Positions 1 through 32,380 of a stretch of 32,380 nt of DNA are shown here, one piece after another (position 1 is the stretch's first letter; every line of letters starts with the position of its first letter). The position numbers and the translations under genes were made by a program. Location of the stretch: contig JAVKIH010000027.1 of NCBI GenBank assembly GCA_031459625.1, positions 1 through 32,380 of the forward strand, in the 5' to 3' direction. Source of the DNA: Candidatus Geohabitans tengchongensis. GTDB taxonomy: Bacteria > Sysuimicrobiota > Sysuimicrobiia > Sysuimicrobiales > Humicultoraceae. The notes beneath the pieces were generated by a model. It was given only the letters and a program-made list of their open reading frames with translations. It made no database searches and was not told the origin of the DNA.

Positions 1-397
1 CGCGCATGGTCGTCCGGGTGAGCTTGGCGTAGAAGCGGGCGGCTTCGCCCAGCGCCGCCCCGGCGACGTGGTCGGGGTGGGCGTCCACCCAGTACGGGAC
101 GAAGAGCACGTCGGGGCGCACCTCCCGGATGACCTCGGCGACCTGGCGACGGGCCTCCACGGTGTCGGCGACCTCACGGTTGGGCAGCGGCAGGGTGATG
201 CGCCACTCCACCCCCAGCACCCGGGCCGCCTCGGCGGCCTCCACCGCCCGGCGCTCCGGGCTGCCGCGCGGCGTGGGTTCGCCGTTGGTGAGGTCGCAGA
301 GGACCACGCTGTGGCCCTGGCGGACCAGGGCGGCCACCGTCCCGCCCATGCCGATCTCCACGTCGTCGGGGTGGGGCCCGATGGCCAGGATGCGCAT
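1..397 (-). CDS. bshB1: PIG-L/LmbE-family deacetylase, BshB1-like (3' end runs off window)
   Basis: Not in the ORF track. Manual translation from ATG at 397: MRILAIGPHPDDVEIGMGGTVA...DLTNGEPTPRG...DAHPDH. HPDD and HPDH zinc motifs; start overlaps the GT2 stop (TGATG). Confidence 0.8.
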   Translation of the reverse strand, partial: MRILAIGPHPDDVEIGMGGTVAALVRQGHSVVLCDLTNGEPTPRGSPERRAVEAAEAARVLGVEWRITLPLPNREVADTVEARRQVAEVIREVRPDVLFVPYWVDAHPDHVAGAALGEAARFYAKLTRTTMR

Positions 398-1140
398 CAC
401 TCGGCCGAGGCGAGCGCCAGGGAGAGCCCGGCCCGCGCCAGCTCCCGCTCCAGCACCGAGCGGTAGTAGCGCCGCCGCGTCTCGGGATCGTCGAGCCCGC
501 CCCAGAAGCGCCGCGCCGGGTTCTTGTAGACCCGGGCGACCGGCAGCTCCACCACGCGCAGCCTCAGCCGCCAGGCCTGGATCCACACCTGGAGGGGGAG
601 GCCGTAGCCCGGCTCGTCCAGCCGCAGCCGCGCCAGCGCCTCGCCCCGGTAGGCCTTGAACCCGCACCAGGCGTCGGTGAGGGGGTACCCGGTGAGGCGC
701 CGCAGGAGCGCCGTCGTCTCGCGGTTGAGGGCCAGGCGGTCAGGGGGCGGCGGGTCGCCTCGCAGCGCCGGGTCGAGGTAGCGGCTGCCCGAGACGATGT
801 CGGCGTCGGCGAGCGCCGCCAGGAAGGCGGGGATGCGGGCGGGCTCGTGCTGGGCATCGCAGTCGATGGTGACCACCCGGCGGTAGCCGCGCTGGACAGC
901 CCAGGTGAAGCCGTCGATGAGCGCCTGCCCGTACCCCAGGTTGTCCGGGTGGGTCAGCACGCGCACCTGCGGGTCACGGGCGGCGGCCTCGGCCAGGATC
1001 GCCGGCGAGCAGTCGGTGGAGCCGTCGTCCACCACCAGGACGTCGGCGGCGGGGACGGCACTGCGCACCTCCGACAGCACCTCCCGCAGGGTGGCCTCTT
1101 CGTTGTAGAGCGGGACGACCACGAGCGCGCGGTTCTCCAT
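397..1140 (-). CDS. Glycosyltransferase family 2 (Dpm1-like)
   Basis: MENRALVVVPLYNEE...VVDDGSTD...NLGYGQAL...TIDCDAQH...GSRY...DAWCGFKAY; GGAGG RBS before ATG 1140. Confidence 0.9.
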   Translation of the reverse strand: MENRALVVVPLYNEEATLREVLSEVRSAVPAADVLVVDDGSTDCSPAILAEAAARDPQVRVLTHPDNLGYGQALIDGFTWAVQRGYRRVVTIDCDAQHEPARIPAFLAALADADIVSGSRYLDPALRGDPPPPDRLALNRETTALLRRLTGYPLTDAWCGFKAYRGEALARLRLDEPGYGLPLQVWIQAWRLRLRVVELPVARVYKNPARRFWGGLDDPETRRRYYRSVLERELARAGLSLALASAE

Positions 1141-1296
1141 GCCTCCAGCCAGTATAGCGCACGCGCTCCAGCCCCCGGACCCGCCGTGCTGCCAGTCCCG
1201 GAACCCGCCGCGCTGTGGGCGGGCTCGAGCCCGTCGGTGCGGGGCGAGGCGGAGCGGATCCGGGGACCGCACCTGCGTGGCCGGGCTCGCGGCGGG

Positions 1297-1334
1297 CTTG
1301 CATATTTATTCGATATCGTGCATGATGATTCACA
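1297..1334 (+). promoter_or_regulatory. Tandem ARG boxes (ArgR operators) overlapping a sigma70 promoter
   Basis: CTTGCATATTTATTCGAT (1297-1314) and CGTGCATGATGATTCACA (1317-1334), 2 bp apart; TTGCAT(1298)-N17-CATGAT(1321); AT-rich patch directly upstream of argG. Confidence 0.8.
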
Positions 1335-1360
1335 TCAGCGTGCGACGGGAGGGGCAGCGC

Positions 1361-2598
1361 ATGACGACGAGTCCACCGCTGTGGAAGCTGACGGCCGTGC
1401 GCCCACCGGGGGTGCGGCGGGTCGCCCTGGCCTACTCCGGCGGGTTGGACTCCTCGCTGTGCGTCGCCCTCCTGCGCGAGGTCTACCGTGTCGAGGAGGT
1501 CGTCCCCATCACCGTGGACGTCGGCCAGGGCGCCGAGGAGCTGGCCGCCGCCGCCCGCAAGGCCGCCGGGCTGGGGATCACCCCGCACGTCGTCGACGCG
1601 CGCGAGGCGTTCGCCCGAGACTGGCTGGCCCCGGCCATCCGGGCCAACGCCGACTACCTGGGCTACCCGGTGGCCACGGCCATGACCCGCCAGCTCATCG
1701 CCCGCATCGTGGCGGAGCAGGCACTGGCCCTGGGGTGCGACGCGCTGGCCGAGGGGTCCAGCGGCAAGGGCAACGACCAGTACCGCATGCACAACGTCTT
1801 CACGCTGTTCGCCCCCGGCCTGCCCGTCCTCGTCCCCGTGCGCGACCTCGACCTGACCCGCACCGAGGAGCAGGCGCTGTGCGCCCACTTCGGGATCCCC
1901 GTGGACGAGCCCATCCCCGGCGGGGACGACAAGACCCTGTGGTGCCGCTCCATCGCCAGCGGCGGCCTGGGCCTGGAGACCGAGATCCCGGACGCGGTCT
2001 GGCGGTGGTACGTCCCCCCCAGCGCGCCCCGGACCGGCCCGTCACCGTCACCCTGACGTTCGCCCGGGGCGTCCCCGTGGCGCTCGACGGCGAGCCGCTG
2101 GCGCTGGCCGACCTGGTGGAGGCGCTCAACGTCCGGGCCGGGCAGTGCGGCGTCGGGCGCATCGACATCCTGGAGGACGGCATCATGGGCCTCAAGTCGC
2201 GGGAGGTCTACGAGGCGCCGGCGGCGACCGTCATCCTGCGGGCCCACCGGGACCTGGAGCAGCTCACCCTGACCAAGGAGGAGGTGCAGTTCAAGCGCGG
2301 GGTGGACCAGGCCTGGGCGGCGCTGGTCTACCACGGGGACTGGTTCCACCCGCTGCGCGAGGACCTGGACGCCTTCATCGCCCGCTCCCAGGAGGTCGTG
2401 GAGGGGATGGTGACGCTGCGGCTGTATAAGGGCAGCGTGGAGATCACGGGGCGCACCTCCCCCCAGGCGCTCTTTGCCCCCCAGCTGCGCTCGATCGCCT
2501 CGGGCGGCTTCGACCAGCGCCTGTGCGGCCCGGCGGCGCAGATCCGCGGCCTGCCCTACCAGGTGCTGGCCCTGCGCCGGGCCCGAACGCCAGGGTGA
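1361..2598 (+). pseudogene. argG: Argininosuccinate synthase, split by a 1-nt frameshift at C7 (2014-2020); may be a sequencing error
   Basis: N-half ALAYSGGLDSS...SGKGNDQYR is in one frame; C-half GVGRIDILEDGIMGLKSREVYEAPAA is in another. One extra C gives a continuous 412-aa protein (YVPPQRAPDRPVTVTLTF). Confidence 0.85.
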
Positions 2599-2690
2599 GG
2601 TCCCGGTGACCGGCGCCGACGGCGCCCCGGCGCCGTCAACGACGACGGCGGGAGGCCGGGGGGACCGCGACGGCCCGAGGAGGCGGTGGC

Positions 2691-4037
2691 GTGAGCAAGC
2701 TCTGGGAGAAGGGCTACCGGCTGCACGAGGCGATCGAGCGCTTCGAGGTGGGGGACGACGTCTGGCTGGACCAGCGCCTGGCCTGGGCCGACCTGCTGGG
2801 CTCCATCGCCCACGCCCGCATGCTCGGCCGCATCGGCATCCTCACCGCCGAGGAGGTGGCGCGCCTGGAGGCGGCGCTGCGTGAGCTGCTGGCCGAGGCG
2901 CGCCAGGGACGCCTCACCCTGACGGTGCAGGACGAGGACATCCACACGAAGGTGGAAGGGCTGCTGGTGGAGCGCCTGGGCGACCTGGGCAAGAAGCTCC
3001 ACACCGGGCGCTCCCGCAACGACCAAGTGCTGGTCGACCTGCGGCTGTACACCAAGCGGGCGCTCCTCGACCTGCAGGAGGCGGTCCTGGCCTGCGCCGA
3101 GGCGCTCCTCGACTTCGCCGCCCGCCACCGCGACCTGCCCATGCCCGGCTACACCCACCTGCAGCGGGCCATGCTCTCCTCGGTGGGGCTGTGGGCCGGC
3201 GCCTTCGTCGAGGCCCTGCTGGACGACCTGACGCTGTGCGAGACCGCCTACCGGCTGAACGACCAGTCCCCGCTCGGCTCGGCGGCCGGCTACGGGGTCC
3301 CCCTCCCTCTCGACCGCGCCTACACGGCGCAGTTGCTGGGCTTCGCCCGGGTGCAGCCCAACGTCCTCTACGTGCAGAACAGCCGGGGGAAGTTCGAGCT
3401 GGCGGCGCTGCAGGCCGCGGCCCAGGTGGCCGTGGACCTGGCGAAGCTGGCCGAGGACCTGCTGCTCTTCACCACCAGCGAGTTCGGCTTCTTCCGCGTG
3501 GCCGAGGAGCTGGCCACGGGCTCCTCGATCATGCCCCAGAAGCGCAACCTGGACGCCGTGGAGCTGGTGCGGGCGCGCTGCCGCTGGGTGATCGGCCTGC
3601 AGGCGCAGGTGGGGACCATCGTCGCCGGCTGCCCCTCGGGCTACAACGGCGACCTGCAGGAGACGAAGCGCCCGCTCATGGAGGGGCTCGACACCGTGAC
3701 GGCCTGCCTGCGCGTCATGGCCCTCACGGTGGCCCACACCACCCCCGACCCGGAGCGGCTGGCCGCCGCCTGCACGCCGGAGCTCTTCGCCACGGACGCA
3801 GCGCTGCAGCTCGTCGCCGCGGGGGTCCCCTTCCGGGACGCCTACCGCCAGGTGGCCACAGGCGTCGTACCGGTGGAGCGGCCCGCCGACCTGGCCGCGG
3901 CCCTGGCCCGGCGCTCCTCCGAGGGGGCCCCGGGCAACCTGGGCCTGGAGGGCGCCCGGGCCCGATGGCAGGCGGAGCGGGCGCGGGTCGGGGAGGAGCG
4001 GGAGCGCTTCGAGGGCGCGCTGGCCGCCCTGGCCTGA
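2691..4037 (+). CDS. argH: Argininosuccinate lyase
   Basis: KLHTGRSRNDQV, MPGYTHLQRA, SPLGSAAGYG, GSSIMPQKRN signature; follows argG. Confidence 0.95.
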   Translation: MSKLWEKGYRLHEAIERFEVGDDVWLDQRLAWADLLGSIAHARMLGRIGILTAEEVARLEAALRELLAEARQGRLTLTVQDEDIHTKVEGLLVERLGDLGKKLHTGRSRNDQVLVDLRLYTKRALLDLQEAVLACAEALLDFAARHRDLPMPGYTHLQRAMLSSVGLWAGAFVEALLDDLTLCETAYRLNDQSPLGSAAGYGVPLPLDRAYTAQLLGFARVQPNVLYVQNSRGKFELAALQAAAQVAVDLAKLAEDLLLFTTSEFGFFRVAEELATGSSIMPQKRNLDAVELVRARCRWVIGLQAQVGTIVAGCPSGYNGDLQETKRPLMEGLDTVTACLRVMALTVAHTTPDPERLAAACTPELFATDAALQLVAAGVPFRDAYRQVATGVVPVERPADLAAALARRSSEGAPGNLGLEGARARWQAERARVGEERERFEGALAALA

Positions 4038-4153
4038 GCCCGGCCGCCGCTGCCCCGGGGAGGGCAACCACGGCCTCCCCCGCAGCCGACGAGGATCCCA
4101 CCGTCCCCCTGCAATAGAACGGGCCCGTCGGTGCGTCTCTTAGTAGGGACGCG

Positions 4154-4648
4154 ATGAGGGTGGAACCGGTGAGTCGGCCTGCTGCCGTCGAGCGCGACTT
4201 CGAAGCGTTCGTCCTCCCCCATCTCGGCTACCTGTACGGCCTGGCGGTCAGGCTGCTCGGCCAGCGCGAGGGGGCCGAGGACCTCGTCCAGGACGCGCTG
4301 CTGCGGGCCTTCCGCGGCTTCCCCCGGCTGCGTCACCACGAGCGGGGCCGGCTGTGGCTCACCCGCATCACCACCCGGGCCTACTACGACCGGTTGCACT
4401 TGGACTTCCTCGACCTCTTCGACAGCGAGAAGGTCATCGCCGTGCTGGCCGCGCTCCCGCCCGGGTACCGCACCGCCCTGATCCTGGCGTACGTGTACGG
4501 CTTCAAGGCCCGCGAGGTGGCCGAGAGCATGCGCGTCCCCCTGGGCACCGTGCTGTCCATGCTCTCGAGGGGCCGCCGGCGGCTGGAACGCGAGCTCTGG
4601 CAGTTCGCCACCACCAACGGACTGCTGCACCGGGAGGCTCGGGGATGA
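4154..4648 (+). CDS. ECF RNA polymerase sigma factor
   Basis: sigma2 AEDLVQDALLRAFR...WLTRI; sigma4 LPPGYRTALIL...GFKAREVAESMRVPLGTVLSMLSRGRRRL; start could be GTG 4169. Confidence 0.9.
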   Translation: MRVEPVSRPAAVERDFEAFVLPHLGYLYGLAVRLLGQREGAEDLVQDALLRAFRGFPRLRHHERGRLWLTRITTRAYYDRLHLDFLDLFDSEKVIAVLAALPPGYRTALILAYVYGFKAREVAESMRVPLGTVLSMLSRGRRRLERELWQFATTNGLLHREARG

Positions 4649-4670
4649 TCACGCACCGGGACGGTCGGAC

Positions 4671-4907
4671 ATGATCACGTGTCGCGAAGCGGTGGCCCGC
4701 CTGTGGGCGTACCTAGACCGCCATCTCGGGCGGGTGGAGGAGGCGGAGCTGGAGGAGCACCTGGGGCTGTGCCTCCACTGCTGCGGCGAGCTGCGCTTCG
4801 CCCAACACCTGCGCGAGCGTCTGCGTGCCTCCGGAGACTCGGCGGTGGACGAGGCGACGCGCCAGCGGCTGGAAGCCTTCGTCAGGGGCATCGGGGAGGT
4901 TGAGTAG
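4671..4907 (+). CDS. Zinc-binding anti-sigma factor (zf-HC2/ZAS, RsrA/RshA-like), soluble
   Basis: MITCREAVARLWAYLD...EEHLGLCLHCC contains HxxxCxxC; directly downstream of the ECF sigma. Confidence 0.88.
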   Translation: MITCREAVARLWAYLDRHLGRVEEAELEEHLGLCLHCCGELRFAQHLRERLRASGDSAVDEATRQRLEAFVRGIGEVE

Positions 4908-5741
4908 ATGGCGGATCCGCACCGTCACCTCGGCGCAGTGGAGTCGGGCGACCTGCTGGGCCAGGACGCCATCAAGGCGTCGGTCCGTGCCGCCTACCGG
5001 GAGATCATCGGCCAGGAGACGGGAGCGGCCGCCGCCCTCTACGATCCGGAGCAGCTGGCGGCGCTCCCCGCCGGCGCCGTCGCCCAGGCGCTGGGGGTCG
5101 GCAACCCGATCCGCCACGCCGACCTCCGGCCGGGCGAGGTGGTGGTGGACCTGGGCTGTGGCGGGGGGATCGACACGATCCTGGCGGCCCGGGCTGTGGG
5201 GCCCCAGGGGCGGGCCATCGGGCTCGACATCCTCCCGGAGATGCTCGAGGCGGCGGCGCGCCACGCCCAGGCGGCGGGCGCGACGAACGTGGAGTGGGTC
5301 CAGGGGGAGCTCGAGGCCATCCCCCTGCCCGACGGCGTGGCGGATGTGGCCATCGCCAACGGCACCGTGAACCTCTCGCCGCGCAAGTCGCGGGTCTTCG
5401 CCGAGGTCTTCCGGATCCTGCGCCCGGGCGGGCGCTTCGTGGCCGCCGACATCGTGGTGGACGAGGACCTGCCGCCGGAGATCCGGACTCACCCGGCCGC
5501 CTGGGCGGGGTGAATCTCGGGAGCGCTGGCGGAGGGGACCTTCGCCGCCAAACTGCGCAAGGCCGGCTTCGAGGCGGTCGAGCGGGTGGAGGAGCGGCCC
5601 TTCGGGCCGGAGCAGTGGGGCGCCTACCCGCTGCTCACTCCGGACCTGCTAGACCTGGTGCGACGGCTCATCCCGCCGGAGCGACAGGCGACGGTGACCC
5701 GCTCGGTGACCTTCCGGGCGCGGAAGCCCGCCGCTCCCTGA
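4908..5741 (+). CDS. ArsM-like SAM-dependent methyltransferase, probable selenoprotein (Sec202 at TGA 5511-5513), 277 aa
   Basis: SAM motif VVDLGCGGGID; LGVGNP; EVFRILRPGGRF. The frame continues past TGA as WAG-U-ISGALAEGTFAAKLRKAGF...SVTFRARKP to TGA 5739-5741, matching the ArsM W-x-G-C-I-x-G-A-L region and C-terminal strand. SECIS-like hairpin downstream. Confidence 0.85.
5514..5550 (+). promoter_or_regulatory. Putative bacterial SECIS element
   Basis: Stem GGCGGAGG (5528-5535) pairs with CCTTCGCC (5539-5546); G-led apical loop GGA begins 22 nt after the UGA. Confidence 0.65.
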
Positions 5742-5774
5742 CCGCCACCATCATCACCGGGAGGTGAGGGAGAC

Positions 5775-6377
5775 ATGGGATACGCCATCGAGGGCAAGTT
5801 GCTGGAAGCCTGCTCGTGCGCAGCCATCTGCCCCTGCTGGGTCGGCCGCGACCCCGACGGGGGCCAGTGCGACGGGCTCATCGCCTACCACTACGACCGG
5901 GGGGAGATCGACGGGGTGGACGTCTCCGGCCTCACCCTGGCCCTGGCGGTCCACATCCCCGGCAACGTCCTCCAGGGCGGGTGGAAGGTCGTGGCCTACG
6001 TCGACCGGCGGGCCACGCCGCGGCAGAAGGAGGCGATCCTGGCAGCCCACACCGGCCGGCTCGGTGGGCCGCTGGCCGACCTGGCGCCGCTCATCGGCGA
6101 GGTGCTGGGCGTGCAGGACGTGCCCATCGACTTCCACATGGCCGAGGGCCGGGGGACGGTCCGCGTGGGCGACGAGATCAGCGGGGAGATGGAGCCCCTG
6201 ACCGACCTGCAGGGGCGGCCGACGACGCTGGTGGACAGCGTCTTCAGCACGATCCCGGGCTCGCCGGCGTTTGTGGGCACGGCGCCCTCGCTGCGGGCGA
6301 CGATCCCCGCCCACGGGATCGCCTGGGCCTTCGAAGGCCGGAACGCCGTCCTGGGCTCGTTCCGCTTCGCCGCCTGA
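5775..6377 (+). CDS. DUF1326-family protein (Cys-rich N-terminus, putative metal binding)
   Basis: EACSCAAICPCW...GQCDG...GEIDGVDVSGL...PGNVLQGGW...YVDRRATPRQKEAI; GGAGG/GAGGGAG RBS. Confidence 0.8.
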   Translation: MGYAIEGKLLEACSCAAICPCWVGRDPDGGQCDGLIAYHYDRGEIDGVDVSGLTLALAVHIPGNVLQGGWKVVAYVDRRATPRQKEAILAAHTGRLGGPLADLAPLIGEVLGVQDVPIDFHMAEGRGTVRVGDEISGEMEPLTDLQGRPTTLVDSVFSTIPGSPAFVGTAPSLRATIPAHGIAWAFEGRNAVLGSFRFAA

Positions 6378-6423
6378 GGCGCCCGTGCGCACCGGGCCGC
6401 TGGGCGACGGGTCCGCACCGTCT

Positions 6424-7206
6424 ATGATCGACGCGCTGCGCACGTCCGACGACCGCCGCTGGTACACTCTGGCGGTAGCCGCGGTGGTCCTCTTCGCCTG
6501 GCTGACCCTGGCGGCCTGGGGGCGGTCCCCCTACGCGGTCTTCCTGGGCCACGGCGACGCCGGGGAGGTGTTCCCTCCGCCAGCGGGATCCTCCCCGGCG
6601 CTCCGCCTCGGCCTCTTCGTCGGCGGGTGGGTGCTCATGACGGTGGCGATGATGCTCCCCGCCAGCCTGCCGCTCCTCACCCTCTTCCGGCGGATGGTGC
6701 ACCACCGCCGCCGTCGCGGGGGGCTGCTCGTCGCCCTGAGTGCGGGGTACCTAGGCGTGTGGGGCCTCTTCGGCCTGGGGGCCTACACCGGCGACCGGGT
6801 GGTCCACGTCGTCGTCGACCGCGCGGGCGCCGGGGCGGCGGCGGCCGCGCTGCTCCTCCCCACGGTCCTGCTGGCCGCCGGGCTCTACCAGTTCACCGGC
6901 TTGAAGGACCGCTGCCTGCAGGCCTGCCGGTCCCCCTACCTGTTCGTAGCCGAACGGTGGCGCGGCCGGCGGCCCGCGCTCGAGGCCTTCCGGCTGGGGG
7001 TGGACCACGGGCTCTTCTGCGTGGGGTGTTGCTGGACGCTGATGCTCCTGATGTTCGCCGTGGGGGTGGGGCACCTGACCTGGATGCTGGTGCTGGGCGC
7101 GGTCATGGGCACCGAACGCGCCGCGCCCTGGGGACGGGCCCTCACCCGTCCCGTGGGCGTGCTGCTGGTGCTCTGGGCCCTGGGCCGCCTGGTGCGCGGG
7201 GCGTAG
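6424..7206 (+). CDS. DUF2182-family predicted metal-binding integral membrane protein
   Basis: WVLMTVAMMLP, AGLYQFTGLKDRCLQACRSP, GLFCVGCCWTLMLLMFAVG; several TM helices; usual partner of DUF1326; start uncertain. Confidence 0.85.
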   Translation: MIDALRTSDDRRWYTLAVAAVVLFAWLTLAAWGRSPYAVFLGHGDAGEVFPPPAGSSPALRLGLFVGGWVLMTVAMMLPASLPLLTLFRRMVHHRRRRGGLLVALSAGYLGVWGLFGLGAYTGDRVVHVVVDRAGAGAAAAALLLPTVLLAAGLYQFTGLKDRCLQACRSPYLFVAERWRGRRPALEAFRLGVDHGLFCVGCCWTLMLLMFAVGVGHLTWMLVLGAVMGTERAAPWGRALTRPVGVLLVLWALGRLVRGA

Positions 7207-7221
7207 TGGCCGGCGCGACGG

Positions 7222-7992
7222 CTAGAGCAGCTTCACCCCGTTGATGGTCAGCTTGAAGGAGCACCCCAGGAACTCGGCGGCCCGCCGGCACATCACCATG
7301 CGCGTGAGGAAGATCTCGAAGTACTCCATCACCGGCGAGCTCTCGGTGTCGATGACCAGTTCGAGGGTGATGGTGCGGCTCTTCTCGTCCACGCGCAGGA
7401 AGGAGTGCTCCACCGCGTAGTTCACCCGGTCGTGGATGTCAAAGGTGGTCGGGTCGGGGTTGCGCACCCGGGTGCGGTGGACGTCCGACTTGTCGGAGAG
7501 GATGACGGCGGCGCCCACCGCGCTCACCGGCTCGCCGTGCGGTTCCTCGTGGTTGCCGATGGCCCCCATGACCACCGCCCGCTCGTCCGGGGCCATCCCC
7601 AGGCGGGCCAGGATCCCACCGGCCAGCACCGCCCCGGTGTGCTCGTGGTTCACCCGACCCACCAGGTTGCCGATGTCGTGCAGGTAGCCGGCCACGGCGG
7701 CGAGCTGGGCCTGGCGGTCGTCGTAGCCCAGTCGCTTGAGGATGTTGTAGGCGATGTTGGCCGTCAGGTTGGCGTGGCGGAAGCCGTGCTCCGTGTAGCC
7801 GATGGCGCCGGTGTACTCGTTGGCCTTCTCGATGTAGGCGGCCACCTCGGGGTCGCGCTTGACCTCCTCCAGCGAGACCCCCGGCCGCTGCGGCGGCGGG
7901 GTGGTCTCGACCAGGGCCCCCGCCGCCTCCTCCGGCGCCGGCGGGGCCGGCGGGACGACCCGCCGGCGGGCCCGCGCCCGCGCCACCCTCAC
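7222..7992 (-). CDS. HD-domain phosphohydrolase
   Basis: GYTEHGFRH...GYLHDIGN...AIGNHEE...LSDKSDVHRTRVR; coupled to yajC. Confidence 0.85.
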   Translation of the reverse strand: MRVARARARRRVVPPAPPAPEEAAGALVETTPPPQRPGVSLEEVKRDPEVAAYIEKANEYTGAIGYTEHGFRHANLTANIAYNILKRLGYDDRQAQLAAVAGYLHDIGNLVGRVNHEHTGAVLAGGILARLGMAPDERAVVMGAIGNHEEPHGEPVSAVGAAVILSDKSDVHRTRVRNPDPTTFDIHDRVNYAVEHSFLRVDEKSRTITLELVIDTESSPVMEYFEIFLTRMVMCRRAAEFLGCSFKLTINGVKLL

Positions 7993-8294
7993 CGCCGCCC
8001 CCCGGCGGCGCGCTCCGGCATCGCCGCCACCCGGCCGCGCACGCTCTGGACGGCGGCGCGGTCGGCCCGCACGCGCACGTTGGGGGCCAGCTCCAGCACC
8101 AGGACGTCGTCCTTCACCTCGAGGATGGTGGCGTGCAGGCCGCCGATGGTGACGACGCGGTCGCCCGGCCGCAGCGCCGCCAGCATCTCCCGGCGCCGCC
8201 GCATCTGCACCATCTGCGGCCGCCAGAAGAGCAGGTACATCAGCACGAAGAAGACGAGCAGCGGGATGAGCCCCGCCAGCTGCTGGCTGGTCAT
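7989..8294 (-). CDS. yajC: Preprotein translocase subunit YajC
   Basis: MTSQQLAGLIPLLVFFVLMYLLFWRPQ...LRPGDRVVTIGGLHATI (C-terminal part of the 7989..9767 ORF). Confidence 0.93.
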   Translation of the reverse strand: MTSQQLAGLIPLLVFFVLMYLLFWRPQMVQMRRRREMLAALRPGDRVVTIGGLHATILEVKDDVLVLELAPNVRVRADRAAVQSVRGRVAAMPERAAGGRR

Positions 8295-8438
8295 CGACAC
8301 GACTCCTCTCCGGGCGCCGCAGCGCCGCCGGCGGACGGCGTCCCGACCGCTCCCGACCGCCCGGGCCCCTCGCCGGGCTGCCGACGCGCCCGCTACAATA
8401 GCACCGCTACCATAGCACGTCTGCGGGGAGGAGGACGG

Positions 8439-8906
8439 ATGGCCGAGGAACGGGAGCTCTCCCGGGAGGAGAAGATCGCCGCCGCGCGCGCCAAGGTGGA
8501 GGCGATCAAGCGGCAGCGGGCGGCTGCGCAGGCCGGGCAGGCCGCGGCGGCGCCCCAGGCCGCGGCGGCGCGGACGCTGGAGGTCCCCGTCTCCTCCGTG
8601 AACCCGGGCGGGCGGCCCGTGGACAAGATCGAGGGGCGCACCGTGGTGGCCTACGGCACCGTGAACCAGGCCGTGGACATCGTCGGCGGGCCGGAGGACC
8701 AGGAGAACCTGAAGAAGCTCCTCGGCGGGATCAGCGGCTATCCCAACCCGCTGCGCCGCAACGCGATCCAGGTGGACTACCGGTACTACCGCGAGGCCCG
8801 ACGGCGGCTGGAGGCGGCCGGCTACCGCGTCGAGGAGCGGGACTACCTCGGGCGGCCCCTCAGCGAATGGACGCCCGAGCGGCGCGGCTGGACGCGGGTG
8901 GAGTGA
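8439..8906 (+). CDS. Hypothetical protein (155 aa)
   Basis: Strong GGAGGAGG RBS before ATG 8439; GC3-biased codons; no family recognised. Confidence 0.75.
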   Translation: MAEERELSREEKIAAARAKVEAIKRQRAAAQAGQAAAAPQAAAARTLEVPVSSVNPGGRPVDKIEGRTVVAYGTVNQAVDIVGGPEDQENLKKLLGGISGYPNPLRRNAIQVDYRYYREARRRLEAAGYRVEERDYLGRPLSEWTPERRGWTRVE

Positions 8907-8954
8907 CGCCCCGGGCACCGGGGCCGCCCACGACCTGACCGCGTCCTGACGGCC

Positions 8955-10235
<1,281 letters not shown>

Positions 10236-10237
10236 CC

Positions 10238-11224
10238 CTGGTCCTGCGCCTCCGCCCCGCCCCGCCCTTCCGGCTCGACCTGACCGTCTGGCTGCTGCGC
10301 CGCCGCCCCCTCTACACTGTGGACTGCCTGGAGGAGGATGCCTACCGCCGCGTCCTCCTCCTCGACGGGCAGGCGGTGACGGTGCGCGTCACCCAGACCG
10401 GCCCGCCCGCGGCGCCACGCCTCCTGGTCGAGGCCGCCGGGACGCCGGCGACGGCCACGCCGGCCATCCGCCGGTGGCTCGAGCGCGTGCTCGGGCTCCG
10501 GGTGGACCTGGCCCCCTTCTACCGCATGGCCGCGTTCGACCCGCGCCTGGGGCCGCTGGCCCACCGCTTCCGCGGCCTGCGGCCGCCCCAGTTCCCCAGC
10601 GTCTTCGAGGCGGTCGTGAACGCCATCGCCTGCCAGCAGGTCTCGCTCGCGCTGGGGCTCACGCTCCTCAACCGCCTGGCGCTGGCCTTCGGCCGCCGGC
10701 CCGCTCGGGGCGGCGGGTGGGCCTTCCCGGCCCCCGAGGACCTGGCGCGCGTCCCCCCGGCGGCGCTCCACCGCCTCGGCTTCAGCCGGGCGAAGGCGGA
10801 GGCCATCGTCGAGCTGGCCCGCGCGGTGCGGGCGGGGCTCGACCTGGAAGGGCTGCGCCGCCTGAGCGACGCGGCGGCGATGGGGCGGCTGCTGGCCCTG
10901 CGCGGCATCGGCCGGTGGAGCGCCGAGTACGTGCTCCTGCGCGGGCTGGGGCGGCTGCACGTCTTCCCGGCCGACGACCTGGGGGCACAGGCCAGCCTGC
11001 AGCGCTGGTTCGGCCTCCCGCACCGGCCGGACCGCGACGAGGTCCAGCGCCTGCTCGCCCCCTGGCAGCCCTACGCGGGGCTGGTCTACTTCCACCTCTT
11101 GCTGGACGGCCTGGCGCGGCGGGGCCTGGTGCTCGGCGGCGGCGCAGACGATGGCGGGGAGGCACCCGAGGCCGGCGCGGGACCTGAAGAGAGCCGTGGC
11201 GCGGCGGGCGGCGGTCCCGGGTAG
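10238..11224 (+). CDS. alkA: DNA-3-methyladenine glycosylase II (AlkA-like HhH-GPD); start codon uncertain
   Basis: FEAVVNAIACQQVS, FPAPEDL, HhH motif LRGIGRWSAEYVLLRGLG, FPADD, WQPYAG. Confidence 0.85.
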   Translation: MVLRLRPAPPFRLDLTVWLLRRRPLYTVDCLEEDAYRRVLLLDGQAVTVRVTQTGPPAAPRLLVEAAGTPATATPAIRRWLERVLGLRVDLAPFYRMAAFDPRLGPLAHRFRGLRPPQFPSVFEAVVNAIACQQVSLALGLTLLNRLALAFGRRPARGGGWAFPAPEDLARVPPAALHRLGFSRAKAEAIVELARAVRAGLDLEGLRRLSDAAAMGRLLALRGIGRWSAEYVLLRGLGRLHVFPADDLGAQASLQRWFGLPHRPDRDEVQRLLAPWQPYAGLVYFHLLLDGLARRGLVLGGGADDGGEAPEAGAGPEESRGAAGGGPG

Positions 11225-11778
11225 AGGAGGCGCCGGCCCTCCACGCGGGCAAAAGGCGGCAGGCGGTGGGCCTCGCAGCGGTCCTCGAGGATGTGGCGCA
11301 CCCCCCACCCGCGCACGAGGAAGGCATCGGCCAGCAGCTGCCGGTGGCACCGCCACGGCACCGCCTCGGCGCACATGAGGGCCACCCGCCGGCCGGCGGC
11401 TAGCGCTTCCAGCTCTTCCATGATCCGCTCGAAGGCCTCCGTGAGCATGAAGTCGGCGTAGGCGCGGAACGCGCCGACACGCCAGCCGGTGTTGAGCGAG
11501 GCGGCCTCGGGCCGCCGGTAGCCGCCGAGGTCCTCGCGCCAGGTGTAGGCGATCCCGCGGTCGGCCAGGGCCGCGGCCAGCGGCTCCCGGTGGAAGTGCG
11601 GGAAGCGGCGCGAGGAGGGCCAGCGCCGCACGTCGACGAGGTGCTCGATGCGGTGGGCGTCGAGGAGGGCGAGCAGGGTCTCCAGCGTGCGGGTCGAGTG
11701 GCCGACCGTGTGCACGGTGCGGGGCCCCAGGCACGCCGGGCTCCCCGGGGCGGCGGAAAGGTCTGTCGCGCTCACCAC
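11086..11778 (-). CDS. DUF488-family protein
   Basis: TVGHSTR...LVDVRRWPSSRRFPHF...LGGYR...ALMCAEAVPWRCHRQLLAD; true start may be about 60 nt downstream. Confidence 0.88.
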   Translation of the reverse strand: MVSATDLSAAPGSPACLGPRTVHTVGHSTRTLETLLALLDAHRIEHLVDVRRWPSSRRFPHFHREPLAAALADRGIAYTWREDLGGYRRPEAASLNTGWRVGAFRAYADFMLTEAFERIMEELEALAAGRRVALMCAEAVPWRCHRQLLADAFLVRGWGVRHILEDRCEAHRLPPFARVEGRRLLYPGPPPAAPRLSSGPAPASGASPPSSAPPPSTRPRRARPSSKRWK

Positions 11779-11816
11779 CTGGGCAGGGAGGAGGCGGGAA
11801 GGAGGCGAGACTTGCC

Positions 11817-12488
11817 ATGTGGGAGCGTCTGGCCGCCCCCTGGCAGGCGTGCCTGGAGGAAGCCTGGGCGGCGTACTGCGCCGGCTCGGTCCCCGCCGGG
11901 GCCGTGGTGGTGGACGGCGAGGGGCGCATCCAGAGCCGCGGGCGGAACCGCCGCCGGGACGCGCACACCGGCGTGCTGCCCCTGGCCGGGGTGCGCCTGG
12001 CCCATGCCGAGTTGAACGCGCTGCTCGTCCTGAGCCCCGCCGTCGACCCGCGCGCCTGCACGCTCTACGCCACGAGCGAACCCTGCCCGCTGTGCGTCGG
12101 CGCCCTGGCCGTGGCCCACATCCGCCGCCTGCACTACGCCAGCCGCGAGCCCTGGGCCGGCGGGGTGGCGCTGCTGCGGCTCACGCCCTACCTGGCCGGC
12201 AAGGGGATCGCCGTCCAGGGACCGGAGGACCCCGACCTGGAGGAAGCCATCGTAGCGGCGACGGTGGAGTCCTTCCTCCACGGCCACCCGACCCGGGAGG
12301 GGCGCATCGTGGAGGCGTACCGTCAGGTGACGCCGGTCGGTGTGGAGGTGGGCTGGCAGCTCTTCGCCTCCGGCGACCTGCGCCGCTGGCGCGACCAGGG
12401 GATCGCGGCCGCGCGGGTCTGGACCTGGCTCGGCGAGATGGTCACGGTCGCGCGCGCCCGTCTCGCCGTCCCCGCCCCTCCGCCCTAA
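11817..12488 (+). CDS. Nucleoside/CMP-type zinc deaminase (TadA-like fold) with C-terminal extension
   Basis: AHAELNAL...LYATSEPCPLC motif; GGAGG RBS. Confidence 0.85.
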   Translation: MWERLAAPWQACLEEAWAAYCAGSVPAGAVVVDGEGRIQSRGRNRRRDAHTGVLPLAGVRLAHAELNALLVLSPAVDPRACTLYATSEPCPLCVGALAVAHIRRLHYASREPWAGGVALLRLTPYLAGKGIAVQGPEDPDLEEAIVAATVESFLHGHPTREGRIVEAYRQVTPVGVEVGWQLFASGDLRRWRDQGIAAARVWTWLGEMVTVARARLAVPAPPP

Positions 12489-13639
12489 GAGCGTCGCTCC
12501 ACCTGCACCCCCCGGTAGTAGTGCTGCAGGATCTCCACGTAGGAGCGTCCCGCCAGCCCCATGCCGCGCGCGCCCCACTGGCTCAGCCCCACGCCGTGCC
12601 CCGAGCCGCGCCCCTGGAACTCGGCGGCCGCCACCTCGTCGTTGGGGACGAGGCGCAGGGTGAAGAGCGTGCTGCGCAGGACGCTCACCCCCACCAGCGT
12701 CCGCAACTCGGTCCCTTTCAGCTCGAGCGTCCCGTGGCCGCCGGTGACGCGCACGGCCAGGACGCGCCCCGACGGCGAGAGAGCGGCCACCTCGACCCCC
12801 GTCACGCCGCTCACCGGCCGGCCGGCCCGGCGCAGCCGCGCCTCCAGTTCCGGGAGGTCGACGCGGGTGAGCCACTGGCCTACCGGGGAGCCCTCCACCC
12901 AGGGATCCGGCACCGAGCGCAGGTAGGGATAGGCCACGCCCCACACCAGCTCGCTGGCCTCGGTCATCCCTCCCGAGTCGGCGTGGTAGGCGGCGAAGAT
13001 GGGCCTGCCGCCATATGTGGCCACCATTCCCCGGGTGGCGTCCACCGCCGCCGTGGCCCGCGGGTCCTCGGCGTTCACCCCGCCGTAGACCTGCGAGTCG
13101 GTGGTGGCCCGCAGGTCGTACCCCTCGGCGGCGAACCGCCCCAGGGAGGCGAAGGCCAGGGTGCGCGCCGCCACCGCCTGCGCCTTCAGCGTCTCCGCCG
13201 GCCACCGTGGGTCGACCTCCATCTTCAGGACGCCGTAGAGGTACTCTTCGACGTCGAGCTCGTTCACCACCGTGATCCCCTGACCGGCGCGCCGCAGCTC
13301 GATCACGCCGCGGTAGGCGCGCGAGCCGACGGCCAGGGGGGCTGAGGTCGGCTGGAGCCGGACGACGGGGCCATAGGTCCGCCCGGCTGCGGTGATGCCG
13401 CCCGGCACCGGCCGGAACTCGTAGGTCCCCGCCGGGAGGGCCTCCGCCTGCTGGCTCGCCGGATCGCCGAGGGTGGCGGGCGCCGGTGTCGAGACGGTCA
13501 CCGACGGCTGCGCCAGGAGGATCCCCACCCGTACGAGCTGTCCGGCGGAGGCGCGGGTGTGCCGTGCTGGCACGAGCCCGCCGGCGAGCGCGACGGCCAG
13601 CGCCGCCAGCAGGAAGGCGAGGCGCGCCGGGGAGCCCAT
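12485..13639 (-). CDS. SpoIID/LytB-domain protein (lytic transglycosylase-like), secreted
   Basis: Signal peptide; VVNELDVEEYLYGV, LKAQAVAART, SQVYGG, GHGVGLSQWGA. Confidence 0.92.
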   Translation of the reverse strand: MGSPARLAFLLAALAVALAGGLVPARHTRASAGQLVRVGILLAQPSVTVSTPAPATLGDPASQQAEALPAGTYEFRPVPGGITAAGRTYGPVVRLQPTSAPLAVGSRAYRGVIELRRAGQGITVVNELDVEEYLYGVLKMEVDPRWPAETLKAQAVAARTLAFASLGRFAAEGYDLRATTDSQVYGGVNAEDPRATAAVDATRGMVATYGGRPIFAAYHADSGGMTEASELVWGVAYPYLRSVPDPWVEGSPVGQWLTRVDLPELEARLRRAGRPVSGVTGVEVAALSPSGRVLAVRVTGGHGTLELKGTELRTLVGVSVLRSTLFTLRLVPNDEVAAAEFQGRGSGHGVGLSQWGARGMGLAGRSYVEILQHYYRGVQVERRS

Positions 13640-13640
13640 G

Positions 13641-13862
13641 TCAGCGGCGGCTCAACACGACCGTCAGGAGGATGGTGAGGAGCAGGCTGAGCACCAGGCT
13701 CGTGACGATGGGGAAGTAGAAGATGAACCCGTCCCGTCGGATGACGATGTCCCCGGGCAGGCGCGGGATCCGCCCCAGCACCGTGACCAGCACGCCGACC
13801 GCGACCAGGACCACGCCCAGGAGGATGAGCACCCGGCCGATGGGCGCGAGGTCGTTCACCAT
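13641..13862 (-). CDS. DUF2905-family small membrane protein
   Basis: [30 protein letters not shown]; typical position after ruvB. Confidence 0.88.
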
Positions 13863-14977
13863 AGCTGCCCCTGGTCGCGTCCCCCCTCCGGCGGGGTCAG
13901 GCCGAGGTGGCGGTAGGCCGCGGGGGTGGCCCGGCGGCCGGCCGGCGTCCGCGAGAGGAAGCCGCGCGTGAGCAGGAAGGGCTCCACCACCTCCTCCAGC
14001 GTCTGCACCTCCTCGTTCAGCGTCGCCGCCAGCGCCTCGATCCCTACCGGGCCACCCCGGTAGACCTCGATGACCCCCCGCAGCAGGCGGCGGTCCAGCT
14101 CGTCGAGCCCGGCGTCGTCCACCCCTTCAAAGTCTAGCGCCTCCCGCGCCAGCGGCCCCGTGATGCGCCCGTCCCCCCGCACCTGGGCGAAGTCGCGCAC
14201 CCGCCGCAGCAGGCGGTTGGCGATGCGGGGGGTGCCGCGGGCGCGGCGGGCGATCTCGTGGGCGCCATCGGGGGTGACCTCCACCCCCAGGATGGCCGCC
14301 GAGCGCAGGACGACGCGCTCCAGGTCCTCCACCGGGAAGAAGTCGAGGTGGTGGACGATGCCGAACCGCTCGCGCAGCGGCGAGGAGAGCAGCCCGGCGC
14401 GGGTCGTGGCGCCCACCAGGGTGAAGGGCTTCAGCCGGTAGCGCAGCGTGCGGGCGTGCGCGCCCTTGTCGATGACGAAGTGGACGCAGAAGTCCTCCAT
14501 GGCCGGGTAGAGGAGTTCCTCCACCGCCCGCGGCAGGCGGTGGATCTCGTCGATGAAGAGGACGTCCCCGCGCTCCAGGTTCGTCAGGATCCCCATGAGG
14601 TCGCCGCCGCGCTCCAGGGCCGGGCCGGAGGTCTGGACGAAGTGGCCGCCCATCTCGTTGGCCACCACGCCGGCGATGGTCGTCTTCCCCAGCCCGGGGG
14701 GGCCGTGCAGCAGGATGTGGTCCACGGGCTCGCCGCGCTCGCGGGCGGCCTGCAGGCTGATGCGCAGTCCCTCGATGACCCGGGCCTGCCCGATGCACTC
14801 GTCGAGCCGCTGCGGTCGCAGGCTGCGGATGAGGACCTCCTCGTCCGCCGCCACCGCCCCGCCGGCCGCCGCACCGCGCCGGTCGCGCGCGCCCTCAGGC
14901 GCCATCGTCCTCCCTCCGGTGGCCGCGCTCCCCGGGCCGGCGGCCACGCTTCCCGGCCCGGGCCGCTCCGCGCCCAT
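13856..14977 (-). CDS. ruvB: Holliday junction branch migration helicase RuvB (start may be 14905)
   Basis: [53 protein letters not shown]. Confidence 0.97.
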
Positions 14978-14983
14978 GACCCG

Positions 14984-15616
14984 TCACGCCGGGGCCTCCG
15001 CCGCCTGCCGCACCCGGTAGACCTCCTGGAAGAGGGCCTCGGCGTCGGCGATGGCCGGGTTGCGCCGCAGCGCCTCCTCGACCATCCGCCGCGCCTCGGC
15101 GGGCCGGTGCCCCAGCTGGCGCGTGAGGACCTCCACCACCTCGGCCCGGAAGTCCTCGGCGGGCGGTGCCGCCTCTGCCGGGGCCGCCTCCTGCAGGAGG
15201 GCGTACTTCCCCATCTTGCCGTGCAGGGCGGCGACGATCTTCTCCGCCGTGCGCTGCCCGATCCCCGGCAGGCGGCGCAGGAAGGCCACGTCCTTGCGCT
15301 CGATGGCCTCGGCGATGGCCGCCACGGGGTGGGTGATGGCCCGGACCGCCCTGGCCGGCCCCACGCCGTCCACGGTGATGAAGCGCTCGAAGAACTCCTG
15401 CTCCACCTCGCGGCGGAACCCCACCAGCAGCGGCCGCGGCTGGTTGGGCGTGACGTGGTACGAGATGAAGAGGGCCACCTCTTCCCCCTCCCCGGCCGCC
15501 TGCAGCCCGCGCGCCACCACCGCCGGCAGGTGGACCTCGTACCCCACACCGCCCGCCTCGACGACGACCCGGTCCTCAGCGCGCCGCAGGACCCGGCCGC
15601 GCAGGAAGGCGATCAT
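14984..15616 (-). CDS. ruvA: Holliday junction branch migration protein RuvA
   Basis: MIAFLRGRV...GGVGYEV...VDGVGP...LPGIGQRTAEKI. Confidence 0.95.
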   Translation of the reverse strand: MIAFLRGRVLRRAEDRVVVEAGGVGYEVHLPAVVARGLQAAGEGEEVALFISYHVTPNQPRPLLVGFRREVEQEFFERFITVDGVGPARAVRAITHPVAAIAEAIERKDVAFLRRLPGIGQRTAEKIVAALHGKMGKYALLQEAAPAEAAPPAEDFRAEVVEVLTRQLGHRPAEARRMVEEALRRNPAIADAEALFQEVYRVRQAAEAPA

Positions 15617-16185
15617 CCGCCACCTCGGGGCACAGGGGCGGCAACCGTCCTGGCGGCGACCCGCGCGACCGACCTCGACGGCGCCGCCGAATGCGATCGC
15701 GACGAAGGCTGCAACGGCACGCCGCGGCGGGAGAGGGCGGTGAGGGCCAGCGCCGCCGCGTCCGCCACGTGGGCGTCGTCCACCGTGCAGGCCAGCAGCC
15801 GGCTCACCGCTCGCGCCATCTGTCCCTTGGCGGCCCGGCCCGAGCCGGTCAGCACGCGCTTGACCTCGGCCGGGGCCAGGGAGAGGACGCCGACCCCTGC
15901 CTCCTCCGCGGCCAGCCACACCACCCCGCGGGCGTGGGCCACCGCCAGCGCGGCGCGGGGAAAGGCCGGGTGGGCGAAGAGGTCCTCCAGGGCCACGAGG
16001 TCGGGCCGGCAATCGGCCAGCAGTCGGCGGAGCGCGTGGTGCAGGGCGCGGAGCGTGCCGCCGAGGTCGGACGAGGCGGCTCGGACGACGCCCCCCGAGG
16101 CCAGCCGCACGCCCGAGGGATCGCCCTGGATGATGCTGTAGCCGGTGGCGCGAAGACCGGGATCGATGCCGAGTACGACGGTCAT
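15613..16185 (-). CDS. ruvC: Crossover junction endodeoxyribonuclease RuvC
   Basis: MTVVLGIDPG...VALEDLF...ARGV...VKRVLTGSGRAAKGQM...DAAALAL. Confidence 0.95.
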   Translation of the reverse strand: MTVVLGIDPGLRATGYSIIQGDPSGVRLASGGVVRAASSDLGGTLRALHHALRRLLADCRPDLVALEDLFAHPAFPRAALAVAHARGVVWLAAEEAGVGVLSLAPAEVKRVLTGSGRAAKGQMARAVSRLLACTVDDAHVADAAALALTALSRRGVPLQPSSRSHSAAPSRSVARVAARTVAAPVPRGGG

Positions 16186-16415
16186 CCGCACGGATGTTCG
16201 CCGTTGCGTCACCGCTCCCCTTTTGGCCCGTCCGACCAGGGGAATTCCGGCCCGTCAGACCCAGGGGAAGAAGAGGCGCATGAGGGCAGGCACCAGGATG
16301 GCCAGCAGGATCCCGCCGAGGAACCAGTCGATGCGGCCGCCATCCGCCTCCCTCCACGCCGATCGCGCTCGTCAATCCCTCCCATCGGCAGGAGGGAGGC
16401 CGTATACGGGTTCAG

Positions 16416-17162
16416 CTAGCCGACCTGCTGCAGGATCTCCTCCGGGATGTCGAAGTTGGCGTAGGCGCGCTGCACGTCGTCGTGCTCTTCCAGGGCCTCC
16501 AGCAGGCGCAGCACCTGCTGGGCCTCCCGGCCCTCCAGGTGGACCAGGCTCTTCGGGACCATGCTGATCTCCGCCGTCGTCACCGGGATGGCGCGGGCCT
16601 CGAGGGCCTGCTTCACCCGGTAGAGGTCCTCCGGGGCCGTGACGATCTCGTAGCTGTCCTCGGTGGTCCGGACGTCCTCCGCCCCGCCCTCCAGCGCTGC
16701 GGTGATCACCGCGTCCTCGTCGGCCGCCGTCCGGTCGACGACGATCGACCCCTTCCGGTCGAACATCCACGCCACCGAGCCCACCTCGCTCATCCGCCCC
16801 CCATGGTCGCGGAAGATGGCGCGGATCTCGCTGGCGGTGCGGTTGCGGTTGTCGGTGAGCGCCTCCACCAGCACGGCCACGCCGCCCGGCCCGTACCCCT
16901 CGTACACCACCACCTCCAGCGCCGCGCCCCCGCCCTCCCCCGTGCCGCGCTGGATGGCCCGCTGGATGTTCTCGTTGGGCATGCCGGCGTCACGGGCCCG
17001 CTCGATGGCGGCGCGCAGCCGCAGGTTGGCCTCGGGGTTGCCGCCGCCCTCCTTGGCCGCCACGGTGATCTCCCGCGACAGGCGGCTGAAGAGGCGGCCG
17101 CGGACCTGGTCCATCTTCTGCTTCTTGATGCGGATGTTGTGCCACTTGGAGTGGCCGGACAT
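16416..17162 (-). CDS. yebC: YebC/PmpR-family protein
   Basis: MSGHSKWHNI, YEGYGPGGVA, TDNRNRT; TATAAT -10 on the minus strand at 17199-17204. Confidence 0.96.
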   Translation of the reverse strand: MSGHSKWHNIRIKKQKMDQVRGRLFSRLSREITVAAKEGGGNPEANLRLRAAIERARDAGMPNENIQRAIQRGTGEGGGAALEVVVYEGYGPGGVAVLVEALTDNRNRTASEIRAIFRDHGGRMSEVGSVAWMFDRKGSIVVDRTAADEDAVITAALEGGAEDVRTTEDSYEIVTAPEDLYRVKQALEARAIPVTTAEISMVPKSLVHLEGREAQQVLRLLEALEEHDDVQRAYANFDIPEEILQQVG

Positions 17163-17233
17163 GGTCGGGCCTCCGGGGGAGGAGTCAACGCCGCCTCAAT
17201 TATACGGCTAGACGGCCGCGGTGCCGGGCGCCC

Positions 17234-19570
17234 TCAGGGAGGCGCTTCCGTGATGGTGAGGGTCTGGGTGGCGGTGGCGCCCCCGGGGAGGCGCGCCGTG
17301 AGCGTGATGGCGTACCGCATCCCGGGAATGGGGATGGACGGGGCGAACCGGTAGGTGAAGACGCCCTGCGCGTCGGCGGGGAGGTAGGTCTCCACGAGGC
17401 GCACCGCCACCAGGCCGCCGTCCGCCAGGATGGTGATGGCCACGGTGGCGCCCGGGGCGGTGACGCCGCGGATGACCACCGGGGTGCGGACGTGGGCCCC
17501 GTCCTGCGGTTCGGTGACCGTCAGCGCCAGCGTCTCTGCGGTCCCCGCGGGCTCGACCCCGTTCGACCCCGCTTCGGGAGGCAGCGGCGGCGGCGAGGGC
17601 GGCGGGGGTGGCGGGGGCGTTGGCTCCGTGCCGCGGATGTAGAGCTCCCCGCCGCGGACCACCACGCCGTCGGGGCGGGGCCAGTCCTCCGGCGGGACGC
17701 CCTCCAGGGCCGGGCGCATGAACGCCGCCCAGATCTTGGCCGGCAGCCCGCCGCCGACGACGCGCCGCATGGGCGTGTTGTCGTCGTTCCCTACCCAGAC
17801 GGCGGTGACCAGCGTCGGCGTGTAGCCGATGAACCAGGCGTTGCGGTAGTCGTCGGTCGTGCCGGTCTTCCCCGCCGCCGGCCGGCCGATATTGGCGGCC
17901 CGCCCGGTGCCTCGCGTGATGACCCCCTTGAGGATGTCGGTCATGAGGTAGGCCACCGGCGGCGCCAGGGCGATCTCCCGGTCGGGGAAGTGCTCGTAGA
18001 GCACCTTGCCGCTGGCGTCGGTGACCTTCAGGATGGCCACCGGCGCCACGCGCACACCCAGGTTGGCCAGGACCCCGTAGGCCGAGGCCAGCTCCAGGGG
18101 GGTGACCTCCGAGGTGCCCAGGGCCAGCGAGAGGTGGGGGCGGAGGTCGCTGCTGATGCCCATCCGCCGCGCATACTCGACCACCCGGTCGGGCCCGAGC
18201 TCGCTGAGCATGCGCACCGCCGGGACGTTCACCGACTGCTCGAGGGCGCGGCGCAGCGTGATGGGCCCGCGGAAGCGGCGGTCGTAGTTCTTCGGCCGCC
18301 ATACGCCCGCGCCGGGGATGCGGTAGGCCACCGGCGCGTCGACCAGGACGCGCGAGGGCGGCACGCCGTTGGCCAGCGCGGTGACGTAGATGAAGGGCTT
18401 GAAGGCGGAGCCGGGCTGGCGGCGCGCCTGCCAGGCCCGGTTGAACTGGGTCTGGTCGAAGTCGTAGCCGCCGATCATCGCCCGCACGTGCCCGGTGCGC
18501 GGGTCGAGGGCCACGAGCGCCGCCTGGGAGGTGCGGAGGCCGGCCGCCAGGCCCTCGTCGATGCCGCGGCGCACCACCGTCTCCGCCAGGGCCTGCAGGC
18601 GCGTGTCCAGCGTCGTGTAGACGGAGAGGCCGCCGCGGTAGACCAGCTCCTCACCGAAGCGTCCGAGGAGCTGGGGCAGGACGAAGGAGATGAAGTAGGG
18701 GGCGCGGATCCCCACCAGGCCCGCATTCGCGGGCGGCGTGAAGGTCACCGGGTGGCGCAGCACCGCCCCCGCCTGCGCGGGCGTGATCATCCCCAGGTGC
18801 ACCATGCGGTCGATGACCAGCCGCGCCCGCCGCCGCGCCGCCTGCGGGTTGGTGTGGGGCGAGTAGGCCGACGGCGCGCGGATGATGCCGGCCAGCACCG
18901 CCCCCTCCCCCAGCGTGAGCTCGCGCGCCGGCTTGCCGAAGTAGACGCGGGCCGCCATCTCGATGCCGTAGGCCCCCTGGCCGAAGTAGACCTCGTTGAG
19001 GTAGCGCTCCAGGATCTCGTCCTTGGTCAGGCGGCGCTCGATCTCCAGGGCCAGCACGATCTCGGCGAGCTTGCGGCTGAGCACGCGCTCCTGCGAGAGG
19101 AAGAGCGTGCGGGCGAGCTGCTGGGTGATGGTGCTCCCGCCCTCGACGATCTCCCCGGAGCGGATGTTGTGCCAGATGGCCCGGGCAATACCGGTGAGGT
19201 CCACTCCAGGGTGCTGATAGAAGCGGGCGTCCTCGATGGCCAGGACGGCCTGCTGGACGTGCCGGGGCACGGCCTCCAGCGGGATGGGGATGCGGTTCTC
19301 CCGATAGAGGCTGGCCACGAGCTCCCCGGACGCGGCGTAGATGCGCGTGGCCTGGGCGGGCGGGTGGTAGACGGCGGTGACGTCCGGCAGGTCGCGGCTG
19401 ATCGCCACGAGCACCCCCACGCCCGTGCCGATCGCCAGCACGGCCCCCAGGCCGACCACGAGGCCGACGAGGAGGAGCGGGTGGAGGCTGCGGAGGCCGC
19501 GTCCTGCCCGGTGGGCGCCCGGGGAACGGCGGGAGGAGGGACGGCGGGGTGGGACGGCGCGCCTGGCCAC
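17234..19570 (-). CDS. Class A penicillin-binding protein (PBP1A family) with Pro linker and C-terminal Ig-like domain
   Basis: TM anchor; EDARFYQH, GGSTITQQL; SAFK (SxxK), SVN, KTG motifs. Confidence 0.95.
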   Translation of the reverse strand: MARRAVPPRRPSSRRSPGAHRAGRGLRSLHPLLLVGLVVGLGAVLAIGTGVGVLVAISRDLPDVTAVYHPPAQATRIYAASGELVASLYRENRIPIPLEAVPRHVQQAVLAIEDARFYQHPGVDLTGIARAIWHNIRSGEIVEGGSTITQQLARTLFLSQERVLSRKLAEIVLALEIERRLTKDEILERYLNEVYFGQGAYGIEMAARVYFGKPARELTLGEGAVLAGIIRAPSAYSPHTNPQAARRRARLVIDRMVHLGMITPAQAGAVLRHPVTFTPPANAGLVGIRAPYFISFVLPQLLGRFGEELVYRGGLSVYTTLDTRLQALAETVVRRGIDEGLAAGLRTSQAALVALDPRTGHVRAMIGGYDFDQTQFNRAWQARRQPGSAFKPFIYVTALANGVPPSRVLVDAPVAYRIPGAGVWRPKNYDRRFRGPITLRRALEQSVNVPAVRMLSELGPDRVVEYARRMGISSDLRPHLSLALGTSEVTPLELASAYGVLANLGVRVAPVAILKVTDASGKVLYEHFPDREIALAPPVAYLMTDILKGVITRGTGRAANIGRPAAGKTGTTDDYRNAWFIGYTPTLVTAVWVGNDDNTPMRRVVGGGLPAKIWAAFMRPALEGVPPEDWPRPDGVVVRGGELYIRGTEPTPPPPPPPSPPPLPPEAGSNGVEPAGTAETLALTVTEPQDGAHVRTPVVIRGVTAPGATVAITILADGGLVAVRLVETYLPADAQGVFTYRFAPSIPIPGMRYAITLTARLPGGATATQTLTITEAPP

Positions 19571-19661
19571 AGTACTTCATTCTATACCCGGAGGCGGCCG
19601 CGCCGCGGCGGCGAGGCTGAGGCGCCGGTCGGGGCGGGTCAGGCTACGTCGGCCGTGCGGG

Positions 19662-21164
19662 TCAGACCACGTCGGCCGTGCGGAACCGCCGCCACTCGCG
19701 CAGCAGGGCGGGCGCGGCCAGGGAGAGCGCCGAGAGGAGGAGGAAGGTGGCGGTCACCGGCCGCGTGACGAAGATGGCCAGGCTCCCGTCGCTCATGATG
19801 AGCGAGCGGCGCAGGTTCTGCTCCATCAGGTCCCCCAGCACCAGCCCCAGCACCGCCGGGCCCAGCGGGTAGCCGTTCCGCCGCAGGTAGTACGCCAGCA
19901 GCCCCAGCACCGCCGTCAGCAGCAGGTCGAAGGCGCTGGAGTTCACCGCGTAGGTGCCCACCAGGGCGACGGCCAGGATGACCGGCAGGAGGACGCGCGG
20001 GGGGATGTCGAGGATGCGGACGAAGAGCCCCACCAGCGGGAGGTTGAGGACGAGCAGCATGAGGTTACTGACGTACATGCTGGCCACCAGGCCCCAGATG
20101 ACGTCGGGGTGCTGCTGGAAGAGTCGGGGGCCGGGGATGACGTTGAGGACGAGCAGCGCGCCCAGCATGAGGGCCGTGGTGGAGGACCCGGGGATCCCCA
20201 GGGTGAGCATGGGGATCATGTTGCCCACCGCGGCGGCGTTGTTGGCCGCTTCCGGCGCGGCTACGCCGCGGATGTCCCCGCGGCCGAAGCGGTGGGGGTC
20301 GCGGGCCACCTGCTTCTCCAGGCTGTAGGCCAGGAAGGAGGCGATGGTCGCCCCGGCCGCCGGCAGGATGCCGATGTAGAACCCCACCACCGTCCCGCGC
20401 AGGATCGCCCACCACGACTCGGCCAGGTCCCGCACCGAGAGCCAGACGCGCTGCAACGCCACCCGCGGCCGCACCTCCCCGGCCAGCTCCTCGACCGCCA
20501 CCAGCACCTCCGAGACGGCGAAGAGCCCGATCACGGCGATGACGAAGTCCACGCCGTCCAGTAGGTAGGGCACGTGGAAGGTGTAGCGCGGGACGCCGGT
20601 CACCAGGTCGGTGCCCACGGTCGCCAGCATGAGGCCCAGCCCCATGGCGATGAGGGCTTTTACCAGCGACTCCCCGGCCAGGCTGGACACGGCCGAGAGC
20701 CCGAAGACCATCAGCGCGAAGTACTCGGGCGGGCCGAAGCGCACCGCCCACCCGGCCAGCGGCGGGGAGAAGAGCGTGAGGGCCACGATGGAGAGGGTGC
20801 CGGCGATGAACGACGCCACCGCGGCCACCGCCAGCGCCGGACCGGCGCGCCCTTGCTGGGCCATGGCGTACCCGTCGAAGGCCGTGACGACCGAGGAGGC
20901 CTCCCCCGGGACGTTCATGAGGATGGAGGTGGTCGACCCGCCGTACATGGTCCCGTAGTAGAGGGCGGTGAGCATGATCATGGCGCCCGTGGGGCCGAGC
21001 GTGAAGGCCACCGGCAGGAGCAGGGCGATCCCGCCCACCGGCCCGATGCCCGGCAGCACCCCCACCACTGTCCCCAGCAGCGCCCCGAGGAACGCCAGCG
21101 CCAGGTGGCGCGGCTCCAGGGCGATCTGCAGGCCGAAGAGCAGGTGCTGCCAGATCTCCAGCAC
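19662..21164 (-). CDS. tctA: Tripartite tricarboxylate transporter large permease TctA
   Basis: GVLPGIG, YGGSTTSILMNVPG, APEAANNA, LTLGIPGS. Confidence 0.95.
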   Translation of the reverse strand: MLEIWQHLLFGLQIALEPRHLALAFLGALLGTVVGVLPGIGPVGGIALLLPVAFTLGPTGAMIMLTALYYGTMYGGSTTSILMNVPGEASSVVTAFDGYAMAQQGRAGPALAVAAVASFIAGTLSIVALTLFSPPLAGWAVRFGPPEYFALMVFGLSAVSSLAGESLVKALIAMGLGLMLATVGTDLVTGVPRYTFHVPYLLDGVDFVIAVIGLFAVSEVLVAVEELAGEVRPRVALQRVWLSVRDLAESWWAILRGTVVGFYIGILPAAGATIASFLAYSLEKQVARDPHRFGRGDIRGVAAPEAANNAAAVGNMIPMLTLGIPGSSTTALMLGALLVLNVIPGPRLFQQHPDVIWGLVASMYVSNLMLLVLNLPLVGLFVRILDIPPRVLLPVILAVALVGTYAVNSSAFDLLLTAVLGLLAYYLRRNGYPLGPAVLGLVLGDLMEQNLRRSLIMSDGSLAIFVTRPVTATFLLLSALSLAAPALLREWRRFRTADVV

Positions 21165-21179
21165 GGCGCCGGCCGCGCC

Positions 21180-21650
21180 TCAGCGGAACAGCTCGCCCGC
21201 CGGCAGGCGCACCCCGAGGAGGCGGAAGCCGTACCACATCGCCGCCGTGAGGAGGATGGCGAGCAGCAGGGCGCGCGCCGGGCGGACGCCGGTGACCAGA
21301 AAGCCCAGCAGCAGGAAGAGCCCGGTGGTGAGGGGGAAGCCGAGCGGCGTGAGCGCCAGGGCGTACAGCAGGACGAGACCCCACAGCGCCCCGGGGCGCC
21401 AGTAGCGCGCCACGCCCCCGCCGGGGCCGGGCGTCCCGCCGCGCAGGGCCGAGCGCAGCAGCGCCGCCCCCAGCAGCAGCATCATCCCGCCCACCAGCAG
21501 CGGAAAGGTCGAGGGCCCCAGCGGCTCGGTCCGCAGGAAGGGCCGGAAGGTCAGCGCCTCCCGCACGTACAGCGCCGCCCCCAGGAGGATGACGAGGGCG
21601 GCGCCGGCGTCGCTGCGGTCGACCCGCCGGGCGGCAGGCGGGCGGTCCAC
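21180..21650 (-). CDS. tctB: Tripartite tricarboxylate transporter small permease TctB
   Basis: About 4 TM helices, LGPSTFP, LGVRLPAG; lies between tctC and tctA. Confidence 0.88.
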   Translation of the reverse strand: MDRPPAARRVDRSDAGAALVILLGAALYVREALTFRPFLRTEPLGPSTFPLLVGGMMLLLGAALLRSALRGGTPGPGGGVARYWRPGALWGLVLLYALALTPLGFPLTTGLFLLLGFLVTGVRPARALLLAILLTAAMWYGFRLLGVRLPAGELFR

Positions 21651-21654
21651 GGCG

Positions 21655-22629
21655 TTACTTCACGAAGCCCAGGTCTTTGAGCAGTGCCTCGAAGTTCGCC
21701 GTGTCCTGCTCCAGGAAGCGGCGGAAGCGGTCGCCGGTGAGCACGAAGGGGAACCACTTCAGCTCGTCGAGGATCTTCGCCCACTCCCGCGACTGGCTCA
21801 TCCGGACCAGCGTCTCCTCCCAGAAGCGCACCGTCGGGCTGTCGGGCGGGGCGTAGAACCCGCGCCAGATCGGGAAGGTCACGCCGAAGCCCTGCTCGCC
21901 GGCGGTGGCCACCCCGGCGAAGGGCCCGCCCAGGCGCCGCTCGGCGAAGATCCCGAGCACCCGCACCTGGCCCGCCTCGAGCTGGCCGATGACCTCACTG
22001 GCGCCGGTGGTGAGGACCGAGGCGCTGCCGCCCAGGACCGCGGCCAGCGCCTCGCCGCCGCCCTGGAAGGGGAGGTAGCGCAGCTTGAGGGGGTCCACCC
22101 CGGCGGCCTTGGCCCACTTGGCCAGGATGATGTGGTCCATGCTCCCGGGCGCCGACCCGCCGGCCACGGTCACGCCGCCGGGGCTCTGGCGCAGCACGGC
22201 CGCCAGCGTGCGCAGGTCGCGGATGGCCGAGTCGCGCCGGACCACCAGCACTCCGTAGTCGGTGCTCAGGGAGGCCACCGGGACGACGTCCCGGTAGGTG
22301 TAGGGCGTGTTGCGGTTCACGATGGTCAGCGTGAGCGCCGGGGAGAAGGCGGCCAGGACGTTCCCGTCGCCCTTGCGGCGGGTGACCATGTGGGCGATGG
22401 CCACGGCGCCCGAGCCCCCGGGCATGTTCGTCACGGTGATTGGCTGGGTGATCAGGCGCTCGGCGGTCAGCGCCCGGGCGGTCATGCGGCACAGCGTGTC
22501 CCACCCGCCGCCGGCCCCGGCGGGCGCGATCAGCTCGATGGGGCCGCTGGGGCCGGCGGGCGCCGCCCAGCTGATGGCGGCCAGCCCAGCCAGAAGCAGC
22601 AGGCTCAGGACGACAGCGGTCGTACGCAA
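21655..22629 (-). CDS. tctC: Tripartite tricarboxylate transporter substrate-binding protein TctC
   Basis: Signal peptide; PAGAGGGWD, NMPGGSG, PFQGGGEA, WRGFYAP. Confidence 0.93.
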   Translation of the reverse strand: MRTTAVVLSLLLLAGLAAISWAAPAGPSGPIELIAPAGAGGGWDTLCRMTARALTAERLITQPITVTNMPGGSGAVAIAHMVTRRKGDGNVLAAFSPALTLTIVNRNTPYTYRDVVPVASLSTDYGVLVVRRDSAIRDLRTLAAVLRQSPGGVTVAGGSAPGSMDHIILAKWAKAAGVDPLKLRYLPFQGGGEALAAVLGGSASVLTTGASEVIGQLEAGQVRVLGIFAERRLGGPFAGVATAGEQGFGVTFPIWRGFYAPPDSPTVRFWEETLVRMSQSREWAKILDELKWFPFVLTGDRFRRFLEQDTANFEALLKDLGFVK

Positions 22630-22715
22630 CGACCATCCCCCCTATCGTCTCGACGGCTGGTTGTCGTGACGGGCGTCGTGCCGTCCCTCTTTCGCCCTCG
22701 CCCGATGCCTTCCTC

Positions 22716-22922
22716 TCAGTCCTCCGACCCGGACGAGAACCCCACCTGACCCGGCTTCGGTGGCTCGGGCGGGACCGGACCGGGCGGGGACGGAGGCTTG
22801 GGAGGAGCGGGCGGCGGGGGTGCGGGAGGACCGGGAGGACGATCGCGCCGCCAGGTCTTATCGCGCCGCCAGGTCTTATCACGCCGCCAGGCTTCACCTG
22901 TGAACGCCCATTGCCTTCGCAT
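22716..22922 (-). CDS. Small protein with WRRD(KT) repeats and a poly-Pro tract
   Basis: GGAGG-N6-ATG RBS; 18-bp tandem repeats are in frame. Confidence 0.5.
   Translation of the reverse strand: MRRQWAFTGEAWRRDKTWRRDKTWRRDRPPGPPAPPPPAPPKPPSPPGPVPPEPPKPGQVGFSSGSED
22842..22891. repeat. 18-bp tandem repeat, about 2.8 copies (ATCGCGCCGCCAGGTCTT)
   Basis: Copies start at 22842, 22860 and 22878 (third partial, one mismatch). Confidence 0.9.
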
Positions 22923-23185
22923 CGGTGGCCTCCGCCTACGGGTTTACCCACCGGGAGGTGGACGCGCGTCGCGTCACCCATGGCGTTGGGCAGGGAATGG
23001 AAGGCCCATCAGGGACGTGAAGGCCCCGGCCGACATCGGCCACGATGCCCGGCGGCGCGTTCTCATCCCGCTCTTCCAGGACGACCAGGTGGGAATCCAG
23101 CCGCTGCCCTACTAGAGCCGCCGCTCAGGCAAGCCCGGGAACTCGCCTAGCAAACCCGCGGGCTGAACGCCGCATGGCAGGCGGG

Positions 23186-23494
23186 TCACGAGCCTGAAGG
23201 GGGCAGTCCCAGCAGGCGCTCCGCCCGGGCCAGGCCTCTGGGGGTGAGGACGTAGGAGACTTCCTGTCCGACACCCACGGGCCGCACGTAACCCATGGCC
23301 CGGGCCATCCAGCAGCCGGCCAGCAGCTCCTCGGCGGGCATCCCCAGGAACTCGGCCAGGCGGAAGACCGGGTAGCCCATCGGGAAGCGCCGCTGCGCGC
23401 CGTAGAGCGCCCGGAGCGCTCCGTCGACGAGCTCCTCGACCTGCTGCTCGGCAGCACGGGTCGCGGACGGCCCCGCCGGCCGGTCCGCCGACAT
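23186..23494 (-). CDS. Hypothetical protein, possible winged-helix fold
   Basis: GGAGGGG RBS; LAEFLGM...GYV...YVLTPRG resembles a wHTH wing. Confidence 0.65.
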   Translation of the reverse strand: MSADRPAGPSATRAAEQQVEELVDGALRALYGAQRRFPMGYPVFRLAEFLGMPAEELLAGCWMARAMGYVRPVGVGQEVSYVLTPRGLARAERLLGLPPSGS

Positions 23495-23632
23495 CCCTCC
23501 ACCCCCTCACTTTCGGCAACCAGGATTCGATGCCCAACTGCGGCAGGGGGTAGACGTGCGAGGCGCCGGCCTTCCCCCCACAGGGGCGACAGGTCCCGGC
23601 GCCCCGGGTGACCCGTCTGTGGGCGGGGTCGC

Positions 23633-23664
23633 TTGACCTTCCACCCGAGGGGAAGGTATAGCCT
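23633..23664 (+). promoter_or_regulatory. MerR-family promoter/operator
   Basis: TTGACC (-35), 20-bp spacer, TAGCCT (-10); dyad ACCTTCC-N8-GGAAGGT at 23636-23657. Confidence 0.85.
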
Positions 23665-23694
23665 CAAGACACCCCTCCCTGGAGGTCGGCACCG

Positions 23695-24225
23695 ATGGAG
23701 GCTCCACCCGCCATGCTGACGATCGGTCACCTGGCGCGGCTCGCGGGCGTCGGCACGAAGACGCTCCGCTACTACGACCACCTCGGCCTCGTCCCGCCGG
23801 CGTCGCGCTCACCGGCCGGCTACCGCCTCTACACCCCCCAGACCCTCGCCCGGCTGGCATTCGTCTGGAAAGCCAAGGCGCTCGGCATTGCGCTGGCCGA
23901 CATCCGCCGCATCCTCCTCGTCCGTGACGAGGGCCGGCCGCCCTGCGCGCACGTGGCGGCCCTCGTCCGCGCCAACCTGGCCAGGGTGGAGGCGCAGCTC
24001 GCCCACCTCGAGCGTCTGCGGCGGGACCTGCGGCGCCTGCAGCGGAGGCTGCGCCGGGCGGTCCGGGCCGAGCCCCGGTCGGCAGAGGACTGCCCCTGCT
24101 TTGCGCTCATCCAACATCCGCCAGCGTCCCGCCCCCGGCAGCCCCGCCGACGCGACCGGGCGGGGCGCAGGCCGGGACGAGGGCGGAGATCCGGGCAAGC
24201 GGGAGGTCCGCGAGACGATGGCTAG
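23695..24225 (+). CDS. merR: MerR-family heavy-metal-responsive regulator (start may be 23713)
   Basis: LTIGHLARLAGVGTKTLRYYDHLGL...GYRLY; Cys in PPCAHV and a CPC motif; directly upstream of merA. Confidence 0.88.
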   Translation: MEAPPAMLTIGHLARLAGVGTKTLRYYDHLGLVPPASRSPAGYRLYTPQTLARLAFVWKAKALGIALADIRRILLVRDEGRPPCAHVAALVRANLARVEAQLAHLERLRRDLRRLQRRLRRAVRAEPRSAEDCPCFALIQHPPASRPRQPRRRDRAGRRPGRGRRSGQAGGPRDDG

Positions 24226-25666
24226 GGCGCCGCACACCGACGAGATCTACGACCTGGTCATCCTCGGCTCGGGGACGACCGCGTTTGCGGCGGCCATCCG
24301 GGCGGCCGAGCTCGGGCGGACCGCGGTGATGACGGAACACCGCGTCCTGGGCGGCACCTGCGTCAACCGCGGCTGCCTGCCCAGCAAGAACCTCATCGAG
24401 GCCGCGCGCGTCTACCGGGAGGCGACGCACCCCCGCTTCCCCGGCCTCCTCCCGCGCGGCATGGACCTGGATGTCCGCGCCCTCATCCGGCAGAAGGACG
24501 AGGTCGTCCACGACTTCCGGGACCGGAAGTACCAGGCCATCGTCGCCGACAGCGACCGCATCACGGTGCACACGGGCCGCGCCCGCTTCGCTCCGGACGG
24601 GGCGGTGGAGGTGGACGGCCGCCGCCTCCGCGGCCGCCATTACCTCGTCGCCACCGGCTCCCGCCCGGCGCTGCCACCCATCCCGGGGCTCGACCGCGTC
24701 CCCTACCTCACCTCCGACCTACTGGCCGCGGACGAGGCGCAGGAGCTGTGGGAGCTGCCGCGCTCCCTGCTCATCGTGGGAGGCGGGTACGTCGCGTTGG
24801 AGCTCGGCCAGCTCTTCAGCCGCCTGGGCAGCACGGTGACCGTGCTGGAGCGGAGCGCGCGGCTGCTGCCGGCCCACGAGCCCGAGGTTTCCGCGAGCGT
24901 GGCGGAGCTCCTGCAGGCGGAAGGGGTGAACGTGGTGACGCGGGTCGCGGTCACCGCCGTGGAGCCCGCGGGGGAGCGGGTGGTGGCTTTGGCCCGCGTC
25001 GGCGGCGTGGAGGCGCGGTACGAGGCCGACCGGCTGCTCGTGGCGACCGGCCGGCGACCCAACACCGACGACCTCGGCCTGGAGCACGTGGGCGTGGAGA
25101 CCGACGAGCGCGGGTTCGTGCTGGTCGACGAGTCCCTGCGCACGACCGCTCCCGGGATCTGGGCGGCGGGGGACGTCATCGGGGCGCACACCGGCAGCCA
25201 CCTGGCCACGCCGGTGGGCGCCCACGACGGCGTGATCGTGGCGGACAACGCCCTGGGCGGACGGGACCGTCGCGTCGACCACACGGTCATCCCCCGCACG
25301 ATCTTCACCGACCCGCAGGTGGCCACGGTGGGCCTGACGGAAGCCGAGGCGGTGCGGCGGGGACACCGGTGCTGGTGCAGCAGCGTGCCCCTGGGGGTGG
25401 TCCCGCGCGCAGGCGCGGTGCGGGACACCCGCGGGGTGGTGAAGATGGTGCTGGACCGGGAGACGCGGCGGGTGCTGGGGGTCAGCATGGTCGGCCGGGA
25501 CGCCGGGGAGGTCATCCACGAGGCGGCGATGGGCCTGCGGTTTGGCGCCACGGTCCACGACTTCATCGACCTGGTCCACGTCTACCCGACGATGGCCGAG
25601 GCCCTGAAGATCGTGGCCCTCTCCTTCTTCAAGGACGTCGAGCGGCTCTCGTGCTGTGCGGAGTAG
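24218..25666 (+). CDS. merA: Mercuric reductase, without an NmerA domain
   Basis: GSGTTAFAAA, redox motif GGTCVNRGCLPSK, HVYPTMAEALK, C-terminal LSCCAE vicinal Cys pair. Confidence 0.95.
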   Translation: MARAPHTDEIYDLVILGSGTTAFAAAIRAAELGRTAVMTEHRVLGGTCVNRGCLPSKNLIEAARVYREATHPRFPGLLPRGMDLDVRALIRQKDEVVHDFRDRKYQAIVADSDRITVHTGRARFAPDGAVEVDGRRLRGRHYLVATGSRPALPPIPGLDRVPYLTSDLLAADEAQELWELPRSLLIVGGGYVALELGQLFSRLGSTVTVLERSARLLPAHEPEVSASVAELLQAEGVNVVTRVAVTAVEPAGERVVALARVGGVEARYEADRLLVATGRRPNTDDLGLEHVGVETDERGFVLVDESLRTTAPGIWAAGDVIGAHTGSHLATPVGAHDGVIVADNALGGRDRRVDHTVIPRTIFTDPQVATVGLTEAEAVRRGHRCWCSSVPLGVVPRAGAVRDTRGVVKMVLDRETRRVLGVSMVGRDAGEVIHEAAMGLRFGATVHDFIDLVHVYPTMAEALKIVALSFFKDVERLSCCAE

Positions 25667-25785
25667 GCGGGTGACGGGGAGGACGCCGGCGCCGCTTCGG
25701 GCTGGACGCCCGGACTAAGACGTGACGCGGACGCCAGGCAACGGGCAGCTCGCGCAATGCCCGGCGGACCGGAGGGCGCTCGCCC

Positions 25786-26238
25786 TCACCTGAGTCCGGT
25801 TCGTGCCAGCGTTTGCGGTGGGCTCTCGACCGTGAGGCCCGGATAGCCCCTGAAGTCGTCCACGTTGTACGTGCACAGGATATCGATGCCGTGCGCCCGC
25901 ATCTGCGCGACGAGTAACGCATCGAAGATGTCCTGGCCGGACGGCCGACGTGAGGCGATGATGCCGGTCAGGATGTCCAAGACCTGCGGTGTGAGGTCGA
26001 ACGTCCGCAAGCCCGCCCGGAGCGCATTCATCTCCTGCCACGCCACCTCCGGTTCAAGGGGGGTCCTGATGCGGCGGGCATCGGTGAGCACCGCGTAAGC
26101 CTCGATGAGGACCTGCGGGACCAGGGCGCCGGGAAGCGTGCCGTCGAGCGCGGCGTCGACGACCGCGCGGCTGTCGTGGTGCTCCCCGGCATCCTCGTTG
26201 AGCGCATAGACCAGGACGTTCGCGTCGGGCAGGATCAT
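25786..26238 (-). CDS. PIN-domain (VapC-like) toxin
   Basis: MILPDANVLVYA...VLIEAY...DALLVAQM...TYNVDDF acidic PIN residues. Confidence 0.9.
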   Translation of the reverse strand: MILPDANVLVYALNEDAGEHHDSRAVVDAALDGTLPGALVPQVLIEAYAVLTDARRIRTPLEPEVAWQEMNALRAGLRTFDLTPQVLDILTGIIASRRPSGQDIFDALLVAQMRAHGIDILCTYNVDDFRGYPGLTVESPPQTLARTGLR

Positions 26239-26450
26239 CGACTGAGACGCCGCGCGTAGAGCTCGGCGCGGCGCCACGCCTGGACCTTGCCCAGACGGTA
26301 CCGACCCAGACGCGGCCTGACCGCTGCGAGGTAGCGGCCCAATGCTTCCAGGACCAGATCGTTCTTAGGCCTGCCCGTCTTGCGGCTCGCCTCGTCCAGA
26401 TCGCGCAGCAGGGCCTGCTTGTCCGCTGGCACGTAGATGTTGAGCTGCAC
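26235..26450 (-). CDS. Ribbon-helix-helix (CopG-like) antitoxin
   Basis: MQLNIYVP...LDEASRKTGRPKNDLVLEAL; ATGA overlap with the toxin. Confidence 0.8.
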   Translation of the reverse strand: MQLNIYVPADKQALLRDLDEASRKTGRPKNDLVLEALGRYLAAVRPRLGRYRLGKVQAWRRAELYARRLSR

Positions 26451-26469
26451 GTCTTCTCACCCAGCGCCG

Positions 26470-26499
26470 ATAGTGTCACTAGTGCCTATGGCTTGTCAA
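26470..26499 (-). promoter_or_regulatory. TA operon promoter with overlapping palindromes
   Basis: Minus strand TTGACA-N18-CACTAT with extended TG; palindromes TAGTG-T-CACTA (26471-26481) and CACTAGTG (26477-26484). Confidence 0.65.
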
Positions 26500-26669
26500 T
26501 AGTCTAACGAGGAAGGTCTCGCGTGGCCACCCGGCAGCCTGGAATCGACTTGCCAGGAGTCTGGCCTTGCCAAAGCCAAAGACCGGGCGCACGGAGGCTC
26601 GACCTAGGATTTCCGGCAATTCAGAGCAGAGATGGAGCAGGCCAGGAAGGTTGCTGTGAGCCGTCAGGG

Positions 26670-26745
26670 TGGTGGACCGGAGGGGATTCGAACCCCCGAC
26701 CTCCGCAGTGCGATTGCGGCGCGCTCCCAGCTGCGCCACCGGCCC
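26670..26745 (-). tRNA. tRNA-Ala (anticodon CGC)
   Basis: GGGCCGGTGGCGCAGCTGGGAGCGCGCCGCAATCGCACTGCGGAGGTCGGGGGTTCGAATCCCCTCCGGTCCACCA: 76 nt, G3:U70 pair, TTCGA loop, encoded CCA; TATAAT upstream at 26756-26761. Confidence 0.97.
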
Positions 26746-26778
26746 GAACACGTTCATTATAGCCGCCGCCTGCAGGCA

Positions 26779-26853
26779 GCGCCACCATCGTCGGACGCTG
26801 GATGCGTCCCTTACAGGCGCCACCGTCGCCGGACGCAGGATGCGTCCCCTACA
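26779..26853. repeat. Two 38-bp-period direct repeats with internal palindromes (REP-like)
   Basis: GCGCCACCATCGTCGGACGCTGGATGCGTCCCTTACA and GCGCCACCGTCGCCGGACGCAGGATGCGTCCCCTACA. Confidence 0.8.
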
Positions 26854-26863
26854 ATCAAGGAGG

Positions 26864-27688
26864 ATGACATTCCTGGCGCACGTGCCTCCGGCCCAGCCCC
26901 TCTCCCTCTCCCTGTGGTCGTGGGAGCCCGAGGTGCTGGCGGCGCTGGCCGCGGGGACGGCAGGCTGGCTGTGGGTGTCCACCCGCTTTCCCACGCGCCG
27001 CCCGCAGCGCCTCTGCGGCTGGGCGGCGCTCGCGGTCGCCGCGCTCGCCCTGCTCTCGCCGCTCCATGCCGCCGCCGAGCGATCCTTCACCTTCCACATG
27101 GCCCAGCACCTGCTGCTGATGATGGTCGCGGCCCCGTTGCTCGCCCTGGCGCTCCCGTCGGCGTTTCTGGGGTGGCTGCGCCGCCGGCGCGTCCTCGGCC
27201 CCGTCGTCACCGCCCTGTGGACGCCGCTGCCCGCCTTCCTCCTGTACCACGCCGTGCTCTTCGGCTGGCACCTCCCCGCCCTCTACGACGCGGCGCTGCG
27301 CGTGGAGGCCCTGCACGCCCTGCAGCACGCCACCTTCCTCCTCGGCTCGCTGGCGCTGTGGGGCGTGCTGCTGGCCCCTGATCCCCACGTGGTGCAGGCC
27401 ACGGTGGGCGGGCGGATCGCGCTGGTGCTGGCCGCGAACGTCCTCAACTGGCTGCTGAGCTTCGCGCTGGCGCTGGCCGAGCGGCCCCTCTACGCCGGCT
27501 ACGTGGCGTCGGTCGGCGCCCCCATGGCGCGTCCGTGGAATCTCTCCCCGCTGGACGACCTCCGCCTCGGCGGTGGGGTGATGTGGGTCATGGGCAACAT
27601 GACCTTCGGCCTGGTACTCCTGTGGCTCGTGCTGGCGGCCCTGGACCGGGAGGGGCGGCGCGTGGGAGAGGGCGTCTCCTACCGCTGA
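26864..27688 (+). CDS. ctaG: Cytochrome c oxidase assembly factor (Caa3_CtaG family)
   Basis: LLSPLH...FTFHMAQHLLLMMVAAPLL, WHLPALYD, HALQH, DDLRLGGGVMW; AGGAGG RBS. Confidence 0.88.
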   Translation: MTFLAHVPPAQPLSLSLWSWEPEVLAALAAGTAGWLWVSTRFPTRRPQRLCGWAALAVAALALLSPLHAAAERSFTFHMAQHLLLMMVAAPLLALALPSAFLGWLRRRRVLGPVVTALWTPLPAFLLYHAVLFGWHLPALYDAALRVEALHALQHATFLLGSLALWGVLLAPDPHVVQATVGGRIALVLAANVLNWLLSFALALAERPLYAGYVASVGAPMARPWNLSPLDDLRLGGGVMWVMGNMTFGLVLLWLVLAALDREGRRVGEGVSYR

Positions 27689-28533
27689 GGCACGCGCGGC
27701 CGCGGCGCTGGCGGCGGCTCCGTGCCGCGGTAGGGGACGGGGATGTACTCCACCGACGGGCGGCGCTGCGCGGCCTGGGGGAAGAGGTCCATGAGCCGGT
27801 AGACCTCCTCCGGCATGTCAGTGGAGACCGGCAGGCCGAGCGCCCGCACCTCCTGCACCGTGATGGGGTAGTCGTGGGTCCAGGTCCCCTGGGTCAGCAC
27901 CTCGGCCAGGCGCGCCGCTTCCTCCGCGCCCATCTTGTCCCCCAGGAGGTCCTGCACCACGCTGCGCACCTGGCGCTGGGCCTTCTCGGCGATGTCGGCC
28001 AGGATGATGGTCTGGTCGTCCACCTCCTGGATGGGCTTGCGCTGCAGGACCGTCAGGATGGAGGCGGCCGGGAACTGGCCGAGCTGCGGGTCGATGGGGC
28101 CGAGCACGGCGTGTGGGTCCATGACGATCTCGTCCGCCGCCATGGCGATGAGGCTCCCGCCCGACATGGCGTAGTGGGGCACGAAGACCGTGACCTTGCC
28201 CTTGTGCTCGCGCAGGGCGCGGGCGATCTGCTCCGCGGCCAGCACGAGGCCGCCGGGGGTGTGGAGCAGCAGGTCGATGGGCATCTCCGGGGGCGTCAGG
28301 CGGATGGCCCGCAGCACCTCCTCGGAGTCGTTGATGTCGATGTAGCGGACGATGGGGAAGCCGAGCAGGCTCATCGTCTCCTGGCGGTGGATGAGGGTGA
28401 TGGCGCGGGAGCCCCGGCGCCGCTCCAGGCGCTGCAACAAGGCGATCCGCGCCCGCTGCAGCATCCACCGCTGCACGGCGGGCTGGATGGCCGAGAGGAG
28501 GAGGAAGATCCAGAGGAGGTCGACGAGGCTCAA
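27679..28533 (-). CDS. SDH_sah/ClpP-fold serine protease
   Basis: LIHRQETMSLLGFP, LHTPGGLVLAA, PHYAMSGGSLIA, GPIDPQ, WTHDYPI. Confidence 0.9.
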   Translation of the reverse strand: MSLVDLLWIFLLLSAIQPAVQRWMLQRARIALLQRLERRRGSRAITLIHRQETMSLLGFPIVRYIDINDSEEVLRAIRLTPPEMPIDLLLHTPGGLVLAAEQIARALREHKGKVTVFVPHYAMSGGSLIAMAADEIVMDPHAVLGPIDPQLGQFPAASILTVLQRKPIQEVDDQTIILADIAEKAQRQVRSVVQDLLGDKMGAEEAARLAEVLTQGTWTHDYPITVQEVRALGLPVSTDMPEEVYRLMDLFPQAAQRRPSVEYIPVPYRGTEPPPAPRPRVPQR

Positions 28534-28667
28534 ACCGATCCCCCCGGAGGGACCGTGACCGGCATCGGGACGATGACCCGCATCGGCACCTGGGTTTCTC
28601 CCCCGGCCGTCGCCTCCTCCTGCCGGCGCCTCACCAGGCGGGCCGGAGCGGGAGGACGAAGATCGTC

Positions 28668-29867
28668 GTGATGGCTGCCCGACGGTCGGAGCTGCTCGCC
28701 GTCACCGCCCTGTTCCTGCGCCTGGGGTTCACCGCCTTCGGCGGCCCCGCCGCGCACATCGCCATGATGCGCGACGAGGTGGTGCGCCGTCGGCGCTGGC
28801 TTTCCGATCAGGAGTTCCTCGATCTGCTGGGCGCCACCAACCTCATCCCGGGCCCCAACTCCACAGAGATGGCCATCCACATCGGCTACACCCGGGCGGG
28901 GTGGCCGGGGCTGGTGGCTGGCGGGGCGGCCTTCATCCTGCCGGCTGCGCTCATCGCGCTGGCCATGGCCCGAGCCTACGTCCGCTACGGCACGACGCCC
29001 GAGGCCACCGCCCTGCTCTACGGTGTCAAGCCCGTCATCATCGCCATCGTGGCCCACGCCCTGCTCGGGCTGGGCCGGGCGGCCCTGCGGGGGCCACTGC
29101 CGACGGTGGTGGCCCTCATCACCCTGGCGTTGTTCTTCCTCGGCGTGAACGAGCTGTGGCTCCTCCTCCTGGCCGGGGTGAGCGTCATGCTCCTGGCCAA
29201 CCGCCGCCGGCTCGGAGCGGTGCTGACCGGGGGGCCGGGCATCCTCTGGGCCGCCATCGCGCACGGCGGGCCGGGGTGGCCTGGGGTGCCCGCGGCCCTC
29301 CCTGCGGCGGCGGCCGCGTCGGCGGCGGGGGCCGCGCCCTTCGACCCGACGATCCTCTTCCTGGTCTTCCTCAAGATTGGTGCGGTGCTCTACGGCGGCG
29401 GCTACGTGTTGCTGGCCTTCCTGCGGGGCGACTTCGTCGAGCGCCTGGGATGGCTGACCGACCGGCAGCTCCTCGACGCCGTGGCCGTGGGGCAGTTCAC
29501 GCCGGGGCCGCTCTTCACCACCGCGACCTTCATCGGGTACCTGCTCGGGGGCCTGTCCGGAGCGGCGCTGGCGACAGCAGGCATCTTCCTGCCGGGGTTC
29601 CTCTTCGTGGCCGCCAGCCACCCCTTCATCCCGCGCCTGCGCCGCTCGCCGTGGCTGGGGGCCCTGCTCGACGGCGTGAACGCCGCGGCCGTGGCGCTCA
29701 TGGCCGGCGTCACCTGGCAGCTCGGGCGGGCGGCGCTGGTGGACCTACCTGCCGTCCTGCTCGCGCTGGCGGCGGCGCTCCTGCTGGTCCGCACCCGGGT
29801 GAACTCGGCCTGGCTCGTCGCGGGGGGCGGCGTCGTGGGGTTTCTGCTCAGGAGCCCCGCCGGCTAG
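28668..29867 (+). CDS. chrA: Chromate efflux transporter ChrA (long-chain CHR)
   Basis: FLRLGFTAFGGPAAH, IPGPNSTE, KIGAVLYGGGY, GQFTPGP; two CHR domains. Confidence 0.95.
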   Translation: MMAARRSELLAVTALFLRLGFTAFGGPAAHIAMMRDEVVRRRRWLSDQEFLDLLGATNLIPGPNSTEMAIHIGYTRAGWPGLVAGGAAFILPAALIALAMARAYVRYGTTPEATALLYGVKPVIIAIVAHALLGLGRAALRGPLPTVVALITLALFFLGVNELWLLLLAGVSVMLLANRRRLGAVLTGGPGILWAAIAHGGPGWPGVPAALPAAAAASAAGAAPFDPTILFLVFLKIGAVLYGGGYVLLAFLRGDFVERLGWLTDRQLLDAVAVGQFTPGPLFTTATFIGYLLGGLSGAALATAGIFLPGFLFVAASHPFIPRLRRSPWLGALLDGVNAAAVALMAGVTWQLGRAALVDLPAVLLALAAALLLVRTRVNSAWLVAGGGVVGFLLRSPAG

Positions 29868-30126
29868 CCCGCCGCCCGCGCTCGCTCTCGCACCAGGCCG
29901 GCAGGCGGTCGAGGTCGACGAGCCGGCCGACCCCGCAGCGACGCTTCCAGCGGTCGTACACGCTGTAGACCACCTCCTCCCGCAGCTCTGCCGGATCGTC
30001 GGCGGCCAGCAGGCTCCGGAAGCAGCGCTCCAGCCGGGCGTAGTACACCGGTGGGAACTTTGCGGCCACGTTCTTGCGGTAGGACTCCGCTGTCTGGGGC
30101 TCCTCGCCCCCGACGAGGCCCTGCAA
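29848..30126 (-). pseudogene. Probable 3' remnant of a hypothetical gene
   Basis: Protein-like sequence (YRKNVAAKF...YSVYDRWKRRC...LVDL) without a convincing RBS or start; sits at the edge of a lower-GC block. Confidence 0.4.
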
Positions 30127-30482
30127 CCGCCCGCACCGGCCGGTGACCGTCAGGGATCCCCTCCCAGGGGTGACCTCCCGCCCGCGCCGTCGCTCAGCAG
30201 GCTTCGGCGGCAGAGGACGGCGTAGGCGTGGCCGAGCGCGCGGACATCCGCCTCGGGTAGCCGACGCGCCTGGCGGCCTCCTTGACCCACAGGCCGGGCA
30301 AGGGAGGCGGTTGGATGCTCAGCTTGGATTGACTAGTCAAGTGCTCGTGGACTTTTGATCCATCAGGGTAGGCGGTGAGGATTTCTAGGAATACATGACT
30401 TCCTTGCCGAATTCCCTTAATCTGGGGAGGACGCGGGGGCGCCGCCTGCATCCCACACACAACTCCATAAAGGAGGGGAAAC

Positions 30483-30668
30483 ATGCGCAAAGCCATCATT
30501 GCCCTGGCTCTGGTTCTTTGCCTGCTGGTTTCAGGTGCCATCGCTCTGGTGACTCCAGCGCTGGCAGGGGACGATCCGCCGGACAGCGACCGCGCCTGCC
30601 TTCCGGTTCACAACCCTGACAACGTCTCGATCTGCCTCAACGGAGACGACCCGCCCGACAGCGACTAG
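30483..30668 (+). CDS. Small secreted peptide precursor (61 aa) with a duplicated GDDPPDSD motif
   Basis: AAAGGAGGGG RBS; Sec signal peptide ending ALA; mature part GDDPPDSD-RAC-x11-C-LN-GDDPPDSD. Confidence 0.85.
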   Translation: MRKAIIALALVLCLLVSGAIALVTPALAGDDPPDSDRACLPVHNPDNVSICLNGDDPPDSD

Positions 30669-30849
30669 CGAGCCCCTGAGAGGACAGAAGTTCACGACCG
30701 GACCGAAGCGCCCCCGCCCCCCCCGCCTCCCCAGCTTTTCCCTCAATCCTCGCCTGACAACGCTCTCAATCGGGTATAGGAATTTGGGTTTCCAGGGACG
30801 AAGTTCTTTCCCCTGGTAAACTTCAGGCGTGATTCGGGGAGGCTTTGAC

Positions 30850-32229
30850 GTGCTCGGCCAACGCATCAGGCAGCTTCGCCAATCGCGGGGCCTCACACAG
30901 GCGGACCTCGCGGGCAACGATGTTTCAAAGGGGTATATCAGCCTCATCGAGAAGGGCGTCGTCAAACCGTCGCTCGAGACACTCCAGGCGATCGCCTTCC
31001 GACTGGGAACCTCGGTGGACGCTCTGCTGGGCGGTGACCGGCTACCCGCTCACGCTGCGACCACGGCTCTGCTCGCGCTGGCGGAGGACGCGTTGCGGCA
31101 ACGGGACTTCGTCCGGGCGGATCAGCTCCTCCAGGCCGTCCGCTACGTCGCCCAGACCTACGGCATCGACGAGGGCACGCGTGAAGCCCTCCTCATGACA
31201 GGGGCCATCGAGGTAGAGCTGCGCCGCTTTGACGAGGCGCTCTGGACGGCGCAACGGGTCCGCAAGCTGGCTGAAGACGCACACGACCACTGGCGACTGG
31301 GGCGTGCCCTCCTCCTCGAAGGCCGCATCCGCGTCCGCCAGCGTCGTTTCGACGACGCCTCCCGCACGCTGGCCGAAGCCTTGCGGCTCCTTCGGAAGGC
31401 GCGTGCCGGCCGCGATCCCGCCAGGATCGAGGCCCTCATCGCGCTCGGCACGGCGCTCTTCTACCAGGGGAACCTGCGCGGCGCACGGCGGCGGTACCGG
31501 GAAGCCGCCCGATCCCACGTCGCCCGCCATAATCCAGTCCTTCGGGGGCGGGCGTACTGGGGCCTTGGACTGGTGTACCGCAAGGCCAAGGCCTTTACGG
31601 AAGCCGAGGCCGCCCTCGCGGAGGCGCGCCGGGCGTTCGAGGCCGCGGAAGAACTGCAGGAACTGGTCCGTGTCCTGGAGAATTTTGCGCATCTTTTCTA
31701 CGACACCGGACGCTACGTCGAGGCCCTGAAGCACCTGCATCATGCCTTGCGGGTGACGGACCGCCTCAAGATGAAGCCGGTCCGGGCCAAGATCCTCACC
31801 GAAATCGGGCGGATTCACGTGACCCTGGGGAATCCGCAGGAAGCGGAACACTTTGCCAACCAGGCGGCGGCGATCGCCAGAGAGGTAGGAGATCCCGTTG
31901 AAGTCGCCGAGGCGACCTTCGTCCTCGCCCGCGTGGTGCTGGCCCGCGGCGATCGGGCGGCGGGCCTCTCGCTCCTGCGCCAGGCGCTCGCCACGTTCAA
32001 AGAGCACAGCATGACGGCACGCGCCGAGCAGACCAGTTTGGAACTGGCGCATGCCCTGGAGGCCACGGAGGAGGCCCGTACGCTGCCCCCCTCGAGGACC
32101 TTCCCGGCATCGAGGTGTCCAGCCTCCACGGCTGAGCCGGCTCCGCGGGCCGTCGCCCCGGTACTCCTCACGGCAGGAGCGGGCGCGCCGGAGTTGGCCA
32201 AGCGGGTAAAAGGTCATCGGCGGGGCTGA
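30850..32229 (+). CDS. HTH-XRE plus TPR transcriptional regulator (RRNPP/NprR-PlcR-like architecture)
   Basis: LGQRIRQLRQSRGLTQADLAG..VSKGYISLIEKG..KPS followed by many TPR-like helical repeats; GGGGAGG RBS before GTG 30850. Confidence 0.88.
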   Translation: MLGQRIRQLRQSRGLTQADLAGNDVSKGYISLIEKGVVKPSLETLQAIAFRLGTSVDALLGGDRLPAHAATTALLALAEDALRQRDFVRADQLLQAVRYVAQTYGIDEGTREALLMTGAIEVELRRFDEALWTAQRVRKLAEDAHDHWRLGRALLLEGRIRVRQRRFDDASRTLAEALRLLRKARAGRDPARIEALIALGTALFYQGNLRGARRRYREAARSHVARHNPVLRGRAYWGLGLVYRKAKAFTEAEAALAEARRAFEAAEELQELVRVLENFAHLFYDTGRYVEALKHLHHALRVTDRLKMKPVRAKILTEIGRIHVTLGNPQEAEHFANQAAAIAREVGDPVEVAEATFVLARVVLARGDRAAGLSLLRQALATFKEHSMTARAEQTSLELAHALEATEEARTLPPSRTFPASRCPASTAEPAPRAVAPVLLTAGAGAPELAKRVKGHRRG

Positions 32230-32287
32230 GGTGCGGCATTCCACCGTTCGCTGACTGCACACGTCGAATCCAGAGGACATCCTCCCG

Positions 32288-32380
32288 ATGCCCTGGCAGA
32301 TGAGCCTGTCGCTCCAGACCGACCTCGAAGCCCTGCGGGTCGCCCGAAAGATGGTGGCATCGGTCGTCCGGACCCTGGCC
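32288..32380 (+). CDS. Partial CDS, possibly an RsbW/SpoIIAB-like ATP-binding protein
   Basis: MPWQMSLSLQTDLEALRVARKMVASVVRTLA resembles a HATPase_c_2 N-terminus; only 31 codons visible. Confidence 0.4.
   Translation, partial: MPWQMSLSLQTDLEALRVARKMVASVVRTLA

Follow-up and report, generated by a model that had tools for sequence, protein, structure and literature searches.

A conserved ECF sigma, ZAS anti-sigma and ArsM-fold methyltransferase unit in Candidatus Geohabitans tengchongensis, apparently one version of a widespread bacterial stress module

Five co-oriented, closely spaced open reading frames lie on the forward strand at positions 4154..7206 of the window, the whole stretch of 32,380 nucleotides that was analysed. 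They are separated by 22, 0, 33 and 46 nt and encode an ECF sigma factor, a ZAS anti-sigma factor, a methyltransferase, a DUF1326 protein and a DUF2182 protein. Both this arrangement and the thiol and selenol motifs reported in the initial annotation are present: HxxxCxxCC in the ZAS protein, U in the methyltransferase, a Cys cluster in DUF1326, and MTVAMM, CxxxC and CVGCC in DUF2182. On its upstream side the locus is bordered by argH and on its downstream side by an HD-domain gene, and it does not have the dmdR-dmdA-acuI context. No Rfam family was found in 2500-9000 of the window, and in 3900-7500 neither a sigma70 promoter nor an intrinsic terminator. In RNA run X4, depth over the operon was flat and equal to that of flanking genes on long contigs; the run may therefore be DNA, and is uninformative on expression.

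The first gene (4154..4648, +) encodes a SigH/SigR-like ECF sigma factor matching PF04542 (sigma70 region 2), PF08281 (region 4_2) and TIGR02937 above cut-off. On alignment with relatives, its true start is probably the GTG at 4169. The TIGR02947 score is 84.6 for this protein and 99.7 for a full-length orthologue, and the equivalog cut-off of 251.55 is not reached. An in-frame deletion of 105 nt (35 codons) has taken most of the sigma2/sigma4 linker, with its junction at 4382..4397 (+) on an imperfect direct repeat. The near-identical strains X5 (record 17) and X6 (record 23) have 105 extra nt at this point, and alignment with the L046 sigma leaves a 34-residue gap at the linker, which is conserved in relatives as DPFPYSDxxHLDF. 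The X1 and X4 contigs are identical to the window across the junction; an assembly error is ruled out on this ground, although these contigs are possibly the source material. About 10 residues are left between the Pfam region 2 and region 4 matches, too few for the linker of a functional ECF sigma factor, which must be long enough to thread the polymerase. The linker of Escherichia coli sigmaE has 43 residues, and without it full-length transcripts are abolished (PMC6648896, partial text). By this analogy the window sigma factor is probably unable to make full-length transcripts, which would probably leave the operon of this strain uncoupled, or transcribed only by read-through from argH. A 9-codon mini-ORF (4645..4674, +) arose by partial duplication of the start of the anti-sigma gene and overlaps both that start and the stop of the sigma gene; this region is gap-free against X5 and X6.

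The second gene (4671..4907, +) encodes a soluble, RsrA-like ZAS anti-sigma factor, with PF13490 (zf-HC2) above cut-off and TIGR03988 at 37.8 bits, under the cut-off of 62.5. Its motif comprises C4 and H30-x3-C34-x2-C37-C38, and C4, H30, C34 and C37 are retained in 102 of 103 matches. The ECF gene is adjoined by a soluble ZAS gene with four zinc ligands, as in pairs of the SigR/SigH-RsrA/RshA type.

A predicted cognate ECF promoter, GCAATA-N17-CGTC, lies at 4111..4137 (+), its function being suggested by motif conservation. In relatives the motif reads G[GC]AATA-N16/17-CGTC and is common to the conserved three-gene unit; its predicted -35 GGAAT-like element presumably resembles the SigR consensus. 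It stands 5' of the ECF gene in 20/23, 44/46 and 30/33 loci of three sets, and at loci with a divergent OsmC gene it is found on both strands (44/46 and 43/46). Detached units are preceded by the same motif: DsrE-DUF1326-DUF2182 in G004, DsrE-cupin-OsmC in G027, OsmC-DUF1326-DUF2182 in G045 and the second methyltransferase in G095. The strict motif has a single match in the 2.76 Mb genome, where about 1.8 are expected from word counts, and this match is not independent, the motif having been recognised initially from this locus and related ones. A random-window control (838/22400) included true sites and was set aside. Inspection of 31 further motif-bearing loci for a wider regulon placed most sites inside or against genes, where they look like chance, and the genes behind them included neither thioredoxin nor methionine sulfoxide reductase.

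The third gene (4908..5741, +) encodes an ArsM-fold SAM methyltransferase, predicted to be a selenoprotein (U202). Its sole in-frame TGA, at 5511-5513, aligns with Cys224 of CmArsM. This codon almost certainly specifies selenocysteine, because it aligns with Cys in homologues, is accompanied by a conserved hairpin and occurs in a genome with selA, selB, selC and selD. Matches to selA, selB and selD are over curated cut-offs, and tRNA-Sec is present. The site is TGA in 22 of 24 loci of the host phylum (Sysuimicrobiota) and TGC or TGT in the 52 comparison loci of other phyla; across 91 matches, position 202 is a stop in 39 and Cys in 52. The bSECIS-like hairpin at 5527-5547 (whole feature 5511..5547, +) folds in the window with an energy no more favourable than that of shuffled sequences (z -0.4 to 0.2). 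Its stem recurs in folded TGA-bearing ECF-linked loci and is absent from folded Chloroflexota Cys homologues. The locus has three marks of a bacterial selenoprotein (TGA against Cys, Sec machinery and a SECIS-like hairpin just after the UGA), and incorporation is predicted. A DUF1326 candidate selenoprotein with two TGA codons in G034 was discarded as a frameshift.

In the CmArsM alignment, V64, G152 and U202 occupy the equivalents of Cys72, Cys174 and Cys224, and the Cys44 equivalent is absent. All 91 ECF-linked matches have V or I at position 64 and G at position 152. Arsenic binding requires both Cys174 and Cys224 (PMC6138428, partial text). A second conserved Cys, at 237 in 87 of the 91 matches, could rebuild a two-thiol arsenic site, which would count against a sulfur substrate. 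This lineage has no such Cys; the window carries W237, and strain-specific decay is ruled out by the W in all six close-relative fragments read. The best family score, 233 bits to NF008823, does not reach the curated cut-off of 263. ECF-linked methyltransferases form their own supported clade (36 rows, 96/86), and identity to the canonical ArsM of related genomes is 46-57%. Among characterised enzymes the nearest are arsenite methyltransferases, likewise a point against sulfur. None of the clade was found on plasmids at high identity (best matches <60%). A metal(loid) substrate, as first proposed, is weakened by the absent Cys72 and Cys174 equivalents and by a separate arsR-GNAT-arsM cluster in the genome, whose ArsM has all three cysteines. 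No recurrent ars genes occur among the neighbour clusters of the ECF-linked methyltransferase.

The DUF1326 protein (5775..6377, +) belongs to the DmdF family (PF07040, E 1.9e-53) and has a Cys-rich N-terminus, C13-x-C15-x3-C19-P-C21...C32. Its model (pLDDT 92) has an acetoacetate-decarboxylase-like beta fold, with matches in fold searches (Foldseek E 5e-6 to MppR; VIA Z 9.8-10.6, rmsd 3.6-4.1, 155-160 aligned). A MoaC match (E 0.0013) was rejected, the predicted fold giving no support. The DUF2182 protein (6424..7206, +) is a helical membrane protein of the PpoB2 (DmdE) family (PF09948 'Copper chaperone', E 4e-60). It carries MTVAMM, C164-x3-C168 and CVGCC, and H43, M72, H128, C164, C168, H195, C199 and C203 are invariant in 119 homologues. 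Its all-helical model (pLDDT 86) gave nothing clear in fold searches (Foldseek best E 0.55; VIA best Z 6.7). A search of the ESM Atlas gave same-family clusters only. Prediction of a DUF2182-DUF1326 complex scored 0.00 against a mark of 0.32, which is evidence neither way.

The two families had been described as uncharacterised, but functions have been published for both, as DmdF and DmdE (PMC12992908, partial text) and as PpoB2 (PMC2855505). DmdF is reported to be a peroxidase that consumes H2O2. Mutants in dmdE or dmdF fail on DMSP and are partly rescued by deletion of the demethylase; the phenotype is ascribed to H2O2 and not to methanethiol, and dmdEF-like genes from non-Roseobacters are set apart by phylogeny (PMC12992908, partial text). 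The DMSP demethylation pathway yields methanethiol (PMC12904073, partial text).

Across 24 loci in the host phylum and 52 in other phyla, what is conserved is a trio of ECF sigma, ZAS anti-sigma and ArsM-fold methyltransferase genes. This core occurs in 23 of the 24; of the 52 loci, which come from Chloroflexota, Actinomycetota and other phyla, 47 have an ECF gene and 48 a ZAS gene. A cultured species, Blastococcus deserti (L109), also has the core. The five families did not prove to be a conserved set. The DUF1326-DUF2182 pair, found in 8/24 host-phylum loci and 0/52 elsewhere, is an exchangeable accessory that alternates with OsmC-, AhpD-, DsrE- and cupin-like genes. One genome has the pair at a distance of 16 kb, again preceded by the promoter motif. 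Four plasmid records hold the pair with no adjoining ECF or methyltransferase, and many host-phylum orthologues stand alone, which tells against a sulfur role. An AhpD-like neighbour is present in 16/24 host-phylum loci. DsrE within 6.5 kb is limited to 1/24, 2/52 and 3/36 loci, besides two detached units, and this scarcity too tells against sulfur. The recurrent partners, cupins excepted, are all thiol/selenol proteins. OsmC has two invariant Cys; together with Cys237 in most methyltransferases, this rules out that all effectors are single-Cys carriers. The self-regulated module originally envisaged stands in part. The ZAS/ECF pair with a thiol/selenol methyltransferase is kept in other genomes, and the DUF pair falls under the same predicted promoter, but the sigma factor of this strain is probably non-functional. 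The five genes are apparently one version of a widespread, seemingly undescribed bacterial stress module; no published description was found in the literature searched, which included few subscription papers.

Judged from sequence, the most likely role is thiol-stress-induced methylation of a thiophilic molecule. Tentatively, and at somewhat less than an even chance, the regulon methylates and removes reduced sulfur species through a ZAS-ECF switch, a Sec methyltransferase and exchangeable thiol proteins. Reduced sulfur as the substrate, itself a little short of even, is favoured over an organoarsenical, which is rather doubtful. Oxidation or adduction of the ZAS thiols would release zinc and sigma, as in RshA/SigH, and the freed sigma would read G[GC]AATA-N16/17-CGTC in a positive loop. 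U202, replacing Cys224 in its arsenic role, could capture sulfur from H2S or a persulfide, or methanethiol, for methylation by SAM. Cys237 or a low-molecular-weight thiol might then release methanethiol or DMS. Sulfane sulfur would be carried by DsrE-like proteins and peroxide removed by OsmC-, AhpD- and DmdF-like proteins, with DmdE a likely membrane supplier of metal (copper). S-methylation of H2S, methanethiol and persulfides has precedents as detoxification (PMC12904073; PMC13089183; partial texts).

A module for detoxification of organoarsenicals (or Sb/Te) is of fairly low probability. Here MAs(III), DMAs(III) or methylated thioarsenicals would be methylated via U202 alone or U202 with Cys237, complementing canonical ArsM, and trivalent arsenicals would trip the ZAS. 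The source runs are hot-spring metagenomes, and hot springs are often arsenic-rich. The ArsM fold, the top score to NF008823 and the conserved Cys237 fit this account, and the NCBIfam ArsM/AhpD fusion selenoprotein NF041537 parallels the AhpD-like neighbour. One Cys224 holds DMAs(III), and two cysteines suffice for methylation of MAs(III) (PMC6138428, partial text). However, ArsR, arsenate reductase and arsenite exporter are absent from the neighbour clusters, bar an ArsR-like gene in 3/63 loci by a separate canonical ArsM. The separate ars cluster of this genome, and the commonness of the module in Chloroflexota MAGs of many origins, also argue against arsenic. Selenium or tellurium volatilisation, with selenide or methylselenol held on the active-site thiol or selenol and converted to dimethyl selenide, is very improbable. 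Its chemistry would be that of the sulfur model, two regulon members are predicted selenoproteins, and TPMT methylates selenite-derived anions (PMC13089183, partial text). Against it, the site is Cys in the 52 loci of other phyla, and selenium transport or reduction genes are absent among the recurrent neighbours.

A general response to oxidants or electrophiles (peroxide, hypochlorite, quinone, isothiocyanate) is unlikely, though hardly negligible. The peroxidase-like accessories would then be the main effectors, and the methyltransferase would cap an organic thiol or a damaged protein residue. RshA-type ZAS sensors do answer oxidative stress (PMC8999054, partial text), and the commonest partners are OsmC, AhpD/CMD-like proteins and DmdF, yet the invariant effector is the methyltransferase and not a peroxidase, and the 31 further motif-bearing loci lack the thioredoxin and methionine sulfoxide reductase genes. 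It is also unlikely that DUF1326-DUF2182 is a passenger downstream of the core, working in an unrelated (e.g. copper) process. The pair is missing from 16/24 host-phylum loci and from each of the 52 others, occurs on its own in many genomes, and includes a relative of PpoB2, which brings copper to tyrosinase (PMC2855505). Conversely, the detached pair in G004 keeps the cognate promoter motif, gene orders differ in G045, L175, L180 and L181, a distant paralogue pair (29%/40%) has been recruited to the same operon in L183, and in L145 DUF2182 comes after a Sec methyltransferase that stands alone.

The reduced-sulfur reading can be extended, with rather low probability, to a previously unrecognised cross-phylum reactive-sulfur regulon. 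In it an ArsM-derived selenoenzyme would have been rebuilt for sulfur (selenyl-sulfide on U202, Cys237 resolving), fed by DsrE-like carriers and coupled to DmdEF. If so, there would be a new methanethiol/DMS route in soils and hot springs, many 'arsenite methyltransferases' would be re-annotated, and DmdEF might handle methanethiol or sulfane sulfur, not peroxide alone. Many Cys-poor ArsM-like enzymes are labelled arsenite methyltransferase; should they act on sulfur, such labels would lead arsenic methylation to be overestimated. What these enzymes do can be probed with the promoter, sensor and genes that the module defines. With its damaged sigma, the copy in this genome is poorly suited to experiments. 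For DUF1326 and DUF2182 the module adds a second regulatory setting, one free of DMSP, that is relevant to the role of DmdE.

Among known systems, SigR-RsrA of Streptomyces and SigH-RshA of Mycobacterium similarly have an ECF adjoining a soluble ZAS with C-x25-H-x3-C-x2-C, and TIGR02947 and TIGR03988 are the best NCBIfam matches of the window pair. In contrast, both scores here are far under the equivalog cut-offs, the ZAS has an extra Cys38, the conserved linker DPFPYSDxxHLDF is distinct, and the predicted regulon is a handful of genes and not a thioredoxin/mycothiol network. By description, the SCO3450 regulon of S. coelicolor is likewise small and self-contained, and its ECF has genes for zinc-finger anti-sigma factors, methyltransferases and oxidoreductases on its flanks; it differs in having about 26 genes, an ECF01-group sigma and a proposed promoter AACGG...CG (bioRxiv 10.1101/247056, partial text).

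The methyltransferase shares its fold, SAM motif and Sec at the Cys224 position, within a UxxG motif, with ArsM/AS3MT and the UxxG selenoprotein forms (NF008823, NF041537, NF041536, NF047649), which are already catalogued (PMC13188914, partial text). It differs in lacking the Cys44, Cys72 and Cys174 equivalents, in falling below all family cut-offs, in lying outside ars operons, in the new Cys237 of most orthologues, and in its own clade. The H2S/methanethiol S-methyltransferases MddA, MddH, MddM1/2 and TPMT are likened to it by the proposed S-methylation detoxification chemistry; the partial texts on those enzymes report neither ArsM-likeness nor selenoproteins. PpoB2 of Marinomonas mediterranea shares PF09948, membrane helices and Met/His/Cys motifs with DUF2182 (PMC2855505), whereas the window locus has no tyrosinase. 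DmdE-DmdF of Ruegeria lacuscaerulensis, likened by family membership, are the same two Pfam families in adjacent genes and are tied to oxidative stress during DMSP demethylation (PMC12992908, partial text). In the window the order is reversed, with DUF1326 first, the dmdA/acuI context is lacking, and a predicted ECF promoter takes the place of the GntR repressor DmdR.

All five genes share one orientation and, like the motifs that the initial annotation gives for them, were found where it had placed them: an ECF sigma factor (4154–4648), a ZAS anti-sigma factor (4671–4907), an ArsM-fold methyltransferase (4908–5741), DUF1326 (5775–6377) and DUF2182 (6424–7206). At 4645–4674 the window and near-identical strains share a partial, 26-nt duplicate of the anti-sigma start. 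It gives rise to a 9-codon ORF overlapping both the stop of the sigma gene and the start of the anti-sigma gene, and the chain of overlapping stops and starts is preserved.

Conservation was examined in three sets of loci. In set A, the 24 of 94 genomes of the phylum with an orthologous methyltransferase, the ECF and methyltransferase genes are adjacent in all 24 and ZAS is present in 23. Accessories are AhpD/CMD-like proteins (16, one a remnant), OsmC-like proteins (8), DUF1326 with DUF2182 (8), cupins (4) and DsrE (1); these counts are minima, several contigs stopping inside the cluster. Set B comprises 52 of 63 loci of a genome scan, mostly from Chloroflexota with some Actinomycetota. Loci L063–L065 (own-phylum type, possible set A duplicates), L116, L119 and L120 (canonical ArsM), L121 and L122 (another clade) and L123–L125 (weak) were left out. 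Its loci contain ECF (47), ZAS (48), OsmC (44), DsrE (2) and a second, cysteine-poor methyltransferase (29), and the DUF1326-DUF2182 pair occurs in none of the 52. Set C consists of 36 metagenome loci from the 38 retrieved with a full-length sigma factor (two distant sigmas were left out); it contains the methyltransferase in 19, OsmC in 11, AhpD in 10, DsrE in 3 and DUF2182 in 6, co-oriented and downstream in four (L175, L180, L181 and L183). Because of these counts, the conserved unit is ECF-ZAS-methyltransferase, not the five-family set proposed initially, and the DUF pair is one among several exchangeable accessories.

Frameshifts or gene loss in four genomes (G023, G034, G060 and G031) suggest that the module decays often or, alternatively, reflect assembly errors. 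In G031 (locus L140) the anti-sigma gene is missing and the methyltransferase directly follows the sigma gene. Locus L179 carries two complete core modules on opposite strands, 4 kb apart. Eight metagenome loci (L186–L193) have sigma, anti-sigma and divergent promoter motifs with no methyltransferase match downstream, in L188 and L189 despite long flanks.

The methyltransferase frame is read through a single TGA (5511–5513), aligned with CmArsM Cys224, to the stop at 5741. Among 91 near-full-length hits, 39 have a stop at position 202 and 52 have Cys; at this codon 22 of the set A genomes carry TGA and two carry TGC, and Cys occupies the site throughout set B. The genome encodes selA, selB and selD, each above its curated cut-off, and tRNA-Sec. 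A stem-loop starts 13 nt 3' of the UGA. Its folding energy does not improve on that of shuffled sequences, the DNA having 73% GC; the TGA-bearing ECF-linked loci that were folded gave the same stem, whereas the folded Chloroflexota Cys homologues did not. Given the alignment, the machinery and the conserved stem, residue 202 is very likely selenocysteine. Sec in the UxxG methyltransferase family has been catalogued previously (PMC13188914).

The closest named relatives of this methyltransferase are from Ca. Sysuimicrobiota genomes, and its score is below the NF008823 cut-off. In an unrooted tree of 67 rows, drawn from a chosen subset of 51 loci, the ECF-linked enzymes group together with support (36 rows, 96/86), and their sister clade consists of stand-alone Sec enzymes. 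The second methyltransferases fall into a group of their own, likewise without Cys72 and Cys174 equivalents. The stand-alone enzymes (L143–L152; GL/MGNP, NGVINL, AYAG-U-LAG) occur without a sigma factor, and that of L145 is followed by a DUF2182 gene. Canonical ArsM is reported to bind arsenic through Cys174 and Cys224, with four cysteines needed for As(III) (PMC6138428). In all 91 module hits the Cys72 and Cys174 equivalents are V/I and G. In 87 of the 91 a new Cys occupies position 237, a residue that neither canonical ArsM nor the stand-alone clade has; this counts against a simple 'one thiol' account. Position 237 is Trp in the window protein and five close-relative fragments, so its lineage relies on U202 alone.

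Alignment of upstream regions revealed a shared GCAAT...CGTC, generalized to G[GC]AATA-N16/17-CGTC. Among loci with enough flank, it precedes the sigma gene in 20/23 (set A), 44/46 (set B) and 30/33 (set C), and set B, with its divergent OsmC, has it on the opposite strand as well in 43/46. It occurs once in the window's own genome, at 4111. We infer that the sigma factor recognizes this predicted promoter. In G004 the motif also precedes a detached unit of a DsrE-like selenoprotein (YV-U-GGC), DUF1326 and DUF2182 that lies 16 kb away from the core; in G027 it precedes detached DsrE, cupin and OsmC, and in G045 OsmC, DUF1326 and DUF2182, then the core. In locus L183 a distant DUF1326/DUF2182 paralogue pair lies within the operon. 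The detached motif-bearing units and L183 are the best evidence that the DUF pair is co-regulated with the core and not a passenger, although such context is lacking around four DUF1326-DUF2182 pairs on plasmids and, within the phylum, around many of the close DUF1326 orthologues. The DsrE-like selenoprotein (YV-U-GGC, UxxC), whose ORF is terminated at the TGA by standard calling, lies under the motif at L044:6546–6905 (-), L176:8188–8547, L179:8357–8716 and L236:3303–3662 (-). The OsmC-like protein (L084:3534–4094 (-) and 55 homologous hits) has two invariant cysteines, 95 and 160, with Ser at 167, presumably the place of the usual second OsmC cysteine. The AhpD-like partner has S-x-x-C in place of C-x-x-C.

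The DUF1326 model (pLDDT 92) resembles the acetoacetate-decarboxylase-like fold, a shared fold being no proof of function; C13, C19, C21 and C32 of its N-terminal cluster are invariant in 120 sequences and would form a metal site. DUF2182 is predicted to be all-helical. Neither family is uncharacterized, as had been assumed: DUF1326 is DmdF and DUF2182 is DmdE of Ruegeria, whose mutants are reported not to grow on DMSP and to be partly rescued by demethylase deletion (PMC12992908). DUF2182 is now named PpoB2 in Pfam, after a copper-transfer partner of tyrosinase (PMC2855505). On a Caballeronia plasmid (L205:2209–7417) about 2.3 kb separates a DUF1326-DUF2182 pair from a gene of the tyrosinase family (compare PpoB1/PpoB2), and L157 (G018:C1041) has three tandem DUF1326 paralogues, then one DUF2182.

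The window sigma factor is 34–35 residues shorter than its orthologues. Two other studies yielded contigs about 97% identical to the window, with 105 additional bases at 4382–4397, an imperfect direct repeat; contigs of the possible source study do not differ from the window there. The lost segment includes the family's conserved linker motif, and about 10 residues remain between sigma2 and sigma4. E. coli sigmaE without its linker is described as losing full-length transcripts (PMC6648896). In this strain the switch probably no longer works. Residual expression could come from argH read-through, no intrinsic terminator having been found in 3900–7500, or from a paralogous ECF (39% identical).

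In intact modules, thiol-reactive stress would most likely make ZAS let go of sigma, much as RshA is reported to free its sigma under stress (PMC8999054); the induced methyltransferase would hold a thiophilic molecule on residue 202, then methylate it. Reduced sulfur is tentatively ranked first as substrate, at somewhat under even chances; it is favoured by the link to DsrE, the DmdEF phenotype, which arises in a methanethiol-releasing pathway (PMC12904073), the reported precedents of MddH/MddM (PMC12904073) and TPMT (PMC13089183), and the separate ars operon. That operon, arsR-GNAT acetyltransferase-arsM (L153:5515–7223, contig C12 of the same genome), encodes an ArsM with all three cysteines, and ars genes are not recurrent among neighbour clusters of the collected loci; an organoarsenical substrate ranks second and is rather unlikely. 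Purified DmdF is reported to use up H2O2 and give off oxygen (PMC12992908); that the module answers general oxidants is a doubtful reading, slightly behind the organoarsenical. Selenium is a very improbable substrate.

The module was not described in the literature found by our search. Cys237, the sigma deletion and the connection that the promoter motif makes between the core and both DsrE and the DUF pair are new. The module represents an RsrA-type switch coupled to an unusual set of effectors; its nearest analogue, the SCO3450 regulon as outlined in bioRxiv 10.1101/247056, differs from it in size and promoter.

Follow-up and report, generated by a model that had tools for sequence, protein, structure and literature searches.

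Organization of the locus

Within the window, by which we mean the whole 32,380-nucleotide stretch of DNA analysed, an ArsM-like methyltransferase gene was found in third place in a conserved operon, behind genes for an ECF sigma factor and a zinc anti-sigma factor (Table 1). The TAG stop codon of the anti-sigma factor gene (4905-4907) abuts the ATG of the methyltransferase gene. The NCBIfam models nearest to the sigma factor were PRK12533 (87.1 bits) and those of the SigH/SigM/SigE type, all of them under their cut-offs; the score against TIGR02947 was 84.6, with a cut-off of 251.55. The anti-sigma factor carries the motif H30-LGL-C34-LH-C37 and matched zf-HC2 with 27.2 bits, over the cut-off, and the RsrA model TIGR03988 with 37.8 bits, under the cut-off of 62.5. 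The DUF1326 gene follows directly downstream in the window and in two other loci (L022 and L114). In six further Sec-type loci it is no more than about 1.1 kb away, which makes it a variable accessory gene outside the conserved core. The DUF2182/PpoB2-family protein gave no NCBIfam match.

Table 1. Features in the methyltransferase region of the window.
Feature	Position	Strand	Basis or remark
ECF-type promoter-like motif GCAATAG-N16-CGTC	4111..4137	+	Putative function; 17 nt upstream of the sigma factor ATG
ECF sigma factor, 164 aa	4154..4648	+	Pfam Sigma70_r2, Sigma70_r4_2
Soluble zinc-binding anti-sigma factor, 78 aa, H-x3-C-x2-C	4671..4907	+	Pfam zf-HC2
ArsM-like SAM methyltransferase, predicted selenoprotein	4908..5741, stop codon included	+	277 aa with U202
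UGA predicted to be read as Sec, residue 202 (CmArsM Cys224 column)	5511..5513	+	Alignment to 4fr0/4kw7
Predicted bacterial SECIS hairpin, loop GGA at 5536-5538	5527..5547	+	8 Watson-Crick/GU pairs, 5528-5535/5539-5546
DUF1326 protein, 200 aa, Cys-rich N-terminus (CSCAAICPCW)	5775..6377	+	Pfam PF07040, 181.7 bits
DUF2182/PpoB2-family membrane protein	6424..7206, start uncertain (ORF open from 6271)	+	Pfam PF09948, 202.6 bits

Upstream of the methyltransferase gene, sigma and anti-sigma factor genes were present in 46/50 Cys-type species loci (the remaining four leave no room for them) and, among metagenome loci offering 900 nt of room or more, in 52 of 53. Carriers of the Cys-type operon include an Actinomycetota isolate. 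Concerning the promoter, the strict pattern GCAATA-N17-CGTC gave a single match on either strand of the 2.76-Mb genome, and its reversed-pattern control none. The pattern G[CG]AAT-N17-18-CGTC was found upstream of the sigma factor gene in 19/20 Sec-type and 43/46 Cys-type loci (reversed-sequence control, 0/20 and 0/46). A loose pattern, GCAAT-N17-19-CGTC, had 20 matches in the genome, which is indistinguishable from chance, and a scan of 3900-7500 for sigma-70 promoters and intrinsic terminators gave none. As the strict motif occurs once in the genome, the regulon may be limited to the present operon and not be a broad stress regulon.

The arrangement is shared with SigR-RsrA and SigH-RshA of Actinomycetota, in which an ECF sigma factor (regions 2 and 4) is likewise followed by a small soluble H-x3-C-x2-C anti-sigma factor, and they also share a GGAAT-type -35 word with the Cys-type operons. 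SigR promoters have the form GGAAT-N18-GTT, whereas the -10 word here is CGTC, and both proteins of the window fall under the equivalog cut-offs. The main text of a classification of ECF sigma factors (PMC7826278) does not contain the word 'methyltransferase'. In the available part of its supplement, none of the 14 occurrences of the word refers to a ZAS anti-sigma factor together with an ArsM-like methyltransferase; a group that comes later in that supplement may be missed.

An in-frame TGA in the methyltransferase gene

The open reading frame starting at ATG 4908 ends after 201 residues at TGA 5511-5513. The earlier note had pointed out that this frame continues without a stop for another 75 codons, and the sequence bears this out: 75 sense codons (ISGALAEGTF...FRARKPAAP) run on to a second TGA at 5739-5741, giving a read-through product of 277 residues with Sec, if so decoded, as U202. 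The remaining two frames behind the first TGA are interrupted by stops or encode low-complexity sequence rich in Arg, Gly and Pro. Truncation by standard gene callers, which the note had anticipated, was indeed observed. They give the 201-residue product for this gene, and in 42 of the 120 best database matches the public protein ends at exactly ...AAWAG.

We then considered the reliability of the codon itself. A contig from an RNA library, which is not proof of transcription, covers 4100-5800 with zero differences. Contigs from two other studies, one each, span 4382-5800 with 37 and 48 differing letters, and 5511-5513 is untouched among the 40 differences listed for them. Of 30 relatives' loci, 26 have TGA in the residue-202 column, across several families of the order, and so does a metagenome contig that is 91% identical and carries the same five genes. 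This recurrence excludes the base-call error and the recent nonsense mutation that the note had named as possible refutations.

Sec machinery and the TGA/Cys column

The reading of residue 202 as Sec had been made to depend on the Sec machinery, and selA, selB, selC and selD were all found in the genome. The tRNA-Sec, with anticodon TCA, scored 78.7 bits (gathering score, 47), and selA (561 bits), selB (362 bits) and selD (374.6 bits) were all above their curated cut-offs. Among genomes with a TGA-type copy of the methyltransferase gene, selA was detected in 23 of 26, the three misses being genomes that are 59-84% complete. Conversely, a TGA-type copy was absent from all five genomes that lack selA at a completeness of 91% or more.

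Homolog alignment gave what had been predicted for the residue-202 column, either TGA or Cys. Besides the relatives mentioned above, TGA was present in 3/60 species-representative loci and 4/80 metagenome loci, the 91%-identical contig being one of the latter. In all other loci of the three sets the codon was TGC or TGT, and more distant orthologs have Cys. The gene tree contains 26 Sec rows; in L081 the codon of column 202 is TGC.

These results bear on the possibility that TGA has been reassigned in the organism and stands for Trp or Gly. The open frame behind the TGA would fit such a reassignment, and nothing beyond it does. The gene and its orthologs terminate with TGA, TAG or TAA, homologs show Cys and not Trp or Gly in the column, and the genome encodes tRNA-Sec, selA and selB. 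We consider the probability of reassignment to be negligible.

A conserved hairpin behind the UGA

A stem-loop with a G-led loop, 22 nt from the TGA, had been proposed as the SECIS element. We found this structure, with eight base pairs and the loop GGA at that spacing. A further pair, U5527-G5547, is possible at its base, and the hairpin is located 14 nt behind the UGA, within the coding sequence. The bSECIS model (PMC13188914) specifies a loop of 3-9 nt, an upper stem of 4-16 bp and a G within loop positions 1-2, and the legend to Fig. 2 of that paper gives a UGA-to-loop distance of 16-37 nt and a minimum free energy of -7.5 kcal/mol or lower. With a 3-nt loop, 8 bp, 22 nt and -13.4 kcal/mol, the hairpin lies inside every one of these limits. 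Folded alone, 5527-5547 had a z-score of -3.73, and 0/200 shuffles were as good. The wider stretch 5505-5580 was not unusually stable (z = 0.14, 103/200 shuffles as good). As this stretch is ordinary for G+C-rich DNA, the significance of the hairpin rests on comparative evidence and not on energy.

The comparison covered 22 orthologs, in which 98.8% of hairpin cells were paired, with two compensatory pairs, against 28-72% in slid-register controls; 0/500 shuffles matched the observed values, although the structure was derived from the same sequences as tested and few events support it. Retention of the hairpin with compensatory changes, together with its fit to the published constraints, is in line with what the earlier note had expected of a SECIS. 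Out of 250 windows (mean 0.589, s.d. 0.092), synonymous codon identity was highest at residues 206-214, with 0.867, and this peak lies exactly over the hairpin.

A paralogous clade (clade 2; 7 loci), in which sigma and anti-sigma neighbours are absent, has a hairpin with two compensatory pairs of its own. It was counted apart because the hairpin register differs, and a single structure for all Sec forms was rejected for the same reason. Folding energy was also rejected as a means to discriminate Sec from Cys forms. The 76-nt region is ordinary, and in a fixed 42-nt segment the mean was -13.75 kcal/mol for 29 Sec loci versus -13.41 kcal/mol for 61 Cys loci, leaving the two groups unseparated. 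An Rfam search of 5300-5800 with permissive thresholds returned chance-level matches only, with the SECIS family absent.

Selection on the read-through part

The pN/pS ratio was 0.29 downstream of the TGA versus 0.23 upstream (91 pairs), values which indicate that the 70 codons downstream are under purifying selection. Against the 91% relative, codon differences were 13 synonymous and 10 non-synonymous downstream, versus 20 and 18 upstream. In the lineage of the window itself, compared with 13 relatives, pN/pS was 0.59 in the C-terminal part versus 0.31 upstream. A second Cys near column 237, kept by at least 90% of 30 aligned homologs, has been lost in this lineage, and therefore some relaxation there is possible. 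The structural model places two strands of the read-through part (222-231 and 264-272) in the central sheet, with block pLDDT values of 88-97.

With this evidence we can weigh whether translation simply ends at the TGA, be it an ordinary stop codon or the result of a recent nonsense mutation, the gene being truncated or dead and the downstream frame a relic. The 201-residue product reported by gene callers would agree with this, as would the copies in two relatives (G023 and G060), which look split in two pieces. Against it stand the recurrence of TGA in the same column across several families of the order, purifying selection downstream, the hairpin kept with compensatory changes and the full Sec machinery. 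Truncation would moreover cost the two predicted central-sheet strands, and the contigs from other studies leave the codon unaffected among the differences listed. A plain stop is thus very improbable. TGA 5511-5513 is, on the strength of these comparisons, almost certainly a genuine selenocysteine codon, and the claim that residue 202 is selenocysteine is supported jointly by the machinery, the TGA/Cys column, the conserved SECIS and the downstream selection.

An ArsM fold without the other arsenic-binding cysteines

The AlphaFold model of the 277-residue protein (pLDDT 91.0, pTM 0.88) adopts the class I methyltransferase fold of the ArsM type. A Foldseek search of the PDB placed ArsM/AS3MT proteins, i.e., As(III) SAM methyltransferases, at ranks 1-12. 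The closest solved structures were CmArsM, CrArsM and human AS3MT (PDB 4fr0, 4fs8, 6cx6, 5evj, 8xt7), with sequence matches of E 8.4e-33 to 3.7e-19 and fold matches of E 1.9e-21 to 2.4e-18 (TM 0.59-0.73 by query length). The SAM-binding motif and the segment W-x-G-[C/U]-x-x-G-A-L are shared with these enzymes, whereas the algal C-terminal domain is missing from the present protein (277 residues versus 377-387). The best family match was NF008823, arsenite methyltransferase, with E 4.9e-69 and 232.8 bits, under the cut-off of 263.

In the available text of PMC6138428, AsMTs are described as having four conserved cysteines in all, each required for conversion of As(III) to MAs(III). In CmArsM these are Cys44, Cys72, Cys174 and Cys224; Cys174 and Cys224 form the binding site, and DMAs(III) is held by Cys224 alone. 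In our alignment to 4fr0/4kw7, U202 corresponds to Cys224, V64 to Cys72 and G152 to Cys174, and residues 1-83 contain no Cys. One of the four cysteines is thus kept, in the Cys224 column, as Sec. The earlier note had placed the TGA at the catalytic Cys of an ArsM-like enzyme. The fold and the position of Sec stand, but the four-cysteine signature fails, so that 'catalytic Cys of ArsM' has to be taken as an analogy rather than as a shown function.

Could the protein nevertheless be a true arsenite methyltransferase, with Sec replacing the Cys224-type residue, that confers arsenic methylation or resistance? The best family match, the PDB ranking and the presence of Sec in the UxxG motif listed for a known family speak for this. 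However, three of the four cysteines required according to PMC6138428 are missing, and the score is under the curated cut-off. The operon contains no ars genes, and with the neighbours listed in Table 1 there is no sign of ArsR control. A four-cysteine ArsM is encoded elsewhere in the same genome, in an arsR-arsN2-arsM cluster on another contig; it, too, is just under the NF008823 cut-off (253 bits). We regard a true arsenite methyltransferase as unlikely. A function other than canonical As(III) methylation is the more probable reading of the protein, while its single Sec might still allow, by analogy with Cys224, some methylation of arsenicals.

Relation to known selenoproteins

Selenoproteins of this kind are not new, as ArsM-type proteins with Sec in UxxG have been in print since 2007. 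PMC13188914 lists an arsenite methyltransferase selenoprotein family (PRK11873/NF008823, UxxG, one Sec) with Fomenko et al. 2007, Science, as the reference, and arsenite methyltransferase selenoproteins also appear in the GOS selenoproteome table (PMC2398784). Because of these publications, the description of the gene as a hidden selenoprotein is valid for annotation and not for the literature. The present protein has in common with the published family the ArsM fold, Cys-containing homologs, a SECIS directly 3' of the UGA and a lone Sec at the column of CmArsM Cys224 and human AS3MT Cys206, its W-A-G-U-I-S-G segment containing the U-x-x-G motif (U-I-S-G) of PRK11873-like methyltransferases. 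It differs in its score below the NF008823 cut-off and in its sigma/anti-sigma operon in place of an ars operon, and may differ in lacking equivalents of Cys72 and Cys174 and the N-terminal cysteines. What would set it apart, as read from sequence, is that the other arsenic-binding cysteines are gone and that the gene is coupled to a stress sigma factor of its own.

PMC13188914 also includes fused or double ArsM selenoproteins, NF041537 (ArsM_AhpD_UU), NF041536 (ArsM_DUF2284_UU) and NF047649 (MTase_UXPK_star), which it attributes to Haft and Tolstoy 2025; a description of the sigma-linked subfamily may be contained in that work. The methyltransferase domain and the UxxG position of Sec are shared with these families. 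However, the present protein scored far under their cut-offs (189.8 of 510, 168.1 of 575 and 165.4 of 460, respectively), has a single Sec and neither AhpD nor DUF2284, and its C-terminus is ...ARKPAAP.

Proposed function of the operon

Taken together, the locus very likely encodes a genuine Sec-containing methyltransferase of the ArsM fold within a sigma/anti-sigma operon. We propose that SelB and Sec-tRNA(Sec) decode the UGA under the direction of the hairpin. Sec202 would then sit at the metalloid-binding Cys224 position, next to the SAM site, as the only conserved chalcogen nucleophile of the protein. The methyltransferase would act as the effector of a self-contained module, comprising ECF sigma factor, soluble RsrA-like zinc anti-sigma factor and enzyme, transcribed from the dedicated ECF-type promoter. 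We presume that thiol-reactive stress inactivates the anti-sigma factor and thereby turns the operon on, and that the enzyme transfers methyl groups to a soft species that reacts with thiols and is bound by the single Sec. Candidates would be a metalloid with other ligands already attached (for instance, methylated As(III)) or a chalcogen (for instance, selenide or a selenotrisulfide), each of which, taken as the one named substrate, is at most a doubtful choice. The full four-cysteine As(III) cycle would not be expected of a Sec202 enzyme.

We also considered methylation of small S/Se nucleophiles (H2S, methanethiol, selenide), in the manner of Mdd, as a means of detoxification under thiol or oxidative stress. 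Regulators of the thiol-stress type, namely the RsrA-like anti-sigma factor and a sigma factor with SigH among its nearest models, would suit this role. The data here do not point to sulfur gases specifically, however, and such a reaction would have no obvious need of a Cys or Sec in the enzyme. MddM1 and MddM2 are UbiG/UbiE-type proteins of 204-210 residues, not ArsM-like, and their description (PMC12904073) mentions neither ArsM nor a sigma factor operon. The Mdd S-methyltransferases were rejected as an unrelated family without a sigma or ArsM link, and S/Se methylation of this kind seems distinctly unlikely.

Beyond the single locus, we tentatively raise a broader possibility, in which these proteins make up a distinct and widespread class of the ArsM fold that has one essential Cys or Sec nucleophile, are not AsMTs, and serve as sole effectors of an autoregulated sigma/anti-sigma thiol-stress switch. 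If true, the module would detect a metalloid or chalcogen that reacts with thiols and dispose of it by methylating it on one selenolate or thiolate, and the switch would extend from Armatimonadota of hot springs (Sec form) to Chloroflexota and Actinomycetota of soil (Cys form). To our knowledge, no earlier account ascribes such single-selenolate or single-thiolate chemistry to the ArsM fold.

In practical terms, public databases contain an entire clade of Armatimonadota genes as 201-residue fragments cut at the predicted Sec codon. The Sec/Cys pairing points to residue 202 as the functional nucleophile of a large uncharacterized methyltransferase subfamily. Its members commonly go under the names 'arsenite methyltransferase' or 'SAM-dependent methyltransferase', yet they lack the arsenic-binding cysteine set and appear to bring a stress sigma factor, an anti-sigma factor and a promoter of their own. 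The operon offers a testable handle on these abundant soil and hot-spring enzymes, through the inducer of the promoter and the methylated substrate. As a minor observation, loci of the Cys form often carry a second single-Cys paralog in tandem.

Read-through of the in-frame TGA

The frame of the ArsM-like methyltransferase reaches TGA 5511-5513 after 201 codons from the ATG at 4908. As the earlier note had claimed, it then stays open for 75 sense codons, until a second TGA at 5739-5741. The read-through product is 277 residues long, with the sequence HPAAWAG-U-ISGALAEG around residue 202. Among 14 orthologues (91 pairs), pN/pS was 0.29 over the 70 codons after the TGA, against 0.23 over the 140 codons before it. 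When the window was compared with L114, a metagenome locus with 91% identity, we counted 13 synonymous and 10 non-synonymous codon differences downstream of the TGA, and 20 and 18, respectively, upstream. Between the window's own lineage and 13 relatives, pN/pS was 0.59 after the TGA as against 0.31 upstream, and this higher divergence is a point against translation past the TGA.

An AlphaFold model built on a 30-row alignment gave a pLDDT of 91.0 and a pTM of 0.88. Residues 209-272 were predicted to form a helix, a strand (222-231), more helices and another strand (264-272), with block confidences of 88-97. We read these strands of the model as the final two of the methyltransferase sheet, in which case the central sheet of a 201-residue product would be two strands short. 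One RNA-library contig, from the study to which the possible source of the window DNA also belongs, covers 4100-5800 with 0 differences; such a contig alone is no proof of transcription. Two further studies supplied one contig each, covering 4382-5800 with 37 and 48 differing letters, and none of the 40 differences listed fell in the TGA or the hairpin, with 48 more outside the listing.

Cysteine and selenocysteine in the residue-202 column

We searched 61 related genomes, including that of the window, in six frames (E <= 1e-20) and obtained matches in 54, a tally that takes in G018, flagged unpublished. In the 30 loci fetched from relatives, the codon aligned to residue 202 was TGA in 26 and TGC or TGT in four. 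The latter are canonical ArsM paralogues, with clustered N-terminal cysteines and the motifs LGCGNP, ISNCVINL and WIGC. Species representatives from all phyla provided 60 loci covering the column, 57 with Cys and three with TGA, all three from records titled Armatimonadota MAGs. On metagenome contigs (80 loci) we found TGA in four, TGC in 66 and TGT in 10. L114, one of the TGA loci, has the same five genes and the same TGA as the window, and its hairpin core is identical while the flanks differ. Cys was invariant in this column of a 30-sequence protein alignment. The column therefore shows the classical Cys/Sec pair as well as orthologues that carry TGA, which is what the proposed alignment had been expected to reveal. 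The orthologues at G023:C56:125432-126222 and G060:C14:64597-65396 each matched as two overlapping pieces in different frames, suggesting a frameshift or assembly error.

A conserved hairpin downstream of the TGA

The stem-loop noticed after the TGA was recovered when 5527-5547 was folded alone: eight pairs (5528-5535 with 5539-5546) closed a GGA loop at -13.4 kcal/mol (z = -3.73; 0 of 200 shuffles as good). The surrounding 76-nt stretch had a stability ordinary for G+C-rich DNA (z = 0.14). According to the Fig. 2 legend of PMC13188914, the loop of a bacterial SECIS measures 3-9 nt and its upper stem 4-16 bp, and its MFE does not exceed -7.5 kcal/mol; PMC13188914 also gives a G within the first two loop positions and a UGA-to-loop distance of 16-37 nt. 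The window hairpin, with its GGA loop, 8 bp, 22 nt from UGA to loop and -13.4 kcal/mol, falls within these limits.

The eight-pair helix was paired in 98.8% of cells among 22 orthologues (21 distinct), a score flattered by the derivation of the structure from the same 22 sequences; slid controls gave 28-72% pairing. In two pairs both partners had changed (G-C to C-G, and G-U/G-C to C-G), and 0 of 500 shuffles reached the observed value on any of five measures. Synonymous codon identity in 17 orthologues (mean 0.589, sd 0.092 over 250 windows) had its maximum, 0.867, at residues 206-214, coinciding exactly with the stem. This peak is an independent signal that supports a SECIS hairpin. The seven Sec loci of a paralogous clade, clade 2 (L038-L041 and L043-L045), adopt another hairpin register, in which a shared GCGGAG forms the loop, with 93.9% pairing and 2 compensatory pairs. 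These paralogues show 48-53% identity. No Rfam family matched the hairpin, and raw folding energy did not separate Sec from Cys loci.

Selenocysteine machinery

The genome, 94% complete at 2.76 Mb in 47 contigs, contains selA, selB, selC and selD, the four genes proposed as a check, all over curated cut-offs. The tRNA-Sec gene scored 78.7 bits against an Rfam gathering score of 47 and was called tRNA-SeC, anticodon TCA, by ARAGORN. Scores were 561 bits for selA, 362 bits for selB and 374.6 bits for selD; selB lies on contig 23, flanked by selA and the tRNA-Sec gene. The organism uses selenocysteine, with the full machinery in its genome. The machinery, the Cys/Sec column and the conserved hairpin together support the proposal that residue 202 is selenocysteine. 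selD itself (contig 1, 5900-6826, locus L016) contains a single in-frame TGA, and its product, selenophosphate synthetase, is thus probably another selenoprotein.

Across genomes with a TGA-type copy, selA was found in 23 of 26; completeness in the three without a match is 59, 72 and 84%. Five genomes of at least 91% completeness lack selA, and none of the five has a TGA-type copy. This tally includes G008 and G018, which are flagged unpublished; no result other than this tally and that of the six-frame search depends on these two genomes. The selA of G037 (G037:C4:42290-43325) matched as two pieces, both under the cut-off, so that this gene may be broken. The sole methyltransferase match of G037 is a Cys-type ArsM.

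Annotation and known relatives

A selenoprotein table in PMC13188914 has the entry 'Arsenite methyltransferase, NF008823, UxxG, 1 Sec', credited to Fomenko et al. 2007, and lists three fused or double ArsM-type forms as well; PMC2398784 includes arsenite S-adenosylmethyltransferase, with 8 Sec sequences, among GOS selenoproteins. The use of Sec is therefore not new. The expectation that gene callers would cut the gene short proved correct: 42 of the 120 best database matches are 225 aa or shorter, all 42 ending in AAWAG, and 77 of the 78 longer ones have Cys after W-x-G. The gene is a genuine, mis-annotated selenoprotein of a known selenoprotein kind. We found no description of a systematic database truncation at the Sec codon in the literature searched.

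An ArsM scaffold with an altered cysteine signature

Pfam assigned class I methyltransferase domains to the 277-aa protein. The best NCBIfam model, NF008823 (arsenite methyltransferase), scored 232.8 bits against a cut-off of 263, and the three ArsM-type selenoprotein models scored far under theirs. The nearest solved structures, by both sequence and fold, are CrArsM, CmArsM and human AS3MT. A HMMER alignment to CmArsM placed U202 on Cys224, V64 on Cys72 and G152 on Cys174, the pairing being counted from the printed alignment coordinates. Residues 1-83 contain no cysteine; the sole Cys besides U202 is C84 in the SAM motif DLGCGGG, where most of the 30 aligned homologues have Ser. According to PMC6138428, four cysteines are conserved in all AsMTs, all four are required for the first methylation, and Cys174 and Cys224 form the metalloid site. 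The window protein therefore has the ArsM scaffold but lacks the signature that defines the family. The description of an ArsM-like enzyme with UGA at the catalytic Cys held for the scaffold and for U202 on Cys224, but the Cys72 and Cys174 columns are occupied by V and G.

These replacements are general in the subfamily: in the large majority of its loci column 64 has V or I and column 152 has G, the latter in 54 of 57 Cys loci from species representatives and in 80 of 80 metagenome loci. The genome also encodes a four-Cys ArsM (253 bits), on contig 12 (locus L194, 2015-3726) and not on the window contig, beside an ArsR-type regulator and an ArsN2 acetyltransferase (142.8 bits, cut-off 125); this is a canonical arsenic cluster. 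At W237 (codon ~5616-5618), the window and L114 have Trp and at least 90% of 30 homologues have Cys, in a G-x-x-E-C motif before YPLF. The site may be a lost resolving cysteine.

In a quick maximum-likelihood tree of 156 rows, the subfamily without Cys72 and Cys174 (149 rows) was split from four-Cys ArsMs with an SH-aLRT of 98. The seven clade-2 Sec rows formed the sister group of the rest. The clade that contains the window and L114 has 21 rows, 18 Sec and 3 Cys, with a support of 96, and a 113-row clade dominated by Chloroflexota had Cys throughout. There have been several exchanges between Sec and Cys; well-supported branches force a minimum of 4 changes, with row L081, whose column 202 is TGC, mislabelled as Sec in this count.

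A dedicated sigma/anti-sigma operon

Genes around the methyltransferase
Feature	Position	Strand	Remark
Argininosuccinate synthase and lyase	within 847-4037		upstream flank
ECF sigma factor	4154-4648	+	
zf-HC2 anti-sigma factor	4671-4907	+	78 residues; TAG abuts methyltransferase ATG
Methyltransferase	4908-5741	+	third gene of tight row
DUF1326	5775-6377	+	
DUF2182/PpoB2 membrane protein	after DUF1326	+	
HD-domain protein	within 7222-11224	-	downstream flank
Long ORF, YajC domain at end	within 7222-11224	-	downstream flank
AlkA-type glycosylase ORF	within 7222-11224		downstream flank

Every Sec locus in the window's clade has the order sigma, anti-sigma, methyltransferase; in one of them (L037) the anti-sigma gene had no match. 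Of 50 Cys-type species loci (L054-L103), 46 had this order and four had no upstream room, and it recurred in 52 of 53 metagenome loci whose upstream sequence was 900 nt or longer. This arrangement was absent from the seven clade-2 loci and from seven four-Cys ArsM loci (L046, L047, L049, L050, L104, L107 and L108).

A promoter-like motif, G[CG]AAT-N17-18-CGTC, precedes the sigma gene at 19 of 20 Sec loci and at 43 of 46 Cys loci; the reversed controls had no match. The genome has a single copy of the strict form, GCAATA-N17-CGTC, at 4111-4137. A scan of 3900-7500 turned up neither a sigma-70-like promoter nor an intrinsic terminator. We infer that the operon is autoregulated and is itself the main or only target. 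The protein represents an unusual subfamily with its own putative stress switch; the combination of lost As-binding cysteines, a dedicated sigma/anti-sigma operon and this promoter-like motif was not found described in the literature searched, which took in part of the ECF supplement but not Fomenko et al. 2007 or Haft and Tolstoy 2025. In many Cys-type loci (among L055-L103), the GGAATAA -35 word is preceded at ~15-30 nt by its inverted copy, TTATTCC. The two resemble a palindrome and might serve as an operator or as a divergent promoter.

A further methyltransferase is often the next gene downstream in Cys-type operons. When 38 of the 72 computed downstream ORFs were scanned, 21 had methyltransferase domains, 17 of them of the ArsM/Methyltransf_31 type; in the seven of these 17 that were aligned, columns 64, 152 and 202 are Thr, Gly and Cys throughout. 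The tandem ArsM-like copies, with 37-44% identity to the window protein and a GFHFHTG motif, were seen at L059, L063, L064, L075, L083, L085, L088 and other loci, mostly in Chloroflexota.
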